This document shows, piece by piece, positions 1 to 64,000 of a DNA stretch of 64,000 bases; the first letter of the stretch is position 1; every line of letters starts with the position of its first letter. The stretch lies in contig OX597836.1 in NCBI GenBank assembly GCA_951406725.2, positions 13,888,001-13,952,000 on the forward strand. Direction: 5' to 3'. The position numbers were made by a program, and so were the translations under genes. Below the pieces are notes generated by a model that saw only the letters and a program-made list of their open reading frames with translations, made no database searches and was not told the DNA's origin. This DNA comes from Octopus vulgaris. Its lineage: Eukaryota.

Positions 1-261
1 ACACCAACATCGGTTGTCAAGCAACAGTGGGCGACAAACACAGACACACATACACACACACAAACACACACACACACACACATATATATATATGTATACG
101 ACGGGCTTTTTTCAGTTTTCTTCTACCAAATCCACTCACAAAACTTTGGTTGGCCTAAGGCTACAGTAGAAGACACTTGCCCAAGGTGCCACGCAGTGGG
201 ACTGAACCCAGAACCATGTGGCTGGTAAGCAAGCTACTTACCACACAGCCACTCATACGCC
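1..261 (-). mobile_element. tRNA-derived SINE family A (central microsatellite), cut by the window edge
   Basis: Reverse complement of the head GGCG.AGGAGTGGCTGTGTGGTAAG...GGTTCAGTCCCACTGCGTGGCACCTTGGGCAAG seen in more than 15 copies. Further partial copies at about 2108-2243(-), 11120-11300(+), 21150-21460(-), 22050-22172(+), 22851-23170(+), 31170-31390(+), 42970-43140(+), 58430-58583(-). Confidence 0.85.
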
Positions 262-1179
262 TATTGTTGCAAAAAAATATTTAAAAAAAACTTCAAAACT
301 CTGCAAAAAACTAGTACAAATTCTTCATGGTTCAAAAAGTTTACTTACTTTTTACTCAACCTGATACATAAATGTGTATGGGGGGTGAGGTGGGTTGTGT
401 CCTCCACTACTTGACTAAAAAAAAAATAATATAAAAGTACTGGGATCGATTCATTCGATTAAATGTTCTTCAATGCAGCGCCCCCAAATGGTCGCCGTCT
501 CATGACTGAAACAATGAAAATATAAAACTATTTTCAAGAACCACTGAGTTATCGAACTTTATTCAAGGGAGACAACTTCACATTATTATAGTTTTAATCT
601 GGAAACAACGCTTGTTCGACGTTTTCATTTCTGCATTACGTTATCTTTTTGCCTCAAATAACTCCATGTCAGGTGTTCATAAGCAACTATTTTCTCCTTT
701 CTTTTATTTTAGGGGTGTTCCAGGTTAGGTCTTTTGTTCATAAACTTCGATAAAGTTTCTATGCAGTGAGTGTGTGTATGTGACATAACGGGTTAACGAG
801 AACAGTGTCGCGTCGAGCAAAGCTTTTCACCGGGAAGAGCGAGGGGGAGATAGAACAGAAAGAGAGATGTAGGGGAAGGAGAGAGAGAGAATAAATGTGT
901 GAGGAAGAGAAAGAGAAAGAGAAACTGCAAGGATTAATTCATGGCAAAAATGTATTTCATTTCCATAATTAGCATTAAAAAACTACATCAATATTCTAAA
1001 TTTTAAAACAGAACAAAAGAACTGTGAGCGAAACAGAAAAGGTCCAGGGAATGTGTGTGTGAGAGAGAGAGGGAGAATGAATGCAAGATGTTAATACAGA
1101 GAAAGTGAGACGGGTAAAGAGATAGATAGATAGATAGAGAGAGGGGGGTAGAGGTAGATAGATTAACCGACAGACAGAT

Positions 1180-1214
<35 letters not shown>

Positions 1215-1219
1215 TAGAC

Positions 1220-1298
<79 letters not shown>

Positions 1299-2989
1299 CG
1301 GAGAGAGAAAGAGGAAGAGAAAGAGAAAGTAAATGAGTGAGAGAGAGAGAGACTGAATGAGAGGTATAGATAAATAATTTGACAGAGAGAGTGAGAGAGA
1401 GTGAGAGTGAGAGAACGAGAGATATTGATAGATAGAGAGAAAGACATATAGACAGACAAGCACAGTGAATGAGAGATATGGCCAGAGAGAGAGTGAGAGA
1501 GAGAAAGAAAGAGAGAGAGTGATCAATCTTACCATCTCTTTGTCTTTTTCAGTCCGCCTTAACGCATCTTTCAAGCGAACGAGTCATGCTAGAGTTCTCT
1601 CCCTTACTGAAAGTTTTATAAATTGACACCAGGAGTTTGAATTCCTATTGCTAACACACACCACACACACAAACACACACACACACACAATCCAGTGCCT
1701 TATGTATTCGGTTATTCTTCTAAGTTCACAAATATATTCTCTCGTTAAGTTACGTGAAGTCACAAGTTATGCGGTCGTGTGCTGTTTCTTTTATTTTTCA
1801 CTTGTTCCAGTCACATGACTACGGCCATGCCGGGACGCGTAATTTTTTTCCCACGAGAGTTCCGGACCCCAGTAATGAAGTCAATCAGAGCTCATCTTGA
1901 AAACCCACATACTATGTACTACAACTGTACAGCCAGTCAGGCATAGAATGGCGTATGTCACTCTGTGAGTACAGCATAGCAGGTTTCCCATAAGCACCAC
2001 ATTGCCCCCATCACACCATCCTTATTGATCAATTGAGCACCATCTCTACATGGAGCTAGCATTAGGTACCTATGCTCAGACTGAGATTAGTAATACTGCA
2101 TGTACCCATCTACCAAATCCGCTCACAAGGCTTTGGTCAGCCCGAGGCTATAGTAGAAGACACTTGCCCAAGGTGTCGCGCAGTGGGCCTGAACCCAGAA
2201 CCATGTGGCTGGTAAGCAAGCTACTTACCACACAGCCACTCCTTCTATTGATATTCATTGCTGAATTGCAAAGTTACGAGGATGTAAACAAATCATTACT
2301 GATTGTCACGTGGTGGAGATTCACACACACACACACACATTCAAGGTGGTGCCCCAGCATGGCCGCAGTCTAATAACTGGAACGAGTAAAAGATATATAC
2401 AGGGTTAGCCAAAAGTCACCTGACAGTAAATAAAAATTCCATAAATACTTAATATTCAATTATATTTATTCATTCCAATTATGAATGTTTGACAATTGAA
2501 TGCTTACCACACAGCCACTCCTACGCCTATTGTTGCAAAAATAACTTTAACTTTAAAACTCTACAAAAAATAACTTTTAACTTTAAAACTCTACAAAAAT
2601 CTGCTACAAATTCTTCATGGTTCAAAAAGGTTACATACTGAGATTAGTAATACATGCAAGGAGGGCCCAATACGACACAACGCCATATTGATTACGATGT
2701 TTCCAGATCAACAGCAACATTTTAAATTAGGAATATGCAAAATTAGTCAAAAAATATTAGGAAGCTACACTCATTTACATTTTCTAGTTAATTAGGCAAA
2801 TTGGCAATACTTATGGCATCATCGGTGAGCAGCTCTCCATTCACTTTATACACTAAATTTCACATTTGTCACCCCTATTAACCCGTTTAGAACAGGTTGG
2901 ATTTTCTTATAACGTACATTTGCTCCATAGGAAACGAAGGGCTTAAGTAGGTATACTAAACAACGCCTTACACTGTCATATAGTGCATA

Positions 2990-3600
2990 ATCCTTTCTAC
3001 TGTAGGCACAAGGCCTGAAATTTAGGGGAGGAGGATGGTCGATTACATTGATCCCAGTACATAGCTGGTACTCATTTTATTGATTCCGAAAGACTGAAAG
3101 GCAAAGTCATCTTCGGTGGAATTTATTTCTTTATTGCCCACAAGGGGCTAAACATAGAAGAGACAAACAAGGACAGACAAAGGGATTAAGTCGATTATAT
3201 CGACCCCAGTGTGTAACTGGTACTTGTTTAATCGACCCCAGAAGGATAAAAGGCAAAGTCGATCTCGCCGAAATTTGAACTCAGAACGTAACGGCAGACG
3301 AAATACGGCTACGCATTTCGCCCGGCATGCTAACGTTTCTGCCAGCTCACATCTTTAGTGTCGTTAATATTAAACAGTTTCGTAAGGCGGTGAGATGGCA
3401 GAATCGTTAGCACGCCGGGTAAAACCCTTAACGACATGTCTTTCAACTCATTGCGTTTTGAGTTCAAATTCCGCCAAGATCGAATTTGCCTGTCATCCTT
3501 TTTTGGGGTCGATAAATTAAGTACCAGTTACGCACTGGGGTCGATGTAATCGACTTACCCCTCCTCCAAGATTGCTGGCCTTGTGCCAAAATTTGAAACC
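2990..3600. mobile_element. Head-to-head pair of tRNA-derived SINE family B copies (about 2990-3349 -, 3386-3600 +)
   Basis: Head GGCGG.GAG.TGGCAGAA.CGTTAGCACGCCGGG, B-box GAGTTCAAATTCC, body GGGGTCGATAAATTAAGTACCAGTTACGCACTGGGGTCG, shared with many copies in the window. Confidence 0.8.
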
Positions 3601-4039
3601 GATATCAACTCCTCTTATAACGCAGTATTTTTCCCAGCCTGAGTCTCGGATGTTCTGCAAAGGTCAAGGTTGCTAACCTTTTATTTCTAAGTAACCCAAG
3701 AAGGGGGGAAAATCTCTTTTATTGAAGGGCTTTTTTTTTTTACCGGAATACTGCTTTTTTATTGTTTATTTTATTTCATTTTATATGTATTTATTTATTT
3801 ATTGGTCAATCGTTTATATTTTTCCCACGAAAATAACATGACAAGCACGCAGATTTTGTCAATAAAGTTACCAGAAACCTGATCTCATCTCATCTCCATC
3901 TCCATCTCTTTCTCTCTCTCCTCCACCCTCCCTCTTTGGCTCTTTCCTTCTCTCTTTCTCTCTGTTTCTCTCTATCTCTCTCTTTCACACACACGCACAC
4001 ACACACAGATGCACACGGACACATGTATATGTATGTATG

Positions 4040-4073
<34 letters not shown>

Positions 4074-4100
4074 TGTCTATCTCTATCTATCTATCTTCTT

Positions 4101-4177
<77 letters not shown>

Positions 4178-4178
<1 letters not shown>

Positions 4179-4403
4179 GGAGTAAACACATAAATGTGAA
4201 ACAAGGTGGAAAAAAGAGTACTCAAATACCAGTGGTAGAGTAATATGCTTTATTTTAAGCAGCAGAAAATTCAACAAAATCTGTTACTCTGAGTTCCTCG
4301 TTGCCGTTCATCAGACAGTTTTTGCTAGAAAAACTGTCTGATGAACGGCAACGAGAAACTCAGAGTAACAGATTTTGTTGAATTTTCTGCTGCTTAAAAT
4401 AAA

Positions 4404-4409
<6 letters not shown>
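4178..4409. repeat. Palindromic hammerhead-containing module in microsatellite (167-bp foldback 4243-4409 plus tail)
   Basis: Near-perfect inverted repeat centred on GCTAG (about 4326). A near-identical copy lies at 38648-38874. Confidence 0.9.
4334..4371 (+). ncRNA. Minimal type I hammerhead ribozyme motif
   Basis: ctgt-CTGATGA-a-cg-GCAA-cg-a-GAAA-ctcagag-TA-acag: stem I ctgt/acag, short stem II with GNRA loop, palindromic stem III ACTC(A)GAGT, GUA triplet. Confidence 0.7.
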
Positions 4410-4492
<83 letters not shown>

Positions 4493-4558
4493 AGTATGTA
4501 CGTACGTATGTATGTATGTATGTATGTATGTATGTATGCATGTATGTATATGTCTCTT

Positions 4559-4640
<82 letters not shown>

Positions 4641-5082
4641 TATGTATGCATGCATGTATGCATGTATGTATGTATGTATGTATGTATGTATGTATGTATG
4701 TGTGTGTGTATGTATGTATGTATGTATGTATGTATGTATGTATCATGTATGTATGTGTGTATGTATGTATGTATGTGTGTATGTATGTATGTATGTATGT
4801 ATGTATGTATGTATGTATGTATGCATGCATGTATGTATACAGAGTGTTACAAAGGAAGGTATACAGTTATGAAAAAAGAAAATATGTACAATACACATTT
4901 ATTTTTATTAAAAAAAAATAATAATAATAAAAATTACGATAAAAGTATTATGAATAATGACGCTGAAAATATCGAACATGAGGCTAATTTAATGTGTTAA
5001 TTATTTTAATTAATTAAGTATTATAACATCGATGTGATATTTACTGTATACCTACTTTTGCACTTCCCTGTATATTTATGTA

Positions 5083-5153
<71 letters not shown>

Positions 5154-5256
5154 TCGAAGCAAAGCAAACCCAAGCAAAAACGTCTAAAACTGGGTGATTA
5201 TCTTATAAGCTAAAGGTAGATAACTCTGCCTGCCTTCGTATCTTCACAATTACGGC

Positions 5257-5271
5257 GTTGCTAAGGGAAAC
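5257..5271. promoter_or_regulatory. RFX X-box (ciliary gene promoter element)
   Basis: GTTGCTAAGGGAAAC fits the X-box palindrome GTTGCY-N(2-3)-GGMAAC. Half sites TAGCAAC (5286) and GTTGCCATG (5564) are nearby. It lies about 1.1 kb upstream of a motile-cilia gene. Confidence 0.7.
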
Positions 5272-5517
5272 GATGTTGGAATAAATAGCAACAGGTGCGA
5301 CATAAAACAAAATAACAACGTTTTAATTTTTCTGTCTCCTTTGAAAATTGAAATCTGAGGAAAAAAAAAGAGAAAAGAAAAATCACAGAATCTCCGGTCA
5401 CATATTGCAAAAAAAAAAAAAAACCTTTACGGAATTTCACTGCCCAAATTGGTTAAAAGATTTAGAAAAACAACTAAATTCCTCGAAGCCGAAATAGAAA
5501 AGTTAGCATCGTTTAAA

Positions 5518-6385
5518 GTAAGTAAGCTTGCTATTTAAAGATAATATATGAAGTTAACAAACCGTTGCCATGTTCCGTTTACTTTTGCTGTTGGTTTATA
5601 AAGAAGAGAAAATTGGCCAAAACAAGTCGTTGTATCTTGGTTAAAAATAAATTTATTGACGCTAATATTTTGTTAAAAGCCTGATATTTGTTGCTGTTGC
5701 TGTCAGCTTGCTTAGTTAAAAAAACAGAAGCCACTCGGTTTTGTATTTATGATACAGCGAAACGATTGTCACTCGATATGAACTCACGGCCTAAGAATTA
5801 GTTGTGACACCTCGGTGGTTTAAGCAGTTTGTCGGTTTGTTTTGATCCTAACGCTGGGAGAAGATTCGAAAACCGTGACAAGAATGAAAGAAAGTATTCT
5901 AGTACCAAACTGACCAACGTATGCTTTATGATGTTAAGAGCGTAAAGTCCAGTTTTACAATATATTGATCAGAAATATGAAATGTCTGATGCCTTCGAGG
6001 TAAAAGTATCATCTCTCCAATAACCTATTTTTTTACTACCCACAAGGGGCTAAACACAGAGAGGACAATCAAGGACAGACAAACGGATTAAGTCGATTAC
6101 ATCGACCCCAGTGCGTAACTGGTACTTAATTTATCGACCCCGAAAGGATAAAAGGCAAAGTCGACCTCGGCGGAATTTGAACTCAGAACGTAACGGCAGA
6201 CGAAATACCGCTCAGCATTTTGCCCGGCGTGCTAACATTTCTGCCAGCTCGCCGCCTTAACTTGGTGCCTTGATAAATACATCATTCATATCCGGTTCGA
6301 ATTTTGAAGATAAATTTCGTTATTTTTATATGACTATATATATATGTATCAATAATTACTGCCTATGATATTATATTATATCTAG
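5518..6385 (+). other. Probable 5'-UTR intron of CFAP57
   Basis: Donor AAA|GTAAGT at 5518 (alternative GTAAGC at 5522). Acceptor ...attatatcTAG| at 6385, 4 nt before the ATG. Contains a SINE. Confidence 0.5.
6024..6257 (-). mobile_element. SINE family B, full-length
   Basis: Head ends ...GCCAGCTCGCCGCC at 6257; body and tail match the other copies. Confidence 0.85.
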
Positions 6386-6389
6386 AAAG

Positions 6390-9300
6390 ATGGTTATCGC
6401 GACAGCCTCTGTGAAGCATATTTTCGGCTTGAATTCGGATGTTGCTGGAAACCTATGTTACCAAGATGAACAAAAAGTTCTTTATACCTGTGGCTCATTC
6501 TACGTGGTGTATAATATCGACCAGAAATCGCAGAAATGTATCGTCGCATCAGAAACGGGTCTTGGAATCTCTTCTTTTGTCATCAGTTCCAACCGAAGAT
6601 ACATAGCCATTGCCGAAGTAGGGGATGACAAAGGACCTATTTTATCGATTCATGACATCCATGCTAACAGAAAAAGAAAAACTTTAATGGCTACTTCAAG
6701 CGATCAAATTGTCCAGGCCACGGAATATAAAAGCCTCGCTTTTTCACCTGATTCTAAATATCTCGCCGCTCATACGGGTGGTCCCGATTGGGTTTTACAA
6801 TACTGGGCATGGGAAAAATCAAAACTTTTGACCTTTATACGTACAGTTAACCCTCAATCCAAACCTATTATTTATCAAGTGTGTTTTAATCCACAAGATA
6901 ATACCCATATCGGCGTGATTGGCAACGGCGTATTGAGGAGTTTCCGCTACTCAGAAGGTAATCTGAAGCCGTTTAATTTCCCTAAAATCGAGTCCCAAAA
7001 TTTCACCTGTTTCACATGGATATCAGACGAACGTTTACTCGTCGGTACTGATAAAGGGAAGGTTCTCGTGATTGAATCGGGCGAGTCCAAAGCAGAATTC
7101 AACCCGCTCACTGACGCATTTTTAGAATCAAGATCTAAAGATTCCCAATCGAAAGAATTAGTTCGTTACATTACTAAAGACGAATTCAAAGACCAGTCAA
7201 CAGAGGTGTCGGCTATCGTGGCCTACTCAAAAGGGTTCGCTTGTGCATGTGGTGTGGGCACCGTTCATTTGTTCGAACGTTCAGAAGAAAAAGAACTTTA
7301 CAAAAAGACCCGAGAAGTGCTTATTCCTGTAGATAATAGTGTTACTTTACCTAACAGTAGTACCTACAAGCAAATAATAACATGTATGACGATCAGCCCA
7401 TCAGAAGAAACCTTAGTGGTTAGCAGTAACACCAACCAGATTTACAGCATCGCTTTATCATCAACTGATCTAAGGCCCGGGGGTCAGAGGTTACTGAATT
7501 TCGAGCTTCTAGCTCAAAGTTTCCACTCTAATGTTGTCACTGGTCTTGATATTTGTGCTCGCAAACCAATTGTCGTTACATCTTCACTCGATCGCAGCAT
7601 CCGTATTTGGAACTTCGAAACTTGCTCGCAGGAATTATTCAAGGAGTTTTCAGAAGAGATATGCAGCGTTGCCCTTCATCCATCTGGCCTGTATATCTTG
7701 GTGGGTTTCACAGATAAACTTAAACTCATGAATATTCTTATTGACGAAATCAAACAATTCCAGGAGTTTCCATGTAAGAACTGCCGCGAATGTGCTTTTA
7801 GCAATGGCGGACATCTTTTCGCGGCTGTCAACGGTAATGTAGTCCAGATTTATTCGACCGTGACATTTGAACTCATTATCAACCTTAAAGGTCACAATAA
7901 ACTAGTTAATTCCGTTGTTTGGAGCCCCGATGACAGCAAATTAGTTTCGTGCGGGGGAGACGGAGCTGTGTATGAATGGGAACCTCTTACAGGAAAACGA
8001 GTCGGTGAGAATATTCTGAAAACATGCGTCTATAGCACTGTGACAATATCGCCTGATGGTAAAACCGTCTACGCAGTCGGCAACGATAATAAATTAAAAG
8101 AAATAAGCGATTCGCAGGTTTTTCACCAAGTCGAAGCAGGCGACGTGACTTTGACCAGTGTCTCTCTTTCGCACACTGGTCGAATGCTGTTTGCCGGAAC
8201 CAGCAATGGTTGTTTATGGAGTCTGAAGTTTCCGCTTGGGTCGAGTGGAGAATGGCAAGAGTATAAAGGTCACAGGAGTAAAATAACGAGAATGAGGGTC
8301 ACTTTCGATGACCAATATCTTGTCAGTGTGTCGGAAGATTCCACTGTAATGGTTTGGCAAATCCAAGATAAAGACAGTCGTGGCATCAAGCGTGATAAGG
8401 ATTCTCTGCGATGTGTTTACGCGGACGAGATTCTTATAACAAAAAGTGATCTGGAAGAAAAAAATGCTATCATGTCAGAATTGAGAACCAGAGTTAACGA
8501 ACTGGGAATGGAAAATGAGTATCAACTAAGATTAAAAGACATGAATTACAATGAGAAAATCAAAGAACTCACCGATAAGTTCATTCAGGAAATGGAATCG
8601 CTGAAAACTAAAAACCAGGTTCTGAAAACTGAGCGAGATAAACAGGAAGCGAAACACGAAGAACAATTAACAGGAATTATGCAAAAACACGCCAAAGAGC
8701 TTCAAGATTTGGAGTCTGCAAATAACCAAAAATTAATGCTGGAATATGAAAAGTACCAAGAACTGCAAACCAAACTGATGAAAATGCAAGAGGAAAATGA
8801 ACACCGCTTGCAAGAAATGGACGAATCGAAGAAAAATGCTTTAAATGAAATGGAAGAAAAATTCGAAAGTAAACGTCTTGAAATGGTTTCGAAACTGCAT
8901 CAGTCCCAGGAGGAAAATCGCCGTAGACAGAAAGAGGAAGAACTCACGAGGAAAATGATGGAAGAAGATGCAGATATTGAAATCTTGAACATAAAAACAG
9001 ATTTGGAAAGGGAGTTGCGTCGGGAAAAGGATTCTAACGTAAAGTTGAAAAGCGAGAGCGGAATTCTGAAACAGAAGTTTTCCACGTTGCAGAAGGACAT
9101 CGATGAACACAAAGAAGCCAGTCGCAAATATCAAGACGAAATCAATAAGTTGAATACGGTTATTCGCAATTTAGAGAAAGACATTTTAGGTTTAAAAAAA
9201 GAGATCTTGGAGAGAGACGAAACTATACAGGACAAAGAGAAACGTATTTATGACCTGAAGAAGAAGAACCAGGAACTGGAAAAATTCAAATTCGTTCTTG

Positions 9301-10157
9301 ATTATAAGATAAAAGAATTGAAAAAGCAAATCGAACCTCGAGAGGACGAAATTAAACGAATGTGCTCCCAAATCCAAGAGATGGAGAGTGAATTGGAACA
9401 ATCTCGAAAGTCTAACATCAGTCTGGAGTTGAAGATAACCGACTTGAAACAGAAACACAACGCTACATCAAAAGCTCTCTATCAAAAGGGACAATTGGTG
9501 AAAGATACCGAAGCTCTGGTGATGCGTTTCAAAACGGATTTACATCGCTGCGTCATTTATATTCAGGAACCGAAGTGTCTTAAAGAAAGCATCAAGTGTT
9601 TGTACCGGAAATATGTACAGGACGACATCACGGAAACGGTCAGTGTGGACGCTGACATACAAAAGGAAGAACATCGCCAACGAGAGCATTTAAATCATAC
9701 GGTGACTTCTCTGAAGAGAAAACTTGTGACTGATTCCAGAATACACCGAAAGGAGAATGTCAAAATCATGCAAGAGAATGTGCATCTTATCAAAGACATA
9801 AACGATCTACAACTGGAACTCAAGTCGTGCCGCACCAATATACACGATCTTGAAGCGGCCCTCGGTATGCACAGCAAGTCGTTTAAGAGAAGCGCAAGCA
9901 TGAACGATTGGAGGAAGGACCCAGTCGAACTGCTGGCTGCCATGGCTAATAAATCTCCCAGCGCCATTCAGCACAGCGAATTGATGGAAAGCAAGCGGAT
10001 GCTGGAAATTCAAAGAGACGAGATCAAACGCTTGCGTCAAGAACTGGAGACACGGCCGCAGTCGTCGGGGACTCCGAAGTTGCCACCCGTCTTAAAGGCC
10101 AACGACGAAGATGAGGCAGTGATAAAGAGCGATAGTCCTCTCGGCCATAACAACTGA
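6390..10157 (+). CDS. CFAP57: Cilia- and flagella-associated protein 57 (WDR65), single coding exon
   Basis: 1255-aa ORF with N-terminal WD40 propellers (GLDICARKPIVVTSSLDRSIRIWN, FSNGGHLFAAVNGNVVQIY) and a long coiled coil carrying CFAP57 signatures (EILITKSDLEEK, ENEYQLRLKDMNYNEKIKEL, DKEKRIYDLKKKNQELEKFKFVLDYKIKELKKQIEPRE). Confidence 0.95.
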   Translation: MVIATASVKHIFGLNSDVAGNLCYQDEQKVLYTCGSFYVVYNIDQKSQKCIVASETGLGISSFVISSNRRYIAIAEVGDDKGPILSIHDIHANRKRKTLMATSSDQIVQATEYKSLAFSPDSKYLAAHTGGPDWVLQYWAWEKSKLLTFIRTVNPQSKPIIYQVCFNPQDNTHIGVIGNGVLRSFRYSEGNLKPFNFPKIESQNFTCFTWISDERLLVGTDKGKVLVIESGESKAEFNPLTDAFLESRSKDSQSKELVRYITKDEFKDQSTEVSAIVAYSKGFACACGVGTVHLFERSEEKELYKKTREVLIPVDNSVTLPNSSTYKQIITCMTISPSEETLVVSSNTNQIYSIALSSTDLRPGGQRLLNFELLAQSFHSNVVTGLDICARKPIVVTSSLDRSIRIWNFETCSQELFKEFSEEICSVALHPSGLYILVGFTDKLKLMNILIDEIKQFQEFPCKNCRECAFSNGGHLFAAVNGNVVQIYSTVTFELIINLKGHNKLVNSVVWSPDDSKLVSCGGDGAVYEWEPLTGKRVGENILKTCVYSTVTISPDGKTVYAVGNDNKLKEISDSQVFHQVEAGDVTLTSVSLSHTGRMLFAGTSNGCLWSLKFPLGSSGEWQEYKGHRSKITRMRVTFDDQYLVSVSEDSTVMVWQIQDKDSRGIKRDKDSLRCVYADEILITKSDLEEKNAIMSELRTRVNELGMENEYQLRLKDMNYNEKIKELTDKFIQEMESLKTKNQVLKTERDKQEAKHEEQLTGIMQKHAKELQDLESANNQKLMLEYEKYQELQTKLMKMQEENEHRLQEMDESKKNALNEMEEKFESKRLEMVSKLHQSQEENRRRQKEEELTRKMMEEDADIEILNIKTDLERELRREKDSNVKLKSESGILKQKFSTLQKDIDEHKEASRKYQDEINKLNTVIRNLEKDILGLKKEILERDETIQDKEKRIYDLKKKNQELEKFKFVLDYKIKELKKQIEPREDEIKRMCSQIQEMESELEQSRKSNISLELKITDLKQKHNATSKALYQKGQLVKDTEALVMRFKTDLHRCVIYIQEPKCLKESIKCLYRKYVQDDITETVSVDADIQKEEHRQREHLNHTVTSLKRKLVTDSRIHRKENVKIMQENVHLIKDINDLQLELKSCRTNIHDLEAALGMHSKSFKRSASMNDWRKDPVELLAAMANKSPSAIQHSELMESKRMLEIQRDEIKRLRQELETRPQSSGTPKLPPVLKANDEDEAVIKSDSPLGHNN

Positions 10158-10167
10158 CGCTTTAATT

Positions 10168-10168
10168 A

Positions 10169-10216
<48 letters not shown>

Positions 10217-10262
10217 GTGATGGTGATGGTGTTGATGATGATGGTGGTGATGATGGTGGTGG

Positions 10263-10306
<44 letters not shown>

Positions 10307-10399
10307 GTGGTGATGATGATGGTGGTGATGATGGTGATGATGATGATGATGGTGATGATAATGATGATGATGATGATGGTGATGATGGTATGGTGATGG

Positions 10400-10433
<34 letters not shown>

Positions 10434-10441
10434 AGTGAAGG

Positions 10442-10477
<36 letters not shown>

Positions 10478-10495
10478 CGATGATGATGATGATGG

Positions 10496-10536
<41 letters not shown>

Positions 10537-10586
10537 GTGATGATGATGGTGATGGTGATGGTGATGATGATGATGATGACGACGAC

Positions 10587-10634
<48 letters not shown>

Positions 10635-10652
10635 GGTGATGATGATGATGAT
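10168..10652. repeat. (GAT)n/(GGT)n microsatellite directly after the CFAP57 stop
   Basis: About 485 bp of trinucleotide repeat. A candidate AATAAA lies at 10963. Confidence 0.95.
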
Positions 10653-11069
10653 TTAAACACAAGCCAAGTAATTTTTTTTAGGGTGGGGGAGGTTATGGTT
10701 GATTACATTGATACCTGTGCTCAACTTGTGCTTTATTCATGGAACTCGAAAGGACGAAACGCAAACTCGACATCAGCGGAGTTTTAACGCAGAACGTAAA
10801 GAGCCGGGTGAAATGCCGCTAAGCGTTTCATATGCGATGCTCTACCGATTCTGTTACCTTCGCCGTCCTTAACAAGAACAATATGTATGCAAAAGCATAA
10901 CAAAAAAAACATTAATACAAACAACACAAATCCACTTCTAATCGTTTCATTTAAAATTATTCAATAAACACAATTTTTAAAATGGTTGGCTTGCTTTAAT
11001 TTTGTACGCGCACGCGCAGACACGTACTCACACATACATGGTATGCATGTATGTGTGTGTGTGTGTGTC

Positions 11070-11104
<35 letters not shown>

Positions 11105-11625
11105 GTGTATGTTTTTGTACCAACCCCATCGCTTGACAACGAATGCTGGTGTGTTTACGTCCCCGTGACCTAGCAATTCAGCAAAAAGGGGCCGATAGAA
11201 TATATACAAGGCTTACAGAGAATAAGCCCTGGGGTCGATTTGTTCGACTAAAGGCGGTGATCCAGCATGGCCGCAGTCAAATGACTGAAAGAAATAAAAG
11301 AAAAGAAAGGGTGTGCTGAAAAGTTCCTGGTTTTAAGGGTGTTGCAAAAGGCCTAACTGGAAGCCCAAACTTCCGAGTTCTTTTACAGGGCTTAGAAAAC
11401 CTAAGGGACCGCTACAATGAGTGAATCTGAGAGGGGAATATATTGAATAAAGGCCTAATTAATTAACTGATCCTCCTGTATTTACATTTATCCGACTATG
11501 CGCCCCACCCCCAAATGCAGGTTAATCAGATTTGAGTAGACTGCATTGGGTTTTATCCTTGTTTTAGGGCATTTTCCCACGGTAAAATATTGACACTACT
11601 TATGCATTATATGTAGCGTGTTTGT

Positions 11626-12008
11626 GGAGGCGCAATGGTCCAGTGGTTAGGGCAGCGGACTCGCGGTCATAGGATCGCGGTTTCGATTCCCAGACCGGGC
11701 GTTGTGAGTGTTTATTGAGCGAAAACACCTAAAGCTCCAAGAGGCTCCGGCAGGGGATGGTGGTGATCCCTGCTGTACTCTTTCACCACAACTTTCTCTC
11801 ACTCTTACTTCCTGTTTCTGTTGTACCTGTATTTCAAGGGGCCGGCCTTGTCACTCTCTGTGTCACGCTGAATATCCCTGAGAACTACGTTAAGGGTGCA
11901 CGTGTCTGTGGAGTGCTCAGCCACTTACACGTTAATTTCACGAGCAGGCTGTTCCGTTGATTCGGATCAACCGGAACCCTCGTCGTCGTAACCGACGGAG
12001 TGCTTCCA
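11626..12008 (+). mobile_element. tRNA-derived SINE family C, full-length with TSD
   Basis: A-box TGGTCCAGTGG, B-box GGTTTCGATTCC. TSD ATGTAGCGTGT at 11611 and 12008. Near-identical to 61517-61899. Confidence 0.9.
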
Positions 12009-12423
12009 TGTAGCGTGTAATATTTCATGAAAACCTTTTTGTCCAATTTAGCAGAGGAAATGAGAACATTAAAATTTTTTCGGCGCCCTCTTGATGCTTC
12101 ATGTTACCATCCCGCGCAACCACTGGGCCACGTGCGTGTGTGTCTGCGGCTGGGTAAAAGCACAACAAACCCATTCATCCATTCTCCTCCAAAAATGTCC
12201 TGTCGATGTCTCACGTTTCCAATCCTGTACAACGCAGCATTGCCCGGCAGCATGTGTGCTTTCTATGTCATCCATATGTGAACTATATGATGCAAAATGT
12301 TCATACAAAAAACAAACTGCTGGTGTGACTCACAGCCATTTGAGTTTGACCACTTGACCACTTCCAGAAGCTACGCTCAGCACCTGCTGTGTTCCCTCCC
12401 CCAATTAGTCGGACGTGTAAATA

Positions 12424-13899
<1,476 letters not shown>

Positions 13900-14286
13900 T
13901 TTGGTGTGGAGTTGTTAGTTGTTTCGTTGCTCGAGTAAATGTTAAAATTAAAGGTCTTCCCGTCGTAAACATCCCATCTTTTTTGTTAAGCATATTGTAT
14001 CAAGGAGTATATTATCCAAAATGTATCTCTCCTTTACAGGCGTGGCCATGTGATTGAGAAGCTTGCTTTCTAACCGTGTCGCCTCGGGTTCAGTCCCACT
14101 GTGCGGCACGTTGTCCCATTCTGTTAAGGGCCGCCCCATCCATCGATCGTATTGCTGGCCGGAGGCAGGGGGTCTCCGGCTCCTGACATCGCTAGACAAC
14201 TTTCTGATATCTCCTTCAAAACCACCACCACCACCACCACCACCACTACTACTACTGCTGCTGCTGCTGCTACTACTACTACAACA

Positions 14287-14319
<33 letters not shown>

Positions 14320-14323
14320 GCTG

Positions 14324-14388
<65 letters not shown>

Positions 14389-15418
14389 GGCTACTTTTCC
14401 CTTCCCCAGTACCGCCACCGCCCTTGTGATCCCTTTTTTTCGCTTCTATCTCATATATTTCATCCTCTACCTTTCCCTCAACACCCTTACTCATTCCCTT
14501 CTCCTCTCCCCCTCCTCCCCACCGGTAGTTCACCTTCACTTTACTCATTCTTCTACTCTTTCTCCCACCTATTTCACCTCCTTTCTTTCCTTCCTCTCCT
14601 TTCCACGTCTTCATCCGTTAACCTTCTTTCTGAAAATACCCACTACCCTCTCCTGTCCACTTTGCCCCCTGCCACCTCCTTAGCCACCCCTATTCACATA
14701 CACACCCGTCGCCACCCAGTGCTACTACACTACAATCAACACCACCACCACCACCGCCACTAACACCATTATGACCGCCACAACAATCACGATTGCCACT
14801 ACCAATAACACCACCACCACCACCACCACCATTACCACCACCATCACCACCGTCACCATCTCCAACACCGCCACAACCGTCACCACCACCATCATCACTA
14901 TCATCGCCATCACTGTCACCACCACCGCCGCCGCCGCCGCCGCCACCACTGCCACAACCATCACGACAACTACAACCATCACAATCGCCACTACACCACC
15001 ACCATCACCATCACGACCACCGCCATCTCTATCGTCAACACCACCACCACCACCACCATAGCCCTCTCCCTGCCCTTTACCCACAGCCCTCATTGATCAA
15101 ACCGTTTCCTTCTGTGTACATCCTTCCATTCTTTGGGCTCCCAGCAATTACCGGAGCCATTAACCCTAAACCAACCTTTCATACCAGGATGTGTCTGAGT
15201 CTGCTTCTTTTTAAAACGGTGAGTTGCCAGGACCGTTTTAAGTGCGTCGTGGAATTTTGAAAAAAGAAATGTGTGTAAGTGTGTGTGTATGTGTATGTTT
15301 AAGAAACTCACTTCGCTAACACACGGTTTCGTGTTCAGTCCCGCTACGTAACCACAAAGCTGCAAGCTGAACAATATGCCTTGTGACTGAATTTCGTAGA
15401 CGGAAGTTGTGTGGAAGC

Positions 15419-15481
<63 letters not shown>

Positions 15482-15703
15482 ATGTTCCTTCTCGAGCCAT
15501 GCCAGGCTCATAAGGGCCGGTTTTCCGGTTTCAGTGGCGTAGAAATTCCCCACCTGGACGGGACGCAGGTCCGTCGCAGGATTATTCATTTTTGCCAGCT
15601 GAGTGAAAATGAAGTGTTTTGCTCAAGAACACAACGCATCGCCTGGTCCAGGAATCGAAACTACAACCTCATGATCATGAGCTCAACACCCTAACCACTA
15701 AGC

Positions 15704-15777
<74 letters not shown>

Positions 15778-15781
15778 GCAT

Positions 15782-15826
<45 letters not shown>

Positions 15827-16289
15827 ATGAAGGAAAATGCACACAGTTTACATAGTTTTAATATATTTTTTAATATATTTTATAAGTGAAAGAGCGTTGT
15901 GTTTGTCGACCGGTTTCGCTTTCGCTAATCATGATACTCAAATTATTGTAATTTCATATTTTCTTAAGAAGATTTTACTCTATGTATTGGGTGGAGAAGT
16001 TTCTGAATGAATGAATCAACAAGTAGAAAAACCTAAGGGGAGGTAATTAGTGATCGTTATTATTTGGGACAGGGGAGGTAATTGCTTATCGTTTGGGGAT
16101 GTGATAAATAAATATGCAAAAACTCAAAAGCTAAAGTAGTGAGATGAAATATGTACAGTTGTGGTTATGTGATCATAAATTAAAATATATACTGAAACGA
16201 AAGTTGGTTGTGAGTCCATATTGAGGCGTGTTCTGTATTTTTTGGTAAATAAATAGTGAAACTTCGCAGTTTCACTATTATAAAAGAGA

Positions 16290-17795
16290 AAACTGAATGA
16301 TTGCTTTATCATTTGGAATGAGACCATTGATAAACTTTTGGAATTTAAATCAATACTAAATAATACAAACCATTACATTCAATTTACAATATTCGCAGCT
16401 GAGTTTTCACGTCAGTCAATGAATCAAAATATCATAGTGGTTTCGCGCCATTATCATTGAGACCACTCAATCTTGGAGGCGCCAATGCTGTCATTTAGTT
16501 ACTGGGGAAAAGCTAGCGAATGTATACTGAGGTTTCTTTCAGCAAGGAACAGCTCCTTTTCTTAGATTAATAAAGTCAACAACTAAACTGTAGCTTACAT
16601 ATATCATAAGCCATCGGACTCGAAGCAATATCTTCTGTTTAGCTCATGACACTCGAAACGCGTCAAAAGGAATATCTCCTTTAATTTAGTTAAGAGGATT
16701 TGCACACCAGTGTCTGTTGGAAATACACGGAACCCCCGTCTTCAAGACCTCAGAAAAACACTAACTGAAAGACAATATCCACCCTCACTTATAGACGATG
16801 AAATTAAGCATGCCAAGACACTAGGCATTAAAATACTAAGGGAAACAAAACACAACACCATACCTCGTCTCAAAACACTACTGTATATATCAACTCACAA
16901 CCCTAGAAATAATGAAGCTTACAATATTATTGTGCAAAATCTACCTTTGCTCACTAGAGATCCAAAAATGAACAACATTCTAAAAACACATAAATTCATC
17001 AAATGCAGAAAGCGACACAAATCGCTGAAAAGTCTTCAGACAAATGCAAAGTTTTACACAACAACCACGAAACCAACGCTTAAAAAATGTGAACGCCCAA
17101 ACTGTGTAACATGCCCGAACCTACTGGAAAGCTTGGAATTCCTATTCAAACAAGGAGAGGTTCACAATTAAAGCCAACTTCACTCGTGCTTCCGAGAATC
17201 TAAGTTATGTTATAATTTGTTCAGGTTGTGGACATAACTATATAGGACAGACAAGTATGACATTTAGACGGAGAACCACACTGCATAAGGAACAGATCTG
17301 GTTCCTGCAGTACAGACATATTTCTTTGAGTGAACACAGAGAGATGTGTGTATATCCAACCAAGCTTTACAGTTTGCCCCTTCTATCAGTGCAAAGGAAC
17401 AATTTCTGTACAATAAAGAAAAGTTTTTATCAAAAAATACAGAACAAGCATCAATATGAACTCATAACCAACTTTGGTCATAGTATATATTTTCATTCAT
17501 GATCACATACCCATCACTGTAAATATTTCATCTCACTACCTTAGCTTTTGAGTTTTTGAATATTTATCCCCTCCGCAAACGTGGAGCAATTATCTCCTCT
17601 GACCTGAATAATAACGATCACCAATTACCTTCCCTTAGATTTTCTACTTGCTGATTCATTCATTCAGAAACTACTCTGCACAATCAATATCATGATTAGT
17701 GAAAACGAAACCAGTCGACAAACACAACACGCTTTCACTTACAAAATATATTTAAAAGTATATTAAAACTATGTAAATTGTGTGCATATTCCTTC
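16290..17795 (+). mobile_element. 5'-truncated Penelope-like element (RT C-terminus, CxxxxCxxC linker, GIY-YIG), Neptune-like, disrupted
   Basis: Broken frames give DCFIIW...IQFT, KEQLLFLD, YHKPSDSKQYLLFSS, RQYPPSLID, KCERPNCVTC and NLSYVIICSGCGHNYIGQT. An inverted copy of its 3' end lies at about 15829-16295. Confidence 0.85.
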
Positions 17796-17880
17796 TTTTA
17801 TGTTAACTGTGTATACATATACATACATACACACATACATACATACATAATACATACATAATACATACATGCATACATAT

Positions 17881-17941
<61 letters not shown>

Positions 17942-17943
<2 letters not shown>

Positions 17944-18129
17944 AAATGTATAGCATTAAATATCTATCACAGCCGGTCTTACCAATTGGTTTCGCGTAAA
18001 AAATACAATGGAGTGTTAGGTAACAAACCGACTACATAACGTTACACTTATCAGAGTTAGCCGATATCTTTTTACGCGAAACTGATTGGTAAGACCAGCC
18101 GTGATGGATATTTAATAGTATACGTTTCG
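17942..18129. repeat. Inverted repeat with ~63-bp arms next to (TA)n
   Basis: CGAAATGTATAGCATTAAATATCTATCAC...TTTCGCGTAAAAA and its imperfect reverse complement at 18066-18129. Confidence 0.8.
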
Positions 18130-19342
18130 CGTAATATACCTGCTCTACTAAAAGATATACCAGTTACATCTTTTCCCTGACTCTTGCTCTCTTAGATGAC
18201 TCGCGCAACTTCCATCTACCAAATTCACTCATAAGGCATGCTTTTCAGTTTACAGTTTGGTGGTTACGCAGTGGGACTGAACACGAAGCCTAGGGAAGCG
18301 AGTTTCTTAACAACACAAACACCAATGCTTGCTCCTATACACATGTTTTTTTCTTTTCTTTTTTCAAAATTCCACGACGCACTTAAAACGTTCCTGGCAA
18401 CTCACCGTTTTAAAAAGAAGCAGACTCAGACACATCCTGGTATGAAAGGTTGGTTTAGGGTTAATGGCTCCGGTAATTGCTGGGAGCCCATAGGATGGAA
18501 GGATGTACACAGAAGGAAACGGTTTGATCAATGAGGGCTGTGGGTAAAGGGCTATGGTGGTGGTTGTGGTGACGGTAGAGATGGCAGCGGTCGTGATGGG
18601 GTGGTGTGGTAGTGGTGGTGGCGGTCGTGATAGTTGTAGTTGTCGAGATGGTGGTGGTGGTGGTGGGGGTGACAGTGATGATGATGATGGTGGTGATGGT
18701 GCGGTGGTGATCGTTGTGGTGTTGATGGAGGTAATGGAGGTGATGGTACTTGTGATAGTGGTGGTGGTGGTAGTGGTGATGGTGGTGATGATGGTGGTGG
18801 CGGTGGTGGTGGTGGTGGTGCTGGTGCTGGTGCTGGTGATGGTGGTGGTGACAGTGATGATGATGGTGATGGTGGTGATAGTGGGGATGGTGATCGTTGT
18901 GATGGTGGCAGTGGTGGTTGTGGCGGTTGTGTTGTTGGTAGTGACAGCCGTGATTGTTGTGGCGGTCATGATAGTGGTAGTGGAGGTGGTGGTGGTGTTG
19001 ATTGCGGTGTGGTACCAGTGACAGCGACGGGTGTGTATGTGAATAGGGGTGGCTAAGGGGGTGGCGGGGACAAACTGAACGGGAGAGGGTAGGGGTGGTT
19101 TTCAGAAAGAAGGTTAGCGGATGAAGACGTGGAAAGGAGAGGAAAGAAAGAAAGGAGGTGAAATAGGTGGGAGAAAGAGTAGCAGAATGAGTAAAGTGAA
19201 GGTGAACTACCGGTGGGGGGTGGGGGAGGAGAAGGGAATGAGTAAGGGTGTTGAGGGAAAGGTAGAGGATGAAATATATGAGATAGAAGCGAAAAAAGGG
19301 ATCAGAAGGGAGGTGGCGGTACTGGGGAAGGGAAAAGTAGCC

Positions 19343-19375
<33 letters not shown>

Positions 19376-19794
19376 GGTGGTGGTGGTGGTGGTGGTGGTG
19401 GTGGTGGTGGTGGTGGTGGTGGTGGTGGTGGTGGTGGTGGTGGTGGTGGTGGTGGTGGTGGTGGTGGTTGTGGTGGTGGTGGTGGTTTTGAAGGAGATGT
19501 CAGAAAGTTGTCTAGCGATGTCAGGAGCCGGAGACCCCTGCCTCCGGCTAGCGATGCGATTGGTGGATGGGGCGGCCCTTAACGGAAAGGGACACAAAAG
19601 CGAATAGCGGTGGGAATGAACACGAAGCTAATTTCCATTATCTCCCTTGAAAAGAAATGTGTCCATGTATGTATAACATACATAGACATATATATACATA
19701 CATACATAATACTTACATACATATACACTATAGATATGTATATATATGTATTTATATATGTGTATATATATATACACACGCACCCATATATACG

Positions 19795-19840
<46 letters not shown>

Positions 19841-19986
19841 AACACTTATATATACGCATATATATATATACACACATACACACACACATATATATATATA
19901 TATATACATATACATGAACATGTATATATATGTATTTATATATGTGTATATATATATACACACACACACACCCATATATACGTATG

Positions 19987-20094
<108 letters not shown>

Positions 20095-20568
20095 CATGCA
20101 CAGAGAAAGAAATATATGGGTACAGTTATGGAGAAGGGCTTGAGGGGTTAGGGTTATATGCAAGTGAAATAGATGTCAGGGTTGAGATGTAGGGGCGGGT
20201 AGGGTGGAAGGGTGCGAAGGAATGCCATTGTCGTAGCAGTGGTGCTTTCCTGGGAAATGGAAAAGAAGAGCAGTAACAACAGCTCACCTTCATTGAAAGG
20301 AGGGCAATAGATTGGTTGGAAGTGGGGGGAGGTAGGAGGAAGAGGATGGGGAGGAGGAAGAAGAAGAGAATGAAGGGAGAGGTGGATAAAGGGTAAAGTG
20401 ATAAGGGCTGGGCGTAGTAGGTGTATTTCGATGGGCCGTTTACTGGTTCCGGTTAGAATCCGGGTTAATATGTGCATGTGTAAACGAGTGTATACATGTG
20501 TGTATGTATGTATGTATGTATACACGTATGTATATAATTTCATGTATATATATACATACATACATACA

Positions 20569-20602
<34 letters not shown>

Positions 20603-20691
20603 CATACATATAAGCACACACACATACACACACACACACACTCACACAAACACACACACTCACACAAACACACACACATATATATATATAT

Positions 20692-21090
20692 ATGCGTAGG
20701 TGTGTGGTAAGAAGCTTGCTTCTCAATCGCAGGGTTCCGGGTTCAGTCCCACTGCGCGGCACTTTGGGCAAGTGTCTTCTGCTGTAGCGTTGGGCTGACC
20801 AAAAGTCTTGTGAGTGGATCTGGTGGACGGAAACTGAAAGAAACCCATCGTATACATGTGTGTGTACGTGTGTGTGTGTGTGTGTGTGTGTTTGCCCCCC
20901 CCCCCCACTGCTTGATAACCTGTGTTAGTGTGTTTATGTCTCCGTAACTTAGCTGTTCGGGTTAAGAGATCAACAGAGTAAGCACCAGCCTTTAAAAGAA
21001 TAAATAAGTACTGGGATCAATTCATTCGACTAAAATTTCTACAAGGTGATGCCCCAGTATGGCCGCAGTCTAATGACTGAAACAAATAAA
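20692..21090 (+). mobile_element. SINE family A
   Basis: Head, central (TG)n and tail ...GGCCGCAGTCTAATGACTGAAACAA. Confidence 0.85.
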
Positions 21091-21606
21091 AAATGAAAGT
21101 TAAAGAATTTTACCAAGCGGTAGTCGTCTCGCATTGCTGATCCTTTATTTTTTGCTTGTTTCGGTCATTAGACTGGCCATGCAGGGGTACTACTTCGATT
21201 AATTTTTAGTCGAAGGAATCGACTCCTGTACATATTTTTGTAATCCTGGGACGTAAATGCACGAACACCGGCTGAGAGGCGATGGTGAGGAAAAAACACT
21301 AGCACAAAGACATACACACAAATATACATGTGTTTCCGTTTACCACACAAGGCTTTGGATGGCCTGAGGCTATAGTAGAAGGCACTAGCTGAAGGTGCCA
21401 CGCAGTGCGACTGAACCCGGAACCGTGTGGTTGGGAAACAAGCTCCTGATCACACAGCCAAGTCTCACACACCATGATATCGTTGTTTTAGGTGTCTTTG
21501 TAGTAACGAGCAGACGTGGAGATTCTTGGTTCTCTTAGCATTCGGGATGTGACAATTAGAGGAAGAGAGAAATGGAGAGAGAGGGGATGGAAAAAGAAAA
21601 AGAGGC

Positions 21607-21641
<35 letters not shown>

Positions 21642-22526
21642 GACAAACAGAGACAGAGACTGTCAGGGAGATAGATATATAGACAGACAGACGGACAATG
21701 AAGAGAGAGAGAAAGATGCAACCAGTACTCGGCTGGTATTCATTTACACCTGAATAGACTGAAGCCACGTGAAATGAAGTTTGTTGTTCAAGGAAGACAC
21801 AATACGCTGTCCGATCCAGGAATCGAACCCACGATTTTATGATGGTGAGTCAAGTTGGATCGTGTTAAATTTCTTCCAACCATTTGAAGTATTTTTATTT
21901 TTTCAAATTTTATTTCTTTTCTTTCCTGGAAATTAAAAATAACAAAGTTACGAGCATTAAAATTATGTAATTTTAGCCAATCAGAAGCCTACTTTGAAAC
22001 CAATTTAGAAGTTTCAACTGTCTGTCTCTATGAATATCAAAAACGACGCAGGCGTGGCTGTGTGGTAAGAAGCTTTCTTCCCACCCATGTGGTTTCGGGT
22101 TTAGTCCAATACGTGGCATTGGGACGACCAAAGCATTGTGAGTAGATTTGTTTGATAGAAACTGAAAGAAACCTCAGTATACATTCGTTAGCTTTTTCCC
22201 AGTAACTAAATGACAGCACCGGCGCCTCCAAGATTGAGTGGTCTCAATGATAATGGCGCGAAACCACTATGATATTTTGGTTCATTGACTGACGTGAAAA
22301 TTCAGCTGCGAATATTCTGTGTATCGTGTCTTTGTCAATATTCCATGTCCGTTACGTTTTCGTCTAGTTTCCCGTTTGCTCTGCTTTCGTCTTTTGTCGT
22401 GTTCTGTCTGTCCAACCCTTGATATACATATATATATAGTGAGAATTTACAAAAAAACAAAAGACGAAAACGGGTGTGTAAACAACAAACAGATGTATTA
22501 GTTTAACGCTCGGGAAGTGAGAAGGT

Positions 22527-22562
22527 CTTTTACGTTTCGTGCCTACGCTTTTCGACCGAAAG
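22527..22562 (-). ncRNA. Degenerate minimal hammerhead motif (family of 43931 and 41733)
   Basis: Reverse complement: cttt-CGGTCGA-aaagcgtaggcac-GAAACGTA-aaag, within the shared module about 22440-22630. Confidence 0.45.
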
Positions 22563-23248
22563 GAACACAAAATTAAACAAGGAGAGAAAATAGAAAACGG
22601 TTTAGTGGCTAACAATCTATCATGGCGAGGACATTTCACAAATTATCCACACTTTCGCCACAACATATCTTCATTATTGTCCACTGCCATCTCTGCATGC
22701 GTGCTTATAGTTGGTACTATTGTGGTCATGTGATCGACGTTTGAGTCTAAGTTTGAGACTTGGAATCGAAACCTAGCAACCGTGACTGATGGGTCCAGTC
22801 AAGGCTTCAGTCAAGCAACGCACCCTGATTACCAGCCAATCAGCTTGGTTCCGGTTCCGGGTTCAGTCCCACAGCGTGGCACCTTGGGCAAGTGTCTTCT
22901 TTGTTAGTGGATTTGATTGAAGGAAACTGAAAGAAGCCCATCATGTGTGTGTGTGTGTTCGTGTTTGTCTCTGTGTTTGCCTCTCACCACTATTTGACAA
23001 CCGGTGTTGGTATGTTTACGTCCCTGTAAATTGGTGGTTCGGCAAAAGAGACGTATTGAATAAGTATTCTGGTTTTAAAAAAAAGTCCTGGAGTCGATTT
23101 GTTCGACTAAAACTTTTCAAGAAAGTACCCCAGTATGGCCACAGTCAACTAACCGAAACAAGTAAAAAAAAAAGATAAAGAAAAGCGACACGCCAATAAA
23201 AAATAAAAAAATACTTTCAAACAACGACGTTCATGGTCTTATATGGAA

Positions 23249-23528
23249 CAGGCCTGGCCAATACGAATTCTTCACTCCTGCTCCAGAGCGTCGGCTGCGG
23301 GGTCATTCCGAAAAGCTCTACCTGCGACGATTTCATCTCAATCGAAGGAGAGGAGCTTTCTCCGTCCGGGTTGCGGATCCGTGGAACAAACTGCCGGACG
23401 AGATGGTGAAGATGCCGACGACCGCTTTGTTCAAAGCCTCAAGTGGCCTGAACTCTTTACATGAACACCACCCTGTACTTAACTCCATGTCCCCCTACAT
23501 GGCCTTGCTATTTGCTTTTGAGCCAAAT

Positions 23529-23560
<32 letters not shown>

Positions 23561-23873
23561 ATTGCGGACCATTTTTATCACAGAAAGTTTTTTAAGGGCC
23601 GCTTGTATACTGACAGAATTGAAAGCATTTTGCTTTCTCATGCTATTATTACAATAATGAATGTATGATCATTGACTGAACAGGAAATATTATCGTTACA
23701 AAAACAGTATTGTCTTTCTTTTTTTACTTTTCATTACAATCTTTAATTTCTGATAAAATCTTTTAAATGCTTGTTTAAATAAACCCATTTCAAGAAAGTA
23801 TCAAGCGGGTCGCAGGATTGCATGTGGCCCGCGGGTTGCATGTGGCCCGCGGGCCTCAGGTTGACTAGTCTTT
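23249..23873. mobile_element. hAT-type MITE with 8-bp TSD, interrupted by a LINE tail
   Basis: TIR CAGGCCTGGCCAA / TTGACTAGTCTTT (degenerate), subterminal TGGCCCGCGGG repeats, TSD ATATGGAA at 23241 and 23874. Confidence 0.7.
23330..23560 (+). mobile_element. CR1/L2-type LINE 3' fragment
   Basis: Translates SVRVADPWNKLPDEMVKMPTTALFK; ends in a (TAAC)n tail. Confidence 0.7.
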
Positions 23874-23950
23874 ATATGGAATAACAGTTAGCCAGCGAGG
23901 GATCTAGATTTTTTGTGGGTGTTGCCCAAAAGTTTCGAAAAAAAATAATA

Positions 23951-24522
23951 TTGGGTTGTCCGGAAAGTTCGTGCCGATTTATAGTAGCTTACCTTTCGAC
24001 TTATTTTAGAACATGGTTGAGTCCATAAAATAGGATTTGACTACACCTCCATTTAGAACACAGTTTAAGCTATCTTTTCGTGGAAGAAGGTTTAAGTTCC
24101 TATAATCTGTGTAAATTCTGTAACCCTTTAAAGTGGAAGATAAGAAAGTTCATTTTCGGCACTTGATGCTTTGGGAACCAGACAAAAATTGCTGCAGCTC
24201 GGCTGGGATGTGTTAACCCACCCTCCATATTCACCAGATATTGCTCCTTCTGATTTCCACTTATTCAGGTCTCTGCAGAATGGTAAAATATTAATGGTAA
24301 AATATTTCAATTCCTTCGATGACGTAAAAAGATACCTTGATGAATTCATTGCCATGAAACCACCTCGATTCTGGGAAGAGGGTATTTTCAAGTTAAAGGA
24401 AAGATGGAGACGCATTGTGCAACAAAATGGTTCGTATTTGGTTGATTAAAAATGTAATGGCAAGTATTTATTGACCTTTTTCTTTCCTTTAAAAATCGGC
24501 ACGAACTTTCCGGACAACCCAA
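23951..24522 (+). mobile_element. Internally deleted mariner element
   Basis: Perfect 30-bp TIR TTGGGTTGTCCGGAAAGTTCGTGCCGATTT with TA flanks. Transposase C-terminus GWDVLTHPPYSPDIAPSDFHLFRSLQN...GIFKLKERW. Confidence 0.93.
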
Positions 24523-24961
24523 TATATGAAACAGTAATGCTGTGAAACTGCTGGAAATAAAATAACGATGTTATAAAAAACTTTGGTCCTGATTTTTTGG
24601 TGTCGGCTCGGCTAGAAAGAGTGTTGCTCGGGTAATACCGCTGCATTCGCCACTGCTTAGCCGTAAACAATATGCAGAAAATGTCTACTCCTATTCAGTA
24701 ATAACCTCAATTGGTGACCAAACTAACCATAACTATAGATAAAAAGCTCATTTGATCGCGGCGGGAATTGAACTCAGAGCGTAAAGAGTCGTTAAGAAAT
24801 GGCGCAAAATATTTTGTTTTGTTCGAGGCTCAGAACAATGACAATTACAAGAATATTAACGTCGTCGTCAACAACAACTACAACAACACTTCAAGAACAA
24901 TATTGATAAAACTACAACTGTGCCTACATCATCATCATATTCATCATCGTCCTCCTCCTCC

Positions 24962-24994
<33 letters not shown>

Positions 24995-25301
24995 CCATCA
25001 TCATCATCTTCATCATCACCATCATCACCATCATCTACCTCCTCATCGTATTCCTCTTCCCCCTCATCATCATCATCATCTTCATCATCTTCATCTTCAT
25101 CGTCACCATCACCACCATCACTACTACCACCCCCACCACCATTATCATCATCATTACCACCATTACCACCACCATCATTACCACCACCACCATCACCACC
25201 ACCACTACCACCATCCACTACCACCACCGTAATCATCGTCGTCGTCGTCATCATCATCATCATCATCATCGACATCATCATCATCATCAACAATAGTAAC
25301 A

Positions 25302-25335
<34 letters not shown>

Positions 25336-26101
25336 TGCTTCAAGAACAATAAGACCACACCATCATCATCATCATCATGAACAACAACAACAACAACAAC
25401 AACCGACCAGAACCCAATTCTGTAAAGAGGGACGCCATGATTTTGACAAAGCTTCCTTCCTGCCATAATAGATTTGTTGATAGCCTTGACATGGCTCAAC
25501 GGATGTGGCTGATGTGACATGGTGGTAGTGGTGGTGGTGGTGGTGGTGGTGGTGGTGGTGGTGATGAGGGTGGCGGCAGTGGTGGTGACGGTGGTGGTGG
25601 TGGTGGTGGTGATAGTGGTGATGGTGGTGGTGGTGGTGGTGGTGGTGGTGGTGACGGTGACGGTGGTGGTGACGGTGGTGGTGATGGTGGTGGTGATAGT
25701 GGTGATGGTGGTGGTGCTGGCGGCGGCGGTAGTGGTGGTGGTGATGGCGGCGGTGGTGGTGGTGATGATAGTGCGAGGGTGGTGGTGATGGTGGTGGTAG
25801 TGATGGTACTGGTGGTGGTAGTGGTGGCGGCGGTGGTGATGATGGTGGTGGTGGTGGTGACAATGGTAGTGGTGGTGATGGTGATGATAGTGGTGGTGAT
25901 GATAGTGGCGACGGTGAAGGTGGAGATGGCGGTGGGTAGGGTAGTGCTGGGCGTGGGAGTAGTAGTTATGGTAGTAGTGATGGAAGGTCGTAATCGGGTG
26001 TTAGAGGCGGGGGTGATGCTGACGGTGGTGGGGGTTTATTGATGGGGTGATTGTTGGAGGATTTTTGTTGGTCCCTGGAGTTAATGAAGAACTGGTGACA
26101 A

Positions 26102-26156
<55 letters not shown>

Positions 26157-26578
26157 TGTTGTTGTTGTTTTTGTTGTTGTTGTTTTTGCTTGTTGCTGAC
26201 GTTGTATGTATTGTTTAGCCCCTGGTCGGTCTCGATGAGTAAGCAAAAGCATTCCAGCAATGACCATCCCGTGGGGATCGTATATCTGTAACTACGTTAT
26301 ACAATGCAACAGCGTTTCTCCGTTGTTTTTATTCTTCGAGAACTTTCGATATCCATTCCATATTCCGGGGAACCTCTGCACAAAACTTAATACATATTAC
26401 ATATCTTTGTTAATCTTCTTTGTGTCTTTTTCATAATGTTAAATTTCATAGGGGATTAAACAACTGAAGAAAGCCACCAAAGAGATCAACCGTCGTAGCT
26501 AAAACCAGCTCTCTTCGCGTAAGGGTTTCTGTATGTGGTTCATAAGAGACAACATAGAGATACCCTTGCGCAAAGACT

Positions 26579-27022
26579 AATTCAGCCCACGCTGACCCTC
26601 TCAGGCGAAGCGTACAGACTAAGGAGCAAAACGCTTGTGAATCTGAGATACCGGCTTATGATAGTGGAAAGGAGCGAAACACTTGTAACCCTGAAATACC
26701 AACTGAAGATAATGGAAAGGAGTGAAACGCTTGTGACTCTGAGATACCGGCTGATGATAACGGAAGGATTTCCAGCATTGTGATTTCCAGCAATGATTTC
26801 CAGCATTGTGTGCTCCTGATTTTGCTGCTCACATCCTGGGCCTTTAAAATCTATACAAATTTATACAGTCACCCTCATATAAGCGTCGGTATAAAAGAGC
26901 TACGTACACTTCTTCGCAATGGTAGAAACTTTTCCGCTATCATTAGCTGGTATCTCAAAGTCCCATGCGTTTCGCTGCTTAGTTTGTACGCCTCGCCTGA
27001 GTTGGGTAGCGTAAACTGATTT
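26579..27022. repeat. Foldback with ~95-bp arms and internal 3 x 48-bp tandem repeat
   Basis: Arms about 26579-26670 and 26930-27022. GGAG(C/T) unit starts at 26623, 26671 and 26719. Confidence 0.85.
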
Positions 27023-27029
27023 AATTTTA

Positions 27030-27215
27030 GTGATTGCTCCAACTTAACCTTATACCTAAGGAGAGGTCTTCTTTGCTGCGATATCCCTCCACTTGTTGGC
27101 CATGCAGAAGAATTTTCGGAATGCGGTGATTTTTCATTGGAACATCATGTCCTACATGTCTGCACGGAATTCTCATCAGCATGCTTTGGATACAAAAGAT
27201 ATCACATCTTTCTAA
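27030..27215 (-). mobile_element. RTE-type LINE C-terminal fragment
   Basis: IQSMLMR...VGHDVPMKNHRIPKILLHGQ resembles the RTE W.GHV.RM...RIPK.LLYG motif. Confidence 0.55.
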
Positions 27216-27238
27216 GATTGGATATCCTATGTTAATAA

Positions 27239-27352
<114 letters not shown>

Positions 27353-27354
27353 GC

Positions 27355-27925
27355 TCGAGGGAAAGAAAGAAGATTGACAGGAAAATCCATAACCTGCTGA
27401 CTTGCAAAATGATGCCCCACCCAAAGGCAGACGCAGATCGTCTTTACCTACCCAGAGCTCAAGGAGGTCGAGGCTTGATCCAAATTGAAATCACCTACAA
27501 AACCACCACAATTGGACAGGCAAAATATATTGAAACATCAAACGACTGGATGCTAAAGCTCATTAAGAGCCATGGAAGACGTAAGATTAATTCTTTTATG
27601 AAGGAGAGAAAAAATGTTCTAGTGTGTTTATGCATAATACCCAGGTTGAACAGCATGATGGAAGTACAGTAACTTTAGTTGCAAAGAAGGTGAAATCAAT
27701 AGCAAAGGAAAATGCGTTTGAACAATTGGCTGATAGGTGGGAACAAAAACTTCTGCAAGGCAAATATTTGACCCATAGCAAACAAGCTGATGTAGACCAG
27801 AAGCACACCCATCAGTGGCTACAGAGCTCAGGGCTAAAGGCAGAGAGTGATGGCTTTATCTTGGCTGTCCAAGATCAGAGCTTATTGACCCGGAACTATC
27901 AAACCAATGTGATGAAAAATAATAA
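27355..27925 (+). mobile_element. R4/Dong-type (RLE) LINE fragment in (TAA)n
   Basis: IDRKIHNLLT...HPKADADRLYLPRAQGGRGLIQIE and THQWLQSSGLKAESDGFILAVQDQSLLTRNY, frameshifted. Confidence 0.85.
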
Positions 27926-28027
27926 TGCTTTAATCTGTACGACTAAAATGATATTTTGTATGAGTGTGTGCGTTTGGATTTGCGCGCGCGTGTGTTTGTT
28001 TGTCTGTGAGTTTGTGTGCGTGCGTAC

Positions 28028-28064
<37 letters not shown>

Positions 28065-28269
28065 TGTGTGTGTGTTTGTCACGCTCATGTTTGACCTTGA
28101 CATTGAAAACTACCGTGACCTGCCATTCACTCTTATACGAGCAAACAGTTACAGCTTCTAAACCGAGTGAGTTTCGCAACGACGGTCAATAAGCAGATCG
28201 CTTCTTCTACGCCGCGCCGCGCCGCCGCCACTGCCGTTAAAAACTCTATTTTTGTTGTTGTTATTGCCG

Positions 28270-28301
<32 letters not shown>

Positions 28302-28466
28302 GCTGTGGTGGTGGTGGTGGTGGTGGTGGTGGATGAGGAGGACGAATGGGGTGAGTTTGTTTCTGACTCATCACCACCGCATCTTCTACTAACCATCATC
28401 AATAACATCAACCATAACCACCAACAACAAAAACAACGATAACATCGTCATCATCATCATCATCAT

Positions 28467-28516
<50 letters not shown>

Positions 28517-29370
28517 CCATCATCGTCATCATCATCACCACCACCACCGATAATTTTTCCTGTGAGAATTTCCAAATGCTTGTATGCCATTCTGTATCAT
28601 TATCGAAAATTATCTTCCTTTTTTTTCTTTGCTTTTGGAAGTGGCAACATTTTTAGTCATATCCTTCTCTCTCTCTCTCTCTCTCTCTCTTCCTCTCTCC
28701 CTCCCTCCCTTCTCTCTCATTCTTTCTCTCCTTTTCTGTCTCCTTCTCTCTCTTCTATCTATCACCCCCTCTCTCTCTCTCTCTTCCACATACGCGTGCG
28801 CAAGTGCACATACATGAATAGAAGAAAACATTATTATAATAATTCATGTGAAGTAAACACGGAACAGCGAGAATCTTACCAAAAACGCATCTCTTCATTC
28901 TTAATACGTTTCAGTGAGAATGCCTGATCGTTGTTGTTTTCCGTCGTCAGAGAACACTCCTCCCTTCAGACAATCTATGCTCATAACACGCGATTCATTG
29001 ATGTAAAATCAGAAATTTCTTTTATTAAAATGTTAAGGCTATAAATATTCTACTTTTAAAGATTTGTATTTATCCCATCTTTCGTTTAAGCACCAAGAAA
29101 TTTGATTAAAAGCTAAATTTAATCATTAGATGAATGTCACATTTTCCTTTATACATTACATAGGAGGAGGGCATGGCCTAGCCTATTGGTTAAGGGTGTT
29201 GTACTCACGATCGCCAGATCGTACTTTCAATTCCTGGAATTGTTCAGCAAAGAACTGTAGAACCGTTTTTCGTTTTTCTCGGAGTAAGAGAGAGACTACC
29301 ATGATGAAAATATACTTTCAAAATAACCAGTCATATGACGGGCAACATACTACTACTACTACTACTACTC

Positions 29371-29596
29371 TTTACTCTCTCTTTTACTCTTTTACTTGTT
29401 TCAGTCATTTGACTGCGGCCATGCTGGAGCACCGCCTTTTTTAGTCGAGCAAATCGACCCCGGGACTTATTCTTTGTAAGCCCAGTACTTATTCTATCGG
29501 TCTCTTTTGCCGAACCGCTAAGTGACGGGGACGTAAACACCCCAGCATCGGCTGTCAAGCAATGCTAGGGAGACAAACACAGACATACAAACACAT

Positions 29597-29651
<55 letters not shown>

Positions 29652-29827
29652 TATACATATATACGACAGGCTTCTTTCAGTTTCCGTCTACCAAATCCAC
29701 TCACAAGGCATTGGTCGGCCCGGGGCTATAGCAGAAGACACTTGCCCAAGATGCCACGCAGTGGGACTGAACCCGGAACCATGTGGTTGGTTAGCAAGCT
29801 ACTTACCACACAGCCATTCCTGCGCCT
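29371..29827 (-). mobile_element. SINE family A, full-length
   Basis: Matches 45007-45414 and 63494-63915. Confidence 0.9.
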
Positions 29828-29865
29828 ACTACTACAACTACTACTACTACTGCTGCTGCTGCTGT

Positions 29866-29897
<32 letters not shown>

Positions 29898-30939
29898 AGA
29901 CGACAACGACTACCACTGCTACTACTACTACTAAAACTACAACCACTGCCACCGCTACTACTACTACTACTAAAACTACAACCACTGCCACCGCTACTAC
30001 TACTACTACTACTACTACTACTATTACAGCCACCGCCACCACCACTACCACACCACCACCACCACCACTGCTATTACCACTTGTACCACGACCATCACTA
30101 CTACTATGACCACCACCGCCACTACTGCTGCTACTACTACCACTACTACCACTACTACTACTACCATGACCACTACCACCATCACTACTACTACTACTAC
30201 TACCACCACCATAACCACTACCACCACCACTACCACCACCACCACCACCACCACTACTACTAGCACTACTACTACTACTCCCGCCTCCACCACCACTACT
30301 ATTATTACCACCACCACCACCACTACCACCACCACTATTACTACTACTTGTTCTACGACCATCATCACCATCGCTATACTATTACCACCGCCATCACTGC
30401 TGCTGCTGCTGCTACTGCTACTATAACCACCACTTCTGCCACTCTAAGTATTTCCTTTCACTAATCACCATAACAGACGCTCCTCAGAGTAGCCACGGGT
30501 CAAGGGCTCTCGTCTGTCCCTTGTTCAATTAAGACATCTGTATGCTTGTACGTGCGTGTATGTATGTCCAAGAGTGTGCTTATGTCGGTGTGTATGTATG
30601 TATGTATATATGTATGTATGTATGTATGTGTCTGTGTATGTATGTATGTGTGTGTGTATGTCTGTCTGTCTGTCTGTATGTATGTATGTATGTATGTATG
30701 TATGTATGTATGTATGTATGTATGTATGTATGTATGTATGTGTGTATGTAAGTATGTATGTATGTATGTATGTATGAATGTATGTATGTATGTATGTATG
30801 TATGTATGTATGTATGTATGTATGTATGTATAAATGTATGTATGTGTGTATGTGTGTGTATCAAGGGTGTAGGTCATTCAAGATACACGTGTGTGTGTGA
30901 GGATACCTTAGAGTGTTTGTGTCTTCGTCTGAGTGTGTT

Positions 30940-30976
<37 letters not shown>

Positions 30977-31057
30977 TTGCATCAAAGACTTCAATTTTTT
31001 CTTTGGTCGTTCCAGATACGCATGCGTAAGAGGATACCCAAGTGTTTTTGTGTGGAG

Positions 31058-31120
<63 letters not shown>

Positions 31121-31733
31121 TGTGTGTGCGTGCGTGTGCACTCTCGTGTATGTGTGCGTGTATCTTTGTGTTTGTGTATGTCCCAAAACCGCTTGACATC
31201 CGACGTTGGTTTGTTTACGCTCTCGTAACTTAGCGGTTTCGGCAAAAGAGAACGAAAGAATAAGTACCAAACTTTCAAAAAAATAAATAAATAAAATGCA
31301 GGCATCTGTTTGTTCCACTAAAAACAAACGAAAACCTAAAAGGCGATGCCCCAGCATGGCCACAGTCTAATGACTGAAACAAGTAACGGATAAAAAATGA
31401 AAATGCTATAGAAGCTGCTGTGGAACTGTCTCTACTATATAAAAAAACCATATCGTTTCGAACTTGTGTTGTCTTCCAGGAAATCGCTTATTTGTTATCT
31501 TTTAGCGGCACTAATTTCTCAAATACTTTAAAATGAAGGTTGACTAAACTTAGCTGTATGTGTAGCGGATAACTACCGACTTTCTGAGCTAGGATTCGAA
31601 TTCGAATCCACATTTCCCTTCAAGTCTTTGGCCTATTGTTCTCACCTGTGGCACTTGGTAGTTTATGAGAATAAGCTGAACTCTTAGTCCTTTACGAGTC
31701 ATTCGTGGGTCAAAACCTGATCCAGAGGATATG

Positions 31734-31910
31734 TGGAAGCACTCCGTCGGTTACGACGACGAGGGTTCCGGTTGATCCGATCAACGGAACAGCCTGCTCG
31801 TGAAATTAACGTGTAAGTGGCTGAGCACTCCACAGACACGTGTACCCTTAACGTAGTTCTCGGGGATATTCAGCGTGACACAGAGAGTGACAAGGCCGGC
31901 TCTTTGAAAT
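31734..31910 (-). mobile_element. SINE family C, 3' half
   Basis: Reverse complement of about 11830-12008. Confidence 0.85.
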
Positions 31911-32452
31911 ACACTTTGTTTGTACCAGAGGATATATCCTTTGTTTAACTTGGCGTAGCTTCGTCAGGAATAATATAAATAACATCAAATTAATTCTTCT
32001 TCTTTCGTGTAACCGTTATGTAAGCGGTGGCCTTCGTTTTCTTTCAAATGTTCTGTGGAAACTTGTACGGTGATGAGGAAATATTATCTTACTCAGAATA
32101 GGGAGAAGGTTGGTGATTAGGAAGGGGACTCGGCGATAAAAATAAATCCGCTTCAACAAATTCCGTCCGACGCATGCGGGCATGGAAAAGTGGACGTTAA
32201 AACTAGGACGATGACGACGGCGATGATGACGATGATAACGTGATGTATGTATTTATTTAGTCTTTAAACATGATTTTTCTCTTGGGATCCAAATTCTGTT
32301 TTCCTTCTCGCGTTTTTCTGGGGTGTGGCCTACCAGATATTGGTAATACTATACGCAACATCTGCTGACTCATTCCTATCAGAAGAAGTATATGTCAATG
32401 ACAAGTCGGCAAGACATAGGCCAAACATATGGGTAGATGCGAAAAAAGTATA

Positions 32453-32614
32453 GGCGAAGGAGTGGCTGTGCGGTAAGAAGCTTGCTTCCCAACCACATGG
32501 TTCCGAGTTCAGTCCCACTGCGTGGTACTTTGGGCAAGTGTCTTCTACTATAGCCTCGAGCCGACCAAAGCCTTGTGAGTGGATTTGGTCGACGGAAACT
32601 GAAAGAAGACCGTC

Positions 32615-32648
<34 letters not shown>

Positions 32649-32843
32649 TTGTCCTCCTACCATCGCTCGAAAACCGAAGTTGGTGTGTTTACGTCCCCGT
32701 AACTTACCGGTTCGGCAAAAGAGGCCGATTGAATAAATACTAGGCTTACAAAGAATAAGTCCTGGGGTCGATTTGTTCGACTGAAGGCGATACTCCAGCA
32801 TGGCCGCAGTCAAATGACTGAAACAAGTAAAAGAATAAAAGAA
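32453..32843 (+). mobile_element. SINE family A, full-length
   Basis: Head through the (TAAAAGAA) tail, followed by about 1.1 kb of (TACA)n. Confidence 0.9.
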
Positions 32844-32849
32844 TGAAAG

Positions 32850-32854
32850 AATAC

Positions 32855-32946
<92 letters not shown>

Positions 32947-33207
32947 GTACATACATACATACATACATACATGCATGCATAAATACATACATACATACAT
33001 GCATGCATGCATACATACATACATATATATATACATATATACATACATACATACATCCGTGCATACATACATACGTACGTACATACATACATATATACAC
33101 ATATATATACATACATGCATGCATGCATACACACATACATACATACATACATACATACATACATACATACATACATACATACATACATACATACATACAT
33201 ACATACA

Positions 33208-33241
<34 letters not shown>

Positions 33242-33463
33242 CATATATACATACATACATACATACATTCATACATACATACATACATACATACATACAT
33301 ACATACATACATACATACATACATACATCCATACATACATATATACATATATACATACATACATGCATGCATGCATACACACATACATACATACATACAT
33401 ACATACATGCATACATGCATACATACATACATACATACATACATACATACATACATACATACA

Positions 33464-33497
<34 letters not shown>

Positions 33498-33551
33498 CAT
33501 ATATACATACATACATGCATACATTCATACATACATACATACATACATACA

Positions 33552-33585
<34 letters not shown>

Positions 33586-33918
33586 CATATATACATACAT
33601 ACATGCATGCATGCATACATACATACATACACACGTACATACATACATACATACGTACATATATACATACGTACATACATACATACATACATACATAAAT
33701 ACATACATACATACGTACATACATGCATGCATGCATGCATGCATACATACATACATATATATATACATACATACATATATATATGTATATATATATACAT
33801 ACATATATATATATATATACATACATACATATATATATACATATATACATACATATATATATACATATATACATACATATATATATACATACATACATAT
33901 ATATATATATACATATAT

Positions 33919-33956
<38 letters not shown>
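32850..33956. repeat. (TACA)n/(TA)n microsatellite expanse, representative of many in the window
   Basis: Directly visible. Similar tracts at 4410-4840, 30540-30860, 46980-47310, 49850-50295, 52760-53350, 53880-54250, 58200-58420. Confidence 0.97.
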
Positions 33957-33958
<2 letters not shown>

Positions 33959-34544
33959 TATATAAAATCTGTCCGCGCGCGCGCGCGTGTGTCTTCTCAG
34001 ATCTCGGGCATCCTCCATCCGATTGAAGATAGATAGATAGAAATTCACTCAAATTCACAAATTCACACACACGAAGCAAAAGCACGCACACACACAAACA
34101 TATATATACACACGCAAGCACGTATCGGCACGCACACACACACGCACACACACACACACACGCACGCACAAACACATAAGCACATACCTATCCCACACTC
34201 ACATAAACAGAAGCAACGTACTTCACTTATCAGTCACGTGTTGATGTATACAAAATGGATGACATGACCATTGCAACAAAACGGTTCCCGTTTTCTCAAA
34301 GTTACAAGAATTTAAGAAGGAAATAGTGTCGGTGGTGGTGGTGGTGAGATAGCGTAAGAGGTGAGAGAGAGAGAGAGAGCGAGTGAAAGAGAGAGACGGA
34401 CAGGGAGGAAAAGTGAAGAAGAGGAAAGTGAGAAGGAGAGAAGAGAGCGAAACAGAGACGAGAGAGGAGAGATGGAGAGAGGGGAGGGAGAGAGGAGACG
34501 AAACGGGAAGTGAGAAAGAGAGTGGAAAAAAAGAGAGAGTGCAC

Positions 34545-34575
<31 letters not shown>

Positions 34576-35376
34576 CGGGCAGGGAAAGAGTGAATGAAGA
34601 GAGAAGAGGGTGGGGAGAGAGAGCAGAGAAAGAGAAAGAGAGAGAGGCAAAGAGTGACAGAGGGGGAGGAGAGACAGAACAGAGAGAGAGAGAGAGAAAC
34701 AAAGAGTGACAGAGGGGAGGAGAGACAGAATAGAGAGAGACAGAGAGGTGGGGAGGTGGAGGATAGAGAGAAGGAGACAGAAAGACAGAGAGACAGAGAG
34801 AAAGAAGGAAAGAGACACAGAGTGAAGAGAGAGAATGAGCAAAGAAAGAGAGAAGAGGAAGGGAGAGAGTAGGGAGACAGTGAAAAGAGACAGAAGCAGA
34901 GGCGGAGATACAGAGAGGGAGAAAGAGACAGGGAGGGGAGAGGGAAAATGTAAAAAGAGAGAGAGAAGATAAAATGGGTGGTGTTTTAATTCATGGTAAA
35001 ATGGTAGAGTTATTTGAACTTTAACCTGTTGCTTTGCAAAGCAAACTTTGTGACTCACAAACCAATTCCACCAGACAAACTTGGTTTGTTTATCTTTCCA
35101 TTCGCTAGTCCCAATTTACAAACTTGTATACGTAATCATGTTGTGCAACTATGCAAAATGTGTGTACAATGTATGTACAATAATAACTCGTCCGATTACG
35201 GCTGTGTGGTAAGAAGTTTGCTTCCTAACCGTATTGTTCTGGGTTCGGGCCTACTGTATATCACATTGGACAGGTGTTCTCTGCTATAGCTCCGGGTCGA
35301 CTTATTCATTGTAGCTTTGTGAGTGGGTTTGGTCGACAGAAAACTAAAACAAGCGAGCGAGCTGGCAGAAACGTAT

Positions 35377-35975
35377 CTATTTCTTTACTACCCATAAGGG
35401 GCTACACACAGAGAGAACAAACAAGGACAGACAAACGGGTTAAGTCGATTATATCGACCCCAGTGCGTAACTGGTCCTTAATTTATCGACCCCGAAAGGA
35501 TGAGAGGCAAAGTCGACCTCGACGTAATTTCAACTCAGAACATAAAGACAGATGAAATACCTATTTCTTTACTACCCACAAGGGGCTACACACAGAGAGG
35601 ACAAACAAGGACAGACAAACGGATTAAATCGATTATATCGACCCCAGTGCGTAACTGGTCCTTAATTTATCGACCCCGAAAGGACGAAAGGCAAAGTTGA
35701 CCTCGGCGGAATTTGAACTCAGAACGTAGACAGACGAAATACCTATTTCTTTACTACCCACAAGGGGCTAAACACAGAGAGGACAAACAAGGACAGACAA
35801 ATGGATTAAGTCGATTATATCGACCCCAGTGCGTAACTGGTCCTTAATTTATCGACCCCGAAAGGATGAAAGGCAAAGTCGACCTCGGCGGAATTTGAAC
35901 TCAGAACGTAACGGCAGACGAAATACGGCTACGCATTTCGCCCGGCATGCTAACGTTTCTGCCAGCTCGCCGCCT
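35377..35975 (-). mobile_element. SINE family B, tandem trimer (one head plus three ~183-bp bodies)
   Basis: CTATTTCTTTACT recurs at 35377, 35561 and 35743; single head at about 35930-35975. Confidence 0.9.
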
Positions 35976-36457
35976 TAAGAGAGGAATTACAACCGGGTCT
36001 ACGCTACATACTCACCTCGTCCGTTGCTTCGCTGACGAAAGTTCTCTCATTGTTTACATTTTCGAAATTGCTGTTTATTTCGAACAATGTTGTCAAAAAC
36101 GGTGCCTTTGCTTTTCCGAAGGTCTTCTAAGAGATCCTTCTAGAAAAAAATTTGCTCTTTTGACCTTTTTGTCCTTTTTTTCGACAAAAATACTGCTATC
36201 GTCTGCTGTTTTTACTAGCCCGAAGTCGCTTCGCACGCACACGCGCACTCTCCCTCGTAGACATGTCGTGACGCTCCTCACTCTCTCCCCCTCTCTCACA
36301 TATGAACGTCATCGTTGTTTTTGTTGTCGTCACCATTGCTATTGTTGTTGTTGTAGTTGTTGATGGTGCTGCTGATGCTGTTGTGGAAAAACTTCTTTTT
36401 GTACCCCACCATAAAATTTCTTTTTAAATATTAGACATGGTGGAAAATTGATCTCCT

Positions 36458-36669
36458 ACCATGTCTTATAATAATAATAATGGTGATAAAGTCATAAAAA
36501 TTAAGAATTTCTATTTAAAACCTTCATTTCTGTATTAGGTATATCCATGTCTCAATTTTCCTAACCTTAAGGCCTAAATTACCGAACTCTGTGAAATTTG
36601 CTTAACCTTGGGACATAAATAGAAATTCTTAATTTTTATGACTTACTCATCATTATTCTTATAAGACAT
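36458..36669. repeat. AT-rich inverted repeat (~55-bp arms), MITE-like
   Basis: ATGTCTTATAA...AAGTCATAAAAATTAAGAATTTCTATTTA versus TAAATAGAAATTCTTAATTTTTATGACTT...TTATAAGACAT. Confidence 0.75.
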
Positions 36670-37477
36670 TGAAGGCGGCAACTTGGTACAATCGTTAGCA
36701 CGCCAAGCAAAATGCTTGGCGGCATTTTCGTCCGTCTTTACGTTTTGAAATCGTCACTCGACCTGTCAGAATCGTCACTTGACCTGTCGCCCTAAAATGA
36801 AGGACAAAACAGGAAAATAAACTCACCACTCGACAGCAAATAACTTGTTGTCCACGGTGGTATAAACTTGAAGGATACGAATACACTATTATGTGTTTTT
36901 CCCTTACAAAATTCACGGAGCGAAGCCAAGCGTGTCTGACGGCCATAGTAATGATAATAATAATAATTATAATTATAATAATAAATGTACATTGTTCTGT
37001 CTTGGTATAAAAGACGGGATACAATAAATATTCTGCTCAATACCACAGATTTGTTTGTCAGTTGTTTGACCCTAACCAGTTTAGCATGTCCCTTAGTGGC
37101 TGACGATATGTGCATCTCTGATCAAAAGCAAAAGTAGTGGGGGAGCATCATAGCCATGAGTTGAGAGGAATTCTTTGGGGTTTGAATAATTCACCTGTGG
37201 AAACATGGGTGTTTCGTTCAATATTCTTAAACAACCCTTATTCAGGGACCTTTCGAGCGGGATGGGCTACACGACCTGAAGAAAATTCTAACTGGGCCCT
37301 ATCTGCAAGGTCATACGCTATTTATATTGATATGAGATCACCATGTCGTGCACATATGATTGTGATGCATGTGCCTGGTGTACCCTTATCAGACGGGTAG
37401 TCATGATGGGTATACCGGGCTTCGTATATTTTACCTCAGTGTTACTTTGATGGCATGCAATGCTCTCTCTCAATAGT

Positions 37478-37510
<33 letters not shown>

Positions 37511-37705
37511 AATAATAATAATGATAATAATAATAATAATCCTTTCTATTATAGGCACAAGGCCTGAAGCGGGAACTATCGATCCCAGTGCTTGGCTGGT
37601 ATATATTTCATCGACCCCGAAAGGATGAAAGGCAAAGTCGACCTCGGTGGAATTTGAGCCGTTAAGCATTCGGTCCACCGTGCTGTCAATTCTGCCAGCT
37701 TACCG

Positions 37706-37775
<70 letters not shown>

Positions 37776-38566
37776 CCTTTCTGTTAAGGGCACAAGACCT
37801 GAAATTCTTAGGGGTTTTTAGGGGTGGGGTGGGGTTGGGATAGTCGATTACATCGGTCCCACAGATTGATAGGGGAACTGGGAATTCACAACTCGGGGAA
37901 ACAAAAGCGGCCATAGAAATTTAACAGAAGGCTGTCCCTTCTAATGTAACATTTCTCCAGCCAGTCGACCTTCATAAGTTATTTGGTTATTTGTTAAGCC
38001 AGAAACAGCTGAAAGGCTCGAGTTGAAACACCGGAAATGTCACTCGCCAGAAGCCGGTCTGCAAACATGTAGCAACCAAAATACTTTTCGTAGCATTTGC
38101 TTTTTTTTTTATGACAAGAATGGAAATGTTGCAATGAAGACATGTTACATTTGCTTTGCTTTTCAACCTAATTTATTTTATTTTTCATTTTCATTTTATT
38201 TTATTTTATTTTGGGTGTTTATTTATTCGTATATTTATTCGTTGCTTCTTATTCCCCCCACCCCCCACCCACTTCTTTTGACACATCCGGTTGCTCTTTG
38301 GTTGTAGTCGACAACATTGTGTTTGTGTGTATGTGTGCCTTTGTACATGCATATATATATAGAGAGAGAGTGAGAGAGTGAGAGAGAGAGAAAGGCATAA
38401 TCGCATATGTATGAAGCCAATATAGTATTTGTTCATACACACACACACATACACACACATTCGCACACACACACACACATGTACGAGTATATATATATGT
38501 GTGTGTGTGTGTATAATATATACATTCTTTATATATATATATATGTATATATATGAATATATACAT

Positions 38567-38647
<81 letters not shown>

Positions 38648-38648
<1 letters not shown>

Positions 38649-38873
38649 TTTATTTTAAGCAGCAGAAAATTCAACAAAATCTGTTACTCTGAGTTTCTCG
38701 TTGCCGTTCATCAGACAGTTTTTGCTAGAAAAACTGTCTGATGAACGGCAACGAGAAACTCAGAGTAACAGATTTTGTTGAATTTTCTGCTGCTTAAAAT
38801 AAAGCATATTACTCTACCACTGGTATTTGAGTACTCTTTTTTCCACCTTGTTTCACATTTATGTGTTTACTCC

Positions 38874-38928
<55 letters not shown>

Positions 38929-38998
38929 TATTTAAAGCAGCAGAAAATTCAACAAAATCTGTTACTCTGAGTTTCTCGTTGCCGTTCATCAGACAGTT
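38648..38998. repeat. Second palindromic hammerhead module plus a third arm
   Basis: Foldback 38648-38804, tail to 38874, extra arm 38927-38998. Hammerhead motifs at 38681-38718(-), 38734-38771(+) and 38959-38996(-). Confidence 0.9.
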
Positions 38999-39002
38999 TA
39001 TA

Positions 39003-39811
39003 CAGAGTGCGATAGGTAAATTGTCGCCATTTTATATTTTTAATTTTGTCGACTACACAGTATAATAGGACCAGTTGGGCACCGTCTATGGAAAAAAAAA
39101 CAGCACCATTACGCAATTCACTCTGCCAGAAATTTGGAAACGACATGTTGTACAGCTTGGCATTCGTGCCGAAAGCCCCAATACGAACATTTCAGGGTAT
39201 CTGGGTGTCAATCTGAGGACATGTACTGAGAGTGATAAAAATCAAACATCCAATCAGCATCATGGTGTTTGGAGTGATCACTAGTGATGGCGACGTTATG
39301 CCTCCATTCATCTTCCCACGGGGTCTCAGACTCAACACGGAGGCCTGGAAGAGGTAGTGCTGCCCTGGGTCAAGAGGATGGCTGATGGAGCACACTATGT
39401 CTGGCAACAGGACTCTGCACCATGCCACACAAGCAGGCGAACCCAGTCATGGCTGTCAGACAATTTCTGCGGTCACATCACCCCTAGCATCTGGCCACCT
39501 AACTCCTCAGACTGCAATCCCCTTGATAATTAAAGTTGGGGCACAGTTAATCGAGAGACCAACAAAACTCCTTGTAACACCAAAGATGAACTGAAGGCAA
39601 GGATTACGGCAGCATTCATCGACTTAAACAAAGTGACTGTTCAGAAGAGTTGCAGGAGATTCCGAAGTCGTCTGGAGGCCATTGTTGAAGCCATTGGCGA
39701 TTTTATTGTATTTCAAGATATTTTTATGTAATTTTGGTAAATATATATGTTAAAATGAGATCTGTGTTATTTTCATTTTTGCGTAATTTTGACAATTTAT
39801 TCACCGTACCC

Positions 39812-39812
<1 letters not shown>
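39003..39812 (+). mobile_element. Decayed Tc1/mariner-superfamily element (DD37D-like)
   Basis: VWQQDSAPCHTSRRTQSWLSDNFCGHITPSIWPPNSSDCNPLD; imperfect TIRs containing TAAATTGTC / GACAATTTA. Confidence 0.75.
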
Positions 39813-39843
<31 letters not shown>

Positions 39844-39921
39844 CATACATACATACATACATACATACAAATATACATACATACATACATACAAACATAC
39901 ATACATACATACATACATACA

Positions 39922-39952
<31 letters not shown>

Positions 39953-40429
39953 GTGTTGATGAAAAACTGCACACTTCCCTCTCTCTCTCGCTTTCGCTCT
40001 CTTTCCCCCTCGCTCTTTCTCTCTCTCTCTCTCTCCTTTTTCTTTTTGTTTTTTTCCCTTATATTTTATTTTACTTTTCTTTTTCTTGTTGAAGATAGGA
40101 AAACAAACTCCAAGAGAACATCCGGCTTCTAATTTATTTTATTCTTACTTTAACAATGATATTCACACATATTCCCTTAATTAGCTCCTCATCAAGTGCA
40201 GCGTCTCTTCTATTCACTGTAAGTCGTCCAGCTAACAACGCGAAGCCTCGCCACTTGAGGTGAGAATCACTTTTGTGCCAAGGACGACGAAGTGCAAGGA
40301 CGTAAGAATGTGTGATGTGACGAGTACATCAGTACTGAAGAAAAATAATGATTCTGAATTATATTTATACATGGACGTGCATGTTTTGGCCTTACGGTTT
40401 AAACTCTTTACACACACACACACACACGT

Positions 40430-40788
40430 ATGCTTGCTTCCCAACCACACGAGTCCGGGTCCAGTCCCACTGCGTGGCACCTAAGGCAAGTATCTTCTAC
40501 TATAGCCTCGGGGTGACCAAAGTCTTGTGAGTGAATTTCGTAGGCGGAAATTGGAAGAAGCCCGTCGTATATGTGAGTGTGTGTGTATATGTGTGTGTGT
40601 GTTTCTTACTCCACTGTCGCTTGACAGCCGATGCTGGTGTGTTAATGTCCCCGTAACTTAGCGGTTCGGCAAAAGAGACCGATAGAATAAGTACTAGGCT
40701 TACGAAGAATAAGTCCTGGGATCGATTTCTTCAATTAACACCCTTTATGGCAGTGCTCCAGCATGACCGCAGTCAAATGACTGAAACA
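40430..40788 (+). mobile_element. SINE family A, 5'-clipped
   Basis: B-box region, body and tail match the family. Confidence 0.8.
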
Positions 40789-40843
40789 TATATATATATT
40801 AAGCCCGAGGAAACATTGTTTCCAGTTGGCTATATGACACATG

Positions 40844-40916
<73 letters not shown>

Positions 40917-40921
<5 letters not shown>

Positions 40922-41564
40922 CTAATGTAGGATAAAATTTTTTTCGGGAAAAAAATTTTATCAATGGCCAGCATATCAAAAAATACCTTTAAAGGTTAAA
41001 TTTATAAATAATTTACAAAATAAGGGCAAAAGAAAAATTCTAATGCCAAATATGCCGAAAAAAAGACAAAATTGTCAATAACCATTATAATTTATGCGTC
41101 TCGAAACAAACCGATAGAAATTTCTAAAAATCCGTTATTACCGTATTGGTCCCAATTTCGGGGTTAATTCGTAAGAATTTTCCCCTCTTCAGCGATAAAT
41201 ACGTGAGATATAAATGAAATACTTACTCATACCCACGGAAAAAGCAAGCACTAAGTCCTGAGCAGACCTAAGTACCCCAAATATATCCAAAATAGAAAAT
41301 CTTCGGCACATCTCGAGACACGTGTGATTCGAACTAGAAACTTTCACAGAGTGAGAGAATCCGGAAGTGAACACTTTTAATTTATAACTAATGTAGGATA
41401 AAATTTTTTTGGGGAAAAAAATTTTATCAATGGCCAGCATATCAAAAAATACCTTTAAAGGTTAAATTTATAAATAATTTACAAAATAAGGGCAAAAGAA
41501 AAATTCTAATGTCAAATATGCCAAAAAAAAGACAAAATTGTCAATAACCGTTATAATTTATGCG

Positions 41565-41568
<4 letters not shown>
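40917..41568 (-). mobile_element. Non-coding retrozyme/PLE-like unit: 466-bp monomer with 186-bp terminal direct repeat, in (TA)n
   Basis: Direct repeats 40917-41102 and 41383-41568; internal hammerhead. Confidence 0.75.
41138..41198 (-). ncRNA. Type I hammerhead ribozyme, intact core
   Basis: Reverse complement: ttatcg-CTGAAGA-gggg-aa-aattc-ttac-gaatt-aa-cccc-GAAA-ttg-ggac-caa-TA-cggtaa. All three stems form; AUA triplet; predicted cut between 41144 and 41143. Confidence 0.85.
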
Positions 41569-41645
<77 letters not shown>

Positions 41646-41732
41646 GGAAAGAATTCACAAATAAAAAAATGCAGGCAGGTGGTGTAGACAACAAACAGAT
41701 GTATTAGTATAACGCTCGGGAAGTGAATAAGT

Positions 41733-41768
41733 CTTTAACTTTTCGAGCCTACGCTCTTCCACAGAAAG
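41733..41768 (-). ncRNA. Minimal hammerhead motif (variant core)
   Basis: Reverse complement: cttt-CTGTGGA-a-gagc-gtag-gctc-GAAAAGTT-aaag, in module about 41650-41820. Confidence 0.5.
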
Positions 41769-42277
41769 CAACACAGAAAGAAACAAGGAGAGAAAATAAA
41801 GAATGTGTAGTGGCTAGCGAAGGCATGGGACTTAGTGGTTAGGGTAATCGGCTCACGATAGTAAGCTCACGTTGCACCAGTCTACTCAGCTGGCAAAAAT
41901 GAGTCCTACCTGTAATTCAAAGGGCCGGCCTTGTCCCATTCTGTGTCATGCGGAATCTCTCTGAGAACTATGTTAAGGGTACCCGTGTCTGCGGCGTACT
42001 CAGCCACAGCATTACAAACACGGCCTGCACCCCTACCATCACATTCCATGACTACCATTTGGATCGATCAGGTACCGGACAATAATTCTAGATTATTTTT
42101 CCGGCTTTTTTTTACTTAATGTTTGAGAGCAGTTTGGCTCATTTTTAGTATTCTCATTTGTGAGAACATTCGAGTTTATTTCAGATATTCTCATTTTAAA
42201 AATCATCTCTGGTTAATCATTGAGAGGAAGTTGGTGTTGCCTTGGCGGAGGTTTGCGCTCTCTGAATACTCTTATTA

Positions 42278-42354
<77 letters not shown>

Positions 42355-42357
<3 letters not shown>

Positions 42358-42708
42358 TAGTCTTAGTTTTATCACGTGCTTTCACTGCACTACCGAGCGC
42401 AGCTGTGTGTGCAGTGGTTTGTTGTGGTGCTCTTATTTTTACTGTATTGAAAGTGTTTTACGTAGGATGTGTGCGGTGTCTAGTAGTGATTTTTTCTGTA
42501 TGCTATATATACTTGTAAGTCCTGGTGTTTTTGTTATGTATTTGTCTGAATATTTTTTATCATATCTAACACGTCTATTATGATAGGAATTGTTTCTGTT
42601 CTTAGGCTCCACATTCGAGCTACCTTTATTTCCTGATCTTTGTATTTCGAAAGTTTCTCCGCTTCTTTTAGAGAAATGTTGTTTTTTGTTGACATTGATA
42701 CATCGATT
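42355..42708 (-). mobile_element. R4/Dong-type LINE 3' end with (TAA)n tail
   Basis: IIDVSMS..NNISLKEAEKLSKYKD.EIKVARMWSLRTETIPIII (RLE C-terminus), followed by a 3' UTR hairpin CACTGCAC/GTGCAGTG. Confidence 0.75.
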
Positions 42709-42710
42709 AT

Positions 42711-42782
<72 letters not shown>

Positions 42783-42831
42783 CACCACCACCACCACCAC
42801 CACCACCACCACCACCACTACCATCACCACC

Positions 42832-42878
<47 letters not shown>

Positions 42879-42893
42879 GACTACGACTACTAC

Positions 42894-42927
<34 letters not shown>

Positions 42928-43149
42928 CAAACATATATCTATATATAATGCATGTATGATGTGTGTGTGTGTTTCTCCCCCCACTGCTTGACAACCGGTG
43001 GTGGTGTGTTTACGTTCCCGTAACTTAACGACTCGGCAAAAGACACTGATAGAATAAATACTACACTTCAAAAATAATATGCTATTAAAGTCGATTTGTT
43101 TGTCTAAAACCCTCCAGTCAAATGACAGAAACAAGTAAAAGATATATGT

Positions 43150-43210
<61 letters not shown>

Positions 43211-43407
43211 TATTCACTGGAAACTGGAATTTGAACTTTGAGAGTTTTAATTCGTTGAAATGTTAATAATTTAGATAAATCTGACACTTACGATATTGGT
43301 CGTTTTGTAAACAAAATTTGTAGATACCTTCATTCTAAGTTATCACAAACGTGCAAACTTCCAGAAGCATTTTATTTATAGCGAATCAAATAAACAATCA
43401 TATATAC

Positions 43408-43543
<136 letters not shown>

Positions 43544-43808
43544 CTGATGCTCGTTGCTTAGTTTTTCTTGGAGGGCTGGCCGTGATCTGGTAATCTCGGG
43601 ATTGATCAGCCGAAATTACTACGATGATCCGGTTCTTGGCTGGGGACTGGGGGTTTCGAATGTCCTGTCCGTGTTTATTGTGTCGTCTTCTAAGAGTTAT
43701 ACGTTCTTGTCCATGTTGTATTTTTCTACATACCTTAACATATATTCCAGGCGCCCCGTACCCCCCTTAACATTAATGTGAGCACATATTCTTAATAATT
43801 GGTACGAC

Positions 43809-43880
<72 letters not shown>

Positions 43881-43930
43881 CGTTAGCTACTACACGCATT
43901 TTTTCTCTCTTTGTTTTTTTTTTTCTGTGT

Positions 43931-43970
43931 ATCTTTCTGTCGAAGAGCGTAGGCTCGAAACGTAAAAGAT
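43931..43970 (+). ncRNA. Minimal hammerhead motif (variant core)
   Basis: atcttt-CTGTCGA-a-gagc-gtag-gctc-GAAAC-GTA-aaagat: 6-bp stem I, 4-bp stem II, loopless palindromic stem III ACGT. Confidence 0.65.
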
Positions 43971-44083
43971 TTTTTTATTCCTGAGCGCTATACTAATACA
44001 TTTGTTTGTTTGTACTCCACCTGCCTTCGTCTTTTGTTTATTTTCGTAAACTTTCCCTTTATATATATATATATATATACATA

Positions 44084-44365
44084 CTAGCAGTATAGCCCAG
44101 CGTTGCTCGGGCTTTTTTTTTTTTTTCGACCCTTTTGAATTGGAATTTTTGAAAAGTAAAAATTTTGCATTATGTAGCTTGTTAGTCTCTTTAAGTGAAT
44201 ATTTTTCTGGTTGAAATACACCGAAAAATGGCGACACAGCAGTAAAAAAATCGTAACAAAAGGCACGTTTTTGATGTAAATAATTTTTGGTGTTAACATG
44301 GTCCAATTTGAATTTTATCTTCTATGGAATGAAGAGCAAGCCTTCTTCTATCATACTCTCGATTT
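44084..44365 (-). mobile_element. Non-autonomous Helitron 3' end
   Basis: Reverse complement ends GCCCGAG-CAACG-CTGGGC hairpin, short spacer, CTAG|T. A related segment lies in the opposite orientation at about 45425-45560. Confidence 0.7.
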
Positions 44366-45006
44366 TGTGTGTGCATATGTATGTAGGTACTATGTGCTAC
44401 TGTATGTGTGTGTGTGTGTGTGTGGTGCTAGTGTATGTGTATGTGTGTGTGTTAGTGCGTATGTGTACATGCGTTCGCGTGTGAGCATATAACTGAAAGT
44501 AGGCGTACTTGAATGTGTATGTGCTCATGTTTTTATGCATGTGTGTGTGTGTGTGTGTTTGTGTATATGCGTGTGTGCTTACGTGTGTGCGCGGGTGCGT
44601 ATATGTATGTAGGTACTTACGTAAGTGCTAGTACGTGTGTGTGTGCATGCTTGTGTGTGTATGCGTATATGTGTGCACCGGTGAGTATAAGTACGAAAGC
44701 ATGAGTGTTTGAGTGCGTGTGTACTCATGTCCTTGTGCGCGCGCGCATAAACACATGTCTATGAAACGTAGCGATGCAAAGAGCAAAGGCTGTGCGCATT
44801 AAAACAGCCAGGTTGTTTTTAGAAGTGTTCGCCGGATTTGTGAGGTTTTGTTTAGTCTGTGAACCGTACGAAGAACGGGTGTGGTTTGCTCGTGTGTATG
44901 TGCGTGGTGTCGAGTGTTTGTGCGTGTGTGTATACATGCATACATATATATATATATATACATATATATATGTATGTATGTATATATATATATATATATA
45001 TATATA

Positions 45007-45216
45007 CTCTCTTTACTCTCTTTTACTTGTTTCAGCCATTTGACTGCGGCCATGCTGGAGCACCGCCTTTAGTCGAGCAAATCGACCCCGGGACTTATTC
45101 TTTGTAAGCCCAGTACTTATTCTATCGGTCTCTTTTGCCGAACCGCTAATTGACGGGGACGTAAACACACCAGCATCGGTTGTCAAGCAATGCTAGGGGG
45201 ACAAACACAGACACAA

Positions 45217-45249
<33 letters not shown>

Positions 45250-45414
45250 CATATATATGACCGGCTTCTTTCAGTTTCCGTCTACCAAATCCACTAACAA
45301 AGCTTTGGTCGGCCCGGGGCTATAGCAGAAGACACTTGCCCAAAGTGCCACGCAGTGGGACTGAACCCGGAACAATGTGGTTGGTTAGCAAGCTACTTAC
45401 CACACAGCCACTCC
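45007..45414 (-). mobile_element. SINE family A, full-length
   Basis: Matches the family consensus. Confidence 0.9.
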
Positions 45415-45589
45415 ATATATATATATATATAAAGCTGAAGTTGTCTGTGTGTGGCAGGTTTGGTAGCCTTCAACTAACACTATCTCCTCCGAGACCACGC
45501 GGCACAAGTTGACCAGAATTGAGAGTATGATAGAAGAAGGCTTGCTCTTCCTTCCGTAGAATCAAACAATCACTAATAGCCTTCTTTTT

Positions 45590-46144
45590 GAAGAGCTCGA
45601 GTTTAGGGAAGGTTTTCAGTGCTTCATTTTGGTCCAACTACTGCGAAGAACGTTTTTATTTATTATTGTACAGAATCCACTTTTCATCGCAAGTTACAAT
45701 ACAGTCGAGAAATGGATCGGTCTGGTTACGGCGAAGAAGCGACGAGCAAATTTCATATCTGCGCATTTTCTGATTTGCACTCAACACCTGTGGTACCCAT
45801 TTGTCGAGATTTTTTGATTTTCCGATCACCTCCAAATGATTACAGGCAGTTTTCTGGCTAACTTAAAGTTCTTTTGCCAATTCTCGAGTGGTTTTACGTG
45901 GATCTTTCTCAATGACGGTCTTTAATTGACCATCATCGATGACAGATGGGTGTCCACTACGCTCACGATCTTCAAGACTCAGGTCTTCACTGTGAAATCG
46001 TTTAAACCATTTTCGAGCTGACCACTCACTGGTCATTTTCTCACCAAACGTTTCATTGATATCGCGAGTAGTTTCAGCTGCTTCACGCCCTTTCTTGAAG
46101 TTGAATAGCAAAATTGCTCGAATATCGCGCTTTGACAGTTCCAT
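45590..46144 (-). pseudogene. Mariner transposase N-terminal half, frameshifted
   Basis: MELSKRDIRAILLFNFKKG...WFKRFHSEDLSLEDRERSGHP...TTRELAKEL, then LDKWVPQVL...FLDCIVTCDEKWILYNN. Confidence 0.9.
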
Positions 46145-46465
46145 TTCAGTTGATTGTAACAATGGTGAAAAAAAAATCAATGTTAATTTATTGACGCGTT
46201 TGTCAGAATTATCAGAGAATTGCAAAAAAATGTTTTAAAAAATGTTAAACTCCTGATATGTTTCTATCTATCTATCTATCTATCTTTTTTTTTTCTGTTT
46301 TTACGATCCCTTTTGATCGAAAACCTACCCCCCCCTTTTCTCCCTAAAAAGAAAAGCTCTACTTTGTAATTTGTCCTCTCTGTGTTTAGCCCTGTGTGGC
46401 TAATAAAGACACATATCTATCTATCTATCTATATATATATATATCTATCTATCTATCTATCTATC

Positions 46466-46563
<98 letters not shown>

Positions 46564-46976
46564 TCAGGTTGAGTAAAACGTAAGCAACGTTTTGAATCAT
46601 GAAGAATTTGTACCGAATTTTTGCAGAATTTCGAATTTTTTAAAACTTTTTTTGCAATTGTCTGAAAATACTTACCGAAATACATAAAAAAAATAACATT
46701 GATATTTTTTTCACCGTTGTCACAATCATCTGAAATTGTGATATTCGAGTAATTTTGCTATTCAACTTTAAAAAAGGACGTAAAGCAACTGAAACTGCCT
46801 TTGGGTGTTAATTATGATTTTATTCAACATATTCCCCTCTCAGATTCACACACTTATTGCAGCAGTCCTTCGGTTTTTCTAAGCTTTTTAGAAGAACTCA
46901 GAAAGCTGGGCCTTTCGCGACACCCTTAAAACCAGGAATTTATCAGCATCCCCTCGTGTGCGTATATGTCCGTGCG

Positions 46977-47062
<86 letters not shown>

Positions 47063-47239
47063 TGTGTGTGTGTGAGCGAGTGTGTGTGAGTGTGTGTGTG
47101 TGTGTGAGTGAGTGTGTGTGCGTGTGAGTGAGTGAGTGTGTGTGTGTGTGTGAGTGAGTGTGTGTGTATGTGTGTGTGTGTGAGTGTGTGTGTGTGTGTG
47201 TGAGTGTGTGTGTGTGTGTGTGTGTGAGTGAGTGTGTGT

Positions 47240-47282
<43 letters not shown>

Positions 47283-47958
47283 TGTGTGTACGTGTGTGTG
47301 TGTGTGTGTGTTTGCTTGGAATCTTGGATTGGGTGTTCCAAGTGCATTTCAAAAACATGAACACATGACCAGAGATATTTATCAACGCATTTTACAACCG
47401 TTACTAATTACGATCGTCGATCAACGCGGATTAGGTTTTTTTTTGCTGGCCTTTGCTTGTGTGCTGCATATAGGGCATAGCAGATGTTATATTTGCGACA
47501 CTTCCGCACCCTAATGGAGAACGAAAACAATTCCAAATTACATCGATGTCATTGGTGGAGAGATACAACATGAAATTAAGGACGGAGCAAAGCTAATAGC
47601 AGGGTAGAGAGTAGGGGTTCTTGGCGCAGTAGGGTGACATGCATATAAGTAGAGGCCGATTGAAGGAGAGAAAATACATATAGAAATAGATAAATAAATA
47701 TATAATAAGATTTAGTCATTTTTTATGTTGTTGACATTTCCAAATTTGGTCAATTTGAATAAATTCGTGTGTAGTGGCGAGAAAGCGGAACCGAATGCTT
47801 CGAGCTTCTCCTGTCATGTGAGCAGAGTAGATGTCTTTTTGTTTTTGTTTTTTTCAGCAACCCGTGTGATGCAGTACACTTCCGTACTGCGTATCTTTAG
47901 CAGGTGTGCCCACATACAGATTCACATACTCACACGCAAACACGTGCACACACACACA

Positions 47959-47998
<40 letters not shown>

Positions 47999-48064
47999 TG
48001 CGTATATATGTGTGTGTGCATGTGAGTGTATGTATACATATGTATGTATGTATGTATGTATGTC

Positions 48065-48100
<36 letters not shown>

Positions 48101-48110
48101 TGTATGTATG

Positions 48111-48165
<55 letters not shown>

Positions 48166-48207
48166 ATAAATATCAAAGTGAGTTATATACAGTAGCGGTA
48201 ACACATC

Positions 48208-48385
48208 GTGACGTATTTTTGCCATTTCAATATGGCTAACCCCTAAGGGTGGATGCTACTGTAGTTTTTAGCCCCAGAAGGACACACTCCTCTATGGCCA
48301 GCTGGAGGAGTGTGTCCTCCTGGGGCTAAAAACTACAGTAGCATCCACCCTTAGGGGTTAGCCATATTGAAATGGCAAAAATACG

Positions 48386-48389
<4 letters not shown>
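48208..48389. repeat. Near-perfect palindrome (85-bp arms) abutting (TA)n
   Basis: Arms 48208-48292 and 48305-48389 differ at one position. Confidence 0.95.
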
Positions 48390-48469
<80 letters not shown>

Positions 48470-48720
48470 ATAAATATAAATTTATAAATAAGGATAATAT
48501 CGATATTTAAATATTGATCTTATCAAGTGGCCGGCATGGGAATAAATACCATACAAAGGTAATAATTATTTAAAACTATAAATAAGGGTATCTGAGAGAC
48601 ACCACCATGCCGAAATAGCAGTCAAGACCCCGACTCCAAAAAACACCTTGAATGTTCATATCGCGCCACGAGATAAGACAGAGAGACAAAACAAACTAGC
48701 AAAAAAGATTTTACTGGATA

Positions 48721-48779
48721 ATTCAAGATCCTGGATTTCTGACTTTGCTTCCAATAAGCTCTGCCTTCGTCAGTTGAAT
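48721..48779 (-). ncRNA. Type I hammerhead ribozyme motif
   Basis: Reverse complement: attcaa-CTGACGA-a-ggc..gctt-attgg-aagc..gtc-a-GAAA-tccagga-TC-ttgaat. 6-bp stem I, palindromic stem III ATCC(A)GGAT, AUC triplet. Confidence 0.75.
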
Positions 48780-49077
48780 ATACCAGATAGGTACATAAAT
48801 ACAAATATATATACAGAACATACATTATACTTACATATACGAACGTCCTTACATATGTATGCACGTATGTACAAGACCAGTCCAAAAATATTTACTCTAC
48901 GCTAACTGCAGTGAATTTGCTTTTAAGCAGTTGAAATATGTCAGAAACATTTTAATTAACTTAAATTTTGCTTATGCCTAAACACTGCTTGGCGCTAATA
49001 TTTCGTTATGTGTGTGTGTGTATGTATGTGTGTATTACCATCGAAAATGCATAGTATCTCTCTCTTTGTCTTTCTCA

Positions 49078-49129
<52 letters not shown>

Positions 49130-49547
49130 GTAAATGTAATTGCTTTTCCAAATAATATTGCACTCCATTTATGAAGCTCTGATGAAGTTATGGTGTAATA
49201 CACAAGCACTCCATTATGAGTACATTGCATCTTACAGCAGAAACAGCCGTATGCTAATGGCATTTCTAGCATAATTTCTTATTCCCTTAGGAATAGGTAG
49301 ATAGGAAAGTAGGTAGGTAGGTAAGTAGGTAGGTAGATAGGGAGGCAGGGAGAGAGGTAGGTAGGTAGGTAGGACGGTATGCACATAATTATATATACAT
49401 ATATATACTTTAGGTGGTCGGAAAATAGCAGGATATTAAGGAAATTTGTTTTTAATGATTCAATACAGAAGACCAGTGTGTGTATTTTCCTTTGTGATAG
49501 AGCGGTTCTTGCATCTGTATCTGGGTGCAATCATCGCATTCAACCAC

Positions 49548-49593
<46 letters not shown>

Positions 49594-49961
49594 GTGGCCA
49601 TAAACTTTCGAATCATCTGAAGGAACGCTCAGATTTCAAATTGACGGAAATGTAGAGGCACTTGCATCGGGTTTGATGTGAACCTCACAAAGTGCATCGA
49701 ACTTTTGCATCGCTAATGACGGAAGCCATGGCTGGAAATGTTATTCGTTCATGGAAGTGGAATAAAATTATTGAGCAGATGCAGTTTTGACTGACTGTGT
49801 AGCCATTCTTTACAGGTCGCTCTGTGCATACACCCCCACCACAAACACACGTATGTATGTATGTGTGTATGTATGTGTGTATGTGTGTGAGCATGTATGT
49901 ATGTATGTATGTATGTATGTATGTATGTATGTATGTATGTATGTATTTATGTATGTATGTA

Positions 49962-49992
<31 letters not shown>

Positions 49993-50399
49993 ATGTATGT
50001 ATGTATGTATGTGTGTGTGTGTGTATGTATGTATGTATGCATGTATGTATGTATGTATGTATGTATGTATGTATGTATGTATGTATGTATGTATGTATGT
50101 ATGTATGCATGCATGCATGTATGTATGCATGTATGTATGTATGTATGTATGTATGTATGTATGTATGTATGTATGTATGTGTGCGTGTATGTATGTATGC
50201 ATGTATGTATGTATGTATGTATGTATGTGTATGTATGTATGTATGTATGTATGTATGTATGTATGTATGTATGTATGTATGCATACATGTATGTATAGGC
50301 TAAAAGCTCCTTAAGACACGACGAAATTACAATATTTTCACCAGTTTCCAGTCATGTTAGCAAAGCGCGAAACCGGTAGACTATATAAATATTCTATCT

Positions 50400-50720
50400 T
50401 ATAAGGATGTTTTGCAAACAACTTGTACATGCAATTGCTACCAGTCGAGAACTCCGCATACCGGAAGCTAGCAGGTGTATGGGGTCATCAGGAGAGAATG
50501 CGCACCGTTTCGAGGTCTATCTTTCGACGGCATCAATGCGCACCGGCCCTCCTCACTGATATGAGGCTCCGCTTGCTAGATCAACTGGTTATCAAATAAA
50601 GCTCAGTATTCTTCTAGCCATCACTCATCGTCTCTTTTTAACAAAATCCAGTGGCTAGCCTTCTCCACTGTAGTTTGGATATCGGTCAGGGTGATATTTA
50701 CTTTACGATGAGTTAGGCCT
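50400..50720 (-). mobile_element. HERO/NeSL-like RLE LINE 3' end
   Basis: Reverse complement translates GLTHRKVNITLTDIQTTVEKASHWILLKRDDE*W, resembling the E(K/R)AS.W(L/I)WLKR C-terminus of HERO elements, followed by a structured 3' UTR. Confidence 0.6.
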
Positions 50721-50779
50721 AACGATAACAACATATATATATAATATAAACAGGGGTTTGACAAAATAATGGAAACTCC

Positions 50780-50821
<42 letters not shown>

Positions 50822-50865
50822 CATACATACATACATACATACATACATACATACATACATACATA

Positions 50866-51620
50866 CAGGGGCTGGACAAAATAATGGAAACACCTTAAAA
50901 TTTCAAACAAATTTATTTTAATATGTGGTAGAACCGCCTTTGGCAGTAATTACAGCTTGAATTCTATGATGTATGTATTCGTACAAAGTTTGAATTTTTT
51001 CCAAAGGAATTTTTGTCCATTCTTCAGTTAAAACAGTCTCCAGTTCTTGTAGTGATGATGGTGGAGGATATCAACTCCTTACTTGTTTTTCTAAAATGCA
51101 CCATAAATGTTCAATAATATTGAGATCTGGGGACTGTGGTGGCCAGATAAGATGTTCAACTTCACAAGAATGTTCCTCGTGCCATTCAGTAACAACTTTT
51201 GCTGTGCGAGTTGGTGCATTAACATCCTGAAAGATTGCGTTTCCCTCCGGAAACAGGTCCGCAACCATAGGATGAATTTGATCAGATAAAATGCTTAAAT
51301 AGTCTTGACTGTTAATTCTGCCATGAAGGGAAACCATTGGGCCAGTGGATTTCCAAGATATGTCCCCCACCCCACCCCGATCATCACAGATCCTCCTCCA
51401 TGTTTAACAATTGAAAGAAGGCAGTCTGGGTCAAATGCTTCTTTTGACTGTCTCTACACGTATACTCGGCCGGTGGTCGGAAATATGGTAAAGGCTGACT
51501 CGTTCTAGAAAATAACATTCTTCCACTGCTCTAGGGACCAATTCTGTAGGTTTTTTACTCCACTCTAAACGCTTTGCAATGTTTGTTTTTGAAAGTAGTG
51601 GTTTTCTGATTGCAGCCCTC
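50866..51620 (-). mobile_element. Tc1 transposase fragment with TIR
   Basis: TIR CAGGGGCTGGACAAAATAATGGAAACACCTT (second partial copy at 50751); IFQDVNAPTRT...WPPQSPDLNIIEHLW. Confidence 0.9.
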
Positions 51621-52621
51621 ACGTGAAATTCAATTTTGTAGAATCTAACGGTTTTTGTGTGTCTTTTAAATGGCTTATAAACACCTTCCGCGCTGCAATT
51701 GTTTATATATATACCGTATACAAATCGATGTAGTATATAGTGTAAACATTCAAACATATTGATTGTCACAATCTCTGCATGAAATTTTTGGTAGCATGAA
51801 GTCGACTGGTCTGAAAAAGTCGACTCCTACGCCGCGAAATACAGTATAAAATTGTGGGATTTTAGTATCGTTACTCATGGACAATTTACTTTCATTCTTT
51901 CTTCTTATTACAAAAAAACCTAAACGGCATATTAACTTTAATTTGTCCCTTATTTATAAAGTAGGTCGCGGGAGTGATTTAAGGGAGTTATGACTGCTGT
52001 TTCTAGCAGACTGGAAGTGCGACCACGTCCAGGCTCTCTGGTGTATTCATCGCCGTCGTCGTCGCCGTTGTCGATGTTGTTGTTGGAGACGGTAGTTGGG
52101 TATAAAGGAGATGCCAAGCAGCGACGGTGGGTGTGGCATCAGATGATATGCATGAACAAGGAGAGAGAGAGGAAAGGAAGGGGGGGTTATAGAAATCAAC
52201 CAATCATTGCCGCGATAGCGTATGTTGTTTCATATCATCACTTGACACAGCTTGGTTAACAGACAAATATCAAGAATACACCACACCCTCGTCCATCTTC
52301 ACCGTGGGCGGAGCAATGAGCCTTTATAGTTCTTTCTCTCTCTCTCTTTCTCCCTCTCTCTTCCTCGCTTTCTCTGTCCATCACGTCGGCATTTAGTACC
52401 CACCCTCTTCTACATTCCTTCATCACGCTATTATATATGCGTGTGTATGTATGTATGTATGTATGTATGTATGTATGTATGTATGTATGTATGTATGTAT
52501 GTATGTTTGTATGTATGTATGTATGTATGTATGTATGTATGTATGTATGTATGACCTCGTGTGTACCGTTAGCGATTTTTTTTCCTCTGTCTTCCCTTCT
52601 CTGGATCTTTCCTTCTCCTAT

Positions 52622-52656
52622 GTTTCCGACGAAGAGCTCCGCTCGAAACGTTAAAC
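52622..52656 (+). ncRNA. Minimal hammerhead motif (U4C variant)
   Basis: gttt-CCGACGA-a-gagc-tcc-gctc-GAAAC-GTT-aaac, inside a ~205-bp module (52554-52758) flanked by (TATG)n. Confidence 0.6.
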
Positions 52657-53162
52657 CCTCCTTCTTTCCTTCTTTCCTGAGCGTCCAATAATACTATATT
52701 TGTTCCACGTCCTCGCGTTGTTGTGTTTTTTTGTGCTTTCTTGTTTGGATTAACTTCATATATATATATGTGTATATGTGTGTATGTATGTATGTATGTA
52801 TGTATGTATGTATGTATGTATGTATGTATGTATATGTATGTATGTATCTATGTACGTACGTACGTACGCATGCATGCATGCATGTATGTATGTATGTATG
52901 CATGTATGTATGTATGTATGTATGTATGTATATGTATGTATGTATGTATGTATCTATGTACGTACGTACGTACGCATTCATGCATGCATGCATGCATGTA
53001 TGTATGTATGTATGTATGTATGTATGTATGTATGTATGTATGTATGTATGTATGTATGTATGTATGTATGTATGTATGTACGTACGTATGTATGTATGTA
53101 TGTATGTATGTATGTATGTATGTATGTATGTATGTATGTATGTATGTATGTATGTATGTATG

Positions 53163-53193
<31 letters not shown>

Positions 53194-53391
53194 GTATGTA
53201 TGTATGTATGTATGTATGTATGTATGTATGTACGTATGTATGTATGTATGTATGTATGTATGTATGTATGTATGTATGTATGTACGTATGTATGTATGTA
53301 TGTATGTATGTATGTATGTATGTATGTATGTATGTATGTATGTATGTATTCTCATGCATATAGCAGCATATCTAATCATGCTCAAATATAT

Positions 53392-53880
53392 TTAAATGAT
53401 AAACTTCTGGAAAGTTTTACAGATTTTTACAGTTCCAGTGATGGATTGGATCCGTAGTCTTCGAATCAGCTTTCTCCTTTCTGGTTTTGAGAAGCCTAAT
53501 TTCTCAAGATTGTTATTTATGCTGTGTGTTACATATCCCAAGGCCCCAATAATTACAGGTATAAACTTGAACTTGCAATCTGGATAGAGTAACTGCAGAT
53601 CTCTCAATAAGTTCAGCATAGATGCTCTCTTTTTCACTGATCTCTAAGTTTATGTTTAACATCGACTGGGCAGCTAATTTCCACAACTGTACACAGTTTC
53701 TCTTCTCAATCCCAAATCATTATGTCAGGTCTGTTGTGCCTACATTTTATTGAGGTCTTCACTGGGACATTCCACCAGTATTCCTTTTTATTATGAGTGG
53801 GTATGGCTTCTACCATACTGTGGGTTCTTATTTCTTTGTCTTCGGGGTTATCCTTCCGACGTATTTCATTATAGAGTATC
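53392..53880 (-). mobile_element. R4/Dong-type LINE RLE domain fragment
   Basis: YWWNVPVKTSIKCRHNRPDIMIWD and LLRDLQLLYPDCKFKFIPVIIGALG. Confidence 0.85.
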
Positions 53881-54103
53881 CTATGTATGTATGTATGTAT
53901 GTATGTATGTATGTATGTATGTATGTATGTATGTATGTATGTATGTATGTATGTATGTACGTACGTACGTATGTATGTATGTATGCATGTATGTGTGTGT
54001 GTATGTATGTATGTGTGTATGTATGTATGTATATATGTATGCAACCAGGCATGCATGTCTATATTTATGCTTTTGTGTGTGTGTGACTGTGTGTATAAGT
54101 CAT

Positions 54104-54213
<110 letters not shown>

Positions 54214-54259
54214 TGTATGTATGTATGTATGTATGTATGTATACACACACACACATACA

Positions 54260-54421
54260 GGCGTAGGAGTGGCTATGTGGTAAGCAGCTTGCTTACCAAC
54301 TACATGGTTCCAGGTTCGTTCTCACTACGCGGCACCTTGGCCAAGTGTCTTCTGCTATAGCCTCGGGCCGACCAAAGCCTTGTGGGTGGATTTGGTAGAC
54401 GGAAACTGAAGGAAGCCCGTC

Positions 54422-54507
<86 letters not shown>

Positions 54508-54731
54508 GTGTGTATATGTTTGTGTGTCTGTGTTTGTCCCCCACCCACCCAAACATCACTTGACAACCGATGCTGGTGTGTTTACGTCCCCGCAACTTAG
54601 CGGTTCGGCAAAATAGACTGATAGAATAAATACTAGGCTTACAACGAATAGATCTTGGAGTCGATTTGCTCGACTAAAGGCGGTGCTCCAGCATGACCGC
54701 AATCAAATGACTGAAACAGAAGAAATAAAAG
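54260..54731 (+). mobile_element. SINE family A, full-length
   Basis: Matches the family consensus. Confidence 0.9.
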
Positions 54732-54828
54732 AAAAAACATGTGTATACATTTCTCTATATACGAAACCTCTGTGTGTGTGTGTGCACGTGCGCGCATGTA
54801 TATATATTTGTTTTATTTAATAAATTGT

Positions 54829-54873
<45 letters not shown>

Positions 54874-54977
54874 GAGAGAGAGAGAGAGAGGGGGTGGAGA
54901 GAGAAAGATGTACACACACAATTCATACATACATATATATACACAGACATACACACTCATACACACACATAGCTTAA

Positions 54978-55008
<31 letters not shown>

Positions 55009-55468
55009 TGTATGTTTATACAAGTGCTTGGAATGTTCATTCTTTCAGTAATTGTTGTTGTTGTTTCATTGCTCATACGATGGCTGATGGTGGTGGTGGT
55101 GGTGGTGGTTGTGGTGGTGGTGGTGGTGGTGGTGGTGGTGGTGGTGGTGGTGATGGTGGTTGTGGTGGTGGTGGTGGTGGTGGTGGTGGTGGTGGTGAAG
55201 AAGAAGTCAGTGAGATGCAACGGGGAAGATGATGCGATGGGCGGGACACGTTGTGCGAAGCGGTTTGTGTTGTATGTTGCGGTGGTGGGCGTGTGTTGTG
55301 GGTTCGTTGGTGTGTGTGTTAGTACAAGAGACGAAATGATTGGGTGCTACATGCGTGTGTATGTGTGTGTGTATGTGTGTATGGATGTGTGAATGCGCGT
55401 ACATGTATGTTTGTCTGTGTGCATATGTTTACGTGTATATCTGTTTTTGTGTGTGTGTGTATGTGTGT

Positions 55469-55513
<45 letters not shown>

Positions 55514-55619
55514 GATGTGTGGATGCGCGTACATGTATGTTTGTCTGTGTGCATATATTTACGTGTATATCTGTTTTTGTGTGTGTGTGTGTGCGTGAAT
55601 GTATATACATGTAAATTGC

Positions 55620-55664
<45 letters not shown>

Positions 55665-55726
55665 ACATATTTGTGTCTGTGTATGTTTTTTTTGTTGTTG
55701 TTTGTTTCCCACCCACCCACCCAGTG

Positions 55727-55791
55727 ATTGGTTGATCGGTATCTAACCCGTCACATATTCTACACCACTTCCGCTCTACCGCGTATATAAA
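55727..55791 (+). promoter_or_regulatory. Candidate GPx core promoter (inverted CCAAT plus TATA box)
   Basis: ATTGG at 55727 and TATATAAA at 55784, in CpG-containing unique sequence about 670 bp upstream of the ATG. Confidence 0.5.
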
Positions 55792-56453
55792 CCCCTGTCA
55801 CCATCGATCGGACGTTAGATCTCTCACAAGCAGCGAACCAGCTCGCTGCCCGCTTTTTCTCTCTCTCTCTCTCTATAGATATATATGTGTTAATAATTAT
55901 ATATTTACATCAACGTTACTAATACCATTAGTATTACCGCTGTTTTAATTGTTGCTGGTGTAGGTGGTGTTGGAGTTGGTGGTGGTGGTGGCGGTAGTTG
56001 TTGCCGCCGCCGCCGCCGCCGTCGGAGTCTTTAACTGAGGTCGGGGGGGAAGCTGATTAAAAAAGTGCGAGGAAGGATTTTAATTCGGAATTTTTAATTA
56101 AGCATCCCCAGCTTGCAAAAAAGGGACAAAAGGATCAGCTGAACTCTACCCTACTCTCACCCCCTATTTCTTACCGCCGTTTTTCTTGGAACTTTTGGAA
56201 GGGAAGGATACCTTAGCAAGCTTGATATAGCTTACTTGGGATATCTTTTTGGATGAATTGAGACACCCTGGACCTCACGCTGCTCCTAAATTTCCTCCCT
56301 GTACTAACCCCTATACTGAGCTCTTTTCTGGCCCCGATTTCCTTCGATTCGGCCCCAGCATCGACCAGTGTTACGATTTTTACTTCGCTACCCAGGACGC
56401 CGATCGCAGCCCCACCGTCGCTGCAGTTACCACAAATTCTTAGTTACGAAACG

Positions 56454-56888
56454 ATGGTCGGATCGCTAACTGCAAGCATGGAACCATCCAAGCTGATGTT
56501 TTTGTCACATCTAGTGGCAAGTTTCTTGTCGATTTCTCTGTGTGAAGGTTTTTTCATCACCTCCGGTCTAACCGAGGAAATGACCACGCGCCAGAACCAC
56601 GTCCACAATCATGGTCACGGCCACGGACACCTGAAACTGCACAGGAGCACCAACTTTCTCACCTGTTACCAATCTGACAACCACAGCTCGTCTCTGTACG
56701 ATTACAAATCGTACGACATCCACGGGGTCGAGGAAATACCTCTGTCAATTTACAGGGATAAGGTATTGCTTATCGTGAATGTAGCCAGTTTCTGAGGGGC
56801 AACCCCCCAATATTTAGCAATGAATGCACTACAAAAAGAATTTAAAGATTTTCATATTTTAGGATTTCCTTGTAACCAATTCTGGTTG
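56454..56888 (+). CDS. Selenocysteine glutathione peroxidase, first coding exon (secreted type); remaining exons not found in the window
   Basis: Reads through TGA 56793-56795: [49 protein letters not shown], then donor GTGAGT at 56889 (phase 0). Hydrophobic signal-like N-terminus. Alternative start at ATG 56478. Confidence 0.92.
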
Positions 56889-56982
56889 GTGAGTAGACCA
56901 AACCCTTTTTTTTAATCTTTTCATTTCATGCGTTGGTTGCTTTTGTTTTCATAGTTATTATTATTATTTTTTTTTATTATTC

Positions 56983-57820
56983 TGGCAGAATCGTTAGAAT
57001 GCCGTGAAAAATGTTGAACGGTATTTTGGCCGTCATAATGTTCTGAATTCAAATTCCGTTGAGGTCGACTTTGCCTTCCATCCTTTCAGGGTTGATAAAT
57101 TAAGTACCAGTTACGCACTGGGGTCGATGTAATCGACTTGATCCGTTTGTCTGTCCTTGTTTGTCCTCTCTGTGTTTAGCCCCTTGTGGATAGTAAAGAA
57201 ATAGGTATTTCGTCTGTCGCTACGTTCTGAGTTCAAATTCTGCCGAGGTCGACTTTGACTTTCATCCTTTCGGGGTCGATAAATTAAGTACCAGTTACGC
57301 ACTGGGGTCGATATAATCGACTTGATCCGTTTGTCTGTCCTTGTTTGTCCCCTCTGTGTTTAGCCCCTTGTGGGTAGTAAAGAAATAGGTATTTTGGCCG
57401 TCATTATGTTCTGAGTTCAAATTCTGCCGAGGTCGACTTTGCCTTCCATCCTTTCGGGGTCGATAAATTAAGTACCAGTTACGCACTGGGGTCGATGTAA
57501 TCAACAATTCATCTCCCCTACAAGCTTCAGGCCTTGAGAACCTTTAATAGAAAGGATTGTTGTTGTTGTTGCTGTTGTTGTTGTTGTTGTTGCTGTTGCT
57601 GTTGTCGTTGTTGTAAAGGCGGTGAGCTGGCACAATCGTTAGCACGCCAGGCAAAATGCTTATCGCTATATCGTCTGCCGCTACGTTCTGAGTTCAAACT
57701 CGACTTTGCATTTCAAGCCTTTCGAGGTCGATAGATTAAGTACCAATTGAGTACTGGGGTCGATGTAATCGACTATCCCCCCTCCCTACAAATTTCAGGC
57801 CTTGCACTTCCGCAAGGAAG
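56983..57820 (+). mobile_element. SINE family B tandem trimer plus a further monomer in the GPx intron
   Basis: GGTATTT unit starts at 57021, 57204 and 57388; separate copy 57618-57820. Confidence 0.88.
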
Positions 57821-57824
57821 GATT

Positions 57825-57856
<32 letters not shown>

Positions 57857-58197
57857 TTGCTATCATGTTCTTAAGAATGAAATCAACCTTTCTGTCTATA
57901 TATCTACCCTCTTTATAATGTTAGCAAATGAAATAGAGATAAGAATGTGCTTTGTCCGTTTAACTAAAAAAATTCTATATGTGGCTGAAGATTGCTCGAC
58001 ATTTTAAAACTGATGTAATACTTACAGTGTTTAATAAAATGAAGTAGCATGAAACAATTGTACCACTCTACCTCGGATATACTTGTTGCTTATTTTGATT
58101 ATAATCACTCCCATTTGATTTATATGGATAATACCACACAAAATTCTGGTGCCTTTGACTTAAGTACCATATTCATCTGAATGTAAATTTTGCTGAA

Positions 58198-58288
<91 letters not shown>

Positions 58289-58316
58289 CTGGCTATATAT
58301 ATATATATATATACGA

Positions 58317-58422
<106 letters not shown>

Positions 58423-58809
58423 CATATATACGACTGGCTTCTTTCAGTTTCCGTCAAGCAAATCCACTCACAAGGCTTTGGTTGTCCTGAGGCTATAGTA
58501 GAAGTTACTTGCCCAAGGTGCTACGCTGTGGGACTGAACCCGGAACCATGTAGTTCGTAAGCAAGCTACTTACCACACAGCCAAGAGAATTTTTTTTTTT
58601 TTTTTTTTTTTGTTATTTCAAGGAATGCTGAATATGTCAAAATCAGTGTATTTTAGAAAGTTGTACCGCATCATGAACTGAACAATACGTACATTTTTTT
58701 ATCCAATGACACTGATCTCATTTCAAAGTGAAATTTAGGTTTTTTTTATATATTGTTTTTGATGTCTGCTTCCCAAGTTGAACTTGTTTCTTCATAACTT
58801 TCTGAAGCT

Positions 58810-59215
58810 AAACATAGAGGGGGCTACACACAGAGGGGACAAACAAGGACAGACAAACGGATTAAGTCGATTACATCGTCCCCAGTGTATAACTGGTCTT
58901 ATTTAATCGACCCCGAAAGGATGAAAGGCAAAGTCGACCTCGGCGGAATTTGAACTCAGAACGTAACGGCAGACGAAATACCTATTTCTTTATTACCCAC
59001 AAGGGGCAAAACACAGAGAGGATAAACAAGGACAGACAAACGGATTAAGTCGATTATATCGACCCCAGTGCGTAACTGGTACTTAATTTATCGGCCTCGA
59101 AAGAAAGAAAGGCAAAGTCGACCTCGGCGGAATTTGAACTCAGAACGTAACTGCAGACGAAATACCGCTAAGCATTTCGCCCGGCATGCTAACGTTTCTG
59201 CCAGATCGCCGCCTT
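58810..59215 (-). mobile_element. SINE family B tandem dimer
   Basis: Two bodies and one head ending ...GCCAGATCGCCGCC. Confidence 0.88.
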
Positions 59216-59370
59216 AAACCACTTTATTTGGGTAAAGATTTCGCCTTCAAAGAGAAACGGATGGAAAAGTAAATACTTAACGAATACTAAATACAACAAT
59301 AATAAAGATATTGAAATTTTACATTAGAAATATTTAAGACCTTTAGCATTCAGGTTTCTCTGTCAAATGT

Positions 59371-59685
59371 CACCGTGATCACCGTGACTGACCAGGCTAT
59401 CAGATGTTGCTACACATCGCTGGTCACAATGCGCTTCGCATTGTTTTAGCCTTCAAATGACACTACCCCGCTGGCTAAGCGAGCAGGCCCACAGAAGAAA
59501 GAGTGAGAGAAAGTTGTGGTGAAAGAGTACAGCAGGGATCACCACCATCCCCTGCCGGAGCTTCGTGGAGCTTTTAGGTGTTTTTGCTCAATAAACACTC
59601 ACAACGCCCGGTCTAGGAATCGAAACCGCGATCCGATCCTACGACCGCGAGTCCGCTGCCCTACCCACTAGGCCATTGCGCCTCC
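59371..59685 (-). mobile_element. SINE family C head with an alternative 3' tail, with TSD
   Basis: Head and body match 11626-11810, then a different tail. TSD CTGTCAAATGT at 59360 and 59686. Confidence 0.85.
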
Positions 59686-60107
59686 CTGTCAAATGTAATG
59701 CTTATTTATTCACATTGTTCCGAATTAATTAGGCTTTATCTCAACGCTTCGAGATGTCGATGATATATATGATAGTTTTATTTTCGTACGACATAGCAGA
59801 GTAGGCGCGCAAGGATGATCTGACCAGTCTGAACATAAAACGGGTCAATGATCGGGCAGGATATGACCGGTTTAAATGCTAAATATTTTGAATTGAATGT
59901 CAGAATTGTAGGTGCTGGCACAGTAATGTACCGGTTCCAGTTTGCTTGCTTGTCCTCATCTATGGGCAAGGCAGTGCGGAACTGTAGCACCCCTTATTTC
60001 CAATCGATATTATCGAAAACATTCAATATAATGAGTCCTTTTTTTTTCGTTGATTCTTTTTTTATACAGTACTATCTTTAAGAGATGAGGAATTACGTAC
60101 ATTATTT

Positions 60108-60365
60108 ACATTATTTACATTTGACGGGCATATGGCGTAGTGGTTAAGAGCGCGGGCTACTAACCCCAAGATTCCGAGTTCGATTCCAGGCAGTGACCTG
60201 AATAATAATAATAATAATAATAATATCAAAAAATACCTTAGGAAGGAGAACCCAGGTTCGAAATTTCCCCAAGACACCTGAAGATAGCTGGAGGGTATAT
60301 CAGCCGAAACGTTGTATTAACAACAAACAAGATGAGGACAAATATCCGTCAAATGTATATAATGT
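60108..60365 (+). mobile_element. tRNA-headed short element with hammerhead-containing tail and inverted end
   Basis: A-box TGGCGTAGTGG (60133), B-box GAGTTCGATTCC (60176), (AAT)n, hammerhead motif 60274-60317, 20-bp inverted ends. Confidence 0.7.
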
Positions 60366-61516
60366 CTTTCTTTATACTTGTACATTACATAATCTTTGAG
60401 CTTAATGTCAGTAACCATCCCCTGGTTTATGAAAAAAATACAAAAATCCTTGTATAGAATTGTGCGCTTCACAGTTCCAGTGATGCGGTGTTTGGCTGTT
60501 GTGCGCATGCTCGGGAAAGAGAGCGCTGTTGTTCACGCAGTGCCGACTCCGGTGTGCGAGTGAAAGGTAGTCCTTCTTTTTGACTCCGCATATGTTGTAC
60601 TTAAAAACGCATTTATATTCTTGAATCTGGTAAAGTATAGAATTAGATTATCATCCCGCTTCCAGGATTTGAAAAATAGGGCAGATTTTCACCGCCTTAT
60701 TTTCTGATTTAGGGGGCATTTTTGAAAAACAAGGGGGAATTCGCGGCGGTGTTCAGTGAACAAATTAAACACACTACTCAGCAGTGGCTAAAACGTGAAC
60801 CGATCAAGTTTATGTATAAATTTTCTTTTTATATGAGTGTTTCCTTGGTAGGATTGTTATCTATCTCTGTGTGATCTCTGCACTTGTTGGGTGCTTCACA
60901 TTTTCCCCTACAATGTTGTAGAAAGGAATAAAACAGGAACACCTTTTACACAATATTAAAACAACGAGTAAAAAATTTTCTGAAGCAGCAACCCCTCTAG
61001 TTTTATCAACGAACCGCCACTGGTCATGAATGTTGGGCAATAACCGGAAGAATACGATCGCGAATAGAAGGGGCCGAAATGGGGTTCGACCGAAGGGTGC
61101 GTAGCTCAGGGATTAGGGACTCTCTCCAAGTCGAGCAGCTAACTTTCCGCACTGAGAGGTCGCAGCTCCTGTACTACAAACATGGGATAAGAATGTGATG
61201 GGAAAGGATCACAATACGGGTTTCTTGAAGCCAGGCTAACCGGCAGGAGACCAAGAAGAAGACGTTTGGATAACATGCATAGTCTCAGTTGAGCACTCTT
61301 GGGAATCCTGCAGAAAAGTGTAATGATGGTTGCTTCTGATAGGACTCTATGGCGGAAGAGATACCTGAGATCGCTATCTCTATGACTGGCATGTGCTCTA
61401 GCGGTAGACAAGGAACAAGACGGTTCGATAATATCCAGTCTAAGTTGGCCACGCTTCGGAATCCAGCCGGAAAGCGTAATGATGGTTTATTCTGATAGGA
61501 CCCTATGGAAGGGGTA

Positions 61517-61899
61517 GGAGGCGCAATAGCCCAGTGGTTAGGGCAGCGGAGTCGCAGTCATAGGATCGCGGTTTCGATTCCCAGACCGGGCGTTGTGAGT
61601 GTTTATTGAGCGAAAACACCTAGAGCTCCACGAAGCTCCGGCAGGGGATGGAGGTGATCCCTGCTGTACTCTTTCACCACAACTTTCTCTCACTCTTTCT
61701 TCCTGTTTCTGTTGTACCTGTATTTCAAAGGGCCGGCCTTGTCACTCTCTGTGTCACGCTGAATATCCCCGAGAACTACGTTAAGGGTGCATGTGTCTGT
61801 GGAGTGCTCAGCCACTTACACGTTAATTTCCTGAGCAGGCTGTTCCGTTGATTCGGATCAACCGGAACCCTCGTCGTTGTAACCGACGGAGTGCTTCCA
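61517..61899 (+). mobile_element. SINE family C, full-length with TSD
   Basis: TSD ATGGAAGGGGT at 61505 and 61903. Confidence 0.9.
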
Positions 61900-62461
61900 T
61901 CCATGGAAGGGGTTCCTAAGGACTCTACCGCCACGATCCTCCCAGAATGATGAATGGGAAATATTTCGGCGAGCTTTCGTACTTGGTACGTTTAATATGG
62001 CGGAAAAAGAGTAATTCAAAACTGTACCGATTTGGAAATGAAAGAAAGATGCGAATTTTAAAGTGTGTATGTGTTTTTGTGTTTACGCTCGAACGATTTG
62101 GCCTCACAACTGCCCTGGGACAGTTATTTAATTATCCAGCCCCGGAAAGATGAAAAGCAAAGTTGACCACGGCGGGATGTGAACCCAGAACAGAAAGATC
62201 CGGAAGAAATACCTCAGGGCATTTTGTCCGACTTTCGAACGATTCTGCTAGCTCTCCGGCTTTTTGTCGCTTCTGGTACAAGAACAGCGATTTTGAAGGG
62301 AAGAGGAATAGTCGATACCATTGACTCCACTACGTGGCTAGTTCTATATATGACCCTTAGAGGAATAAAAAAAAAAAACTTGTTTCAGCAGGGACTTGAA
62401 CTCGCGACGTGAAAAAGCTGGAACAAACAAATGTCAAGGCTTTTTCTCAGACACTTCAATG

Positions 62462-62629
62462 CACTAGCGTAGCTAGGCTGGGGGCGGTAGGGGCGGTCGG
62501 CCCCGGGTGGCACTTTTAAAGGGGCAGCACTTTGGGGTTTGCTTTAGGCAATATATATATTTTTGTGGCATCCCGGGGCGACAAACGGAAGGGTCACCCC
62601 GGGTGGCACACAGTCTAGCTGCGCTAGTG
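62462..62629. mobile_element. hAT-type MITE
   Basis: TIR CACTAGCGTAGCTAG / CTAGCTGCGCTAGTG, subterminal CCCCGGGTGGCAC, degenerate 8-bp TSD CTTCAATG/CTCCAACG. Confidence 0.8.
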
Positions 62630-62863
62630 CTCCAACGATTCAGTTAATCTCCTCCCCACCCACGCACCTCCTATGCTTTAAAGTTTTGAAATAATATAAA
62701 TAGAATTATATCAATAAAAGAGATGTTAGGAGACTAAACTGACCTCGGCGGAATTTGAACCCTAAACATAGATGTAAGAAAACTAAAAATACTTTCCACC
62801 ACTCCAACGAGTTCAAAGTCAGAATTGGGTCAAATTTTGGCACTTATCGTGCATTTTTTAAAT

Positions 62864-62929
<66 letters not shown>

Positions 62930-63022
62930 CATCTCTCTCCCCTCTTTCTCTCACTGTTCTCTCTCTTTCTCTCCCTATCTATCCGCCTCTCTACCCCTTC
63001 CTTCTCTCTTTCTCTTCTTCCG

Positions 63023-63068
<46 letters not shown>

Positions 63069-63493
63069 CCTTTCCCTGTATTCCTCTAAATCAGGGGTCG
63101 CCAAACCTTTTTCGACCATCGACCCCCTTTAACCACTTCTCCTTCCGCATCGACCTCCCTCCTCATTTAAAATACCTTAATACCCTTCCCTACCGCACCA
63201 TCTCTTAAATGCGTACCCGGTGCTGATGCTGGCAATTAAGATACCAGCTAAAATATACATCTACAACAAATTAAGAAATTCTATTGAAGGGAACACATTT
63301 CTTCAGGGCCGGATTAAGACCCATCGAGGCCCTAAGCACTTAAAAGATTTTGGTGCCTCCACAAACCATAAAATAAATTTTTATTTTCCAAAACGAAACA
63401 AAACAGTAAAAGGGGGAAATAATGTCTATTTTTGTATATTTCCACTTTATTCATATTTGAAAAGCTTTCTTCTATTTTTTTGAATTGCAAAGT

Positions 63494-63915
63494 CTTTACT
63501 CTTTTACTCTTTTACTTGTTTCAGTCATTTGACTGCGGCCATGCAGAGGCACCGCCTTTAGTCGAGCAAATCGACCACGGAACTTATTCTTTGTAAGCCC
63601 AGTACTTATTCTATCGGTCTCTTTTTGCCGAACCGCTAAGTTACGGGGACGTAAACACACCAGCATCGGTTATCAAGCAATGGTAGGGGGACAAACACAG
63701 ACACACAAACATATACACACACACACACATGCATATATATATACATATATACGACAGGCTTCTTTCAGTTTCCCTCTACCAAATCCACTCACAAGGCTTT
63801 GGTCGGCCCGGGGCTATAGCAGAAGACACTTGCCCAAGATGCCATGCAGCGGGACTGAACCCGGAACCATGTGGTTCGTAAGCATGCTACTTACCACACA
63901 GCTACTCCTGCGCCT
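63494..63915 (-). mobile_element. SINE family A, full-length
   Basis: Matches the family consensus. Confidence 0.9.
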
Positions 63916-64000
63916 ATCAGATCCTCAAAATTAATCTTAAGTAACATATCTGCACCTATACTTAGTAGAGATAAAGGCATACTGAGTATTGTTTTAGCAA

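Follow-up and report, generated by a model that had tools for sequence, protein, structure and literature searches.

A candidate hammerhead ribozyme with a knotted wiring, opened between A9 and G10.1, in the 3' UTRs of an octopus LINE family and its relatives

Non-circularly permuted hammerheads are known as types SGC, CSG and GCS (Eckert 2023, PMC10085705), and types SGC and CSG cleave in vitro (PMC10085705). The SGC and CSG sequences come from metatranscriptomes or soil DNA, with two unique sequences for type CSG, and neither eukaryotic genomes nor retroelements are among their sources; that CUGAnGA leads directly into stem II is a stated assumption of the same study and is built into its descriptors (PMC10085705). 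According to Craig et al. 2021 (PMC8557442), canonical hammerheads are missing from Naiad retroelements. CUGAnGA and GAAA in Naiad 3' UTRs are listed there as 'HHR_core' and 'HHR_half_core', with no descriptor fit and no structure proposed. Type I hammerheads in LINEs with a restriction-like endonuclease (RLE) are not reported in the accessible parts of PMC8557442, PMC7229834 and bioRxiv 10.64898/2026.07.22.740005.

Here we analyse a window of 64,000 nucleotides of Octopus vulgaris DNA (the whole stretch). An earlier note had claimed, on its minus strand at 50579-50468, a complete hammerhead core whose strands follow a pseudoknotted order that is not a circular permutation. We find this core and order in the repeat family of the locus (family A below) and in its relatives, and each strand of the window copy lies where the note had placed it (Table 1).

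Wiring and conservation of the motif

A profile of 39 proteins led to metagenome loci, of which the best 80 of 337 were used. A strict descriptor, which required stems I, II and b and contained neither helix e nor helix f, gave 36 exact-core matches in 33 of the 80 loci, all sense to the ORF. These 36 matches fall in 0.6 Mb (both strands), compared with two in 11.9 Mb of dinucleotide shuffles. The claimed setting in a LINE 3' UTR was borne out: of the 39 ORF ends followed by 250 nt or more of sequence (a partly redundant set), 35 have the motif within the 3' UTR, 27 as a strict match within 400 nt. The 12 strict misses comprise two that pass with relaxed stems, two recognised by eye with one stem I mismatch, three with the motif farther off, one with a variant core, and four with no motif. 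In one relative (L178:3437-5100 and L179:628-1836) the motif lies 1.6 kb downstream of the stop, and the next ORF begins another 1.2 kb on, a spacing that implies a unit of ~6.3 kb with unexplained extra sequence. In a reverse transcriptase (RT) tree built by a quick method, motif-bearing rows occur on all main branches and the motif label is not clustered (224 of 500 shuffles were as low); rows labelled as lacking it include contigs cut short, so that losses are not countable. One LINE without the knot (L222:4060-4198) has a 3' UTR that by eye looks twister-like with inserted hairpins, and has no twister match in Rfam. If this twister is real, it would represent a ribozyme swap at the same position.

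The strand order of the motif is e-f-f'-II-b-III-UH-I-II'-GAAA-III'-b'-I'-CUGAnGA-e'. Dereplication at 85% kept 25 of 38 matches, and in 24 of these 25 relatives all three junction linkers are zero. The bases that follow CUGAnGA form helix e: with its own downstream end, a motif has a zero-gap e of at least 4 bp in 24/25 cases and of at least 6 bp in 19/25, compared with 15% and 3.5% when downstream ends are swapped between motifs. The same bases form the first pair of a stem II in 0/25, and as a stem II strand the four positions after CUGAnGA are paired about as often as swapped ones (0.41 vs 0.43, or 0.44 vs 0.42 with a 1-nt insertion). The circular C-G-S order of types I, II and III was not found; the blocks run II-S-G-C. 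If A9 is joined to G10.1 and helices e and f are removed, the wiring closes into a ring of blocks S-G-C. Opened between b and stem III this ring is type SGC, and opened between III' and b' it is type CSG; the present motif opens it at A9/G10.1. The break is occupied by a gap-free four-way junction, in which e, f and stem II meet the core end of the A9-G12 stack. Since the strands from 11.1 to G12 and from e to f are continuous, the simplest model, inferred from connectivity, would stack e on f beside the stem II/core stack.

Comparison between relatives supports the helices. A plain, unfitted MAFFT alignment was made of 24 of the 25 motifs plus L147; L182, parsed without e and f, was excluded. 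Its 37-pair structure consists of the commonest column pairs of the alignment itself, and the sequences are related, so the scores that follow are not probabilities. On this structure 85.5% of cells are paired (58.9% when shuffled, 34-44% when slid), 34 of the 37 pairs show two-sided changes with every helix represented, and the covariation score of the 25-motif alignment is 0.58, against 0.19. For helix b, 85% of cells are paired and five of six pairs show two-sided changes. Pairing of stems I, II and b in the matches is by construction, because the descriptor demanded those stems, and the shuffle tests are inflated because the motifs are related; the independent tests are the swap, the slide and helices e and f. 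The covariation across families claimed in the earlier note is thus present in all helices. Chance pairing in a decayed repeat, which the imperfect window copy and the shifted register in which its stem II was first read might suggest, is refuted for the family by this covariation, by the contrast with the shuffles and by the lack of antisense matches; we give it a negligible probability. The structure of the motif, established by sequence comparison, is in our judgement close to certain.

The core is equally constrained. A search that tolerated as many as two core changes gave 31 well-formed matches, and 28 of these keep CUGANGA, GAAA and UH exactly, as the note had expected of homologues. 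One of the three inexact cores is a misregistered parse; the other two (L193 and L194, one element) have U3-A8, a single event in one lineage. Active hammerheads in nature are known to covary between C3-G8 and U3-A8 (PMC3088659). As a compensatory change, U3-A8 would support the C3-G8 tertiary pair. Among the 25 relatives, pair 10.1-11.1 is G-C in 24 and G-U in one, N7 is free (14 U, 5 C, 4 A, 2 G), H17 is never G, and H17 and GAAA are 11-17 nt apart. By analogy with known hammerheads, the motif is likely to self-cleave after H17.

When folded with nested pairs, two relatives form e, f, b and III (z -4.4 and -3.9). The signal is weak in family A and in the window copy (z -1.3 and -1.6), where the stem II strand can instead pair with the stem I strand. 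In the nested minimum-energy fold of young family A, the stem II 5' strand does pair with the stem I strand, a possible misfold. This competing fold, a break at A9/G10.1 that had been assumed impossible, and the constant spacing of the family A priming site would all suit a hammerhead-derived fold that does not cleave alone, acting as a scaffold for RT binding or priming or depending on protein, with the four-way junction perhaps holding cleavage off. We consider this improbable: the invariant bases are exactly the catalytic ones, N7 varies freely, C3-G8 shows a compensatory change, and unrelated RT families (the RLE LINE and Naiads) have the motif in common, unlike the binding site of one protein.

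The claim that standard descriptors would miss the motif was correct, since Rfam finds no hammerhead on a young copy (one chance match) and the published descriptors need CUGAUGA and stem II to be contiguous. Across the whole window, the Rfam matches listed (150 of 408) are simple-repeat noise only; on 11 loci that lack the motif or end before it there were two chance matches, and narrow scans of L222 and L210 gave one more each. An unbroken block C, as in types I-III, SGC, CSG and GCS, was found neither at a score of 12 or more in the 80 loci nor in five family majorities. A weak SGC fit in L166 under relaxed settings is better read as the knot with one mismatch, and an HDV-like reading of the opposite strand was rejected by eye for its helix order.

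Host element and copies of the motif

Family A is a 3.73-kb element with a single ORF of 1100-1175 codons in young intact copies. The ORF contains an RT domain (RVT_1, E=7e-19), and its best PDB matches are R2 proteins (E=2e-49). Towards the C-terminus are a CCHC knuckle (conserved C954, C956, H964, C969) and a PD..E..K endonuclease (P1063-D1064, E1079, K1095). Judged from its protein sequence, family A thus belongs to the R2-superfamily (RLE) non-LTR retrotransposons; it may be HERO-like. Named homologues are from amphioxus, sea hare and fishes (665 of 8000 proteins scored). The family is large, with 2411 candidates in the genome, of which the best 40 were taken.

In the window copy the motif begins 23 nt downstream of the ORF stop, close to the 25 nt given earlier. 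It carries the core C3UGAnGA9, G12AAA15.1 and U16.1-H17, and differs from the family A majority (30 copies) by eight substitutions within the motif. The majority helices are GAGAGG/TCTCTC (stem I), GGGGCC/GGCCCC (stem II), GCCGT/ACGGC (stem III) and GTGCGC/GCGCAT (helix b), and the bases right after CUGAUGA pair with the upstream G run as helix e. Stem II had been read as GAGG/CCTC, a register that is off by 1 nt and fits only the decayed copy; in the family register the window copy has two stem II mismatches, one of them the 10.1-11.1 pair. The helix set proposed earlier included the outer part of e and overlooked its inner part and hairpin f. The window copy is a decayed member of a conserved knotted hammerhead motif and is probably a poor ribozyme itself.

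Table 1. Motif strands and related repeats in the window (positions counted from its first letter)
Feature	Position	Strand	Basis
5'-truncated family A copy: final ~330 nt of an RT + restriction-like-endonuclease LINE with one ORF	50406..50733	-	89.9% identity over 328 nt to young full-length L146
Final LINE ORF codons and TGA stop (50605-50603)	50603..50733	-	
Helix e, 5' strand: outer 50579-50572, inner 50570-50567	50567..50579	-	covariation in relatives
Hairpin f (50566-50561/50556-50551), no linker to e or stem II	50551..50566	-	zero-gap junction in 24/25 relatives
Stem II, 5' strand, 10.1 onward; G10.1 is A in the window copy	50545..50550	-	
Helix b, 5' strand; joins distal ends of stems I and II	50538..50543	-	
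Stem III, 5' strand to U16.1 (50531-50527), and C17 (50526); predicted cut 50526/50525	50526..50531	-	analogy with hammerhead core
Stem I strand 3' of predicted cut; one mismatch (5/6 bp)	50520..50525	-	
Stem II 3' strand 50517-50512; G12-A13-A14 50511-50509; stem III 3' strand 50508-50504	50504..50517	-	
Helix b 3' strand 50503-50498; stem I second strand 50497-50492; CUGAUGA 50491-50485	50485..50503	-	
Helix e, 3' strand, begins immediately past A9; outer part 50475-50468	50468..50484	-	
Family B motif (22222-22295), decayed, non-coding ~850-nt repeat unit, same architecture; A9 changed	22186..22316	+	
Second family B copy (16482-16409), duplicate of the 22.2 kb copy	16388..16531	-	
Family C motif (43574-43646), decayed, tandem ~850-nt non-coding unit; A6 changed	43541..43660	+	
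Older family C copy (12776-12830), 5'-truncated (by eye)	12776..12840	+	
Family D motif (26570-26662), decayed (old RLE-LINE 3' end), then two local repeats of its 3' half; G12 changed	26570..26758	+	profile match E=5e-4

The recurrences noted near 22183, 43546/12781 and 26591 are present, in decayed form. Beyond the window, the majorities of families B and E fit the six-helix layout with no linkers, that of family C fits with two unpaired bases after A9, and that of the old family D, altered at G12, is missed by the descriptor and was read by eye. Exact-core matches were obtained in 43/73 loci of family A, 6/30 of B, 23/30 of C and 8/30 of E; the sole one among family D loci is an A-type neighbour. 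A sequence-only profile matched the family D window copy and did not find the B and C copies; its family A match is not independent. Families B and C are non-coding units, C frequently in tandem, and no autonomous partner was found for either. Family E has 365 exact genome matches to a 17-nt piece of a published cephalopod Naiad 3' end, and in the 30 loci retrieved truncation leaves too little for an ORF upstream of the motif, which in a Naiad would have an N-terminal GIY-YIG ahead of the RT, to be visible.

Several other features of the window were recorded. At 16545-17480 (+) lies the decayed 3' part of a Penelope-like element with a GIY-YIG endonuclease at the C-terminus and a CxxCxxC linker; a link to family B was rejected, as the adjacent motif is a duplicate that shares the flank of the 22.2 kb copy. 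A palindromic repeat with CTGATGA on both strands (4314-4370, 38714-38770, 38992) resembles the inverted termini of a further Penelope-like repeat whose core is conventional. Motifs that look like ordinary type I hammerheads occur at 41192 (-), by descriptor, and at 60278 (+), by eye. An open frame of 1262 codons at 6369-10157 (+) encodes WD40 propellers and a coiled-coil tail in an intron-rich genome, and is possibly a retrocopy or a single-exon gene.

Element ends, partial tandems and a possible circle

The earlier note had cleavage making the 3' end of the element. This is not supported, as terminal family A copies end ~118-122 nt downstream of the predicted cut. A fixed 5' end is lacking: of 30 copies reaching the 5' part (two of which share a flank and may be one event), 24 continue without a break into an upstream 3' end, and 18 of these extend beyond the upstream cut site. 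The other six begin 28-70 nt later, and no copy begins less than 12 nt from the unit boundary. Truncation points are not piled at the cut (one of the 30 copies starts exactly there), which counts against the processing proposed below. Of 22 loci examined, 18 have both repeats, with subfamily variants common to the two. The lack of a fixed 5' end, the partial tandems and a 3' end ~120 nt past the cut fit a cleaved, circularised template.

We propose that the ribozyme would cut read-through transcripts of partial-tandem elements once per unit, and that the unit-length RNA would be closed into a circle, probably by an RtcB-type ligase. The element RT would then prime inside the circle, ~120 nt past the cut, and go round more than once, regenerating the partial tandem. 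In a monomer running from cut to cut the priming site lies near the 5' end, so that the ORF could be copied only via a circle, a clean template jump or uncut RNA. The circle is favoured because identical repeats are regenerated and because RtcB circularises retrozyme monomers; both the circles themselves and RtcB's part in animal retrozymes are described in PMC7229834. By analogy with retrozymes, a circular RNA intermediate is on balance the reading we prefer. The whole chain, a self-cleaving hammerhead of the SGC/CSG family opened at A9/G10.1 with processing via a circle, is likewise one we lean towards.

We think an active ribozyme with no circle less likely. Here the RT would copy uncleaved read-through RNA from a tandem master, or jump cleanly between identical molecules, and cleavage would only trim the 5' end of the message, limit element RNA or aid translation. 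Precedent comes from a Poseidon element (PMC11167929): unprocessed RNA was the main in vitro substrate, killing the canonical hammerhead left in vitro insertion unchanged, no RNA ends mapped at the cut, and priming was internal. This counts against a cleavage-dependent circle, because the hammerhead is not needed there in vitro. The scissile bond of family A shows no indel in 103 copies, and its integrity in every insertion is expected from uncleaved RNA too. Three young tandems have 5 G in the G run of the upstream repeat and 6 G in that of the downstream repeat. This difference also counts against the circle, because one template copied twice would need slippage; the run itself varies, with 5 G in 12 of 30 young terminal copies. 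Linear copying, however, would shorten the upstream repeat each round and allow the repeats to diverge, yet repeats of up to 2 kb persist in family A, and one variant among 48 copies is exclusive to both repeats of a single insertion. Ten metagenome contigs also have the order C-terminus, UTR, N-terminus, an order that repeat assembly can yield as well. Four runs guessed to be RNA, in contig form, show no ends; one contig there joins itself with a 1.25-kb period, which tandem DNA explains equally.

Six loci (L301, L307, L308, L312, L313 and L314) hold family A tandems that repeat every 570-1430 nt rather than every 3730. These appear to be internally deleted units that retain both ends, and are candidate non-autonomous circles.

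Naiads and known hammerheads

The published Naiad consensus file (PMC8557442), inspected by eye, shows the present layout in at least ten places, with 54 Naiads listed: three Acropora, two Octopus, one Beroe (weak stem I, named from the next header) and four unnamed records. The motif listing covered 16 of 43 CTGAAGA and 16 of 23 CTGACGA, and line breaks can hide cores. Type CSG was seen by eye in at least eight nematode Naiad records of the same supplement (S5 parts 13-16), four named from the next header and four from file order. We therefore suggest, from inspection of these sequences by eye, that 'HHR_core' and 'HHR_half_core' may be the present fold or type CSG. Among the matches listed for bivalve Naiads no motif was seen by eye. 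In spider and ostracod Naiads (S5 parts 16-19) CUGAnGA seems to lead into a helix with its other strand immediately 5' of the stem I strand; this may be a third wiring, into which the full core could not be fitted by eye. Identity of Eckert's CSG-1 with the nematode Naiad sequence was not supported, the layout being alike and the sequence different.

The earlier note knew of no precedent for a non-circular order. That part does not stand, since types SGC, CSG and GCS exist and have the same helix b. What is new is the A9/G10.1 break and the four-way junction, both of which the note saw only in part, and the setting in animal LINE and Naiad 3' UTRs; unexplained cores had been recorded before in Naiads. 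A literature search that left subscription papers and Repbase reports mostly outside turned up neither this wiring, nor a knotted hammerhead in any retroelement, nor any hammerhead in LINEs of this kind; none of the three is described in the parts consulted of PMC13725137, bioRxiv 10.64898/2026.07.22.740005, PMC10162972, PMC12192606, PMC6155905 and PMC7650587. The widest form of the proposal has a seventh natural hammerhead wiring, opened within the block considered unbreakable, as the processing ribozyme shared by a widespread R2-superfamily LINE clade and Naiads, knotted hammerheads common in animals once nematode CSG is included, and a 3.7-kb circular RNA with internal priming; for this we put the chances at about even.

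The rule that CUGAnGA must run into stem II is broken, and knotted permutations move from a few environmental contigs to animal genomes with thousands of copies. The apparent absence of hammerheads from Naiads is offered a direct answer, which would remove the argument that the hammerhead is a dispensable passenger. A LINE lineage is seen to behave like Penelope elements, with no fixed 5' end and partial tandems, and the idea of a circular RNA intermediate can now be put to the test in a relative of R2 that has young, intact copies. For engineered ribozyme switches, the four-way junction at A9/G10.1 offers a new attachment point.

R2 5' ribozymes are of the HDV-like class. With them the present motif would share the principle of releasing an R2-superfamily element from within a longer RNA by self-cleavage (PMC7650587), and it differs in class and position; the R2 5' end is defined, whereas that of family A is not. 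With the type I hammerheads of Penelope-like elements and retrozymes it shares a core near the 3' end or in a pseudo-LTR, and partial tandems; those hammerheads differ in their C-G-S order, the lack of a core pseudoknot and an often minimal stem III. The closest relatives are type SGC (HRIMA-1) and type CSG, which have the same core, the cyclic S-G-C order, a short linker between stems I and II, and a fourth helix that joins the distal ends of these stems and may abut stem III. Unlike both, the present motif never leads from CUGAnGA into stem II (0/25) and has the additional helices e and f, which make the junction four-way.
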